Assembly (NCBI GenBank): GCA_950097015.1
Contig: CATNEN010000008.1
Span: 2,418,001 to 2,482,000 of the forward strand
Source of the DNA: Macrostomum hystrix
Lineage: Eukaryota; Animalia; Platyhelminthes
Direction of reading: 5' to 3'
Length of the DNA: 64,000 bases
Shown here: positions 1-64,000 of the stretch, one piece after another
Numbering within the stretch: the stretch's first letter is position 1
Layout: the number at the start of each line of letters is the position of its first letter
Position numbers and translations under genes: made by a program
Notes under the pieces: model-generated
The model's database searches: none
Told to the model about the DNA's origin: nothing
What the model saw: only the letters and a program-made list of their open reading frames with translations

Positions 1-23
1 CAGAAAAGGTAGTTTGGACCCAC

Positions 24-916
24 CTTAAACCGTGGCAGGTGCAGGTCAACCTCCTGCTCAATGGCGGAGCCAGCCAGTGTCAGAATGTCCTCCAGGCTGA
101 CAGCCTTGAGCGCAGCGCAGAGGCCGTGGCGCTCCTGCGGCAGCACGATGATCATGCTGCAGCTGCCGCCAGAGAACGGCAGCTGGACCAGCCGCAGGCC
201 GCGACCCTCAGCGAATGGAAACTGTTGAGTCTGCTGCATCATGCGCACAGGTGAGCGGTTGCCCTCCGCCGACTCGAACTGGCCATCGTAGGTGCTCTCC
301 GGGTTGAAGGTGTGCTTCCAGTCACCCTTGAAGTAGATGGCATTTACCAGCACTAGGCGGGTGTTGGAGTCCAGGCTGCCCCTGTCAAATGAAGGGTTCA
401 ATTAGCGTGAGCTTATTTTAGGTTGAGCACTTTGGCGTGCGAGCACAGTAACAGGTAGAGCTCTTACTCAACCAGCAGGTCCCGGATCTTGCTCTGGGTC
501 TGCTGCTCAACCCACTGGTTGATGGCCTGCCTGGCGGTCTCGCACTGCTGCTTGAAGTTCACACTGCCCAGCTCCGCTCCGTAGCCCTTGGCGAGGGTGC
601 CGCTGAACTCCGGCTCGATGGCGAAGGTTTGCTCGGCGAACAGCCGGTTGGCCACTGATAACTTGACGCCCTGGCGCCCGCTGTTCAGCGCCGAGATCAG
701 CCGGCCCATCTCGGAGTGGGGAGCCTTCAGCTGGCTCAAATTCAGACCGCGGGACAGCTCCACCTCCGTCTCGCCCTTGGCGCCGGCGAGGGTCATGGCG
801 AGGGCCACCTGTACAGAGGCTGGCGACAGGAAGACATTCTCCGAGGCGTGCTGGTCGATCACCTGGCTCAACAGGGACCACGCGAAGCGGGCCGCGCTCT
901 CAACTAGGCTAGACAT
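24..916 (-). CDS. Serpin (serine protease inhibitor), 5' part; gene continues off the window start
   Basis: Exons 916-468 (MSSLVESAARFAWSLL...ENVFLSPASVQVALAM...LSVANRLF...INQWVEQQTQSKIRDLL) and 381-24 (GSLDSNTRLVLVNAIYFKGDW...LPRFK). They are joined by a phase-2 GT-AG intron and carry the classic serpin motifs. The reactive-centre loop lies outside the window. Confidence 0.95.
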
Positions 917-2540
917 CTTCACTGCACTGCTGGGCTGCAAGTCAGAAATTATGATTCTCAATGGGACAGGCAGCAAGAGAAAACAACTGTTTCTGCAACT
1001 ACTTAAACTTAAACAACGACTGGTCCAGATTAGATATTGGGCCGACAAAAAACTGTCCAAGTCAAAGCGAACAGCCGCCCACCTCAGCGTTTTAGGTCTT
1101 GTGAAACAAGACAAGTGAGGGAGAGGAAGGGGGAGAGATAAAGATAAGCCAAACCCAGTCCGGGGGGTTTATGATGTTCAATGTACATTTGGAGCGAAAA
1201 TGAATGTACATAGACTGGGGACCTAACCTCACTTGTGCAAACACTGCTTTGGCCGGACCGGAGAGGCTCGCGGCGCCGATTAGTTACCCTTGGCCCTCTC
1301 CCCCAGAGTCTCCTCCATGACTTTGCACACATTGCTGGCTTGCAAAGACTTGCTCTCTTTGAATGTTTTCTTTTCGAACAATGCTCAGAGTCTCAGAAAA
1401 TTCTGATTAATTGTGGCTTAGATTTTTCATTAAAAAAAGACACGACTAAATAAGCCAGCTAAAGATTGTCATCTTTAGCTTTAAAAAAAAATTAACCCAG
1501 AAAAGCGCAAAACAGGGACAGCAGCAGTCAAGTAAATGTTTAATATGCGTAATGACTAGGCATCGGCATCGCAATCTCGGGTTCCCAGGATTTTATGATA
1601 TTCCCGGAATTTTAAAGCTAGTTTCCCGGCATGCTGTTCTACCTATTTTGGGATTAATTATTATATCCCATTATAATAATTATATTATATTATTTTTATT
1701 ATTCTGGGATTTGTTCTATGATGGGATTTTTCCTATAATACCGGGAATAGTCCCGACTTTCTCTATGAAAGTTTGATATAAGGCGCATTTGTTGTACAAA
1801 CGTTCACAATGCAACGATGATCGTTATTTTCATAATGAATAAATGCTTCCGTAAATTTGGCACATATACAAATGCTTAATTCGTAAATGCTAAAAACACA
1901 AAAGTTAATAAAATTTTTAAGAACTTTTTAAGTCTATCGTAAATACACACACAGTTAATTAATTTTAGTTTTATCAGAGCTTATATTTACTTGAAAATTA
2001 AAGGATACAAAATACTTCTATTATTGAAATCGCGTCATACAAAGAGGTAAAACAATTAACTAACTAAAAAGCAGTCAAATTGGAACGATTAAATTTAAGA
2101 CAGCTTCTAGTTACATATTAGCATTTTGGCGCGAATTTAAATTATTACAATTTAAGGCGATTGGGTCTAGTAATCTAGGATAAGTCAGAATAGGTTGCAA
2201 ACAGCTACAAATACTGGGTGCTTGAAGCTGAAGTATTAAATCAATAATTACTACTTATAGTTGACGCTTAGTCACTTTGTATCTGTACAGATAAACACTT
2301 TTTACATGGACAACGCGCATTGTTTAAAGAAATCACAGCGAATTCTAAATAGGAATTCAATACAGAGCATGGCATCGTGGCCGAACAATGCCAGCTCCGC
2401 TCAGCTAGGGTCGAAATTTGTCTACCAAATTCAATTGGTCGACGTCACGAATTTTCAATTTGCACTAAGATTTTTATAATACACCAAAATAATATGCCAA
2501 TCATGACCAAGTGAATTTGCTTAATGCGAGCCTATTCTCA

Positions 2541-3425
2541 TACCCCATCGACTCTACTGACGCACCAAGTGTCATTATTGATACCCCATCGACTCTACTG
2601 ACACACCAAGGGTCATTATTGATACCCCATCGACTCTACTGACGCACCAAGTGTCATTATTGATACCCCATCGACTCTACTGACACACCAAGGGTCATTA
2701 TTGATACCCCATCGACTCTACTGACACACCAAGTGTCATTATTGATACCCCCATCGACTCTACTGACACAACAAGTGTCATTATTGATACCCCATCGACT
2801 CTACTGACACACCAACTGTCATTATTGATACCCCATCGACTCTACTCACACACCAAGGGTCATTATTGATACCCCATCGACTCTACTGACACACCAAGTG
2901 TCATTATTGATACCCCATCGGCTCTACTGACACACCAAGTGTCATTATTGATACCCCATCGACTCTACTGACACACCAAGTGTCATTATTGATACCCCAT
3001 CGACTCTACTGAAACACCAAGTGTCATTATTAATACCCCATCGACTCTACTGACACACCAAGTGTCATTATTGATACCCCATCGACTCTACTGACACACC
3101 AACTGTCATTATTGATACCCCATCGACTCTACTCACACACCAAGGGTCATTATTGATACCCCATCGACTCTACTGACACACCAAGTGTCATTATTGATAC
3201 TCCATCGACTCTACTGACACACCAAGTGTCATTATTGATACCCCATCGACTCTACTGACACACCAAGTGTCATTATTGATACCCCATCGACTCTACTGAA
3301 ACACCAAGTGTCATTATTAATACCCCATCGACTCTACTGACACACCAACTGTCATTATTGATACCCCATCGACTCTACTGACACCCCATTGTCTGTCCTG
3401 ACACTACACCGACTCTACTGACACC
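2541..3425. repeat. 41-bp minisatellite, about 21 copies
   Basis: Unit ATACCCCATCGACTCTACTGACACACCAAGTGTCATTATTG in tandem, with no unique spacers. Confidence 0.95.
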
Positions 3426-3488
3426 ATGCAGAAAGTACAATGTAGCAAAATGGTTTTCGGATTTAAAGCGAATAGCAAATTTTTCTAA

Positions 3489-5880
3489 TCAAAACGTGGG
3501 AGAATCGGGCAGCTTCAAGTTCAACTTCATACTCTCACTGTCGCCCTCGCCCTGTGCGGTCCTGGGCGGCTTGGCCAACGACTCGGCGAGGGCCTCCAGC
3601 GCCGTTTGACTCTCAACAAAGCCGGCATCCGCGGCGGCCGCCAGTTCAACAGCCAGCTGGCCGCAGCGAAGCCTGTCAGCTGACCGCAGATCTCGCACTG
3701 TGTCGCAGCTGCCGTCCGCACTGCCGCCCCCGCCGCCGCCGCGCTGTGCAGTCAGATGAGTGCGACACACGGGCAGCACCTCCAATGGCAGGCACTCCAC
3801 GCTGCTGCGGTTGTTTTTACTGTCAGGATGCGAGTGCATTCGGATAGCAGTTGTGTCCGTCACCAGGGCCTGAGATTTTTATTGAGAGATATTGCGCTTT
3901 GTGTTTAAAAATATGCCATCAGACACAGCCATAGCTACAATCCCTATGCTCAGACACAGCCATAGCTACAATCCCTATGCTCAGACACAGCCTTAGCTAC
4001 AATCCCTATGCTCAGACACAGCCTTAGCTACAATCCCTATGCTCAGACACAGCCATAGCTACAATCCCTATGCTCAGACACAGCCATAGCTACAATCCCT
4101 ATGCTCAGACACAGCCTTAGCTACAATCCCTATGCTCAGACACAGCCATAGCTACAATCCCTATGCTCAGACACAGCCTTAGCTACAATCCCTATGCTCA
4201 GACACAGCATTAGCTACAATCCCTATGCTCAGACACAGCCTTAGCTACAATCCCTATGCTCAGACACAGCCTTAGCTACAATCCCTATGCTCAGACACAG
4301 CCTTAGCTACAATCTCTTTGCTCAGACACAGCCTTAGCTAAAATCTCTATGCTCAGACACAGCCATAGCTACAATCCCTATGCTCAGACACAGCCTTAGC
4401 TACAATCGCTATGCTCAGACACAGCCTTAGCTACAATCCCTATGCTCAGACACAGCCATAGCTACAATCCCTATGCTCAGACACAGCCTTAGCTACAATC
4501 CCTATGCTCAGACACAGCATTAGCTACAATCCCTATGCTCAGACACAGCCTTAGCTACAATCCCTATGCTCAGACACAGCCTTAGCTACAATCCCTATGC
4601 TCAGACACAGCCTTAGCTACAATCTCTATGCTCAGACACAGCCTTAGCTACAATCCCTATGCTCAGACACAGCCTTAGCTACAATCTCTATGCTCAGACA
4701 CAGCCATAGCTACAATCCCTATGCTCAGACACAGCCATAGCTACAATCCCTATGCTCAGACACAGCCTTAGCTACAATCCCTATGCTCAGACACAGCCTT
4801 AGCTACAATCCCTATGCTCAGACACAGCCTTAGCTACAATCCCTATGCTCAGACACAGCCTTAGCTACAATCCCTATGCTCAGACACAGCCTTAGCTACA
4901 ATCTCTATGCTCAGACACAGCCATAGCTACAATCCCTATGCTCAGACACAGCCTTAGCTACAATCCCTATGCTCAGACACAGCCTTAGCTACAATCCCTA
5001 TGCTCAGACACAGCCATAGCTACAATCCCTATGCTCAGACACAGCCTTAGCTACAATCCCTATGCTCAGACACAGCCTTAGCTACAATCCCTATGCTCAG
5101 ACACAGCCTTAGCTACAATCCCTATGCTCAGACACAGCCTTAGCTACAATCTCTATGCTCAGACACAGCCATAGCTACAATCCCTATGCTCAGACACAGC
5201 CTTAGCTACAATCCCTATGCTCAGACACAGCCTTAGCTACAATCTCTATGCTCAGACACAGCCTTAGCTACAATCTCTATGCTCAGACACAGCCTTAGCT
5301 ACAATCTCTATGCTCAGACACAGCCTTAGCTACAATCTCTATGCTCAGACACAGCCTTAGCTACAATCTCTATGCTCAGTGTCACCTGGGTGACGGGGTC
5401 CCTGGCGTGCTGCACCAGCACCAGCAGCAGGTCGGGCATGCCGAGCTCGTCGCACAGCCGTCTGTGAATGTGGGCCTCCTTGGCTGACAGCTGCGCCAGC
5501 TGCGGATGCTGCTCAGGCCGCAGGCTGTCGCCGATACGTCGCCGATACCAGCCAATGATGGCGGCGGCTTCGCAGCCAATAAAATCGGCTGCCGATCGAA
5601 CGGTTGAAGCGGCGCCGGCGACAGTTAGGCGAGGCAGCGGAACCAGAGACACAATGCGGTAGCGCCGCTTCGCAGTGGTAGCCGCCTCCGAGTGATCCGT
5701 GCGCACCACCTGCGATTCCAGATCCCGACTGCCCAATAGGAGGCCGTCTGGCGGGTCTAGCTGGGCGCACAGAGCCGCGAACTGTGGCGATGGGAATGTT
5801 ACAAAGCCAGCGGCTGTTGCTAAGCCTCCTCCTCCTCCGCCGTTGGTTGAATTGCCAAGTCGGCCGCTGTTGCTGGGCAT
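3489..5880 (-). CDS. ABRAXAS1: Abraxas-1-like (FAM175/BRCA1-A scaffold; MPN-minus domain, C-terminal SPTF), about 291 aa
   Basis: Exons 5880-5386 and 3869-3489, phase-0 intron (CAG|gtgaca...ctcag|GCC). Motifs DGLLLG, IIGWYRRR, EAHIHRRL and DLLLVLV match Abraxas EGFLLG, VVGWYKFR, ERLLHKNL and DLVFLLL as recalled. The protein ends ...DSPTF*, like human Abraxas ...RSPTF*. Confidence 0.8.
3919..5380. repeat. 31-bp minisatellite, about 47 copies, filling the Abraxas-like intron
   Basis: Unit AGACACAGCCTTAGCTACAATCCCTATGCTC. Confidence 0.97.
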
Positions 5881-6099
5881 GGCTTTGTGGCCTGAGTCAA
5901 TCACTTTCTCTAATTAAAGGTCGCTTTTTTAGATGCTTAAGAATGCTCAAAACTTATCGGACAGACTGGAATTATGGCGGTAATTTTGACTGTTTGAATC
6001 ATATTCGTTTCCGTAAACAAGCCAAATATGAACTAGAGCCATGTTAACTGCTGATCTGCGAAGATGTAGACACAATTTCTTTCGTCCTTCAGAACCATA

Positions 6100-6720
6100 G
6101 ACTCTAGTCTCTTCAGATCCCTGAGAATAGTCTCTTCAAATCCCTGAGTCTAGTCTCTTCAGATCCCTGAGTCTAGTCTCTTCAGATCCCTGAGTCCAGT
6201 CTCTTCAGATCCCTGAGTCTAGTCTCTTCAGATCCCTGAGTCTAGTCTCTTCAGATCCCTGAGTCTAGTCTCTTCAGATCCCTGAGTCTAGTCTCTTCAG
6301 ATCCATGAGTCTAGTCTCTTCAGATCCCTGAGTCCAGTCTCTTCAGATCCCTGAGTCTAGTCTCTTCAGATCCCTGAGTCTAGTCTCTTCAGATCCCTGA
6401 GACTAGTCTCTTCAAATCCCTGAGTCTAGTCTCTTCAGATCCCTGAGACTAGTCTCTTCAGATCCCTGAGTCTAGCATCTTCAGATCCCTGAGTCTAGTT
6501 TCGTCATATCTCTGAGTCTAGTCTCTTCAGATCCCTGAGTCTAGCATCTTCAGATCCCTGAGTCTAGCATCTTCAGATCTCTGAGTCTAGTTTCGTCATA
6601 TCTCTGAGTCTAGTCTCTTCAGATCCCTGAGTCTAGTCTCTTCAGATCCCTGAGTCTAGCATCTTCAGATCTCGGAGTCTAGCATCTTCAGATCCCTGAG
6701 TCTAGTCTCTTCAGATCCTT
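6100..6720. repeat. 23-bp minisatellite, about 27 copies
   Basis: Unit TCTAGTCTCTTCAGATCCCTGAG. Confidence 0.95.
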
Positions 6721-7289
6721 TCAGATAGTTTACCTCTCAGGTACCAGTCTATCCCTAGGGTCGCTTAGCCTAGTCTTCGGTACTTTTCTCTAATCTAGTT
6801 TGACCAGAAAAAAGTATTAGAAAAGAATATTTACTTTATAGTAAGAATTTAAGATCTACACAATATATCATAGGCAAGAACTTAAAGAGCTTTAAATACA
6901 AACATGAAAGCACAACTACAGAAAAGATATGATTATAAAAATGGGACAAAGTAAAATTTAATGGCAGTAACAAAAAATCAACTACTTACTACTCATCATT
7001 ATCACCTGCCTAGTAGTATTCAAAGTGAATACAAAACAAAACTTTTACGATAATAAAATTTCGATATTTTAAATGTCTGAATAAACTGAATTTAAATGTA
7101 AATCGAACAAAAAATCTCATATCAGACTACAATTATGATTTTTGATATGAGAATCCTATCATATCAAGATGAGATATTGAAAAAACAGGAATTGAAGTAA
7201 AAGAAGAAATGCAAAATTATGCAAAAATCAATGACAACGGCACTAAAAAATTCAATTGAATGAATTATGAAAATATTCTGACAGATCTA

Positions 7290-7745
7290 ATGTCTCTACT
7301 GACACTGGTATACTGACACCAGTCAGTAGACTGACTGCCTGACACCATAATGGCTCTCCTGATACCATAGTGTCTTGTCCTGACACTTCAGAATGTCTTC
7401 TAAAACTCAATAATGTCTGCTGACACTCCATGAATGTGTGCTGACACTCCATGAATGTCATCTGACACTCAATATAGTCTTCTGACACTCCATAAATGTC
7501 TTTTGACACTCTATGTCGTCTGACAGTGAATAAATAACTGCTGACACTTCATAAATGTCTTCTGACACTCCATAAATGTCTTCTGACACTCAATATTGTC
7601 TCCTGACACTTCATAAATGTCTTCTGACACTCTATGTCGTCTGACAGTCCATAAATGTCTGCTGACACTCCATACATGTCTGCTGACACTCTATGTCGTC
7701 TGACAGTCCATAAAGTCTTGACACTCCAATGCCTCTACTGACACC
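7290..7745. repeat. Degenerate 20-22 bp tandem repeat
   Basis: Recurrent CTGACACTCCATAAATGTCTT-like units. Confidence 0.75.
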
Positions 7746-7767
7746 CCAGCGTGAGTAGAGACTGGAA

Positions 7768-8611
7768 TCACAGATCCGGCCTCTTAACTTGCTGCCTAGC
7801 CATGTCAGCGCAGTGAGCCGGAGCCCCGGCGTCGTTGGCATCGTAGATCAAGCAGGAGGACCACATAAGTGCCGGCAGGAATGCTAGTAGGGCCAGAACA
7901 GCCAGCAGAGCCAGCATGCCAGCGGGGCTGCAGGCGGAACCGAACCGCGCCAGGCACAGCTGGGCAGCCAGCCAGGCAGTCACCAGTACCAGGCCGGCCG
8001 CCTCTCGGCCCTCTTCGTGAGCCAGCGGATTTCTCTTGTTGCCATGGAAACCGTTATTGTCAACAGGCAATAGAGCAGATTGAATTAGATAGGCTAGGCC
8101 GGCTAGACAGATGGCAGCGTGGGCTACCATTAGCCATCGAGCAGCGTTTGTGACTGAAAAATAGAATGTCTCTACGCTCGTACTTATAGTAGAAAAAGAC
8201 ACATTTTTTATTTAGCTATTTTAATACTAACTCACCTATAAGGGTTGGTTTCATCGAAAACGCCATCGCCAAAAGACAAGGAACAGTGTAGATTGGCTAA
8301 AATTAGAGATAAAAATTACAAAAAACTAACTACAAATGTGCACTGAATTAGCCTACTATCAGTAGAGGGAGAAGAGTGTAGAAACTCACAATCCAAACAA
8401 ACGGATCGGGATCATTGATTTGCACAGCTGCGCACATAAAGAACAAGCAGCCAGCTAGCAGATTCGAGACTCGCCAAGCCCAGAACTTCTTGCCGTTGCT
8501 GCCCAATGGCAGAGGCTGCTGCTGCTGCTGCTGATGAGTAAATTGAAGATTAATTGAACGCGAATCCGGAGCACTGGACGATGTTGACGAAGACGAATGA
8601 TGCCGAATCAT
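7768..8611 (-). CDS. TMEM220: Transmembrane protein 220 family, 222 aa
   Basis: Exons 8611-8390, 8296-8236 and 8153-7768 sum to 669 nt in frame. Motifs AAVQINDPDPFVWI, PIYTVP, HEEGREAAGLVLVTAW and PAHC match TMEM220 (VQVNDPD, VYTIP, EEEGRELSGLVIITAW, PTHC). Confidence 0.92.
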
Positions 8612-9104
8612 AGTTGATAAATCTGCAATATTTCAATTCAAAGCTCTGATTATTTTGAATCAGTTTTATAAAAGTTACAGTAAAAAATGAAGACTAAAAA
8701 CAAGCATTTAATTGTTTGCAAAGGTAAGCGGATGGACTGCAATTTATTTTTTAAAGATTTTTAAGCTTAACAAATCTTTTATTTAAATAATTTTAAAATA
8801 AATACACGCGATTGATATAAACATAAGTAAATAGCGACATTGGAGCCACGAAAATGCCTAACTGGCGAGACTAACACAGAAACGGATTAGTCGGAAAAGA
8901 AACTATACTTAAGCCATGCACCTGTCTAACAAATGCAACACTCGAAAAATACAAACTAAACATTTATAGCACCGTAAAAATAAACAAAATTAAACTGGTG
9001 GGAAAACAGCAGGAAAGGTTAAACAAATAATCATGTGCAATATAACAGAAATATTTTTCTACGTTCTTTCATTGTCATGAACTGTCCTTTCTGATAATCA
9101 CTTT

Positions 9105-12100
9105 GTCACTTGCTTTCCTCTCCCATCCTCTGCTTTCCTCTCCCATCCTCTGCTTTCCTCTCCCATCCTCTGCTTTCCTCTCCCATCCTCTGCTTTCCTC
9201 TCCCATCCTCTGCTTTCCTCTCCCATCCGCTGCTTTCCTCTCCAATCCTCTGCTTTCCTCTCCCATCCGCTGCTTTCCTCTCTCATCCTCTGCTTTCCTC
9301 TCCCATCCTCTGCTTTCCTCTCCCATCCTCTGCTTTCCTCTCCCATCCGCTGCTTTCCTCTCTCATCCTCTGCTTTCCTCTCCCATCCTCTGCTTTCCTC
9401 TCCCATCCTCTGCTTTCCACTCCCATCCTCTGCTTTCCTCTCCCATCCTCTGCTTTCCTCTCCCATCCGCTGCTTTCCTCTCCAATCCTCTGCTTTCCTC
9501 TCCCATCCGCTGCTTTCCTCTCTCATCCTCTGCTTTCCTCTCCCATCCTCTGCTTTCCTCTCCCATCCTCTGCTTTCCTCTCCCATCCGCTGCTTTCCTC
9601 TCTCATCCTCTGCTTTCCTCTCCCATCCTCTGCTTTCCTCTCCCATCCTCTGCTTTCCACTCCCATCCTCTGCTTTCCTCTCCCATCCTCTGCTTTCCTC
9701 TCCAATCCTCTGCTTTCCTCTCCCATCCTCTGCTTCCCACTCCCATCCTCTGCTTTCCACTCCCATCCTTTCCACTCCCATCAGTTGCTTTCCTCTGCCA
9801 TCCTCTGCTTTCCACTCCCATCAGTTGCTTTCCACTCCCATCCTCTGCTTTCCTCTCTCATCCTCTGCTTTCCTCTCCCATCCGCTGCTTTCCTCTCCAA
9901 TCCTCTGCTTTCCTCTCTCATCCTCTGCTTTCCTCTCCCATCCTCTGCTTTCCTCTCCCATCCTCTGCTTTCCACTCCCATCCTCTGCTTTCCTCTCCCA
10001 TCCTCTGCTTTCCTCTCCAATCCTCTGCTTTCCTCTCCCATCCTCTGCTTTCCTCTCCAATCCTCTGCTTTCCACTCCCATCCTCTGCTTTCCTCTCCCA
10101 TCCTCTGCTTTCCACTCCCATCCTCTGCTTTCCACTCCCATCCTCTGCTTTCCTCTCCCATCCTCTGCTTTCCTCTCCCATCCTCTGCTTTCCTCTCCCA
10201 TCCTCTGCTTTCCTCTCCCATCCTCTGCTTCCCACTCCCATCCTCTACTTTCCTCTCCCATCCTCTGCTTCCCACTCCCATCCTCTGCTTTCCACTCCCA
10301 TCCTTTCCACTCCCATCAGTTGCTTTCCTCTGCCATCCTCTGCTTTCCAGTCCCATCAGTTGCTTTCCACTCCCATCCTCTGCTTTCCTCTCTCATCCTC
10401 TGCTTTCCTCTCCCATCCGCTGCTTTCCTCTCCAATCCTCTGCTTTCCTCTCCCATCCGCTGCTTTCCTCTCTCATCCTCTGCTTTCCTCTCCCATCCTC
10501 TGCTTTCCACTCCCATCCTCTGCTTTCCTCTCCCATCCTCTGCTTTCCTCTCCCATCCTCTGCTTTCCTCTCCCATCCTCTGCTTTCCACTCCCATCCTC
10601 TGCTTTCCTCTCCCATCCTCTGCTTTCCTCTCCCATCCTCTGCTTTCCACTCCCATCCTCTGCTTTCCTCTCCCATCCTCTGCTTTCCTCTCCCATCCTC
10701 TGCTTTCCACTCTCATCCTCTGCTTTCCTCTCCCATCCTCTGCTTTCCACTCTCATCCTCTGCTTTCCTCTCCCATCCTCTGCTTTCCTCTCCCATCCTC
10801 TGCCTTCCTCACACATCCTCTGCTTTTCTCTCCCACCCTCTGCTTTCCTCTCCCATCCTCTGCTTTCCTCTCCCATCCTCTGCTTTCCACTCCCATCCTC
10901 TGCTTTCCTCTCCCATCCTCTGCTTTCCTCTCCCATCCGCTGCTTTCCTCTCCAATCCTCTGCTTTCCTCTCCCATCCGCTGCTTTCCTCTCTCATCCTC
11001 TGCTTTCCTCTCTCATCCTCTGCTTTCCACTCCCATCCTCTGCTTTTCTCTCCCATCCTCTGCTTTCCTCTCCCATCCTCTGCTTTCCACTCCCATCCTC
11101 TGCTTTCCTCTCCCATCCGCTGCTTTCCTCTCTCATCCTCTGCTTTCCACTCCCATCCTCTGCTTTCCTCTTCCATCCTCTGCCTTCCTCACACATCCTC
11201 TGCTTTTCTCTCCCACCCTCTGCTTTCCTCTCCCATCCTCTGCTTTCCTCTCCCATCCTCTGCTTTCCACTCCCATCCTCTGCTTTCCTCTCCCATCCTC
11301 TGCTTTCCTCTCCCATCCTCTGCTTTCCACTCCCATCCTCTGCTTTCCTCTCCCATCCTCTGCTTTCCTCTCCCATCCTCTGCTTTCCACTCTCATCCTC
11401 TGCTTTCCTCTCCCATCCTCTGCTTTCCACTCTCATCCTCTGCTTTCCTCTCCCATCCTCTGCTTTCCTCTCCCATCCTCTGCTTTCCTCTCCCATCCGC
11501 TGCTTTCCTCTCTCATCCTCTGCTTTCCTCTCCCATCCTCTGCTTTCCTCTCCCATCCTCTGCTTTCCACTCCCATCCTCTGCTTTCCTCTCCCATCCTC
11601 TGCTTTCCTCTCCCATCCGCTGCTTTCCTCTCCAATCCTCTGCTTTCCTCTCCCATCCGCTGCTTTCCTCTCTCATCCTCTGCTTTCCACTCCCATCCTC
11701 TGCTTTTCTCTCCCATCCTCTGCTTTCCTCTCCCATCCTCTGCTTTCCTCTCCCATCCTCTGCTTTCCTCTCTCATCCTCTGCTTTCCACTCCCATCCTC
11801 TGCTTTCCTCTTCCATCCTCTGCCTTCCTCACACATCCTCTGCTTTTCTCTCCCACCCTCTGCTTTCCTCTCCCATCCTCTGCTTCCCACTCCCATCCTC
11901 TACTTTCCTCTCCCATCCTCTGCTTCCCACTCCCATCCTCTGCTTCCCACTCCCATCAGTTGCTTTCCTCTCCCATCCTCTGCTTCCCACTCTCATCCTC
12001 TGCTTTCCTCTCTCATCCTCTGCTTCCCACTCTCATCCTCTGCTTTCCTCTCCCATCCTCTGCTTCCCACTCTCATCCTCTGCTTTCCTCTCTCATCCTC

Positions 12101-14430
12101 TGCTTTCCACTCTCATCCTCTGCTTTCCACTCCCATCCTCTGCTTTTCTCTCCCATCCTCTGCTTTCCTCTCCCATCCTCTGCTTTCCTCTCCCATCCTC
12201 TGCTTTCCTCTCTCATCCTCTGCTTTCCACTCCCATCCTCTGCTTTCCTCTTCCATCCTCTGCCTTCCTCACACATCCACTGCTTTTCTCTCCCACCCTC
12301 TGCTTTCCTCTCCCATCCTCTGCTTCCCACTCCCATCCTCTACTTTCCTCTCCCATCCTCTGCTTTCCACTCCCATCCTCTGCTTTCCTCTCCCATCCTC
12401 TGCTTTCCTCTCCCATCCTCTGCTTTCCTCTCCCATCCTCTGCTTTCCACTCCCATCCTCTGCTTTCCTCTCCCATCCTCTGCTTTCCTCTCCCATCCTC
12501 TGCTTTCCACTCCCATCCTCTGCTTTCCTCTCCCATCCTCTGCTTTCCTCTCCCATCCTCTGCTTTCCACTCTCATCCTCTGCTTTCCTCTCCCATCCTC
12601 TGCTTTCCACTCTCATCCTCTGCTTTCCTCTCCCATCCTCTGCTTTCCTCTCCCATCCTCTGCCTTCCTCACACATCCTCTGCTTTTCTCTCCCACCCTC
12701 TGCTTTCCTCTCCCATCCTCTGCTTTCCTCTCCCATCCTCTGCTTTCCACTCCCATCCTCTGCTTTCCTCTCCCATCCTCTGCTTTCCTCTCCCATCCGC
12801 TGCTTTCCTCTCCAATCCTCTGCTTTCCTCTCCCATCCGCTGCTTTCCTCTCTCATCCTCTGCTTTCCTCTCTCATCCTCTGCTTTCCACTCCCATCCTC
12901 TGCTTTTCTCTCCCATCCTCTGCTTTCCTCTCCCATCCTCTGCTTTCCACTCCCATCCTCTGCTTTCCTCTCCCATCCGCTGCTTTCCTCTCTCATCCTC
13001 TGCTTTCCACTCCCATCCTCTGCTTTCCTCTTCCATCCTCTGCCTTCCTCACACATCCTCTGCTTTTCTCTCCCACCCTCTGCTTTCCTCTCCCATCCTC
13101 TGCTTTCCTCTCCCATCCTCTGCTTTCCACTCCCATCCTCTGCTTTCCTCTCCCATCCTCTGCTTTCCTCTCCCATCCTCTGCTTTCCACTCCCATCCTC
13201 TGCTTTCCTCTCCCATCCTCTGCTTTCCTCTCCCATCCTCTGCTTTCCACTCTCATCCTCTGCTTTCCTCTCCCATCCTCTGCTTTCCACTCTCATCCTC
13301 TGCTTTCCTCTCCCATCCTCTGCTTTCCTCTCCCATCCTCTGCTTTCCTCTCCCATCCGCTGCTTTCCTCTCTCATCCTCTGCTTTCCTCTCCCATCCTC
13401 TGCTTTCCTCTCCCATCCTCTGCTTTCCACTCCCATCCTCTGCTTTCCTCTCCCATCCTCTGCTTTCCTCTCCCATCCGCTGCTTTCCTCTCCAATCCTC
13501 TGCTTTCCTCTCCCATCCGCTGCTTTCCTCTCTCATCCTCTGCTTTCCACTCCCATCCTCTGCTTTTCTCTCCCATCCTCTGCTTTCCTCTCCCATCCTC
13601 TGCTTTCCTCTCCCATCCTCTGCTTTCCTCTCTCATCCTCTGCTTTCCACTCCCATCCTCTGCTTTCCTCTTCCATCCTCTGCCTTCCTCACACATCCTC
13701 TGCTTTTCTCTCCCACCCTCTGCTTTCCTCTCCCATCCTCTGCTTCCCACTCCCATCCTCTACTTTCCTCTCCCATCCTCTGCTTCCCACTCCCATCCTC
13801 TGCTTCCCACTCCCATCAGTTGCTTTCCTCTCCCATCCTCTGCTTCCCACTCTCATCCTCTGCTTTCCTCTCTCATCCTCTGCTTCCCACTCTCATCCTC
13901 TGCTTTCCTCTCCCATCCTCTGCTTCCCACTCTCATCCTCTGCTTTCCTCTCTCATCCTCTGCTTTCCACTCTCATCCTCTGCTTTCCACTCCCATCCTC
14001 TGCTTTTCTCTCCCATCCTCTGCTTTCCTCTCCCATCCTCTGCTTTCCTCTCCCATCCTCTGCTTTCCTCTCTCATCCTCTGCTTTCCACTCCCATCCTC
14101 TGCTTTCCTCTTCCATCCTCTGCCTTCCTCACACATCCACTGCTTTTCTCTCCCACCCTCTGCTTTCCTCTCCCATCCTCTGCTTCCCACTCCCATCCTC
14201 TACTTTCCTCTCCCATCCTCTGCTTCCCACTCCCATCCTCTGCTTTCCACTCCCATCCTTTCCACTCCCATCAGTTGCTTTCCTCTGCCATCCTCTGCTT
14301 TCCACTCCCATCAGTTGCTTTCCACTCCCATTAGTTGCTTTCCACTCCCATTAGTTGCTTTCCACTCCCATTAGTTGCTTTCCACTCCCAACCTCTGCTT
14401 TCCTCTCCCATCCTCTGCTTTCCTCTGCCA
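9105..14430. repeat. 20-bp polypyrimidine/polypurine satellite, about 265 copies, with a 1860-bp higher-order duplication
   Basis: Unit TCCTCTGCTTTCCTCTCCCA. The variant pattern of 10501-12360 recurs at 12361-14220, and identical ORFs in the track are offset by 1860. Confidence 0.97.
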
Positions 14431-14591
14431 TTATCTTCCTTCCTACTGAATCCCACACTTCTTCGCACCGTCTCCTTTCTCCTTCAAGTTTTTCTGACGA
14501 ACTTTGACAGTTTTGACAACTTTGACAGCATGCCGAACATAACGAAAGTAGAATGCAGCACAGTTATATTTCTCAAGTTCTTCTTAAGTGT

Positions 14592-17500
14592 CTATCCCGA
14601 CAGCCCATCGTCCCAGTCGCCATAAATATCGTCATCAACTGTGGCTATTTTAGGCGCAACAGGATTTCCGCTAGGTCGAACAACGCCGCCACCACCGCGG
14701 CCGCCGCGACGGTGTTCAGTTCGCAAAGCTTCTAGCCGGCAACGCAAGGCCTCAACGTCGGCATTGTTGACGCAACGAAACGCCACAGCCGTGGCCGTCT
14801 CATTTCTTGTGTCGAACGACAGGCGAAACAAGCCGGACATGTTGGCCAGGTGCTGCTGAAGGCTGCGCAGAGCCTCCTGGCAGCGAGACAGGCCAGCCGA
14901 GTCGCCGCTGCGTCTCGCCGACTCCACATCGCTGGCTGTGAAGCCCAGAAGCTCTGGCAGGTGATTTTAGTTGGGTATAATTGTGTGGTTAGCCTAGGGC
15001 AGCTAGGGGCCAGCAAAGTTGGCCCGCGAGCCAGATGCGGCCCTCGAAGCTCCCAAATCCTGCCAGTTGCCCCTTACGACGCCTATAGTATCTTGTCTCA
15101 TATTTTCCTTTTCTCATCTCTCCCGTGTCTCATCTATTCCGTGTCTCATCTCTCCCGTGTCTCATCTATCCCGTGTCTCATCTATCCCGTGTCTCATCTA
15201 TCCCGTGTCTCATCTATCCCGTGTCACATCTATCCCGTGTCATCTATCCCGTGTCTTATCTATCGTGTCTCATCTCACCACTGTCTCATCTCACCACTGT
15301 CTCATCTCACCACTGTCTCATGTCACCACTGTCTCATCTCACCACTGTCTCATCTCACCACTGTCTCATCTCACCACTGTCTCATCTCACCACTGTCTCA
15401 TCTCACCACTGTCTTTTCTCTTCTCTGGCTTATCTCTTCCCTTTCTGATCTCTTCTCTGCGGCGGATAGCTCAGTCAGTAAGGTGTCGGACTCTGGATCA
15501 GATGGTCCTGGGTTCGACTCCCGACTTAGTCTAGAACTATTCGTGCTAGCCTTTGGCAAGCTGCTTTGCCCTGATGTACAGCCTACTCAGCTGCAAGTGA
15601 GTACCGAAATTTCGTCGGGTAATAATAATTCCGGCTGGCGTGGAATAAAGCAGCTCAGTGCGGCAATTCAGTGGTGGTTTGGATGCTGCCGATATGTATC
15701 GAAAAAATAAATTCGATTGCTGACACGCGGCTGTCAACCGGTGTCCGAGAGAACCGGGGATTACATTAGGTGTGCAGACCCCACCTGCTAGTGTGCTAGA
15801 CACACTACACCTGCAATAGCCCTTAAGTCTAGTGTCAATTGTTATATTATTATTAATATTATCTCTTCTCTGGCTTATATCTTCCCTCTCTCATCTATTC
15901 CCCGTCTTATCTCTCTCCTGTCCTACAGTTTATGCGGCCCGCTTTCGTCTTTTAGGTTGTCTCCGTGGCCCGCACGCTAACAAGTTTGCCGAACCCTGGC
16001 CAAGGGTTTAAAGCTTTGGACTCTTGAGGAAGAGGTCGCAAGTTTGAATCTTAGAAATTTTAGTTATTTAGAAGTTGGAAGTTATTAAAAAGTTTAGATT
16101 ACAATTTCTTAAATCTAACAAGATCAGTCTACAACAAAGACTTGGAGAACAAGGATTACGAGCATTGAAACAGAATCTCACCAGTGAGCAGCTGATCGTG
16201 CAGGTCGCAATTAATAGTACACGTGGCATCCGCCAGCATGCAGTGCAAACTGAATTTTCCGTCAGTAACCTCGAAGCGGCCGCGCAAAGCCATCAGATAG
16301 CCGCGAACAGTGTACTCTCTGAGCTGCGGCCCAGGCTCAGCTAGCCAGGTGTACACATCTTTCAGGTAGACAAACGGGGCGCTGTCTGCTTTGCAGCTGC
16401 TGCTGTTACTGTTGCTAGTCGTTGAGACAGGAGTTGTAGGCAGCTCAGCTATTTGAGAAAGAAGATATGAAATATTGACAACTTAACAATGTGACAGTGC
16501 TCACTACTTTAAAGCAGTGACCTCACACTTCTCACACCTTATCGACTAGACTCACATGGAATCTCAACTTATAGAATAGTCACACATGGAATCTAACCTT
16601 AGAGACTAGTGTCACACTCAATCTCACCTTAAAGACTAGTCTCACACTCAATCTCACCTTAGAGACTAGTCTCACACTCAATCTCACCTTAGAGACTAGT
16701 CTCACACTCAATCTCACCTTAGAGACTAGTCTCACACTCAATCTCACCTTAGAGACTAGTCTCACACTCAATCTCACCTTAGAGACTAGTCTTACACTCA
16801 ATCTCACCTTAGAGACTAGTCTTACACTCAATCTCACCTTAGAGACTAGTCTTACACTCAATCTCACCTTAGAGACTAGTCTTACATGGAATATCACCTT
16901 AGAGACTATTCTTACATGGAATCTCACCTTAGAGACTAGTCTTACATGGAATCTCACCTTACAGACTAGTCTTACATGGAATCTCACCTTACAGACTAGT
17001 CTTACATGGAATCTCACCTTAGAGACTAGTCTTACATGGAATCTCACCTTAGAGACTAGTCTTACATGGAATCTCACCTTACAGACTAGTCTTACATGGA
17101 ATCTCACCTTAGAGACTAGTCTTACATGGAATCTCACCTTAGAGACTAGTCTTACATGGAATCTCACCTTAGAGACTAGTCTTACATGGAATCTCACTTT
17201 ACAGACTAGTCTTACATGGAATCTCACCTTAGAGACTAGTCTTACATGGAATCTCACCTTACAGACTAGTCTTACATGGAATCTCACCTTAGAGACTAGT
17301 CTTACATGGAATCTCACCTTACAGACTAGTCTTACATGGAATCTCACCTTAGAGACTAGTCTTACATGGAATCTCACCTTAGAGACTAGTCTTACATGGA
17401 ATCTCACCTTAGAGACTAGTCTTACATGGAATCTCACCTTATAGTCTAGTCTTATGGAATCCCTCCATTTATTAATTTAGTAATTATGAACCAATAATAA

Positions 17501-20344
17501 TTAAACTAGTTGTTATAACGACAATGGCATATATTTATACGGGGACTAACCGACTCTGCCTTCGTTTTGAACCCTAGGCCGTTTGTTAACAGGAAACAAT
17601 GGCTCCCGATCAGCTGTTGCCGCTGGTGGCGCCGCCGCAGCAGCTTCCAATTCGTCACAGTCCAGACCTTCGATGGCTTGGGCAAATAACAGATCGTCGG
17701 CTTCTAGAGCTTCTTGAACTGACATCAGATGCGATTGCGGTTGATGTTGCTGCTGCTGCTGCTGCATTGGTGCTTTACTAGTACCAAGCCGTCTAAAGAT
17801 AAGATAAAGATGAGTGTGCAATTATCTGATCTATCATGTATTTTTTAATGGAGTTTCAATCAAAGTAGCTTACTGTCGCTGCTGCTGGTGCCTTGACGGC
17901 TGCAGTCCCTGTGTCTCCGCATTGTCGTCTGCTTCGCTATTATCATCTTCAAACGGATCGAATCCGCCTAGCAGTTCACGGACATTGTCACCATTCTGAC
18001 TGTCTAGCAATGAATTGATTGGCCTATTATTGGGATTGCTAGCTGCTCTAGGAAGGGAGAAATTTGACACTGGCTGATTGCCGCTCAGATTGGCTGCCGA
18101 GCGGGAAGAAGATAGAGCACCGGAATCGCTTGGAAACGGACGAGAGCGTATATTACTATTACTACTATTACTACTACTATTAATATTATTACTATTATTA
18201 TTAATGTTGTTTAGCCCGACAGCACTATTGGTAGCTAGCTGATGACGGCTGTAATTATTGAAACATGTCTCGTGTGGTTGCTGCTGCTGCCGTTGCTGAT
18301 GATGTGGCGGCGGCGGTGGCGGAGTCGGGCGTGAAACTTCCCGCACAGCTAGAGTACCCTGGTAGAATTATAAGCAGGTTAATTTATTATTTAATAATTA
18401 ATACTTTGATAAAGTAAAGGGGTTCTAGCCTTGTGGTGAGAGCGTCGGACTCACGACTTGAAGGTCGGGGGTTCGATTCCCGACTCCACTGTAACAGTTT
18501 GTGTCGTTCAGCAAGACACTTAATTCTGCATCGCTTCTGTTCACCCAGCTGTTTAATGGGTACCAGCATTAGCTGGGGTAATTGAGGGTTGGGTGTGGCA
18601 TCCCGACCCAGTCCATGGACTGAACAGCCGTACGCAGCCTTCAGATGCGCCGCGCAATAGCTGCGGCTGTGCTGTCGGCTGCACATCTGGCCCAATTGGG
18701 GCAGGTGTAATCAATTATTAATTTTATTATTTCATATAAAATTAACTAACAGCTCGTACCTGACTCCAATCATTTCCTGCAAAATACTGCTGTTGTTGCC
18801 GGTGAGTATTTCGATTTTGGCTAGCGCTGAGGTCGGCAAACAGCCGAGAAGTCACCTCGGCTGCGGACGGTGCCTACAATAGATTTGTTTCGCAGTTTGC
18901 GTATCATTTTTATTCGTGTGAGACTTGTGCAGAAATGGCGGGGGCTAACAACACTTCCCAAATGGGATCGAGACACAGGTAGTCTAGGGTCTAAACTTTA
19001 AGGTTTTCTTTACCTGAGCATCTGGAAGCTTTGGCAGCTCTAGTAGAGCCTGGTGGGGTGTCTGTTATTCAACCAAAGAGTCTGGTAGTGATTTCTCTAA
19101 CAGAGCTACGGGCGCCAGCTCTAATAAAAGTCCTAAAATTCCATGAAAAGCGCAAGAATTCTCTCAAAAATCGCATTTTTACATGCAATTGCGGCGGTGG
19201 TTCGAATCCCAGCCGGCGCAGAGCTGCTAGAAGCAGATTCTCCTGACTGCGCTCGGCCACCAGCTCGTCAACTTGGCCGCCGAGCACCTGGACGCCATCT
19301 GGCGACGTCAGCATGGCGATGCCGCGTCTAATCAGCAGAGGCGGCGATAGTCGCAGCTTGCAGCCGGGCGCCAGGGCGACACTGAGCTGTGGCATTGGCC
19401 GGCACTCGACTGCTCTCAGCTGGCTGCAACCGTCTGTTAGAGTCAGAAGCAGCATGCGGCCGCCCTTCGGCTCGTCCCACTGACCATACCCGCCGCGGTC
19501 GCCTCCGCCGCCTCCTTGGCCACCGCGGCCGCGGCCTCCGCCACCACCTCCACCGCGACCGCGACCTGCACCGCCGCTTCCACCTCCGCCACCGCCGCTC
19601 CAGCCTCCGTCGCCTTCTTCGCTAGTTGTTATCTATTAAGGATATTTTAAACAGATAGATAGCAACGACAGCTAGCCCAGTTGCGTCAAATGTACCGCAG
19701 ATTGCAAGGCTGTTCAGTCTGTGGACTGGGAGGGTCGCCACAAGCTAACGCTGCCAATCACTACAGTAACCATCTTAGGCTGGGTGAACTGAAATGGCTT
19801 GCTCAAGGAAAAAAATAGTCTCCCTTCGGCTGCGATTCGAACGTTCGACCTCTCAGTGAGAAGTCCGAATCCTAGAACACTGGCTTACGGACTTCACTAT
19901 ATCTTCACCACATCAATATCGGAAGTACTGACATGGAGGCACTGTCTACCGACTGGGCCCCCCACATCTAGACTAAATTTCTTTCTAAACTGGCAGGTCT
20001 AGAATTACCTCCAAGTTAGAATTCTCATCTCCGCGACACTTCCTGTACTGACTGTACAGAGACTGGCTGACATCCATCACCGATTCCAGTTGAAGCACAA
20101 TCTTTTTAGTCAGCTGGAATCGGTCTGCATTGGCCAATTCTCCAGGCAGACAGGGAGTCTCAAACTCTCGCAGATCGGAGTGCAGGTACTGCTCATACAG
20201 CAGGCTGCGCAGCTCGTCTGGGGCAAACGACTCTGGCTGACGGCCGTGCTCCTGACAGAGCCAGTCGCGACCAGCGTCCAGCCAGCCAGGTGGCACCACA
20301 AGAGACTGGGCATTGAACCAGTCCTGATCACTACCGCGGCTTGT
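14592..20344 (-). CDS. RMI1: RecQ-mediated genome instability protein 1 (RMI1), about 750 aa
   Basis: Exons 20344-20009, 19632-19183, 18873-18760, 18358-17874, 17792-17551, 16448-16182 and 14953-14592 total 2256 nt in frame, all GT-AG. N-terminal motifs: VPPGWL, EQYLHSDLR, VMDVSQSLYSQ. OB1: RMLLLTLTDG...VQVLGGQVDEL. OB2: PFVYL...LLGFT. No genomic ATG was found for the first exon. Confidence 0.93.
15000..15998. mobile_element. hAT-like non-autonomous element (MITE) carrying an internal 15-bp minisatellite, in an RMI1 intron
   Basis: Degenerate TIRs (cag[ctag]gggccagcaaagtt / agtttgccgaaccctg) and an imperfect 8-bp TSD (gcctaggg/gccaaggg). Subterminal sequences are shared with the 52844-53966 element. 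Confidence 0.7.
15459..15860 (+). mobile_element. tRNA-derived SINE, family B (CORE-like centre), nested in the MITE
   Basis: A-box-like TAGCTCAGTCAG, B-box GGTTCGACTCC and an AT-rich tail. An 11-bp TSD ATCTCTTCTCT flanks it at 15448-15458 and 15861-15871. Confidence 0.8.
16545..17455. repeat. 30-bp minisatellite, about 30 copies, in an RMI1 intron
   Basis: Unit ATCTCACCTTAGAGACTAGTCTTACATGGA, with CACACTCA variants in the left part. Confidence 0.95.
18419..18730 (+). mobile_element. tRNA-derived SINE, family A (CORE-like domain), in an RMI1 intron
   Basis: tRNA-like head with B-box GGTTCGATTCC, CORE-like segment at 18501-18560 and a (TTA)-rich tail. A similar second copy lies at 51485-51797. 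Confidence 0.85.
19775..19890 (-). mobile_element. SINE 5' fragment (tRNA head plus start of CORE-like domain)
   Basis: The minus strand reads ...GTTCGAATCGCAG...CCTTGAGCAAGCCATTTCAGTTCACCCAGC. Confidence 0.6.
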
Positions 20345-21282
20345 CTGCAAAGTGATTCAACACTCTCTCAAAGATAGCAGGGACAAGGATATGGTATGTA
20401 AAGGCAAGATTCCAACAAAAAATATGTCTCATAAATAGAGTATTTCAATAATTACGAATGAGACTCATAAAATGTCTGTTAATCACTGACTTAACAGTTC
20501 AGTATGGCATAGCTGTTGAGGGCCTATGCTATATTGAAAAGGCATTTGTTGCTTGTAAATAAATAATGATAGCAAGTATACCCAAAAAGAATAGTTAAAA
20601 AAAGTCTATAAATAACACAAAATAGAAAATGCAAAAACCTGAAAGAAATATTTATAGTTTTACTCAAAGGAGCATTTTAATTTAAAGGCTAGATAGAAGA
20701 CACAGGCTTCTTGAACTTTACTCCTATAAAATGGTATAGCTTTGATTGCTTGATAACTAATTTGTTCCAACCTGCTTTAACAATTTTAAATGACCTCATT
20801 GAAATTTCAACAACTACCCTAACTTGGCTATAATAGGACTAGGATAACAAGACTAGCCAAACAGGACCAGGGGGCCTGGGGTTCTGGGTTGCATAAATTT
20901 AATTTAGAAACTAAGGTAATAATAAGGACTAGATAATCTACAATACAAACATGGCAATCTGTTAATAGTAACATTGCCTTATTAAATTCAATAATATATT
21001 TAACATATCATGATCCCTGCCAGGCATTTTGATGCCTGTATTTTGGTACCAGGTACCTTTTTGATGCATTTCAGTTATCAGTTTTAAATATGTCGATGCT
21101 AATGTGCTTAAATACTTCCTGCCCATACATGCCCAACAACCATCCGAACTGGACGGGTAAAATGGCTGCCTGCCAAGGTAAGTCGCAAAATCGAAAATGT
21201 AAAAAAACAAAAATTGGGGGAAGAAAGAAAGAAGAGGAAGAGAAAAAGAAAATAAAGGAGGGGGAAAAGAGAGAGAGAGGAA

Positions 21283-21855
21283 GGGGCGAGTGGGTCAGCG
21301 GCTAACGTCGCTGCCTCGCACTCCAAAGGACGCTAGTTCGATTCACCCTTCAAGTCACGATTAATTTCAGTACTTGTTGGGGGGGTTTGGACAGTAGCGA
21401 CCGGCGGAGGTGCACCATATTTCGTGCAATCAAAGCTTGAAAAATAGCTTCGCTCCTACCTCTCTGTGTGCCTGTTCTGCGTTGTATGAGTTCTGTGCGT
21501 TGGCGCTGGGGCGTTAGACCTTGTGGGGGGTGGCTGGGGGGCGGGTGTACACCGCCGCGCGCTCATCTGGATTTCCGTCAGCGCGATTGGATAAAGTGTA
21601 CACTCGTCACCCGGCCCCCCCTGAGGACTGATTTCTTATCAGCCTTCCATCCCGGCTTGGTCTGCTCTGTGCGTGTGCGGGCCTGGGGTGAGAGGCACTC
21701 CGGCTGCCGCCCCCTTCCCCGCTTGGCTTGCTGCTGTGTGTGTGTGAGTGCCTGCTCAGGGGAGGCGGCGCGATGGGCGGCTCTCGCCTAGTTCGCCGGC
21801 CTGGGGGCATGCCGTTCCTGTGTTTGTGCGTCAAGTGCCCCAGGCCCCCCTGCAA
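21283..21855 (+). mobile_element. tRNA-derived SINE, family D, apparently full length (about 570 bp)
   Basis: A-box-like TGGGTCAGCGG and B-box GTTCGATTC (21336-21344). The 3' part recurs, reversed, at 46853-47212 with a TSD. Confidence 0.7.
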
Positions 21856-22750
21856 AGTAAGTAAGAGGAAAAGAGGAGAGAGGAAAAGAGGAGAGAGAGG
21901 AAAAGAGGAGAGAGAGGAAAAGAGGAGAGAGGAAAAGAGGAGAGAGAGGAAAAGAGGAGAGAGGAAAAGAGGAGAGAGGAAAAGAGGAGAGAGGAAAAGA
22001 GGAGAGAGAGGAAAAGAGGAGAGAGGAAAAGAGGAGAGAGGAAAAGAGGAGAGAGAGGAAAAGAGGAGAGAGGAAAAGAGGAGAGAGAGGAAAATAGGAG
22101 AGAGGAAAAGAGGAGAGAGAGAAAGAGGAGAGAGAGGAAAAGAGGAGAGAGGAAAAGAGGAGAGAGGAAAAGAGGAGAGAGGAAAAGAGGAGAGAGAGGA
22201 AAATAGGAGAGAGGAAAAGAGGAGAGAGAGAAAGAGGAGAGAGAGGAAAAGAGGAGAGAGGAAAAGAGGAGAGAGGAAAAGAGGAGAGAGGAAAAGAGGA
22301 GAGAGAGGAAAAGAGGAGAGAGGAAAAGAGGAGAGAGAGGAAAAGAGGAGAGAGGAAAAGAGGAGAGAGAGGAAAAGAGGAGAGAGAGGAAAAGAGGAGA
22401 GAGGAAAAGAGGAGAGAGAGGAAAAGAGGAGAGAGGAAAAGAGGAGAGAGAGGAAAAGAGGAGAGAGAGGAAAAGAGGAGAGAGGAAAAGAGGAGAGAGA
22501 GGAAAAGAGGAGAGAGGAAAAGAGGAGAGAGAGGAAAAGAGGAGAGAGAGGAAAAGAGGAGAGAGGAAAAGAGGAGAGAGAGGAAAAGAGGAGAGAGGAA
22601 AAGAGGAGAGAGAGGAAAAGAGGAGAGAGAGGAAAAGAGGAGAGAGGAAAAGAGGAGAGAGAGGAAAAGAGGAGAGAGGAAAAGAGGAGAGAGAGGAAAA
22701 TAGGAGAGAGGAAAAGAGGAGAGAGAGAAAGAGGAGAGAGAGGAAAAGAG
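21856..22750. repeat. Purine-rich A/G simple repeat forming the tail of SINE D
   Basis: AGAGGAAAAGAGGAG-type units of 10-17 nt. Confidence 0.95.
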
Positions 22751-22962
22751 AAAAAGGCAAGAAAAGTCATCTCTGGTCATATTTTAAATAAAAAAATGTG
22801 TTTCATAGAGCAAAAATATGCTATGCCATTAAATTTAATTGAGCTAACCCTTCACTACACTAATAAGAAACTTATTAGTTGCCGTTTATATAGCTTTAAA
22901 TACAGGCTTTAAAATATGATATTAAGTGTCACTTACTGGCACAAGTTCGAATATGTGTTTTG

Positions 22963-23874
22963 AAACAGAGTCTTGGAAAAACCCAAAGATGAGAAAGCTG
23001 TGAAGAGAATAGGCCCAACTCACTCAGAAGTCTTCAGTTAGATTTTTATGATGCCAATTTATCAAAAAATAGTAATCAACACACTTTGATAGCCTGCGCT
23101 TTATATTATTATTGTTATTAATTTTTTGTAGTATTGGAGGCGTGCTAACGTTTATACATTTGTGTTTTGTACACAACACTAGAGCAGTAGCCTCTAAATT
23201 TGTTTTATTTTTATATTTTACTATCTTTTTAACTGTCACACATAGAAACCTATACATAGCCATAAGCCATATAGCCGAACAGCCATACAAAGCTATTAGA
23301 CTACATGGCATCAAAAAACAATGCCTGCAGCCTACTGTCAGCTGTGTGATGAGATGTAGACCTGGGCTATTTTAGGCAGGCAATTTATTAATATTAGGTC
23401 CATAGTCTGCTTAGCTATATAACTATCTTTTTTCCTGGTCTCTAATTCAGATCTACCATCTAATCACAGTAACTTGTAGGGAACAAATTTATATTAAAAA
23501 ACACAATGAATAAGAAACGATGAGTGATAGGTCCAGGCCTACAGTCTAGCGTGTAGACTGTTCAGGGCCTACTAAAAATTATAATGAACAATGTTCCTAC
23601 TTACAAGTAAACAAATTAACTCAAATTAGCTCCAAGAACTCCTTAAAACAATTTAGAAGCTACTGCTCTAGTGGTGTGTACAAAACACAAATGTACGAAC
23701 GGTAGCACATTCATAGGAACTACAAAAAAATATAAAGCGCAGGCTATCAAAGTGTGCTGATTACTATTTTTTGGTAAATTAGCTTCATCAAAAGCTAACG
23801 GAAGACTTCTGAGTGAGTTAGGCCTATTCTCTTCACAGCTTTCTCATTCTTTTGGTTTTTCTAAGACTCTGTTT
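22963..23874. mobile_element. Fold-back / MITE-like element with about 250-bp inverted arms
   Basis: 22963-23210 is the reverse complement of about 23643-23874. The same terminus recurs at about 27755-27790. Confidence 0.7.
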
Positions 23875-23879
23875 GGACT

Positions 23880-26224
23880 GAAAGTGAAACTGAAAGCACT
23901 GCAGATCAAATGTTTTCAACAGCATCGATTCTTTTTCTGTCACAATTGCCGCAGCGATATCGATTCTCTCATAATTCGATAGGATAGTATTCGCTCTCTC
24001 CCAGTGGCCTAGTTCAGTGCAGTTTCCTCTTAGTTGACCTCCAATCGCGCCGGTTATGCCGCATGTGAAATAAAGCTCAATGTACTCGACTGGGAACACT
24101 TTAGGTTGATCCTGCTGACAGAGAATTATCAAATAAGTCTGCGTTTCCCTTCTGGTACAAATATTAATGTCTACTTCTCTTGCGAGAAACACAGCTTCAC
24201 GGCATTGTACCTGCACTGTGAGAGGATCTCCATTCGGGAGCCGCAGCTTATTCTTCTTCTTTGCCAGGGAAACTTTTTCGATGATCAGAGTCCACACCTG
24301 CGTGTCACTAGTCCCTGCTCGACATGAGACACAATTTGAGCAAATTTTGTGAGATCTTTTAAAACTCTGTTTGGTCAGATTTGTGCCAGGCGGTATCAAA
24401 TCATACTCATCTTGCCCAATAGCTGTTTGCAGTTGAAAGTGCAGAGTGACGGGCAGTACAGGAAGTACTTGAAAGTGTCCTCCGCTCAAATTTTCGGTAA
24501 ATATGGTGAACTCAGCTATTCCATTGTTGACGAAGTGGGGCACAAATCGGTGTGACTCCGGAAATTCAACCGTGCCATTGAACACATCCTGTCCTTCCAT
24601 ATTGGTTGCCACCAATTCAATGGTAAGAATATTACCCGAGTCCTTTTGCTCCAGCTGGCCTTGTTCATTCACTATCACATTTTGTAAGCCTGGATCAAAG
24701 TCGGAATCCAGTTTTATGTGACATTTCTTCTCACCAATTCAATTCATTTGACACTCTCCACCAGTTAAATGGCCATGAGGCGACCATCCTGTTCTCAACG
24801 AAACTCCACGCAGAGTGACGTCAGCTTGGACCACAAAGTGCAGCACGGCCTTCGTTTCACGGCGACCGGAAGCCCGTGGCTGCTCTTGCTGCTGCTGCTG
24901 AAATGATTGAATTTCGATGCCTTTTACTTCTATAATTCGTATTTAAGAAACAAATCTTGATCCTAAAGAACTTGCCAAGAAGGAGGGAACAGAAGTTAGT
25001 CGTTGTGCCTATGCTGGGGCGGTCTTGAGTGAAGCATTATTAGTTGATGGAATGGGTAAAGCAGCACGGCCTGCATGTCTGCAACTTACTTTACTTTGGA
25101 CTGTGGTTTAAATTTGAATATAGGAACTAAAAAAATCCTACGCCACTAATGTTTAGGAGGAATAGTGAAAAGAAGTAAAAGAACAGTGCCATATACTGTG
25201 CGTACTGTTTAATTTTTTAAAACAAAAAATCTTTAAAGCTTTCTTTTTTTAAATTCAGCATTGAGACAGTTTGGATTAGATAGCGAACGCAGCCACCAGA
25301 ATATAAATAAACGAAATACTCGGCGTAAAGCGTCTTGACACTTCAGCTCCACTTCATAACATTTGATAGGCGTTTGAGAGAAGGTGTCATTAAAAATACG
25401 AGTACAAATACAATAAGGGTTACACAGAAATTAGTGTTACTTTATAGGAAAACTATTCTGTGATTATTGAGAAAAATATGAAATGGTCCTTTTTTATTTT
25501 TAGTTACAATTTGAAATCCGATACTCTAGCACAAGCAAAATTCTAACTTCAACTTCTCTCCTTCGTCCTCGGGGTCGCTCACCAGCTCCCTCAGGCAGCT
25601 CCACACGGCCATCATGAAGCAGAACCAGGCCTCCGCAGCTGGGCATCGGTCCTGAGCTTCCTCACTCCGCTGCAGAGCCTCCAGTCGAGCATGAATAATT
25701 TTGACTGAGCTTTTTAGTAGAGCCTTTAGATCCGACTCACTCAGATTCCATCTGCGGTCTGCGACACTGTTCGCCAGTTCTGTCAGCTCGTCTGAGAACT
25801 TAACGCTACTGAGATTGCCGTCCTGAAGCTTCTTGACGCATTCGAAAACCTCGGATTCCTGACAGTCTGTCAGATCTCGCTCTCTCAGTTTGCTTAGAAC
25901 AGAGGATTCTTCTGATTCCCATTCTGATTTGCTTAGGGACTGTTTCGCTGCTGACGCCCTTGGCACCAGCCATCTGGCGAAGATGGTTCTTACACTGCAG
26001 TGGCTGGTCAAGCTGACAGGCAGGTTGCGAATGCAGCACAGGGAATACGTTAGATCTGTCAGCACTGTTGCTTCACAATAGTTTGGATTTGTCCTGCCCA
26101 GTTTCAAGGCTTTTTCAGTCTTCTTCGGTTGAATATCTTCTGAAATTGACTTCACTGTTTTTATTGCTACGTTGCTCTTTTGCTTTTGCAAATTGATCGA
26201 GTTTAACATCATCGTCTCAGACAT
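23880..26224 (-). pseudogene. Truncated copy of the unidentified gene at 31813-35112
   Basis: Exon 1 is 26224-25583 and exon 2 starts at 24897. An in-frame TGA at 24739-24741 replaces TTA in the other copy. Homology breaks at about 23887, next to the fold-back element. Confidence 0.8.
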
Positions 26225-27420
26225 TCGAGCTTTGAATTTCAGTAGCTATTGAATTTTGTGAGTCTCTCTGAAGTACATATAAAGTATTAATTAAGATTAT
26301 TGCATATTAAGTGCGAGATACTTAAAGTCTTTAAAGTATAAATAAAATATAGGCTCTTTTAACAGTAGAAAGACCACAGTAGGTATTTAAATACCCATAT
26401 ATTTCTTTTTCTGCATCTTCCAAAATATTCAACCAATTGCCATTAAAATTCTGATGACAAGCTGAAATTTTCTACTCAATCTGTTGAAACAACTTACAAA
26501 ATCAAAAGTCGGCATTGTCAAGACATTCAATGATTCTCATCAGGTGTCTGGTGGCAAAAAGCACTAAAATAGGCATAATTCTTCTGCTCACAAAATTTCA
26601 TCATGTAACCATGTTGGCTATCACATTTAACTATTTCGAGTTGATGTATGAGTGTAATTGTTAATTTTTTAACCAAAATGGTTTTGCAATAGAAGTTTAT
26701 ACAGAATGATGTTACTTGTTCTTGTCACCAGGGTCTTTGACAAGAATCGCTGAAATTGCAACAATGCTGACTCGGATGGCTTTGGAAGTTAGTTCATTGT
26801 AAAAGGTGGAAAATGTATATATATGGTGGACTTTCATGAAAAATTGTTCATTTGGTTTTTGGAGCTATCGTGAAGTAGGAAGTGGGTATTTGAAATACCA
26901 CCATGGTCTTTCCAAAGGGAGGAAAACAAGCATGTTCTTAGTAGTGTTTATAAAAAACACTTATGTTTGTATTTTAGCAAGATTTTTTATAACGTGGAGC
27001 ACATTCCTAACTTTTGGTGTCTTGTCTAAATAGTCTCAATTCAATGTATAAAAGCTTGTTAAGCTATCAGGTGATCCTTGGGTAATTCTGTCTTCTTGAT
27101 TCTTTCTACTAGTTTCTTGCTTCTGTTCTCAAAGCTTACATTTATGGTAAAACTAAGCAACTAATTTCCTCCAAGTTTTACTGGTTTTGCATGCGATTTT
27201 TATTTCAAAGCCCAGCTTCTCTTGCCGCTTTCGATTAACAAAACTCCAGCTCCCATGATGGAAACAGGCTTTAGAAAAACTTAAAGCTTCTATGCGAAAG
27301 GCACTAAACAATGTCGCCTAGAAATCAGCATGGGAAGAAGCTGAATCAACAAAACAGTTTCAGTCAAAGTTTTCCATTGTCTGCTATTTTGCTATTCTGC
27401 TATTATGTATGTGAACTGTT
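23887..27420. other. Segmental duplication, copy 1 (paralog at about 32700-39020)
   Basis: Colinear high similarity of ORFs and flanks. Copy 2 carries extra insertions at about 35265-37550 and 37961-38492. Confidence 0.9.
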
Positions 27421-30400
27421 TTATGTGAACTACATGATACCCTAAACCAAGCAGATTTTAAAAATAAATTTAGATATAAATAACTAGCTACATATTGTAT
27501 AGGTCCTAATTATAAGATGAAACTAAACCATTGGCCTAGCTAACCAATTATTAAACATTTATATATTTACTAACTTATAAATAAAATAAAATGAGAAAAC
27601 TTATAATAGACATATAACATTAAGTAGCCTTATTAATTTAAAAGAACATGTTCTTGGAACATGAACATGTTCGGAGTTGCCTATTAGGCAACCGTCGCGT
27701 ATGTTCGATTACAGTTTCTTAGACCCTATCTCTGTCAACACGGGTGGCTTTCTCGTTCTTTTGGTTTTTTCTAAGACTCTGTTTTGAAACTGTTACTTTA
27801 TTTGCCCTTTCCCTCAAAATGGAGCGCTTATTAATTTAATTTATCTAGCTTATTAACTTATTACTGTGCGTATAGTACTTTATATTTTTACAGTATTTTT
27901 ATGTTAAACTTTGTTATAATGTATGATAATTCAATTAAATTATTTTTGCGTCTTTTTCGTGCGCTACTTTTAACGTCATCGCTAAAAAAAATATAAATAG
28001 TAAATACTTCCGTCCTTAATGATTCGCTCAGCAACAATATTATTTAAATTGTTCAATTGCCAATTCGGTTTAATTACCAAACACGTATTTGAACTCGTGC
28101 CACAAAGTGACATTTGTAATCATATTTTAAAGACTGTATTTAAAGGTTTAACGGCAACTTAATAAGTTTCTTATTAGTGTAGTGAAAGGTTAGCTCAATT
28201 AAATTCAACGGCTTAGAATATTATTTGTTCTATGAAACACAATTTTTTAACTTAAAAGATGACAAGAGCCTGTTGTTTTGACAAATTTCAACTCGAATTC
28301 GATAATCGAGCTGGGTAAATTTTAGAGCGAGTTAAGTAAGACACGCAGCCAGCGCCGCCCCGCCACAAATTCTATCGATTGACACTCCTTCTGCTTGACA
28401 GCCGACTCTCCGAAGAGAGCACGTGCTGACTTTAACAACATGCAGCAGGAGCCTATCAAGACCACCCTTGCCAGCGGCGCACTCTTAAGACGCGTAGCGC
28501 CGAAAGCTACCAAACTGAACAAGCGGAGTGTTGGTTGGGCGGGACGGAGCAAACAAGCTGGTCCTTATTTTCCTGCTTCTCATGGAGTGAGGCGAATGGC
28601 GAATATCGAAAGAAACCAGAACGATAAAAATTCGCGGCGAAATATACTTTCTTATATAAAGTAAAATAAACCCTAATTAGGTCGATCGGCAGAGTGGATG
28701 CCTGACTGTAGCCTGAGCCGAGGTGAAAAATCACAGTAGACTCGCGGCCGCTGTCCTGACCCCGGGTTGACTTCTTCTCTTCTCGCTAAGGTTAGACAGA
28801 TATGAGGCCGGGTCGCACGCTGATTGGCCGGGACCGGCCAGGTGTAAATCTCTACCGTTAGTTAACTGTTCTAAAAATAGACGGAACCCTCGCTATACTG
28901 ACGGAATAACAAAATATGCTACCATTACAACCTGTGTTTTGCAGTCGGGATGGGAACATAGACCAGCTATATGTTGCATTCTGGGGTGGGTAGCTAAGGG
29001 TAGAGAAGCTATGAAAGGTACATCATACAGGCAGAATAAAAGTACACACAGTACAAATTATCTTTGGAGGATGACAAATCCGACAGCAACATTGAATTTT
29101 TATTTTGAAATTACCGAGCCGCATTCAAGCAACCACACCCACTCAGTATACAAATTGAAGAATAAGTATAACTAATAAGTAATTAGTTTTCAGCGGGAAG
29201 CCGTGTTGTGGCACAATCTCAATCAACTCCTTATCAGTCGCCCGTTGTGAGAGCTCGTTATACATTAGAACTATTAAAAATAAACTTTTATGATGCCCAA
29301 CTCACAACAACGCACATCTACAACAACAAAAATGCACAATTCACACTGGCAGGCATTCGACAAATCGATATTTGCGCGCCTGCATGGTCAGCAGCACCAC
29401 CTGCACAATTAAGCTGCTGGCAGTACATACACTTTGGCGCGGATAAGGTATAGCCTTGCAGCCAGCTGAAGTCGCTGGCAGTGCAGCAACTCACTTGGAC
29501 GGGCCAGGCCGTCGCAGCTCTGGCTACCGCAGCTCTGCACCGGGCAGCCTGCAGCCGGGCTGACATACCTACAGTAGTGGCACCTCAGTGGCCCTTTGGC
29601 ACACGAAGCTAGCGCCCCAAGACCGCGCTGCAACGCAAAGGAGAGCATCGAGTCGGCTATGCAGGCGAGCAAGAGAATGGCACTTTTGCTCGGCAAATGG
29701 GAATTGGGAGTCGACTGTGATTCCCAGGACCTGTCTCACGCTTGCAGGAGATGTTCTGGTAGTGGTGTGAGGTCGCAGCGAGCCAGCGTGCGCAGCGTCG
29801 ACTAGACTTTCAAGTGTTTCTGTCAGCGCGTCGCCTCGGCCACTGCAATAAACAAAACCGCCCTACTAAATTTTGCCATGCTCATATTTATCAGGCTTTT
29901 GCCTTGCCAAATGTTTATCGCGTATTCATCGGCAAAGCATTCCGAATCACTGGTCCAGTAAGATCAACTCGATCAGAAGTTGGGGCGGGGCGCTACTCGG
30001 TGCGGTAGCAAGTAAATCAAAAATGTCAAATTTCAAGCATTTCAAATTAATCTAAAATTATGGTTATACTATTACAATGTTATTTTTTAGTCAACAGGAC
30101 GGAGGCGGAAGGCAGGAAGTGGCACGAACGGCGAGTAGCGGGCGAAAGGAGCCCAAGCAGGCGAAAGGCTATTGTGTATTTTCGATAGCTATTTTTGCGA
30201 CAAAGATTGTAAAACACAGATGAACACGTAAAAGAGCGGGTTATAAAAGCAAGAAAATTTTTTCTCTCGAGCAAAGGGCAGAGCGCGCCACATGAAGCCC
30301 GCCCGCGCACGCGCTAAAAAGGCCGGCCGCCAGCCACCACCCCAAACACGCACCCCACCCCGGCACAAAGCACAGGCACACACGGGGGCCGCCCTGTCAA

Positions 30401-30669
30401 TTAGACACGATTACGGTGCACCGAAAGTACACCAGCACCGAAATCTCAAGCTGAACAAAAAGAGATCACTATTTCAGATGTTTTACTGCATACTGGGTAG
30501 TGTCTTTCGTCTGCCCTCCAATAATAATATAATATAAGAATAATAATAATAATACTAAAAATATGGCTATCGCCTCAGTCATAATTAGGGTTGTAAGGGA
30601 ACGTACGAGGTGTGAGCTAATTTAAATAACGATTTCGATCTCTGAAAAACCGAAATGTACCTTTTTGTA

Positions 30670-31020
30670 ATGGATGACAGAGTGAGTGGCTGAGAGACTC
30701 ACTATCGCACAATGTCCCTAAGGTCGATTCCACGGCGAGGCCGCATTATTTTCGGGCGCAGCCGACGAGAGAAAGGTTCGGGGTTATCATGCAATTTACA
30801 CCCTTGAGGGCCTTGAACCTCTATGGCACAGTGAAAGTGTACACTGCCTGACGATGAGAAAGTCAATGCAGATGTACACACCTGTGTTGCAGTTGTCTGC
30901 AAATGCAATGCAGATGTCTGCGTTCGGTATTTGTATGCGTGTGTGCTCAGGAGTCAGCGAAATGGGCAGAATTGCCTCCTCGCTGGCCGCATGTCTAGTG
31001 TCAGCAAATAATGTGCCACC
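30670..31020 (+). mobile_element. tRNA-derived SINE, family C
   Basis: Shares its body (CGGCGAGGCC...AAAGTGTACACTGCCTGACGATGAGAAAGTC...GTCTAGTGTCA) with 39765-40030 and 50457-50765. Confidence 0.75.
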
Positions 31021-31812
31021 GTCCACAGCCATCCTGAAATTTTAGTTATTAACGAATTAACAATGAGTAATTCCTTTGATTTTCATAAAGCACAAAGTCG
31101 TATAAAAATATTTTGACTTAAACAACTTAAACAAAAGAGTGTTTGATTAGTGTCGATTTATTAAATTGCCATTGACCGAGTATCAAGACATAAAATCAAT
31201 GATAAAATGTAAATTTTATATTTTTGCTTGATTACAGGTATAAAATTTAAAAACCTACTCGTCACAAAATATATGAAGATATGCTAAGAATTGAAGGAAA
31301 ATATAACCAGGTAAGTTAAGCAGATAGAGATGTCTGTGCTTTGACGTAGGGTATAAAGAACAAGGTAAAAAATCTAATTAAAGTATACAAAAATTTACTA
31401 TTCTTTGAGTTTCTTCTAGCACACTTTTAGTAAAACGGATTTGTGGAATGGATAAAGGTGAGTAAAATGTGATATAAACTTTAAGGAAAGATGTGCTAAG
31501 ATACCAAACACAATTTATTTATAACTAAGCATAACGCACAGAACCAGAGGGACAGATCGCAGTTAATATAAAAAACCATTTGCTTTTAAAACCATAAAAT
31601 TATCTATGTGAAAACAAACAAGACTGAGTCACAATTAATGTCAGCACTAGGCAGTTGGCAGTTAGATTTCACCTAGCTCAGATAAGCAAATCCTGGCCAA
31701 TCCGGAGATGAATAAAATTTGTTAAAATTTATCAAGTTGTGTTTTAATATAAAGACGAAAAAGTTTCGAGCATTAAGTTTCATCACACCGCGTTTCATTA
31801 GATTATATTAGA

Positions 31813-34800
31813 TCAGACTGGCCACGTATAGAAGTGAGGAACACGTTTCTGATCTTCTCTAATCGCATCCTTAAATTTGATTCCATGCAATTCCTTTGCA
31901 CCTTTCAACCACAGAGCACAAACGATCTTGAACCAGGACAACGCGGCCGTCATGTGCTGATCCCAATTCCGTTGCCAGCCCTTGCCACGAGGACTCAATA
32001 CGAGGGCCTCGGTTCTGCCTCGAACAATGGCAGCAGCGTGACGGAGAATCAGCAATTGGTCTAACACTACATATTTTCTGGAGTCATCATGGAGCTTAAT
32101 ATCGGAAGCCAGTTGTTGCAACACCGATCTGTACTTCTCAGTCGTGAAACTGTTTGTGCAGATGCTTTCAAGTTCATCTCGTTTCGAAGTCTCCATTGCT
32201 GGGTTCCACCCAAGAAGCATTTGAATGACAATGTTCTGTCTCGAGTGGTACTTTTTGCTGAGTCGCTTTAGCACGATTCTTCTTCCACAAAAGCTTTCAG
32301 GTGGAAGCCGCACCTGTCTGAGCTTGAGATAAGTCAATCCACTTTTGGGCTTCCTTGTGGCATCGTTAGGCTCTTCTCCGGGAAGATCTTCGTCCCAGAT
32401 GTCGTGACTTTCTTGGGGATCGAAGTCATCCTTAAGCTCGCCGATCCGATTTAACTGAGGAACGAGAGATTTGAGGGCCAGGCTGTTTAGCTTCTGGTTG
32501 CTGCCTTGCTGGATTTCGGTAAATTTTTCCAGCATTGCATTCACAACTAGGTCTATCGAAGGCCTAGGTTGAGGATTTTTTTACTTATATCGACTTCGAA
32601 CACAGAGAACTGCTGCTCAGGTACATTAAGTCGACTTATGGAAAAATTTATCTGCCTAAAACTTGTCGCCGATTGATTCTGAATCCAAATCAGAGCTTCA
32701 AACTGAAAGTACTGCAGATCAAATGTTTTCAACAGCATCGATTCTTCTTCTGTCACAATTGCCGCAGCGATATCGATTCTCTCATAATTCGATAGGATAG
32801 TCTTCGCTCTCTCCCAGTGGCCTAGTTCAGTGCAGTTTCCTCTTAGTTGACCTCCAATCGCGCCGGTTATGCCGCATGTGAAATAAAGCTCAATGTACTC
32901 GACTGGGAACGCTTTAGGTTGATCCTGCTGACAGAGAATTATCAAATAAGTCTGGGTTTCCCTTCTGGTACAAATATTAATGTCTCCTGCGAGAAACACA
33001 GCTTCACGGCATTGTACCTGCACTGTGAGAGGATCTCCATTCGGGAGCCGCAGATTATTATTCTTCTTAGCCAGGGAAACTTTTTCGATGATCAGAGTCC
33101 ACACCTGCGTGTCACTAGTCCCTGCTCGACATGAGACACACTTTGAGCAAATTTTGTGAGATCTTTTAAAACTCTGTTTGGTCAGATTTGTGCAAGGCGG
33201 TATCAAATCATACTCATCTTGCCCAATAGCTGTTTGCAGTTGAAAGTGCAGAGTGACGGGCAGTACAGGAAGTACTTGAAAGTGTCCTCCGCTCAAATTT
33301 TCGGTAAATATGGTGAACTCAGCTATTCCATTGTTGACGAAGTGGGGCACAAATCGGTGTGGCTCCGGAAATTCAACCGTGCCATTGAACACATCCTGTC
33401 CTTCCATATTGGTTGCCACCAATTCAATGGTAAGAATATTACCCGAGTCCTTTTGCTCCAGCTGGCCTTGTTCATTCACTATCACATTTTGCAAGCCTGG
33501 ATCAAAGTCGGAATCCAGTTTTATGTGCCATTTCTTCTCACCAATTAAATTCATTTGGCACTCTCCACCAGTTGAATGGCCATGAGGCGACCATCCTGTT
33601 CTCAACGAAACTCCACGCAGAGTGACGTCAGCGTGGACCACAATGTGGAGCACGGCCTTCGTTTCACGGCGACCGGAAGCCCGTGGCTGCTCTTGCTGCT
33701 GCTGCTGAAATGATTGAATTTCGATGCCTTTTACTACTATAATTCGTATTTAAGAAACAAATCTTGATCCTAAAGAACTTGCCAAGAAGGATGGAACAGA
33801 AGTTATTCGTTGTGCCTATGCTGGGGCGGTCTTGAGTGAAGCATTATTAGTTGATGGAATGGGTAAAGCAGCACGGCCTGCATGTCTGCAGCTTACTTTA
33901 CTTTGGACTGTGGTTTAAATTCGAATAGGAACTAAAAAATCCTACGCCACTAATGTTTAGGAAAAGTGAAAAGAAGTAAAAGAACAGTGCCATATACTCG
34001 TACTGTGCGTACTGTTTAGTTTTTGAAAACGAATAAAAACTTGCGATCTCCTTGACCTTTAAAAATTATTAAAAGTCTTACCTGAAAACCTAGACAATTT
34101 AGATTAAATTGTGAACACAGCCAACAGAAAAAAAGCAAAAAATTGGCAAAAAACTTTTTGGCAAAAAGACTAAAAATGGCACATTCTATAAGGTTTGATA
34201 AGCGTTTGAGAGAAGTTGTCACAAAAAATAAAAAATACAAGGCACACAGAAGTACTTTTAATGTGCGAGTTGCTACATCATGTTTTGGCATTTGAAAGTT
34301 AATAAACGGCAAAAAGTATGGTAACTTTACCAGAAAAATTGTTTTTCGTGATATTGGTAAGGAAAAAACAGAAGCTGGTCCGTTGTCATTTTTTGTCGAT
34401 AGACAATTTGAAGCACTCTTTAGCGCAAACAAAACTCGTACTTCTCTCCTTCGTCCTCGGGGTCGCTCACCAGCTCCCTCAGGCAGCTCCACACGGCCAT
34501 CATGAAGCAGAACCAGGCCTCCGCAGCTGGGCATCGGTCCTGAGCTTCCTCACTCCGCTGCAGAGCCTCCAGTCGAGCACGAATAATTTTGACTGAGCTT
34601 TTTAGTAGAGCCTTTAGATCTGACTCACTCAGATTCCATCTGCGGTCTGCGACACTGTTCGCCAGTTCTGTCAGCTCGTCTGAGAACTCAACGCTACTGA
34701 GATTGCCGTCCTGAAGCTTCTTGACGCATTCGAAAACCTCGGATTCCTGACAGTCTGTCAGATCTCGCTCTCTCAGTTTGTTTAGAACAGAGGATTCTTC

Positions 34801-35112
34801 TAATTCCCATTCTGATTTGCTTAGAGACTGTTTCGCTGCTGACGCCCTTGGCACCAGCCATCTGTCGAAGATGGTTCTTACACTGCAGTGGCTGGTCAAG
34901 CTGACAGGCAGGTTGCGAATGCAGCACAGGGAATACGTTAGATCTGTCAGCACCATTGCTTCACAATAGTTTGGATTTGTCCTGCCCAGTTTCAAGGCTT
35001 TTTCAGTCTTCTTCGGTTGAATATCTTCTGAAATTGACTTCCCTGTTTTCATTGCTACGTTGCTCTTTTGCTTTTGCAAATCGATCGGTTTTAACATCGT
35101 CCTCTCAGACAT
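31813..35112 (-). CDS. Unidentified protein: helical N-terminal region, beta-rich region with a CBM20-like motif, and a C-terminal ORF separated by a frame break
   Basis: Exon 1 35112-34471 (donor CTG|gtgagc, conserved in both copies) joins exon 2 33704-32553 in phase 0. A further 243-aa ORF (32544-31813) is open from 32580 and offset by one base at an A7 run. Confidence 0.6.
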
Positions 35113-35536
35113 TCGAGCTTTGACTTTCAGTAGCTATTGAATTTTGTGAGTCTGTCTGAAGTATAAAGAATTAATTAAGATTATTGCATTTTAAGTGCGA
35201 GGTACTTAAAGTCTTTAAAGTAAAAACAAAAATAGAGGCTCTTTTAATAGTAGAAAGACCACAAAAGACCAGGGATAAGGGGATATATCCCCCATTTTGC
35301 TGACCGAACCAGATTTCTTTGGGGGGGGGAATAGCAGAAATGCAGAAACGCAGCAGCTGTGTGTGGTTTTATTGTTTAGTGTGTATAGTTGTGTTTTGTG
35401 ATTTGCGTGGTCAATTAAAATAAATGTGGTCTGACTGGAACACGGTATGTATATATGTATATAGTAAGAGTACAACGTACGAGAAAGACAGTATTGGCTT
35501 GCCGGGCTATATGTTTATAACAAACTAACAGAGTGT

Positions 35537-36963
35537 AACCCCTGTGCGCCTGTGCTACTGCTTCATGCTATAAATGCACTACTTCTTGACTTCAGGTCAA
35601 CCCCTGTGCGCCTGTGCTACTGCTTCATGCTATAAATGCACTACTTCTTGACTTCAGGTCAATCCTTGTGCGCCTGTGCTACTGCTTCATGCTATAAATG
35701 CACTACTTCTTGACTTCAGGTCAACCCCTGTGCGCCTGTGCTACTGCTTCATGCTATAAATGCACTACTTCTTGACTTCAGGTCAACCCTTGTGCGCCTG
35801 TGCTACTGCTTCATGCTATAAATGCACTACTTCTTGACTTCAGGTCAACCCTTGTGCGCCTGTGCTACTGCTTCATGCTATAAATGCACTACTTCTTGAC
35901 TTCAGGTCAACCCCTGTGCGCCTGTGCTACTGCTTCATGCTATAAATGCACTACTTCTTGACTTCAGGTCAACCCCTGTGCGCCTGTGCTACTGCTTCAT
36001 GCTATAAATGCACTACTTCTTGACTTCAGGTCAACCCCTGTGCGCCTGTGCTACTGCTTCATGCTATAAATGCACTACTTCTTGACTTCAGGTCAACCCC
36101 TGTGCGCCTGTGCTACTGCTTCATGCTATAAATGCACTACTTCTTGACTTCAGGTCAACCCCTGTGCGCCTGTGCTACTGCTTCATGCTATAAATGCACT
36201 ACTTCTTGACTTCAGGTCAACCCTTGTGCGCCTGTGCTACTGCTTCATGCTATAAATGCACTACTTCTTGACTTCAGGTCAACCCCTGTGCGCCTGTGCT
36301 ACTGCTTCATGCTATAAATGCACTACTTCTTGACTTCAGGTCAACCCCTGTGCGCCTGTGCTACTGCTTCATGCTATAAATGCACTACTTCTTGACTTCA
36401 GGTCAACCCCTGTGCGCCTGTGCTACTGCTTCATGCTATAAATGCACTACTTCTTGACTTCAGGTCAACCCCTGTGCGCCTGTGCTACTGCTTCATGCTA
36501 TAAATGCACTACTTCTTGACTTCAGGTCAACCCCTGTGCGCCTGTGCTACTGCTTCATGCTATAAATGCACTACTTCTTGACTTCAGGTCAACCCCTGTG
36601 CGCCTGTGCTACTGCTTCATGCTATAAATGCACTACTTCTTGACTTCAGGTCAACCCCTGTGCGCCTGTGCTACTGCTTCATGCTATAAATGCACTACTT
36701 CTTGACTTCAGGTCAACCCCTGTGCGCCTGTGCTACTGCTTCATGCTATAAATGCACTACTTCTTGACTTCAGGTCAACCCCTGTGCGCCTGTGCTACTG
36801 CTTCATGCTATAAATGCACTACTTCTTGACTTCAGGTCAACCCCTGTGCGCCTGTGCTACTGCTTCATGCTATAAATGCACTACTTCTTGACTTCAGGTC
36901 AACCCCTGTGCGCCTGTGCTACTGCTTCATGCTATAAATGCACTACTTCTTGACTTCATGTCA
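35537..36963. repeat. 62-bp minisatellite, about 23 near-identical copies, inside an insertion absent from the paralog
   Basis: Unit AACCCCTGTGCGCCTGTGCTACTGCTTCATGCTATAAATGCACTACTTCTTGACTTCAGGTC. The insertion includes a DNA-transposon-like terminus, CCTAGCTACGCCACTG, at about 37050-37065. Confidence 0.95.
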
Positions 36964-37960
36964 AACTTAAAAACGAAAAATAAACTAAAAAATAAGGTTC
37001 ATTTACTTCTGCCCCCATATCCCGTGGCGATATCTCCCTATTTTCAAATCCTAGCTACGCCACTGCTTAGATACATTAATTACTGCTCTAATTAATGTAA
37101 TTAATTAATTAATTACATTAATAACAAGAAAAAGTGTTCTTAAAGTTTTTAATGTTCTAAAATGTTCACTAACTTCACAGCAGCCTTTGAAGAAATGTAC
37201 ATTTTATGACACACTGAATTTCATCAATTAAATGTATGTTTCAAAATCTTTCAGAACCAATAAACGTATTTTCAGCAGAAAAGGACAGAAATTATTTTTT
37301 TTTTGCAATATCTTTGGCAGAACAAAACATTTCGCTGTCTTTCCGTTTCGTTGAACCACAGACTCTCGTTTATTGGTTTCTCAATAGTACCTTTATGATT
37401 TGGTTTCGCAATTTCAATTTCTAAAGTAAATCGTACTAGGTAAACTTGCCAATTGTACTTGGATCTCCAACATGACAAACTTTTTAAGTACAGTCAAGTA
37501 CAAAGTACCATTGCTGACTTGATAAGTTTACAATGTTTTTTTCCTCGGGCAGTGGGTATTTCAAATGCCCATATATTTCTTTCAAAATATTCAACCAATT
37601 GCCATGAAAATTCTGATGACAAGCTGAAATTTTCCGCTCAATCCGATGAAACAACTTACAAAATCATAAATCGGCATCGTCGATTCATTCAACGAGATAT
37701 TCAACGATTCTCGGCAGGTGTCTGGTGGCAGAAAGCACTAAAATAGGCATAATTCTTCTGCTCACAAAATTTCATCATGTAACCATGTCGGCTATCACAT
37801 TTAACTGTTTCCAGTTGATGTACGAGCGTAATTTTTAATTTTACTTGTTCTTGTCACCAGGGTCTTTGACAAGAACCGCTGAAATCTCGACGATGCTGAC
37901 TCGGACAGCTTTGGAAGTTAGTTCATTGTAAAAGGCAGAAAATTTATACGAGACGGCTCG

Positions 37961-38492
37961 CATATATGGTCATTTGGTCTTTGGAGCTATCGTGAAGTAG
38001 GCAGGTCTTTCCCCATATATGGTCATTTGGTCTTTGGAGCTATCGTGAAGTAGGCAGGTCTTTCCCCATATATGGTCATTTGGTCTTTGGAGCTATCGTG
38101 AAGTAGGCAGGTCTTTCCCCATATATGGTCATTTGGTCTTTGGAGCTATCGTGAAGTAGGCAGGTCTTTCCCCATATATGGTCATTTGGTCTTTGGAGCT
38201 ATCGTGAAGTAGGCAGGTCTTTCCCCATATATGGTCATTTGGTCTTTGGAGCTATCGTGAAGTAGGCAGGTCTTTCCCCATATATGGTCATTTGGTCTTT
38301 GGAGCTATCGTGAAGTAGGCAGGTCTTTCCCCATATATGGTCATTTGGTCTTTGGAGCTATCGTGAAGTAGGCAGGTCTTTCCCCATATATGGTCATTTG
38401 GTCTTTGGAGCTATCGTGAAGTAGGCAGGTCTTTCCCCATATATGGTCATTTGGTCTTTGGAGCTATCGTGAAGTAGGCAGGTCTTTCCCCA
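37961..38492. repeat. 53-bp minisatellite, about 10 copies
   Basis: Unit CATATATGGTCATTTGGTCTTTGGAGCTATCGTGAAGTAGGCAGGTCTTTCCC. Confidence 0.95.
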
Positions 38493-39164
38493 GGGGGGAA
38501 ATTAAGCATGTTATTTGTAGTGTTAATAAAAACCACTTACCTTCGTATTTCAGCAAGATTTTTGATAACCTGGAGAACGTACCTAACTTTTGGTGACCTA
38601 TCTAAATTGTCTCAATTCAATGTATAAAAGCTTGTTAAGCTATGAGGCAATCCTTGGGTAATTCTGTCTTCTTGATTATTCTACTAGTTTCTTGCTGCTG
38701 TTTTCAAAGCTTACATTTATGGTAAAACTAAGCAACTCATTTCCTCAAAGTTTTAATGGTTTTGTATGCAATTTAGTATTCAAAGCCGAGCTTCTCTTGC
38801 CACTTTAGATTAACAAAAGCTCCCGTGATAGAAACTGGCTTTAGAAAAACTTAAAGCTTCTATGCGAAAGGCACTAAAGCTTGTCGCCTAAGACAATTTC
38901 TAAACAATGTCGCCTAGAAATCAGCACGGGAAGAATCTGAATCAACAAAGTTTCAGACCATTCTCAAAGTTTTCCATTGTCTGCTATTTTGCTCATGGAC
39001 CATGTGAATTTCTAAACATGTGGAGCGATGCTTTTTTTCTTCGCTGTTTTCGTACGACAGCTTTTGTTCAGGCATCTAACTTTGTATTCTACTAGTCTCA
39101 TTGAAACACCTTTATTAAAGCATTTTGATGTCGCCCTTCTTCAGCTAAACGCACCTGACGGCGG

Positions 39165-39444
39165 CGCCATAGAGCTCTGAATCTAGAAACTGGAGAGACA
39201 ACTCCGCGCCAAACCCCAATTTTCCGGAACAGGTATGGGCTGACTGGCAGTCCCGAAATGCACTCGGCAGATAGGAAATTCTGATGCACTACTTAGAGAA
39301 TAACACAGATAACTTCTGTATCGTGCGACAGATTCTCAAAATCCTATCTGCCGAGTGTATTTCGGGACAGCCAGACAGCCCATACTGGTCCCGAAAATGG
39401 CGCGGAGTTGTCTCTCCAGTTTCTAGATGCAGAGCTCTATGGCG
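39165..39444. mobile_element. Small fold-back element (about 115-bp inverted arms)
   Basis: CGCCATAGAGCTCTG...GATAGGA is mirrored by TCCTATC...CAGAGCTCTATGGCG. No clear TSD. Confidence 0.7.
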
Positions 39445-39764
39445 GTACCGGCTCATAGAAAGGGGAGAAACGGGCCTCATCCCTCCGCACAACTTCACCT
39501 CTGATGACATTAGTAGCTTTGGATGTGACTGAGTTGGCAAGATCCCAGGGACCAGGGGGGAAAAGACCAGGATTGTGAGTGACCCTAACGCAATGGGGCT
39601 TCCGCTCTTAAGGAGAAGTGCTTTTGGCTCACCCCCAGGCCAATGGCAGGAAATAGGGACACTGTTCCAGCTGTGCCGGCTGTTCACAGGGAGTAGACGG
39701 ATCAGAAAGAGACAGGACTTTTGCATAGGGGGATTATTAGGGGTGCAACTAAGATAGAGAGCCC

Positions 39765-40030
39765 ACGGCGAGGCCACATTCATTTGGGGCGCAGCCGCGG
39801 AGAGAAGGCTTGGGGGCTTGTCGTGCAATTTACGCCCTTGTGGGCCAACCTCCAAGGCACAGTGAAGTGTACACTGCCTGGCGATGAGAAAGTCAGGGCA
39901 GATGTACACACCTGTGTGAGCGTATGCCAGCGTACAGTATCTGTGTGCGTGTGTGCTCAGGAGTCAGCGAAATGGGCAGAATTGCTTCCTCGCTGGCTGT
40001 GGGTCTAGTGTCACTAAATGATGTGCAAGA
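39765..40030 (+). mobile_element. SINE family C copy, 5' degraded
   Basis: Similar to 30670-31020 and 50457-50765. Confidence 0.7.
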
Positions 40031-40402
40031 CTATTCTAACCCTATGAGTACATTAGGCTTACATTAGCGTTATGTGATAGCTTAAGACTGAAGGCTGGCC
40101 AAGAATTGATTCACAAGAACGTAGCGAGCCAGTTGGAAGTTGCGGCTCCTTATATTATCGTTCTGTTCTATTTGACCCTAGGGCTTAGGGCACGGCTGGG
40201 CCCCGCGGGCCAGCCACCTCAACTAGCACGCAAGCCACGCGTGACACTGGTAAACAACTCAGCTTGCACTAAGAACCGACAGACAAAAACAATCGATGGT
40301 AGCAGAGCCATAATACAAAGTGGTGCAGAGTGAACGCATTGAATAACATTCAAGAGTCCATTGAATAACATCACATCTCCCCTCTGAGTCAGTTTTCTCC
40401 CA

Positions 40403-43400
40403 TCACAGCTGCAGTCTCTCAGGTGGGCCACGAGCTCTCAGAGGGTACCGACGGGGATTCGTGGCATCCCGACGCGCGTTGCTCTCCGGTCCGTCGGCGG
40501 GTTCAGGTGCCGCCTCGCCGATGGTGGCGCCGCTGGCGACAGTATCAGGAGTGGCGCGCGCACCGCCAGTTCTCAGGGTTGCGTCACCGCCGCCATCAGT
40601 CAGCGGCTGGCCGGCATCAGCGATGTCGAGGTCGAAGCCGTCAGCGCGGGCCGCAACCAGCTGATCCGCATGCCGCATGTGCTGACCGCGCTGCGAGTCG
40701 ACGATGCAGTTGCGGCTGCCAGCGCCCTTGATGACGCCCTCCGCCCAGCGCGGCGTGTCGCCGGCTCTCGCACCGGCGCTGAAGTCGCGGAAGAGCACAC
40801 GATCACCGGTTTGGAACTCACGAGCCGCCTTCCTGCTCGGTAGCAGCTGCTCCTGTCGCTGTCGCACGTCGTCGGCCAGTGACGGTGCCAGTAGATCCAG
40901 GCGGCATCGGAGCCGCCGGCCGATGAGTATTTGGCTGGGAGCGACGCCGCTGACGCTGTGCGGCGTGTTGCGGTAGCCGAGCAGCAGTCGCTGGAGCTCG
41001 GCATCAGAATGACCGCTCTTGAGCAGATGCCGCTTTAGCACTTGGACGAAGCGCTCGGCTTGGCCATTCGTGGCAGGATGGAAAGGTGCCGAGAACACAT
41101 GACGAATGCCATTGGCTCGGGTGAATTCGGCGAACTCGGCGGAGGCGAACTGCGGCCCGTTGTCGGACACCAGCGTGCGCGGGATGCCCTGGCGGGCGAA
41201 GATCTCCCGCAGACTCGCGATTGTGGCTGCCGCTGTGGTGCAGCGCATCCGCACGACCTCCGGCCACTTGCTGTGGGCGTCCACCACCACCAGGTACACA
41301 TGACCGTCGACAGGCCCGGCGAAGTCGACATGCAGGCGCTCCCACGGCTCCGACGGGAACGGCCACGGCTGCACGGGCGCCTTTGGCTGGTTGAGCTGAC
41401 AGGTCCTGCAGGTCTTAGTAGCAGCCTCCAAATCGCCGTCGATTCCTGGCCACCAGACGTAGCTGCGAGCTAGGGCGCGCATTCTGCTGGTGCCTGGATG
41501 CGCCTGGTGGAGCTCTTGGATCACGTGATCGCGCAGCGCCGCTGGTACTACGACTCTGGCGCCCCACAACACGCAGCCTTGGTCAACCGACAGCTCCGTC
41601 TGCCGCCGGGCGTAGTCGCTCAGCTCGGCGCCGATGGGCGCCCCAGTCTGCAGGCAGCGTAGCACGCGGCCCAGCGATGCGTCTGTCCGCGTGTGTCGCG
41701 CCACCGTCTGCGCCGTGACGGCCGATCCGGCCCCCTCGTCGAGTAGCAGCGAGTTGACGGCCGCCTCCTCCTTGAACAGCTGCGGCAGCGGCAGTCGCGA
41801 GAGCGAGTCGCAGTTAGCGTGCTTCTCCGTCGGCCGGAACTCGAGCGCATAGTCGTAGCTCGCCAGGCGGATGGCCCAGCGCTGCATGCGGGCGGCCGCA
41901 TGCGCCGGGATGCCCTTGCGCTCGCCTAGCAGCCCCAGCAGCGGCAGATGGTCAGTGACGATGGTGAAGCGGCGGCCATAGAGGAACTGGTGGAAGCGGT
42001 CCAGGCCGAACATGATGGCCAGTGCCTCCTTGTCCAGTTGCGAGTAGCCGCGCTGTGCCGTGGTCAGGCTCCGGCTAGCGAAGGCGACCGCGCAGTCCTT
42101 GTCGCCGATGCGGTGCGTCAGCACTACGCCAAGGCCGTAGGGAGAGGCGTCGCACTCCAATCGCAGCGGCAGGTCCGGGCTGTAGTGCACGAGCACCGGG
42201 GACCGAAGCAGCAGCCGCTTTGCCTCGGCGAACGCTTGCTGCTGCGGCCGTTCCCAGGACCAGCGCGTGTTCTTGACCAGGAGCTGATGCAGCGGCGCCA
42301 GCACGGTGGATAGATTCGGCAGGAATTTGCCGTACTGCGCCAGCATTCCAAGAAACGAGCGCAGCTGGCTGACGTCCGTCGGGGCAGGTGCGTCCTGGAC
42401 TGCGGCGACTCGGTCAGGCAGCGGGCTGAGGCCGTTTGCGTCGATGCGATGCCCAAGATACTCGACCGAGTCCTTGAAGAACTGGCACTTGCTCTTGTTC
42501 AGGCGAAGGCCGGCGCCCTGCAGGCGTTGCAGAGCCAGCGCGAGATTCTTCTTGTGCTGCTGCAGAGTGCGGCCGGTGACCAGTATGTCGTCGACGAACA
42601 CTTGGACGGCGTCCAGGTCTCCCAGCAGGGTGTCCAGCGTCCGCTGGAAGATTGCGCTGGCGCTCGAGATACCGAAAGGCAGGCGGTTGACTTGGAAAAG
42701 ACCTCGCGGCGTGTTGATGGTGAGGAACGCCTTGCTGTCTTCGGCCAGCGGAAGCTGCAAGAAGGCGTTGGACAGGTCCAGCTTGGACCATTTGCAGCCG
42801 CCGCCGAGCTTCGCAAAGAGATCCTCGATCCGCGGCAGTGGATAGTGCTCCGGCCGGCTCGCCTGGTTGTAGGTCAGCTTGTAGTCGCCGCAGATCCGGA
42901 CGCTGCCATCCTTCTTAACAACCGGTACGATCGGCGCTGCCCAGTAGCTGTGCTTGACGGCCGTGATGATCCCGCTGGCCTCCATGCGCTGAAGCTCGGC
43001 GTCAACACGCTCCCGAAGAGCGTAGGGGACTGGGCGGGCCTTGAAGAACTTCGGCTGCGCGTCATCGGAGACTTGCAACCGCACCTGACCGTGCCGAAAC
43101 TCACCGAGGCCGTCTTCGAAGACTGGCGCGAACTCCTTGATGAGGTCACCGATGCTCTCGTCCGCGGAGACGGCGTGGACCTGCGCCATGATGCTCGGCC
43201 AGTCCAGCCGCAGCTTAGCCAGCCAGTCCCGTCCGAGCAGCGCCGATTCGCCCTGCGTGACGACAAGCAGCGGGAGCTGCAGCTGCTGGCTATTGTGGTT
43301 GACGGTGACCACCGCCTGGCCGATGGGGCGAAATCGTTCGTCGGTGAAGGTGCGCAGGACGGCGGTTGATGGCTTCAGTGGGAGCTGCGGCAGAAGCCTC

Positions 43401-43534
43401 CGCTGCAAATTCTGCGGCAATAGAGTGACAGCGGAGCCGGTGTCGATGATGAACTGGCACTGGCGCCCGTTCACTTGTAGCTGCACCGTCGGTCCTAAGC
43501 TGCCACAGGGCGGCTGGACGGTGAAAATCGGCAT
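40403..43534 (-). CDS. pol: Pol polyprotein (protease, reverse transcriptase, RNase H, integrase)
   Basis: Protease IDTGS; RT motifs LPFG and FVDDILV; RNase H CDASPYGLG and DHLPL; integrase HQAHPG...CRTC, LHVDFAGP, SDNGPQF and NGQAERFV. The frame stays open upstream to 43861 and includes the zinc knuckles. Confidence 0.97.
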   Translation of the reverse strand: MPIFTVQPPCGSLGPTVQLQVNGRQCQFIIDTGSAVTLLPQNLQRRLLPQLPLKPSTAVLRTFTDERFRPIGQAVVTVNHNSQQLQLPLLVVTQGESALLGRDWLAKLRLDWPSIMAQVHAVSADESIGDLIKEFAPVFEDGLGEFRHGQVRLQVSDDAQPKFFKARPVPYALRERVDAELQRMEASGIITAVKHSYWAAPIVPVVKKDGSVRICGDYKLTYNQASRPEHYPLPRIEDLFAKLGGGCKWSKLDLSNAFLQLPLAEDSKAFLTINTPRGLFQVNRLPFGISSASAIFQRTLDTLLGDLDAVQVFVDDILVTGRTLQQHKKNLALALQRLQGAGLRLNKSKCQFFKDSVEYLGHRIDANGLSPLPDRVAAVQDAPAPTDVSQLRSFLGMLAQYGKFLPNLSTVLAPLHQLLVKNTRWSWERPQQQAFAEAKRLLLRSPVLVHYSPDLPLRLECDASPYGLGVVLTHRIGDKDCAVAFASRSLTTAQRGYSQLDKEALAIMFGLDRFHQFLYGRRFTIVTDHLPLLGLLGERKGIPAHAAARMQRWAIRLASYDYALEFRPTEKHANCDSLSRLPLPQLFKEEAAVNSLLLDEGAGSAVTAQTVARHTRTDASLGRVLRCLQTGAPIGAELSDYARRQTELSVDQGCVLWGARVVVPAALRDHVIQELHQAHPGTSRMRALARSYVWWPGIDGDLEAATKTCRTCQLNQPKAPVQPWPFPSEPWERLHVDFAGPVDGHVYLVVVDAHSKWPEVVRMRCTTAAATIASLREIFARQGIPRTLVSDNGPQFASAEFAEFTRANGIRHVFSAPFHPATNGQAERFVQVLKRHLLKSGHSDAELQRLLLGYRNTPHSVSGVAPSQILIGRRLRCRLDLLAPSLADDVRQRQEQLLPSRKAAREFQTGDRVLFRDFSAGARAGDTPRWAEGVIKGAGSRNCIVDSQRGQHMRHADQLVAARADGFDLDIADAGQPLTDGGGDATLRTGGARATPDTVASGATIGEAAPEPADGPESNARRDATNPRRYPLRARGPPERLQL

Positions 43535-44391
43535 CTGCGACGAGGCATCCGGTGACGAAGGCGAGGTTTCCTGCAGAAGCTGCAGCTTGGGCGAGCGGCA
43601 GACCTTGCGGATGTGGCCCGTCTTGCCGCATGAATGGCATTTGGCGTCTCGCAGCTTGCAGAGTTGACGGCTGTGGGCGCCACCACAGCTTGCGCAGGTT
43701 CCACCATTTCGGCCGTTGTCTCCGCCTTTGCCGGAGTTGCCGCTATTTCCGCCCTTGACGCTTCGTTGATGTGGAGAGTCGCCGCCGAGTGCAGCTGGAG
43801 TGGCACCTCGGCGCTCCGCTTGCCTCCATGCGTGCGCAACTGGGCGACGGCCGCCGTCGGCTTACTTGCCATCTCCTGCGAGGATCGCTCGGTTGACTCA
43901 AGGAGGAGCATTTTCTCCTGCAGCGATTTGAATGTGGGATTCACCTCCTCCAGGAGCTTCGCACGGAAGGCGTCGCTGTACAGTCCGAAGACAAGCTGGT
44001 CGCGCAGCCGCTCCTCCAATGAGTTCTGGAAGGCGCAATGAGCGGACAAGGCCTTCAAGCCAGCGACAAAGTCCGTGAAACTCTCGCCGGGTTGCTGCAC
44101 GCGCCGCTGGAAACGAAATCGAGCTGCCAGCACTGAAGGCTTCGGTGCATAGTGGTCGCGCAGAATCTCAGACAGCTGGTCCAGCGTCTTGTCCGCTACC
44201 TTGTCAGGCTGGCACAGATTGCGTAGCACCGTGTAGGCCTCCGCGCCAATTGCCGTAACAAGTGTGGCCACCTTCGCCTCCTCTTTCACATCTTTGCATG
44301 TGAAGTAGTGATCTAGTCTCTCCAGATATACATCGATATCTGTGTTAGCGGAGAGCACGGGGATTCCACCTAGCGCGGAACTCGTCGCCAT
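43495..44391 (-). CDS. gag: Gag (capsid part); zinc knuckles lie in the -1 (pol) frame
   Basis: YLERLDHYF...ARFRFQRRVQQPGESFTDFVAGLKALSAHCAF...RLRDQLVFGL is typical of Mag-clade Gag. Confidence 0.9.
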   Translation of the reverse strand: MATSSALGGIPVLSANTDIDVYLERLDHYFTCKDVKEEAKVATLVTAIGAEAYTVLRNLCQPDKVADKTLDQLSEILRDHYAPKPSVLAARFRFQRRVQQPGESFTDFVAGLKALSAHCAFQNSLEERLRDQLVFGLYSDAFRAKLLEEVNPTFKSLQEKMLLLESTERSSQEMASKPTAAVAQLRTHGGKRSAEVPLQLHSAATLHINEASRAEIAATPAKAETTAEMVEPAQAVVAPTAVNSASCETPNAIHAARRATSARSAARPSCSFCRKPRLRHRMPRRRCRFSPSSRPVAA

Positions 44392-44861
44392 TTGTGATAG
44401 CTTAAGACTGAAGGCTGGCCAAGAATTGATTCACAAGAACGTAGCGAGCCAGTTGGAAGTTGCGGCTCCTTATATTATCGTTCTGTTCTATTTGACCCTA
44501 GGGCTTAGGGCACGGCTGGGCCCCGCGGGCCAGCCACCTCAACTAGCACGCAAGCCACGCGTGACACTGGTAAACAACTCAGCTTGCACTAAGAACCGAC
44601 AGACAAAAACAATCGATGGTAGCAGAGCCATAATACAAAGTGGTGCAGAGTGAACGCATTGAATAACATTCAAGAGTCCATTGAATAACATCACACGTTA
44701 CATTTGGCTCATATTAGAACACACAGTATTATTTTAAATTCACCACCGAAGGGCGAAATTTAGACCGAACGGAGAGTCGGGTTCCAACAAGGTTGTCAAA
44801 GGTCTCTAAAGGTGTTCCAAAGAGGTCCAACGATCTTGTCCGAAATGCCTCCGCACCACCT

Positions 44862-44965
44862 CCTTTTTATAGAGCCAAAGTCACGCACACACGCCGTGAT
44901 CGCGTGATCAGCCCGACCTTGACAGACAATCGGATCACGTGCTCCGCCAGCCGGACGGTGATTGG
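44862..44965 (-). promoter_or_regulatory. Candidate Pol II promoter (CCAAT, E-box, TATA)
   Basis: On the minus strand: CCAAT at 44965-44961, CACGTG at 44941-44936 and TATAAAAAG at 44871-44863. Motif evidence only. Confidence 0.35.
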
Positions 44966-46852
44966 TTTTTAAAGTACTCGTAGGGAGTGGGGTGGGCGCG
45001 TAGGATGATTAATGGTATAAAAACAGAGACAGGGAGATGACAAGCGCAAAAAAGAGATTTGATTTATTACTATAACAACATTGGGGGGCAGGAAGGAGGT
45101 GGGTGCGCATTGACAGGTGGGAATGCTTAATGGGCGAAGAGCAATGGAAAGGAGGGAGGTGGGTGAACGCTGGAAAATCGCAAAAGTCATAAATTAGGAA
45201 AATGGAGGAGGGTGTACGAATTTGACAGGAGAAGAACCCCTAAATGATAATGATTTACGACCGGAGGAGGGGTTGGTGTTCAAGGTCACAGGAAAAGTGG
45301 TGAGTCATCGCGAAGGGGAAGGGAGGGTGAATTATTGGAATAATTTATTGACTTGACTATCAACATCAGTGTGTCTACTGAAAACCAAGACAGTGCTGGA
45401 CAACAAGCGCACTTAGCAAGCGACAAAGACGGGCAGGCGACGAAGCTACTGTAGCTGTCCGACCGCCAATGGGGTCGGCACTGGCAGGCGGGGATCGATA
45501 CTATCTTGCTTGAAAATGCCAAGACCTGGACATTGACAACTACACTAGAGCAGTGCCCTCGGGCCTGCTACGAGAGCTTAATTCAACAACGATGCCCTGT
45601 TCGTGATGACTTTGCTGCGACCCCTCAAAAATTTTGCGCTATGCCAGCGGATTTAGAGAAAATCCTACTAGCCACTAAAAGAGCCACCGAAGCACTCGAC
45701 CGATTATTGAGCACTTTCTGATTAGGAGGGTTGACTTTTAGAAAAAGGCCAATTTTCTACCAAAATTTTTTTGCAGTCCCTGATTTATACTCGTAGAGCT
45801 GCCGTTTTAAGTTGAAAAACTGAAGATCAAGTTCCCATCCCCAGCGAATCTTTTGTGGTAATGTGGCAGCCGGGCTAGTAGTTGGTGCACCCAGCTAGCC
45901 CGGCGGTAAAGCTGATCAGGTGTGACTTACATATCACTATGCATGCGCACCTCCCGCTAACGCATATAAGAACTTAGTCCGAAATATAAATTAACTTGCT
46001 TGCTCAACTTCGATCGCAAGCCCCCTTAAGTACGATCGCTACCTGAATTAAATTCGCTTCAATAATGCATCCAAGTTTCTTAAATCACACACATTGCCTT
46101 TTGCAAACTAAAATTAGGCATTAATATTCAACTATTAAATTAACTTACCTAGTAAAGTGACGCAGCTTTAATCTACTGCAGCAAAATGGGATAGAAATAG
46201 CTGGCTCGAAACCATAGCTATTACTCTTCTGCAGCGTTTTAGCGATGTGATCAATATTTAAATTATTTCAATACCTGGCAGTGCTGACTTGCAACGATGT
46301 GTTGTAGCAACCATTTTATTTTGCTCTTCATACAAAATATTAAAACATCACTCTAGTCGGGGAGATAGTTTTAGCTCAAGCACGCGTAACTGATGAATCT
46401 CTGGCTGCTATGTACTCTTTATTTGTGCATGTCCCGACAGATAGATATTCACACAATTCAGTCTGCCCGGCGTGTTTCCACCCGCCTCTTTTAGCAACTG
46501 ACTAGCAAGTTTAGCCCCCCATCCAGGGAGCATAAGCAGAATTTCAGGATTTGTATAATCCCTCTTATTAAGCTTATAAAACTAATTAAATTGTTCCCCT
46601 CAATAAGCTAATAAGTTGCCATCCGATTAGCCCTAAACAGAATCACCTCTATGCTTGCAACCTAAGCAGACTAAAACCAACCCCTCGATATTAATTATTT
46701 TAGCTCGCAGAAAAAATAATGTCAATCAATCATGATTCCCCCTTGTCAAATCATGCAGCTTCTTTGATAATCCCTCTACATAGCATGCTACTCCCTTGAT
46801 AATTATTGCTACCCCTTCTATAAAATTTGCTGCCTAATCATGCTACCACCTT

Positions 46853-47212
46853 CTATCTATCTATCTATCTGCAGGGGGGCCCGGGGCACTTGTCGCACAA
46901 GCGACGGAGCGGCACGCCCCCAGACCGGCGAACTAGGCGCTTTTGCGCCCATCGCGCCGCCTCCCCTGAGCAGGCACCACACACAGCAGCACAGACCAGC
47001 CGGGGAGGGCAGGAGGCACCCAGAATAGGCAGCAGTGTCCCCCACCCCCGCCCCAAACGCACAGAGCAGACCAAGCCAGGGCGGAAGGCTGATAAGAAAT
47101 CAGTCCTCAGGGGGGGGGGCCGGGTGATGAGTGTACACTTATCCAATCGCGCTGACGGAATTCCAGAGAACGCGCGGCGGTGTACACCCGCCCTCCAGCA
47201 GCCACCCCCGCA
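46853..47212 (-). mobile_element. 5'-truncated SINE D copy with an (AGAT)n tail
   Basis: Reverse-complement match to about 21526-21854. A 13-bp TSD ATGCTACCACCTT lies at 46840-46852 and 47213-47225. Confidence 0.85.
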
Positions 47213-48490
47213 ATGCTACCACCTTAGCAATCCATGCTACCTCTTCAATAATTTATGCTATACCCTCTCACTAATTTATGCTACTCGGTCGATTAATCAT
47301 GGCATGCTACCCCTTTCTTTGCATAAAATTTAGCTTTCATGTACTCGTAGCTAACCGAAAGCGCTTACATTTAAATTCGTACCCAATTAAAGCCTAATAA
47401 AGAATAAAATAGAAACAGTGATCTATTATTAAAAGAGTAAGTCATGACAAAAGATTAGAAGAAAAGAAGGAGTAAAAAATAACAAAACTGATGCTGAAAT
47501 TCGACTTGCATTCTGCAAAAAATACTTAACTTCGGAGCTAGATGAAAAGAAAGATCTCTGGGGTCTGCATACGAGGCTCCCAGGGTCTCCCGGTGGGCCA
47601 ATAAAAGATCGGTTGTTGCCATGACCGTGTGACACCCAGGGGGCTCAGCAAGCCATGCTATAGCTGGTTGAGGCGGTGTGATATGACAATATATTTGATC
47701 ATTAGATTGAATAGCCAACTAAAACCATGCACCGCATTCGCTCTGAGGACACGTATATACGTACGTTTACTCGAGTCGTCCTTTGCTATATTCACCTAAC
47801 TAAACTAATCTTACAAATCCCTCTCTACGGCCTCTCATTCACCATCTCCATATCCTCTTCCTGCGTGCTTCTTAAAATTTATTGTATCCGGGCAAAAAAT
47901 AAGAAGGAAATCTTAACAGGAGCATACAAAGAGCTTGCACAACTAAAGCACAACTAAATTAAGCGTTTGGACATAAAATGTATACTCTCGTCATTGCATA
48001 GGTTTATGAAATTCCCGCTTTTTATGATTATTAAAAATGTTTTGATTACTTTGTTTTATTATTTAAATTAATGCTTATGTTTTTACAAAAGTTCTAGTAA
48101 GACACACACTGATATTTGTTTAAATGTAGTACATCGATATTTCTTTGCACCAATTTGAATCAATGGCGGCGACGTGGAGAACAAATATTAATTAAGACAC
48201 AACGTTATAATCATTTGCGAAAATTGTTAAGCAGCTGAACTACTTTTTATTCGTTTGTGTCAACCGAACCGTGCACAAATATCTGGCAAACATTCCTGAA
48301 TGCTCAATTACTTAATTCATACATTTACAGGTAGACGATACTCAGTAGCATTACGCGAGAAGTATTTATAAAGATGAAAAAATAAGAATTAAGAATTTCA
48401 CTTACAACCCACCAGCCATTATTAAAAAATCATCTCTAACTGCACTGAGTACTTTTTTCGACTGAAACTTTTGTATTCAAGAAAAAAATA

Positions 48491-51400
48491 ATGGACTTCA
48501 AAAGACTTACTGGTGGAATTACATCTTCTATAAACCGAGCAGTTCAGGTAGGATTAATATTATGACACCAGAATTATATGTAGAATTCATATACATATTG
48601 TGAAATTATATTGTTATATTTAATTATATAGCAAAATATTTGCATCATGTGCATATATTTAATAAAAGTATGGTATTCTAGCTATTCAACATAGAATTAT
48701 ATTTTTGGCTTAGCTTTTCTTAATAGAACAGTTATATATTTTTTCTATTATATAATATTATTGTTAATATTATTATATATTATTATTTTTATTATTATTA
48801 TATTAATTCTATTATATAATCTTCTAATGTATAATTTATTATTCTTTTAGCATAGTTATATACTCGTACTATGCTATAATTTAGTTGACAAAAGCTATAA
48901 GGAGATGGCTATTAAAAAAATCTTAAATGCATACTTTCACTGTAAATCCTGTGAGTTTGAGTGAACAATGTAAATATGTTTGTTTTTTTAATTATAAAAT
49001 AAGCACTTTCGGAAGCCCTTCAAAAAAAAATACACTACACTGCTCCTGTATCAGTTCTATATTTTTCGCCTGTTAAAAAATTACTAGAATAATTTTGGGC
49101 CAACAACAAACGATCATGCTTTAAAAATCCCAATTCCAACCTGATTCTGGTACTCGTTTAACAGCTGGGTGATCTGAAGTAATCCGTTGTTGATTGAAGA
49201 CACAACATAAAGACACAACTATTGTTGTCTGGAATCCAATCTACGACCTTAAAGTCGTGAGTCCGTCGCTTTCGACTGAAGGCTGATCGTGGCGCTTTTT
49301 AATTTATTGTTATCTATTAACAGTAGGACTACCAAGCCATTTTGCCGTCCGTTTTTATACCAAGGGGGGAGAATTCCCCCCCCTGAAAATGTTTTCGCCA
49401 GCGCCTGAATGCTTTGGTGGTGACTGATTGGTTGACAGACTAGTCGAGGGTGTCCTGTCGTTGAGCTGCGCCTAACAGTTAGGCTTGAACAGTGAAATTG
49501 GAGAAATTCGCGTCAGGGTGTCCATAGTAGCCTAGTTCCACCTGTTGTAGCTCTTGAAGGTCTAGATAGATAAGAGAGATAGATCTAGATAAAGGTCGGT
49601 GACCGCCGAAGTCGGAGATGATGCAGGAACATTAGGGTGACGTGCTGATAAAGTTTGAAGGTCTGGAAAGGCCGCACTGAGGCGCAGTGCAAATTCGTGT
49701 ATAGGGGTGTATGAAATACACTAGCTCTTATGGGAAACATCGGACCTTCGGCCAGAAAAATTGAATATCTCGACGTTCTGAAGAGCTGGCGACTTGTTTC
49801 TTGTTTCAAAAGATGCGCAACAAAAAGTTGGCCCGTGTTCTTGAGTTTCGTGTGCTTGCATTGTTCCGTTCGGGTGCAGCAAAAAAAATTGTCAGGGGGG
49901 GGAATTCCCCCCCTTGGTAGTTCTACTGTTAATGAGCTAATAAAAGTGGCTAGCATCTACAAACGCATCCGCCCCTGTGCATCGCCCAGTTAACAGAGGA
50001 GAAACTCGGTCAGGCAGAGCGCACCGAGTATGACACTGAGTTCGAATCCCTCCTGTTGCTAGCCGACCGCTCGGAGAAGTGGACGGAGCGCATGGCCAAG
50101 GCGGCCGAGGCTGTGATGCAGCCCAACCCAGCGTACAGGGTGGAAGACTATCTGTGCGACAAGCTGGACACGGCCGGCCGGCGTCGGGATCGTCCGACGC
50201 CGTTGGAGGAGTTCGGCAGCGCCCTGGTGGCTGCTGGCACCGAGCTTGGCGGCATCGGCGTCGACAGCGGCAGCGGCGGCGGAGGGCTTCGGTTCTCTGC
50301 TCAGGTTGCTCGCTAAAGCTTTTTCAGCCAAAAAACCAAACACTTTTGTGCAAAAAACTGAATAGATAAAAGTAGATTGTTGTGTATGGCTGCCCAGTCC
50401 ATGAACTGGTGGACCACCTCACCCACGCAAATTTCTAGCAAGCCAGATGCACTGTCGGGGGTTGAATGGCAGAGCGGTTAACGCGTTTGGTTCTCGCACC
50501 AAGGTCCTGAGCTCGATTCCGCGGCGAGGCCGTATTCATTTGGGATGTAGCGGGGGAGAGAAGGCTTGTGGTCTTGTCGTGTAATTTGCTCCCTTGAGGG
50601 TCAACCAAGGTACAGTGAGAGAGTGTACACTGCCTGACGATGAAAAAGTCATGACACATCAGACTGTGTGCCTGAGTACAGTATCTGTGTGCGTGTGTGC
50701 CTAGGACTCAGCGAATGGCCTCCTCTATGGCTGCGGGTCTAGTGTCACTAAATGATGTGCCAGTACCCGCAGCCCGCAATGCAAGTTATTATATATTCTT
50801 ATTACTAATGAACTGTCAACGAAATATGGAATGAGCATTTGAATTTCAGCAAATTAATGAATCCTTTTTGCTGAACATCCCGAAGACCACATCAAACGGT
50901 GCAGCGGCCACGGCGCGCTATTCTTGCTGCCTGAGCCAGGCCGGCCACGCTGAGCTGCGCCTCGCTCAGCTGGAGGCCGAATTTGCTGCCACCTGCGGCG
51001 CCGCCTTCGTTAAGCCGCTGCGCGATCATTTGGCCGGCGATGCGCGCTCGTTGAAACGCGAACGACGTCTGCTGGAGAACTTCCGGCTGGATCTGGACTC
51101 GGCTAGGACTAGGCTACGGCGATCCGGTGACGATGCGTCAAGGAGATCGGTGAGACCACATGGGAGATGCGAGATGAAGTAGTCTCATGTGTTTTTGTAT
51201 CTTGCCTTAAATCTTGGACTTAAATCTTGCCGATATGTATCGAAAAATGCCAGGCGGAACTTGAGTGCGACAAGATGGAGGCGGAGTTTGAGCAGCAGCT
51301 GCGGGTCACGCGTCTGCTGTTGGAGGGCATTAATGCTACTCACGTGAGAATATTGCCGGGGATAAACTGTTTTGCTTGCTGGCACGCTGTCGCTGTTTTA

Positions 51401-52339
51401 GCTTTATGGAATACGGTTAGAAATTAAGTAATCAGTCTAGGATTTATGTAATCCGTTTAGGATTTAAGATGAGGAGGAGGTAGAGGAGGTTGTAGTCTAG
51501 TGGTTAGAGCGTCGGACTCACGACCTGAAGGTGGTGGGTTCATTTCCCGACTGCATTGGAACAATCTGTGTCTTTTAGCAAGACGCTTAACTCTGCATTG
51601 CTTCAGTTCACCCAGCTGTTAAATGGGTTCCAGCATCAGCTGGGGTAATTGAGGGTGGGTGAGGCGTCCCTCCAGTCCATGGACTGAACAGCCGTACGCA
51701 GCCTTCAGATGCGCTACGCAATAGCTGCGGCTGTGCTGTCGGCTGCACATCTGGCCCGATTGGGGCAGGTGTAATCGATTGTTATTATTATCATTATGAG
51801 GATTTAAGTAATCGGTTTAGGATTTCGATAACGTTCTTTGAATTTAGGTAATCTGTCTAGGATTTAGGTAATCTGTTTAGGATTTAGGTAATCTGTTTAG
51901 GATTTAGGTAATCTGTCTAGGATTTAGGTAATCTGTTTAGGATTTAGGTAATCTGTTTAGGATTTAGGTAATCTGTCTAGGTTTGGATTTTTTGATCCGT
52001 TTTATAATTCAGACCGTCCATTTAGTTTTTAGGATAGGAGCAAAGATTAGGATAAAGATAATCCGCTTAATATTCTCTGATTAGCTCATTGCCCTTCCAC
52101 AAATCAGGACTATCACCTGAACTGTTTGAACGAGCTAATCGCAGCTCAAATCAAATATCACTCGGAGAGTGCCGATCGGCTGAAACAGCTCCGCCAGCAA
52201 ATGGAGAGCAAGGTTTGCCGAACTGTGAATTGCTATTTTGACGTTTGCCTACTTACAGTAAACGTAACGTAAATGAAACGTAAAACGATCTCCTTTTTAC
52301 CATTTTTTGCAGGAGGCCGGCAGTGATTGGTCAGACTAA
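48491..52339 (+). CDS. SH3GLB1: Endophilin-B-like N-BAR protein, apparently without SH3 (about 297 aa)
   Basis: Exons 48491-48547, 49990-50304, 50850-51149, 51254-51343, 52108-52212 and 52313-52339, all phase 0. Motifs RAVQ|LTEEKLGQAERTEYD, MQPNP, RLDLDSARTRL, VTRLLLEGINATH and HLNCLNELIAAQ match endophilin B. SH3GLB1 versus SH3GLB2 orthology is not resolved. Confidence 0.9.
49130..49290 (-). mobile_element. Degenerate SINE A fragment
   Basis: The minus strand has GGACTCACGAC...TCACCCAGCTGTTAAACGAGTACCAG. Confidence 0.55.
49321..49928. mobile_element. MITE with TTAA target-site duplication (608 bp)
   Basis: ttaa|CAGTAGGACTACCAAG ... CTTGGTAGTTCTACTG|ttaa, plus subterminal palindromes GGGGGG(A)GAATTCCCCCC. 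Confidence 0.75.
50457..50765 (+). mobile_element. SINE family C copy with an intact tRNA-like head
   Basis: A-box TGGCAGAGCGG, B-box-like GCTCGATTCC, then the family C body. Confidence 0.75.
51425..51985. repeat. 20-bp minisatellite interrupted by SINE A
   Basis: Unit GATTTAGGTAATCTGTTTAG. Confidence 0.8.
51485..51797 (+). mobile_element. SINE family A copy (CORE-like), inserted in a 20-bp minisatellite
   Basis: Close match to 18419-18730. Confidence 0.85.
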
Positions 52340-52843
52340 CTGACAGTCGCAAATTTTCTAAACATACTAAATCTAACAGTTTATTCAGTGCTTTAAACTT
52401 CTAGAACGTGTTTGTTTATCTGCGTACATTTTCGCTCACGTCTTCCATGTGTTGCGCAATATCAAGAATCTCTCATCTTTAAGCGATCTCCTTTTAGTAG
52501 AAGTAGTTGTATGTAACGGATATTTTTAACTCCTTTTGTCTAAAAATTTGTCGAAAATGCCAAAAACTAGCCAAAGTTTTCCTTACGCTAACTGTAAATG
52601 CTAGTAACCTGTATAGGGTTTGTTCGTTTTTTTACGATTTTGTTTTTAAACGACAGTATTTGACATTTTTATCAGATTGTGACGGTTCTGCTGTCTGTTG
52701 CTAAACAGTAAAAATACAAAAAAGTTTTTTGTCGAAAAAATTACAACACGTTTCTCTAAAGATTTAGCTTTTTTATTCAGAAACCTGATTGTATAATAAA
52801 AATGGAATTTTTCACGCTAATTTAGCCCACAGATCCTATATAC

Positions 52844-53966
52844 CAGGGGTCGGCAAACTCCGGCCCACGGGCCAGATGCGGCCCTCGAAGCTCCCAAATC
52901 CGGCCCGTTGCCCCTTCTGACATCTATAGTGTCCTGTTTCATCTCTCCCCTGTCTAATCTCTCCTGTGTCTCATCTCTCCCCTGTCTAATCTCTCCTGTG
53001 TCTCATCTCTCCAGTGTCTCATCTCTCCTGTGTCTAATCTCTCCCGTGTCTCATCTCTCTTGTGTCTAATCTCTCCCGTGTCTTATCTCTCCCGTATCTC
53101 ATCTCTCCTGTGTCTAATCTCTCCCGTGTCTTATCTCTCCTGTGTCTCTTCTCTCCCGTGTCTCATCTCTCCCCTGTCTAATCTCGCCTGTGTCTCATCT
53201 CTCCCGTGTCTAATCTCTCCTGTGTCTAATCTCTCCCGTGTCTCATCTCTCCCCTGTCTAATCTCTCCTGTGTCTCATCTCTCCCCTGTCTAATCTCTCC
53301 TGTGTCTCATCTCTCCCGTGTCTCTTCTCTCCCGTGTCTTATCTCTCCCGTGTCTCATCTCTCCTGTGTCTAATCTCTCCCGTGTCTCATCTCTCTTGTG
53401 TCTAATCTCTCCCGTGTCTTATCTCTCCCGTATCTCATCTCTCCTGTGTCTAATCTCTCCCGTGTCTTATCTCTCCTGTGTCTCTTCTCTCCCGTGTCTC
53501 ATCTCTCCCCTGTCTAATCTCGCCTGTGTCTTATCTCTCCCGTGTCTAATCTCTCCTGTGTCTAATCTCTCCCGTGTCTCATCTCTCCCCTGTCTAATAT
53601 CTCCTGTGTCTCATCTCTCCCGTGTCTCATCTCTTCCGTGTCTCATCTCTCCCGTGTCTCTTCTCTCCCGTGTCTCATCTCTCCCCTGTCTAATCTCGCC
53701 TGTGTCTCATCTCTCCCGTGTCTAATCTCTCCTGTGTCTAATCTCTCCCGTGTCTCATCTCTCCCCTGTCTAATATCTCCTGTGTCTCATCTCTCCCGTG
53801 TCTCATCTCTTCCGTGTCTCATCTCTCCCGTGTCTCATCTCTCCCGTGTCTCATCTCTCCCGTGTCTCATCTCTCCCCTATCTCATATTTATACAGTCAA
53901 TGCGGCCCGCTGTCGTCTTTTAGGTTCTCTCTTTGGCCCGCCAGCAAATAAGTTTGCCTACCCCTG
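52844..53966. mobile_element. hAT-type MITE with an internal 15-bp minisatellite
   Basis: TIRs CAGGGGTCGGCAAACT / AGTTTGCCTACCCCTG and a perfect 8-bp TSD CTATATAC. The interior (about 52935-53880) is (TGTCTCATCTCTCCC)n. Confidence 0.92.
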
Positions 53967-55040
53967 CTATATACACTAGATGGTTCACTCAGAGGCTAAT
54001 GGAAGTGAACCATCCAGTGTAAATAGGATCTGTGGACTTAACTGGCGTGCAAAATGGTATAGTATTTATTAAAAGTACAATCAAGAGACTCTACACGACC
54101 GTTACAGATCAGGGGTTTCAGTAAAAAAGTTTAATTCGCCATTTTTACTCAGCTCTAACTTGGAGGTAGCTTGAATGACAGAAAATAATATTGCGAGCCA
54201 TAACGAGTATGAACAAATGAACTATTAAATTTGTTGAACTGATCGTCGTCTTAATAATCTAGAATTAGTTTTTTCAGAAAGGAAAATGCCACAATGGGTT
54301 ACATGAGGAGGGTGACACGATTTTGGTGAAAAAGCGATCGTAGGGACCAAAATGGATAAGTAATCACAAAGGGGAATAAAATACACGATGAGATGGCTGT
54401 TGTCTTGTCTGTTAGTCAATAGCTTAGCAGGCGGCTGTGAATCAATTTCAGTCAAATCCACGTTGGCTGCACGTTTCTCAATTGAAGCTCTGAAAAATAC
54501 CGGGGGTATAATATGCTTTTGATATTGAGCCACAGTAGAAATATCACGGGGATATATCAAACACAATTCTCTTTTTTCTTTATCTCCCAGAAAAATCAAC
54601 CAATCGCATTGAAAATTCAGAAAACGGGCTAAGATTTTCGCTCTATCCGATTAAACAACTTCCAGAATAACAAAGATATTCAACGACTCGGCGGGGTATC
54701 TGGTGGGAAAACCACCAAATATTTCTGCTCACAGAACTCCATCATGTAACCATGTCGGCTACATGTGGAGCATTTTAGATTGATAAAATTTTGATTTATT
54801 TTTCATTTTGAATCAATAGGGATTCGCTATAGAGGTTCATCGTACATAAGTGCAGCGGTATCCCCAGTCCACGGACTGAACGCAAGCCTTGCGAAACGCC
54901 GCCCCCATAGCTGCTTCTGTGCCACTGACTGTACATCAGGCCATCTAACCACCATTGATTCACAAGCCCCCTAGTGTTTTAAGAACCTATTGTGATGCCA
55001 ATCAGAACCTACCTGAGCCTGAGCTCGGGTCCGACTCGTT

Positions 55041-58000
55041 TTACGGCACCGTTTGCGGTTGGCTATCGCGGACTCCTCCGATGCCCCGACTGGCATCTCC
55101 GGTGGCCGCCTCCGCCGAGTCAGCACGCTTCCTCCAGTGGCGCCTCCGTCTCTGCTGCCGCTGACGCTGCTGCCTCTCCAGTCGCCGAAGCCGCCGACGT
55201 TCACGACACTTCTCGTCCCGACATGGCCGACGCCGGCGACCCCGGCCGCGTCTGTCGCCGTTTCTGCCGCGACTTACCGACGATGCCTTGCCGCCGATTC
55301 GCATTCGCGGTGCTTCATCGCTGACGGCTCGACGCAGCGGGTCGGCCGGTAGGTCATCCGCGGCCGCGGCGCCCGTGTTGAACAGCCGGAGCTCGTGGCG
55401 CCGATCGGTGACTGACGATTTGTCAACATCCGGGATCTGCGGCCGCTTAGAATCGTACAGAATCGGCTTGCTCTGCTGCTGAATTTGTTGGTGAAAGGAA
55501 AACAAAAAACAATATTAATAACAATATATAACAATATAACAATAATAAAGAACAGCAATCTTTTTAAAAAAAAGATTGATAAATCCGAGGAGAGCAGCAC
55601 AATACCTTCTGCTTCCAGTCCGTCATGCACACCGAGTCCATGGGCGTCCCGTCTGCCCTTAGCCAGCAGAATCGTCCGTCAGTTCCCTGTCATAATAACA
55701 GACTAATACGAGTTACTGCTAACAAGTAGGACTATTTGAGTATCGCTCCTAACGGAAAGTACTTACCGGCGGTCCCTCCTTTCCTGGCGGTCCCCTGCGC
55801 CCGCGCTTGCCTCTGTCGCCTGGCTCTCCCTGCATTTAGTCAGAATTTTTCAAATAGAGAAAGCATGTCTTTATTAACCTACTTATTAAGTAGAAATATA
55901 CGATTTATTTCTAGATTTTTAATATGAAGTCGCTGCACAGATAGGATCTACCTTGGTTCCCGGGGATCCTGAATCGCCCTGAAAAAATCATTCTCAAAGA
56001 TGCAAATTTTATTTTAATAACGGATAAAATTAAAATTAGCTGTAAGACGCATCTCACGTGTTTTCCATTGAGTCCAGGTCTGCCCTGAAAGATGTAAAAT
56101 GTTTTGGTAGATGAGTTGCAAATCGTAGAAGTGAAAATTTTTTTTATAATTCTAGGAGAAAAGAGGTGAGTTAGCTATTCTCGCAGTTTTTTTTAATCTT
56201 ATTGACAGTTAACTTACATCAAACAAGACAGATTGTGAGCTTGTGAAAGCAAATCAAAATCTATACTTAAAAAAGCAAAACAGTTCATTATCAGCTGTTA
56301 GCAAGAGGCTTCAAATCATGTTTTTGTTATTTAGCTGCGATATAAAATGTATAGAAACTTTTTTGATGAGTAAGTAAGAAATTATGAAGGAGTTATCCAC
56401 GTTGTTTGGATTGCCTTACGGGTAGTCCAACATGACCTGCTTTTCCAACCTGACCCTTTAGGAAAAAATATGTTAACACAAATTCATGTTAAGATCAGCT
56501 AAACTGAACAATTCGATTAAATGATTGGAAAAAGTGCAAATCACCAGTTTCCAAGCCCAGAATAAACTTCGACCAGGAGAAAAGTGTGTCACTTTTTTCA
56601 GAACCAACGAGTCGATAGGCTGAGCTTACGACTTTCGTCCCACTAATTCTGAAGCGATAATTGCTAGATACAGAATTTCAGCTGGTGTAGAATGTGTCAG
56701 TTGCTATGCAATTTATTGATTAGACTTGTCATTTGAGGCGGAGGTTTAGGAATCGAGATAGTAATGTTAAAATCTGTTCTTTGCGCATGTACTTTTTAAA
56801 TCGATCTAAACAATTATCTATTTGAAAACTTCACAGAAATGCCTCACCTCTGGTCCCTGTCGACCGGGGAAACCGGGAGATCCGGGCATGCCCGTTGCTC
56901 CCTTGTCACCTTTGGGTCCGGGTGGACCGGCTGGTCCCGGGATCTGGAGTTGGGTCGTGCGTCGAGAGTAGTCAATTTTGGCCTACTTTTAGATATTCGA
57001 TGAAAAACTTCAGGAAAGGCGATTGTGCTTACAAGCTTCACATCTTTACCGCCAGTGTCCAATGTGCGAATAACTGCCTGGAATACATGTAAAAAGGTTT
57101 GAGAGTTGAATCGTCAGAGTCATTTTTCTTTAAATTGGGGCAGGATGCTAGTCTAGTAGCACTAAAATGGGGCAGGATGCTAGTCTAGTAGCACTAAAAT
57201 GGGGCAGGATGCTAGTCTAGTAGCACTAAAATGGGGCAGGGAGCTAGTCTAGTAGCAATAAAATGGGGCAGGGCGCTAGTCTAGTAGCACTAAAATGGGG
57301 TTGAGTGCTAGTCTAGAAGCACTAAAATGGGGCAGGGCGCTAGTCTAGTAGCACTAAAATGGGGTTGTTTGCTAGTCTAGTAGCACTAAAATGGGGCAGG
57401 GCGCTAGTCTAGTAGCACTAAAATGGGGCAGGGCGCTAGTCTAGTAGCACTAAAATGGGGTTGTTTGCTAGTCTAGTAGCACTAAAATGGGGCAGGGCGC
57501 TAGTCTAGTAGCACTAAAATGGGGCAGGGCGCTAGTCTAGTAGCACTAAAATGGGGCAGGGCGCTAGTCTAGTAGCACTAAAATGGGGCAGGGCTCTAGT
57601 CTAGTGACACTAAATTCGGTCAGGTTACACCAACTTACAGCAGGTCCCGGTTCGCCTTTTTCGCCTTTGACTCCGTGAGTTCCCGGCTTACCGCTGGCTC
57701 CAGGCAGACCGTGCAGGCCCTTACGTTCGTTACATTATTTTGTTGGATAAAAATACTGACGATTGATTTCGATCGTCAAAAGTCTGTGGCCTAAGCCGCA
57801 GCTGCTGCGAAGCTGCGCTGAGCTGCTGCATGCAGATCTATGGCTGTCTTCATTTTGATTGTCCATCTTCTCATATTGATTGTCAAGACCAATACTAGTG
57901 TTTTCTAATTAGATAGAGCTGTCACTCACCGGTTCGCCTTTGTCACCTTTAGCGCCTGGAAAGCCAATCATGCCGTCCGGTCCCAGGGGTCCTCGAATTC

Positions 58001-61000
58001 CCTGGTTTGTGAGTGACTCGACGATATCAGAATGCAGATTTAAAATAAAATTATGTCAGGCATTTTGTCCGCTTTGATGGTCAAACTCAATGATCTGTTT
58101 TCACCAAGCACTCACCTGGCTGCCTTTGTCACCCTTCGGTCCTGGTGGACCTGCGGGCCCCGGAGGTCCGCGCAGAAAGTTCAGCTGGGCGGTGTCTATG
58201 GCTGCGTTGCCCTGAAATACGGGTTCGATTTTAGGGGTTGGACGGGTTAGTAGAATACTGAAACTGAATAACTTCATCGAAGATTCTTTCAACTTCAACC
58301 CAAGATTATAGGCACCGACTGATTAAATGAAAGTCTAATGAAAATACAGATGAATAAGACGTTTTCAAGCAGAAAATATAGAGAAAACACAGTCAAGATA
58401 TCAGTTATCAAGCGGATTCATCTGCCGCTTTTATTCCAGGATTTTTCTGAAACACCACTTCTTTAGCCGAACGATCAATTCCAGTGATTAAATCAAAACA
58501 AACCAATGAAGTCTTTCAGGGGGGGTTGAAATGCTGCGAAATTTGTCACGGACAAGAAACTTTTTGTTCATGTTTTTTGCCTAAAACAATTTTCCGGTGT
58601 TATTACGGACTTATCGATCAAAGATGATTTTGAAAAGTTGTCCTACGGATATTTGCTGTTTTGCAAGAACAATTTACTGTCTCTATGACTTGTCAAACTT
58701 TTCTGTTTGTGTACTATCGTGTTGCTTTCTCTTATCTACTCGTAGTTACTTTTTTTCTTAATTTCTTATTTTCTATCTAATTCTTTAATAGACTTGTCAA
58801 GAAAGAATTTTATAAAAAAAGCGACTGAAGTGGAGCACTAATTGAAAGAGTTTGGTGGCAGTGAAGCCACCCATCTATCTGCCAGCCCAAGCTCATTCGA
58901 AAACTTTCCTTGGCTATCTCAATTCGCACAGCTTGAGGCCCTGCATGCCATGTGCTCAAACTGCATCTTCTGCTTTTTCTGCTCTGAGTATACGAGTAGC
59001 TTCTTTGACCCCCCCACAGAATATGCAAGCATTGTCAAAGACTTGGAGAACAGAAACTGTCGATAGGAACAGACCAGAGATTGTGGAGACATTTTAATTT
59101 GACAAGCTGTCAACAGTCTAGAAATCTGCTTCGATTAAATTACCAAAAGGAAGCAAAAAAGAATCGAAAAAACGAATAAGGTGACGCTCACCTTACTACC
59201 CTTCGGACCCTGAAAAGGAAAGTTAATAAGCATTTAATTGCGAAATGCGATTCAAATAACTGACAACTTTTAATGTTATCAGCAATTTTACTGCAATCCT
59301 GAGTTTTACCACAATCTGAGATGGTTTCTAAAAATTCAAATTTCAAATTCAATTCAAATTCAAATCCTTAAGTAGTAGCTTGTACCTAAATAGATGAGGA
59401 TTAAAATAGCACCCAATGGCAATTTTATCAATTTCGCGACCCCGTGGAACAATAGATGCAAACACGCCACATTGGCATTCGCTTACTCATCGATACAGAG
59501 CTAGTGCAACATTTTCGCACACATAATGAGATTCCCGCGCGCAGCAAAAAATGGGACTTTCTGTCCCATCGGCCTGGAATCGGATCCCAGAGAACAGGAG
59601 TCGGCTGAGTATCGACCTTCATGAAGAAGAGCTCCTTTGACGTTCCAGCCTCCTTTTCTAGTTTGTGTGGCCTGTCTTCACACTTGCATCCTCCTTTGAT
59701 CAGAAGCTCTCTCTATCTCTCCCCACCTCCAGTCCTTCACTCTGTCGCTCACGCTACAATGAACTTACCGTACTCGTACATCTCTCTAGCTTGGGACTCA
59801 AATAGTGTCAAACTTGAAAGCAACGTCCTGCACGATGGCTAGTATTCAAAGAAAGCGTGGCTACACAAGTGCCCTTTTTTACCCAACCAATTTTTTTCTA
59901 AAAACACTATATGTACGAGCGTGCGAGCGTATATGTCAAAAGCAAAAGCTAACTATGATATTTCTCCAATCCACTTCATCAGTTTTCCCAATTTGCTAGC
60001 CTCGCATATAACAGTTATTTCCAATCAACATCAAGCTTCCTGATTGGCTAGCTGCGGAAATAACAAGCAATAACTTTTCTATCCACTTCAAGCTTCCTGA
60101 TTGGCTAGCTGCAGAAATAACACACATTAACTTTCTATCCTATTCATGTATGGCTATTATGTATGGTATGAAGGTATTGTATTTTCTATACCTTCTGCAC
60201 GCTCTGATTGGCTGTTGTCTCACAGGATTGCCGCAAACGTTTGGACATATTTTTTTTTAAATAACTAAATTAGGGAACTCACTGCGAGTCCGTTGATGCC
60301 CGGATAGCCGTCCATGCCCCGATCGCCCTTCGGCCCTGGCAGCCCAGGCGGGCCAAGGGGACCCTGTTCACCTGGCTCTCCCTGCAACAAGAAATCTTTG
60401 TCTGTGAGCGAAATCTTAGCTGCCTTGCATAAATAATACGTGTGTTAGAAATAAGTTTTTTTGTTATACCGGCATTCTTTAAACCAATAAAGTGCGATGT
60501 AGGCATAATGTGTTAGATCATGCTATGGATCACTATCTCCTATTTGCGGACTGCCACCCCTCCCCAATCTGTAGGACTGCCACCCCCTCCCCAATCTGTA
60601 GGACTACCACCCCCTCCACAATCTGTAGGACTGCCACCCCCTCCCCAATCTGTAGGACTGCCACCCCTCCACAATCTGTAGGACTACCACCCCCTCCACA
60701 ATCTGTAGGACTGCCACCCCTCCACAATCTGTAGGACTGCCACCCCCTCCCCAATCTGTAGGACTACCACCCCCTCCACAATCTGTAGGACTGCCACCCC
60801 CTCCACAATCTGTAGGACTGCCACCCCCTCCACAATCTGTAGGACTGCCACCCCCTCCACAATCTGTAGGACTGCCACCCCCTCCCCAATCTGTAGGACT
60901 GCCACCCCTTCCCCAATCTGTAGGGCTGCCACCCCCTCCTCAATTTGTGGTGCAGCTTGCAAAGTTGCAATTATACGCTAAAATTTCTCTAAGAAGGCAA

Positions 61001-62500
61001 CAGGTGGGTTAGTGTTTTCAAACTGTACAGATGTCTGACAGTTAGTTAATGATTAGGAAAAACAATGGTTAAATACACTCATTGCAAAACCTAACACTAA
61101 TGCAAAAAACTCACTTTCAAATTGACAAGCATCTTTTTAGAATCACCTGTCATCTGTCTAACCAGATTGCGAATCAGTCGCTAATAACAATGGTTAGAAA
61201 TAATTTGCGACAGTTAGAAAATCAAAGCAAAACTGATAAAATCCTTTTAAAATTAAACTTTTCTTCTGCATAAAAATACGAGTACAATGTTCATGCAAAA
61301 ATATAAAGCAGGTATTCAACTGAAAGTGGTCAGGCTCTAATTTATAAGAAATATAATTACCCAATCATTCATCCACGTGTATGAAAAATCTAAATGTACT
61401 AAACAAGCATTCTAAGCAGTGCAAGGCAGTAACCATTTGCATCGGGAATGACAACAAAAATCTCAAAGGATTACAATCTCATCCGTTTTACTTTTACGCT
61501 GACAATCTCGAAGACTAGGCCCTTGTGTCTGAACTGTCTCACGTCCACAACGTTGCTACGCTCAAAGTCGACAGATCTGTGCAACTGCGACATCCGGATA
61601 CGAAATGTGGCACATCGAAAATGTACTTATTCATACATGAACAAACATAATAAACAGAAACAGCACTTACCCGCTTGATGGACTGAAATTGAAAAGCAAA
61701 GCAAAATTTTTTTAAATAACAGCAGGTTTTTTGTAGCTTAGTCCCCTGGCCTCTATAATGTTCTCACTACAAAGCACTGATCGTTTTTTGCTTGGCCAAG
61801 TCAAAGAGAGCTGGTTGCAGAAGCTGATGCATAAGATAGGAGCCAAACGAAAATAATCTATTGACCAAAGCGGTAATTAAAGTTTATTGATCTTCATTGG
61901 ACAAGACCCGAGCTGGCTGCTGTGGGTCGCTCATGTGGCCTGTTTGGCAACAAGCCTGAGTGGCGCTGAGATGCCCAAGAGGGATCAAACTGTGGACTCA
62001 TTACCGGGAGCGCCAAACTCCAATGGTGCTTAAGTCTATCTCAAAATCGGGCCTCATCAACATTGCGCTGGGAATCAAGTAGCTTATTTGGCTGATCCCC
62101 GCTGGTCAAGTGGGTGAAATAGTTTGTGCCAGAGTTTAACACTCCAGACTAAACAGTCTAGCATTAGGCTTGTCCTTAATCCCTTACCCTAACCCTAACC
62201 CTAACCCTAACCCTAACCCTACCCTAACCCCAACTGATCAAAGAGATCTCACTCACCTTGTCCTTGAGCAGGCTGACTGTTTGGCCCTGATGAAGATTTT
62301 TTGCGCAAATGAAATGGAGAAGCGGCTTAGGGAATGATTGAGAGTCTGAGCAGTGATTGAGTATTTAGAATGGAAGCTCTGAGCACAAACGGAAGTGTGC
62401 GCTCAGGCGCCACACTTGGTGCAGTCGCAAGCCTAGCATTAAGCGACGATCAATAATTAATTGCATTAACTCACCGGGTCACCCTTCTCGCCTTTGGGAC
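55041..62500 (-). CDS. MACIT-type transmembrane collagen (collagen XIII/XXIII/XXV, COL-99-like), 3' part
   Basis: Exons 62500-62475, 62286-62257, 61682-61671, 60381-60283, 59209-59192, 58211-58116, 58001-57930, 57719-57639, 57077-57033, 56943-56848, 56455-56420, 56084-56058, 55978-55952, 55829-55767, 55686-55606 and 55478-55041. Gly-X-Y runs have short interruptions. NC4-like [27 protein letters not shown] resembles the COL13A1 end [21 protein letters not shown]. Confidence 0.8.
57135..57615. repeat. 32-bp minisatellite, about 15 copies, intronic
   Basis: Unit AAATGGGGCAGGGCGCTAGTCTAGTAGCACTA. Confidence 0.93.
60545..60945. repeat. 27-bp minisatellite, about 15 copies, intronic
   Basis: Unit CTGCCACCCCCTCCACAATCTGTAGGA. 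Confidence 0.93.
62181..62230. repeat. Interstitial telomeric repeat (CCCTAA)n, about 7-8 units
   Basis: CCCTTACCCTAACCCTAACCCTAA... read directly. Confidence 0.9.
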
Positions 62501-62529
62501 CTGAAAGGTATGACCAGTGATGAGGCATT

Positions 62530-62570
62530 TAGATAGATAGATAGATATACAGATATATAGATAGATAGAG

Positions 62571-62624
<54 letters not shown>

Positions 62625-62630
62625 TTAGAG

Positions 62631-62684
<54 letters not shown>

Positions 62685-62751
62685 TTAGAGAGATAGATAG
62701 ATAGAGAGATAGAGAGATAGATAGATAGATAGTTAGAGAGATAGATAGATG

Positions 62752-62793
<42 letters not shown>
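62530..62793. repeat. (GATA)n microsatellite
   Basis: Read directly. Confidence 0.97.
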
Positions 62794-62794
<1 letters not shown>

Positions 62795-63524
62795 CCCAGT
62801 AGAAGTCTCTGAAGGCCAACCATGTGGCAGGACATCAGAGATTTCACGAAAGCAGAAGTCAGGAAGGGAGCTGAACGGAAGCTGTCAGCGCTAAGGAGAG
62901 GGACTCATTGAGTTTATTGAGCCTTCACCCTCCACTGGCCAACTGATTGAAGGCGATGCAAAAATTCCGTTAATTCCTTTCATAACTCACTCACGCTGTC
63001 GCGGTTTCCTTATGGGACAGGCAGGTGCTGGGGTGGGGGTCTGACTGGGTCTCAACCAGCTTTCTAAGTCGTCAGTCAAATCTCACCTGGCGGGCAGATT
63101 TGGGTTTGGCAACCTGCTGTAGCCGACTCACTGCTTCTCAATCGTCTGCTATGTATCGGTTCCTGCAGCTGCTGCTGCTTCTGCAAAAGTGGAAAGTTGC
63201 AACAAAATGGTGGATGCTATTGCGAAGCCAAGTTTCATCACGTTTCGCCGCATTCTCTCTCTCTCATTAAGTCCACAAGAAGATCGCTTGAATTATTCTG
63301 ACCCAGTAAGGAGAGCGCTAAATTAGTTTGCTACAATGCCGGCTGGCTGAGACCGTGGACCAGACAGATCGCGGCAGAGGGAGTTAAAGGCTTCTGAAGA
63401 TACTTTTGCTGATAGTTCTGTAGATTAGAGAGCATTCCCATAATCCTGAATTTATGGGTGTGCTTCTGCTGCTAGTTGAATGCTGGTTCTGCTGTATCAC
63501 TTTATAACAGCGTCACTCAGCTAT

Positions 63525-63890
63525 AACTCGAATCTCTCTACTCTCCTTCTCCCATCCCACTCTCCTTCCTACTAATCCCACTCTCCTTCCTACTAATCCC
63601 ACTCTCCTTCCTACTAATCCCACTCTCCTTCCTACTAATCCCACTCTCCTTCCTACTAATCCCACTCTCCTTCCTACTAATCCCACTCTCCTTCCTACTA
63701 ATCCCACTCTCCTTCCTACTAATCCCACTCTCCTTCTCCCATCCCACTCTCCATCCTACTAATCCCACTCTCCATCCTACTAATCCCACTCTCCTTCTCC
63801 CATCCCACTCTCCATCCTACTAATCCCACTCTCCATCCTACTAATCCCACTCTCCTTCCTACTAATCCCACTCTCCTTTCTCCCACCTCA
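63525..63890. repeat. 21-bp minisatellite
   Basis: Unit CTAATCCCACTCTCCTTCCTA. Confidence 0.9.
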
Positions 63891-64000
63891 CTCTCCTCCC
63901 ATGTAATCTCTCATTACTTCTTACTCATAGGCACTTCAGTTACCATCTAGCTCGTAATAAGAAAAACCTAACCTTTAAACCTAATAAGTAAATGACCTCC

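What the first reader, a model, noticed from the sequence alone, without database searches (positions are those of the whole stretch)
20009..20360. RMI1 lacks a genomic start codon; a spliced leader ending in AUG would supply it in frame
Seen: the first RMI1-homologous exon begins at 20344, right after a ctttgcag acceptor, in phase 0 (ACA AGC CGC...). There is no ATG, and an in-frame TGA lies just upstream at 20359-20357. Adding only Met gives MTSRGSDQDWF..., about the same N-terminal length as human RMI1 (MNVTSIALRAETWL). Established: platyhelminth spliced leaders end in AUG, which can act as the initiator. Inference: RMI1 translation may depend on trans-splicing for its start codon.
Basis: partly seen in the sequence, partly recalled or inferred. 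Interest (0 to 1): 0.75.

Follow-up and report, generated by a model that had tools for sequence, protein, structure and literature searches.

The report
RMI1 start codon from spliced leader
In this flatworm, the DNA-repair gene RMI1 has no start codon of its own, and its transcripts begin at the splice acceptor with a short foreign 5' tag, so the AUG that ends the trans-spliced leader most likely starts the protein; this mechanism has been known in flatworms since 2006.

Summary
On the minus strand, an RMI1 exon begins at 20344 after ctttgcag, in phase 0. An in-frame TGA lies at 20359-20357, and there is no in-frame ATG before exon codon 90.

Spliced RNA contigs from three runs use exactly this acceptor. 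Each carries exactly 22 further letters that lie nowhere in 17500-21800. No joint reaches an upstream exon, and RNA depth just upstream of the acceptor is zero. Met plus the exon puts the conserved N-terminal tryptophans in the same register as RMI1 of other animals. Published Macrostomum spliced leaders end in ...TTGCATG, and the final G explains why the contigs match one base past the exon start.

The weak point is that the tool did not print the 22 letters, so I did not read their identity with the leader. A far-upstream 5' exon ending in ATG is therefore unlikely but not excluded.

The mechanism is known (Cheng et al. 2006), and the Macrostomum genome paper mentions it. Earlier notes of this scan report the same thing for several other genes of this genome (POP5, TAF10, NF-YB, OTUD6). 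RMI1 is a new member of a known kind and of modest interest. The seven-exon model gives a 716-residue protein.

The parts
20357..20359 (-). In-frame TGA in the outron, five codons upstream of the first exon codon
20345..20352 (-). Splice acceptor ctttgcag. TTGCAG fits the Macrostomum trans-splice acceptor motif [T/C]TNCAG. The final g (20345) is the base shared with the last G of the leader's ATG.
   Evidence: One search gives the sequence. One search gives the motif from PMC8629364. In one search the contig matches stop at 20345 in X2, X3 and X4.
20009..20344 (-). RMI1 coding exon 1: 336 nt, 112 codons, phase 0 at both ends. It holds the N-terminal helical domain and the start of OB-fold 1, and it has no usable ATG.
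   Evidence: RNA contigs cover it with zero differences (records 8, 12 and 16).
19183..19632 (-). Exon 2: a Gly/Arg-rich insert followed by the rest of OB-fold 1.
   Evidence: Pfam RMI1_N_C scores 71 bits. The joint 19632/20009 is seen in X2. Frame checked.
18760..18873 (-). Exon 3
   Evidence: Joints in X2, X3 and X4. Frame checked.
17874..18358 (-). Exon 4: a low-complexity linker.
   Evidence: Joints in X2, X3 and X4. Frame checked.
17551..17792 (-). Exon 5: contains a polyQ run.
   Evidence: The joint 17792/17874 is seen in three runs. The donor gttagt is shown.
16182..16358 (-). Exon 6 (inferred): first half of the C-terminal OB-fold.
   Evidence: Pfam RMI1_C, E = 2e-5.
14592..14935 (-). 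Exon 7 coding part (inferred): second half of the C-terminal OB-fold and the TAG stop.
   Evidence: Pfam RMI1_C, E = 1e-4.
20346..21800 (-). Presumed outron. No RNA joint runs from here into 20344, and RNA depth is zero at 20380-20667.
   Evidence: tables 2, 5 and 8.

Best explanation
RMI1 of this Macrostomum flatworm is transcribed with an outron. The outron is removed by spliced-leader trans-splicing at the acceptor cag|ACA (20345/20344). The leader ends in AUG and the acceptor is in phase 0, so the mature mRNA reads ...UUGCAUG ACA AGC... The leader's AUG is the first AUG of the message and opens a 716-codon frame, Met-Thr-Ser-Arg-Gly-Ser-Asp-Gln-Asp-Trp..., that encodes a complete RMI1. The protein has the N-terminal helical domain, OB-fold 1 with a Gly/Arg-rich insert, a linker and the C-terminal OB-fold. 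An untrans-spliced transcript has an in-frame TGA five codons upstream and no ATG, so it cannot make the full protein. What is shown: the gene structure, use of the acceptor, a constant foreign 5' tag and the register of the N-terminus. What is inferred: that the tag is the spliced leader and that ribosomes start at its AUG.
For: Sequence: the phase-0 acceptor, the in-frame TGA and the lack of an ATG. The first in-frame ATG is codon 90 and lies behind three out-of-frame ATGs. Starting there would delete the whole RMI1_N_N domain.

RNA: X2 record 8 (2383 nt) is spliced across exons 1-5 with canonical GT..AG introns. X3 record 12 and X4 record 16 (347 nt each) cover exon 1. All three stop matching the genome at 20345 and carry exactly 22 more letters. 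No joint to 20346-21800 is listed, although 20-22-letter sides are listed for other joints. Depth is 0 at 20380-20667.

The match running one base past the exon (g at 20345) but not two fits a tag ending ...TG, as in ...GCATG.

A constant tag shorter than 30 letters is what 31-letter-word contigs give at a sequence shared by thousands of mRNAs (my inference).

Literature: the M. lignano leader and the M. hystrix and M. cliftonense leaders all end ...CAATTTATTGCATG. 10-20% of M. hystrix genes are trans-spliced. The trans-splice acceptor motif is [T/C]TNCAG. The flatworm leader AUG serves as an initiator (Cheng et al. 2006, cited).

Homologues: among 125 RMI1 relatives that start with M, the Trp of the conserved W-L-x-A-C-type motif sits at residue 22 in 19 and at 23 in 32. 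Met plus the exon puts it at 22.

No upstream ATG within 3.5 kb runs in frame into a GTRAG donor.
Against: I therefore did not read the tag's identity with the leader. The stretch laid ended at 21800, so a cis exon further upstream is not excluded by the joints table. The species was not verified here; earlier notes call it Macrostomum hystrix. No SL RNA gene or leader-like sequence lies in the window. The position three bases before the leader's AUG is a pyrimidine, which is a weak initiation context. No proteomic or ribosome-profiling data are available.
Confidence: 0.82

Rival explanations
1. A short cis-spliced 5' exon lies beyond 21800 (or elsewhere), ends in ATG or ATG plus a few codons, and is joined to 20344. 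Under this reading the start codon is genomic.
For: The tag letters were not read, and only 17500-21800 was laid. Fifty ATG-to-GT phase-0 combinations exist in 20345-23832 by chance.
Against: In three independent runs the contigs stop after exactly 22 extra letters. That is expected at a sequence shared among many mRNAs, not at an ordinary 5' exon with 15-18x depth. None of the 50 candidates has a GTRAG donor. The base before the shared G is not A, whereas cis exon ends usually read AG (my inference). The region 21864-22750 is a simple AG-rich array.
Confidence: 0.1
2. Translation starts at the internal in-frame ATG (exon codon 90, 20077) or at a non-AUG codon such as the outron TTG (20350-20348), giving a truncated or unconventional RMI1.
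For: An in-frame ATG exists at 20077, and a TTG lies two codons before the exon.
Against: Starting at codon 90 removes the conserved helical domain and the first OB strands, which are well conserved here. Three out-of-frame ATGs precede it, and the first opens a 67-codon frame. The TTG lies in sequence absent from the RNA contigs.
Confidence: 0.04
3. The contigs' 5' tags are assembly or adapter artefacts, and the true 5' end is unknown.
For: Logan contigs cannot show true starts, and the tag is short.
Against: The same length appears in three runs and in contigs of different size and orientation. The genomic match ends exactly at a canonical acceptor.
Confidence: 0.04

Closest known systems
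[quoted passage not shown] 2006, J Biol Chem 281:733; Schistosoma mansoni)
   Same: The leader ends in AUG, the acceptor is in frame with the ORF, the recipient gene has no ATG of its own for the conserved N-terminus, and an in-frame stop lies in the outron.
   Different: This is a free-living macrostomid rather than a schistosome, and the recipient is RMI1. The evidence here is transcript contigs with an unread tag, not cloned cDNAs or translation assays.
Macrostomum SL trans-splicing (Wudarski et al. 2017; Ustyantsev and Berezikov 2021, PMC8629364; Wiberg et al. 2023, PMC10468722)
   Same: The acceptor motif is the same ([T/C]TNCAG), and the leader ends ...TTGCATG. The authors note that the final ATG is likely a start codon for some genes.
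   Different: Those papers give genome-wide counts. As far as I read, they do not single out RMI1 or list genes that depend on the leader for their AUG.
Other leader-AUG-dependent genes noted by this scan in the same genome (POP5, TAF10, NF-YB, OTUD6, mitochondrial TyrRS)
   Same: The same anatomy: an ATG-less N-terminus starting at a phase-0 acceptor, and transcript contigs ending at the acceptor with a foreign tag.
   Different: A different gene. These are unchecked AI notes and count as leads only.
RMI1 (BLAP75) of animals, e.g. human RMI1 in PDB 3nbi and 4cgy
   Same: An N-terminal helical domain plus OB-fold 1 and a C-terminal OB-fold. The length (716 aa) matches the 700-750 aa of the best homologues.
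   Different: The start codon is not encoded in the gene. A roughly 45-residue Gly/Arg-rich insert lies in OB-fold 1, and identity to the best relatives is only 38-42% in exon 1.

Membership tests
Genes whose initiator AUG is donated by the flatworm spliced leader | The organism has a spliced leader whose last three bases are AUG | tested here: inconclusive
   The published M. hystrix, M. cliftonense and M. lignano leaders all end ...TTGCATG. That the window comes from a Macrostomum rests on earlier scan notes. No SL gene lies in the window.
Genes whose initiator AUG is donated by the flatworm spliced leader | The mature mRNA carries non-genomic leader sequence joined at the acceptor of the first coding exon | tested here: inconclusive
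   Three runs show contigs whose genomic match stops at 20345 and that carry exactly 22 further letters not lying in 17500-21800. There is no cis joint. The letters themselves were not displayed.
Genes whose initiator AUG is donated by the flatworm spliced leader | The acceptor is in phase 0, so the leader AUG is in frame with the conserved ORF | tested here: met
   The frame is continuous over seven exons, giving 715 codons plus a stop.
Genes whose initiator AUG is donated by the flatworm spliced leader | There is no genomic in-frame ATG that could give the conserved N-terminus, and a stop lies upstream in frame | tested here: met
   TGA at 20359-20357. The first in-frame ATG is codon 90. The N-terminal register matches homologues when only Met is added.
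Genes whose initiator AUG is donated by the flatworm spliced leader | Translation actually initiates at the leader AUG | not testable with these tools
   This needs N-terminal proteomics, ribosome profiling or reporter assays.
RMI1 (RecQ-mediated genome instability protein 1) | N-terminal helical domain plus OB-fold 1 (Pfam PF21000, PF08585) | tested here: met
   PF08585 scores 71.1 bits on exon 2 and 27.5 bits on exon 1 (cut-off 23). PF21000 scores 20.5 bits, just under its cut-off of 23. Human RMI1 structures match at E = 1e-13. In the representative library, 156 relatives have E <= 0.001.
RMI1 (RecQ-mediated genome instability protein 1) | C-terminal OB-fold (Pfam PF16099) that binds RMI2 | tested here: inconclusive
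Two exon pieces match complementary halves of the profile: positions 24-75 at 24.7 bits and 80-143 at 22.1 bits. Each is under the cut-off of 27 because the domain is split by an intron.

The most novel reading that the evidence does not exclude
RMI1 synthesis is strictly gated by trans-splicing: only leader-capped transcripts can make the protein. Production of this genome-stability factor, a partner of BLM and TOP3A, would then be tied to spliced-leader supply. In Macrostomum, spliced-leader trans-splicing is reported to be enriched among stem-cell (neoblast) genes. The missing ATG would then be a maintained regulatory feature shared across Macrostomum species, not a neutral loss.
Probability: 0.12. 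Interest if true: 0.45.

Novelty: new member of a known kind. Interest (0 to 1): 0.25.

Why it matters
The main value is for annotation. Gene finders that require a genomic ATG will truncate this RMI1 to codon 90 or invent an upstream exon, and the same will hold for the other leader-dependent genes of Macrostomum genomes. Biologically, it adds a conserved DNA-repair gene to the list of flatworm genes that cannot be translated correctly without trans-splicing. The mechanism itself has been established since 2006, so it opens no new question.

Tried and rejected
1. Reading the 5' tag letters. Read laying listed only the best-supported loose ends and hid 181, including the one at 20345, and its cap is one call.

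2. Fetching the transcript through its protein. The word search with exon 1 found nothing. The exhaustive representative search found no protein above 42% identity. No Macrostomum RMI1 is therefore in those libraries, and the look-up of encoding contigs had nothing to look up.

4. A leader-like sequence in the window: none, with up to 3 mismatches.

5. Rfam over the whole window: no family.

6. tRNA scan of 14000-24000: none.

7. The bacterial promoter and terminator scan is irrelevant for a eukaryote and I ignored it.

8. An operon with the upstream minus-strand ORF (23833-24678): a 3.5 kb gap full of repeats makes this unconvincing, and I did not test it further.

9. The low-depth contigs at 20761-21099 were considered as an upstream exon. 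I rejected this because there is no GT donor at the contig end and no joint into 20344 is listed.

Full report
**Observation.** Read on the minus strand, the sequence is ...TGA ATC ACT TTG CAG|ACA AGC CGC GGT....
- The acceptor AG is at 20346-20345 and the exon starts at 20344.
- The exon stays open for 112 codons, up to a gtaatt donor after 20009.
- The TGA at 20359-20357 is in frame, and no ATG lies between it and the exon.
- The exon matches Pfam RMI1_N_N at residues 10-60 and the start of RMI1_N_C. The next exon matches the rest of RMI1_N_C at 71 bits.
- Human RMI1 structures 3nbi and 4cgy match at E about 1e-13.
- The first in-frame ATG is exon codon 90 (20077). It lies behind three out-of-frame ATGs, and the first of those opens a 67-codon frame. 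Starting at codon 90 would remove the whole helical domain.

**Gene model.** Spliced contigs from three public runs (X2, X3, X4, one study) lie on the gene, which shows these runs are RNA. With the canonical cut positions, the exons are:

| Exon | Coordinates (minus strand) | Basis |
|---|---|---|
| 1 | 20344-20009 | seen in RNA contigs |
| 2 | 19632-19183 | seen in RNA contigs |
| 3 | 18873-18760 | seen in RNA contigs |
| 4 | 18358-17874 | seen in RNA contigs |
| 5 | 17792-17551 | seen in RNA contigs |
| 6 | 16358-16182 | inferred |
| 7 | 14935-14592 | inferred |

- Exons 6 and 7 are inferred from splice sites, frame and Pfam RMI1_C matches.
- All seven exons have AG acceptors. All six introns begin with GT.
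- The frame is continuous, with 715 codons plus TAG.
- The 2383-nt contig of X2 is fully accounted for: 23 + 2148 + 212 nt of 3' UTR. It ends where a 20-bp satellite begins.
- I checked phases exon by exon and did not build or search the joined protein.

**The 5' end.**
- X2 record 8 (2383 nt), X3 record 12 and X4 record 16 (347 nt each) all stop matching the genome at 20345. Each has exactly 22 more letters (table 8).
- No joint from 20345 into 20346-21800 is listed, although joints with only 20-22 letters on one side are listed elsewhere in the same output.
- RNA depth is zero at 20380-20667.
- The match running one base beyond the exon (the g of the acceptor) but not two is what a tag ending ...TG gives. 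The published leaders end ...GCATG.
- A 5' tag of constant length below 30 letters in three assemblies is what 31-letter-word contigs produce where an mRNA runs into a sequence shared by thousands of other mRNAs. With about 7,000 trans-spliced genes, some other gene is expected to share the first 6-7 letters after the leader. That leaves 23-24 leader letters, and 23 are observed. This arithmetic is my inference, not a tool result.
- An ordinary cis 5' exon at 15-18x depth would not end at the same letter three times.

**N-terminal register.** The exhaustive protein search returned 156 relatives with E <= 0.001. None exceeds 42% identity, so no Macrostomum RMI1 is in the library.
- Among the 125 that begin with M and carry the conserved W-L-x-A-C-type motif, its Trp sits at residue 22 in 19 proteins and at residue 23 in 32.
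- Met plus the exon places it at residue 22.
- Human RMI1 is about 4 residues longer at the N-terminus.

Nothing beyond a methionine is therefore missing from the N-terminus.

**Literature.**
- The M. lignano leader (35 nt) and the M. hystrix (43 nt) and M. cliftonense (45 nt) leaders share the 3' end ...GAAGACTCAATTTATTGCATG (PMC8629364; PMC10468722 Table S3).
- The genome paper's Figure 2 legend says the final ATG is likely part of the leader and a start codon. Its supplement says the leader AUG is sometimes used as the initiation site.
- The top trans-splice acceptor motif in M. lignano is [T/C]TNCAG. The acceptor here is TTGCAG.
- Use of the flatworm leader AUG as initiator was shown in Schistosoma by Cheng et al. 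2006 (cited in PMC9851317).

**What remains open.**
- The 22 letters were not displayed and the reads tool was exhausted. Identity of the tag with the leader is therefore inferred.
- A cis exon beyond 21800 is not formally excluded. Within 20345-23832 no ATG runs in frame into a GTRAG donor.
- The species was not verified here. Earlier notes of this scan call the genome Macrostomum hystrix. They also report the same start-codon arrangement for POP5, TAF10, NF-YB, OTUD6 and a mitochondrial TyrRS on other pieces of this genome. The scan has therefore seen this phenomenon before on other DNA. I treat those notes as leads, not support.

**Verdict.** This is a new member of a known kind. Its value lies mainly in correct annotation.

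Noticed in passing
window 9111-14431: A 5.3-kb satellite of a 20-bp unit (TGCTTTCCTCTCCCATCCTC, about 267 copies, 90% matches) with extreme strand skew. It begins about 160 nt after the RMI1 stop codon, and the RMI1 transcript contig appears to end at its edge.
   Followed up: partly
window 16535-17461: A 30-bp tandem repeat of 31 copies (95% matches) fills most of RMI1 intron 5.
   Followed up: no
window 18364-18795: A segment inside RMI1 intron 3 has RNA contig depth of 1,600-3,700, against about 17 for the RMI1 exons, with many partial contigs and loose ends. It looks like a highly expressed dispersed repeat. Similar high-depth partial matches occur at 21244-21800 upstream of the gene. ARAGORN and Rfam find no tRNA there.
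   Followed up: partly
window 19456-19632: The Gly/Arg-rich (RGG-like) insert at the start of exon 2 is transcribed and in frame. The X2 contig spans it with no differences. The X3 and X4 contigs break inside it, probably because of its internal repeats.
   Followed up: partly
window 21864-22750: An AG-rich tandem array (units of 15, 32 and 47 bp, about 890 bp) lies 1.5 kb upstream of the RMI1 acceptor, between RMI1 and the next minus-strand ORF.
   Followed up: no
window 23833-24678: A minus-strand 281-codon ORF ends 3.5 kb upstream of RMI1 and has no Pfam match. It may be the last exon of the upstream gene. I did not test whether it shares a primary transcript with RMI1.
   Followed up: no
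window 15041-15477: A 16-bp tandem repeat array (TCTCATCTCACCACTG-like, about 19 copies) lies in RMI1 intron 6.
   Followed up: no
window 20761-21099: Low-depth RNA contigs (3.6-10x) lie in the presumed outron in all three runs. One has 47 unplaced letters at 20761, with no canonical splice site there. They could be outron fragments or a diverged repeat copy.
   Followed up: partly
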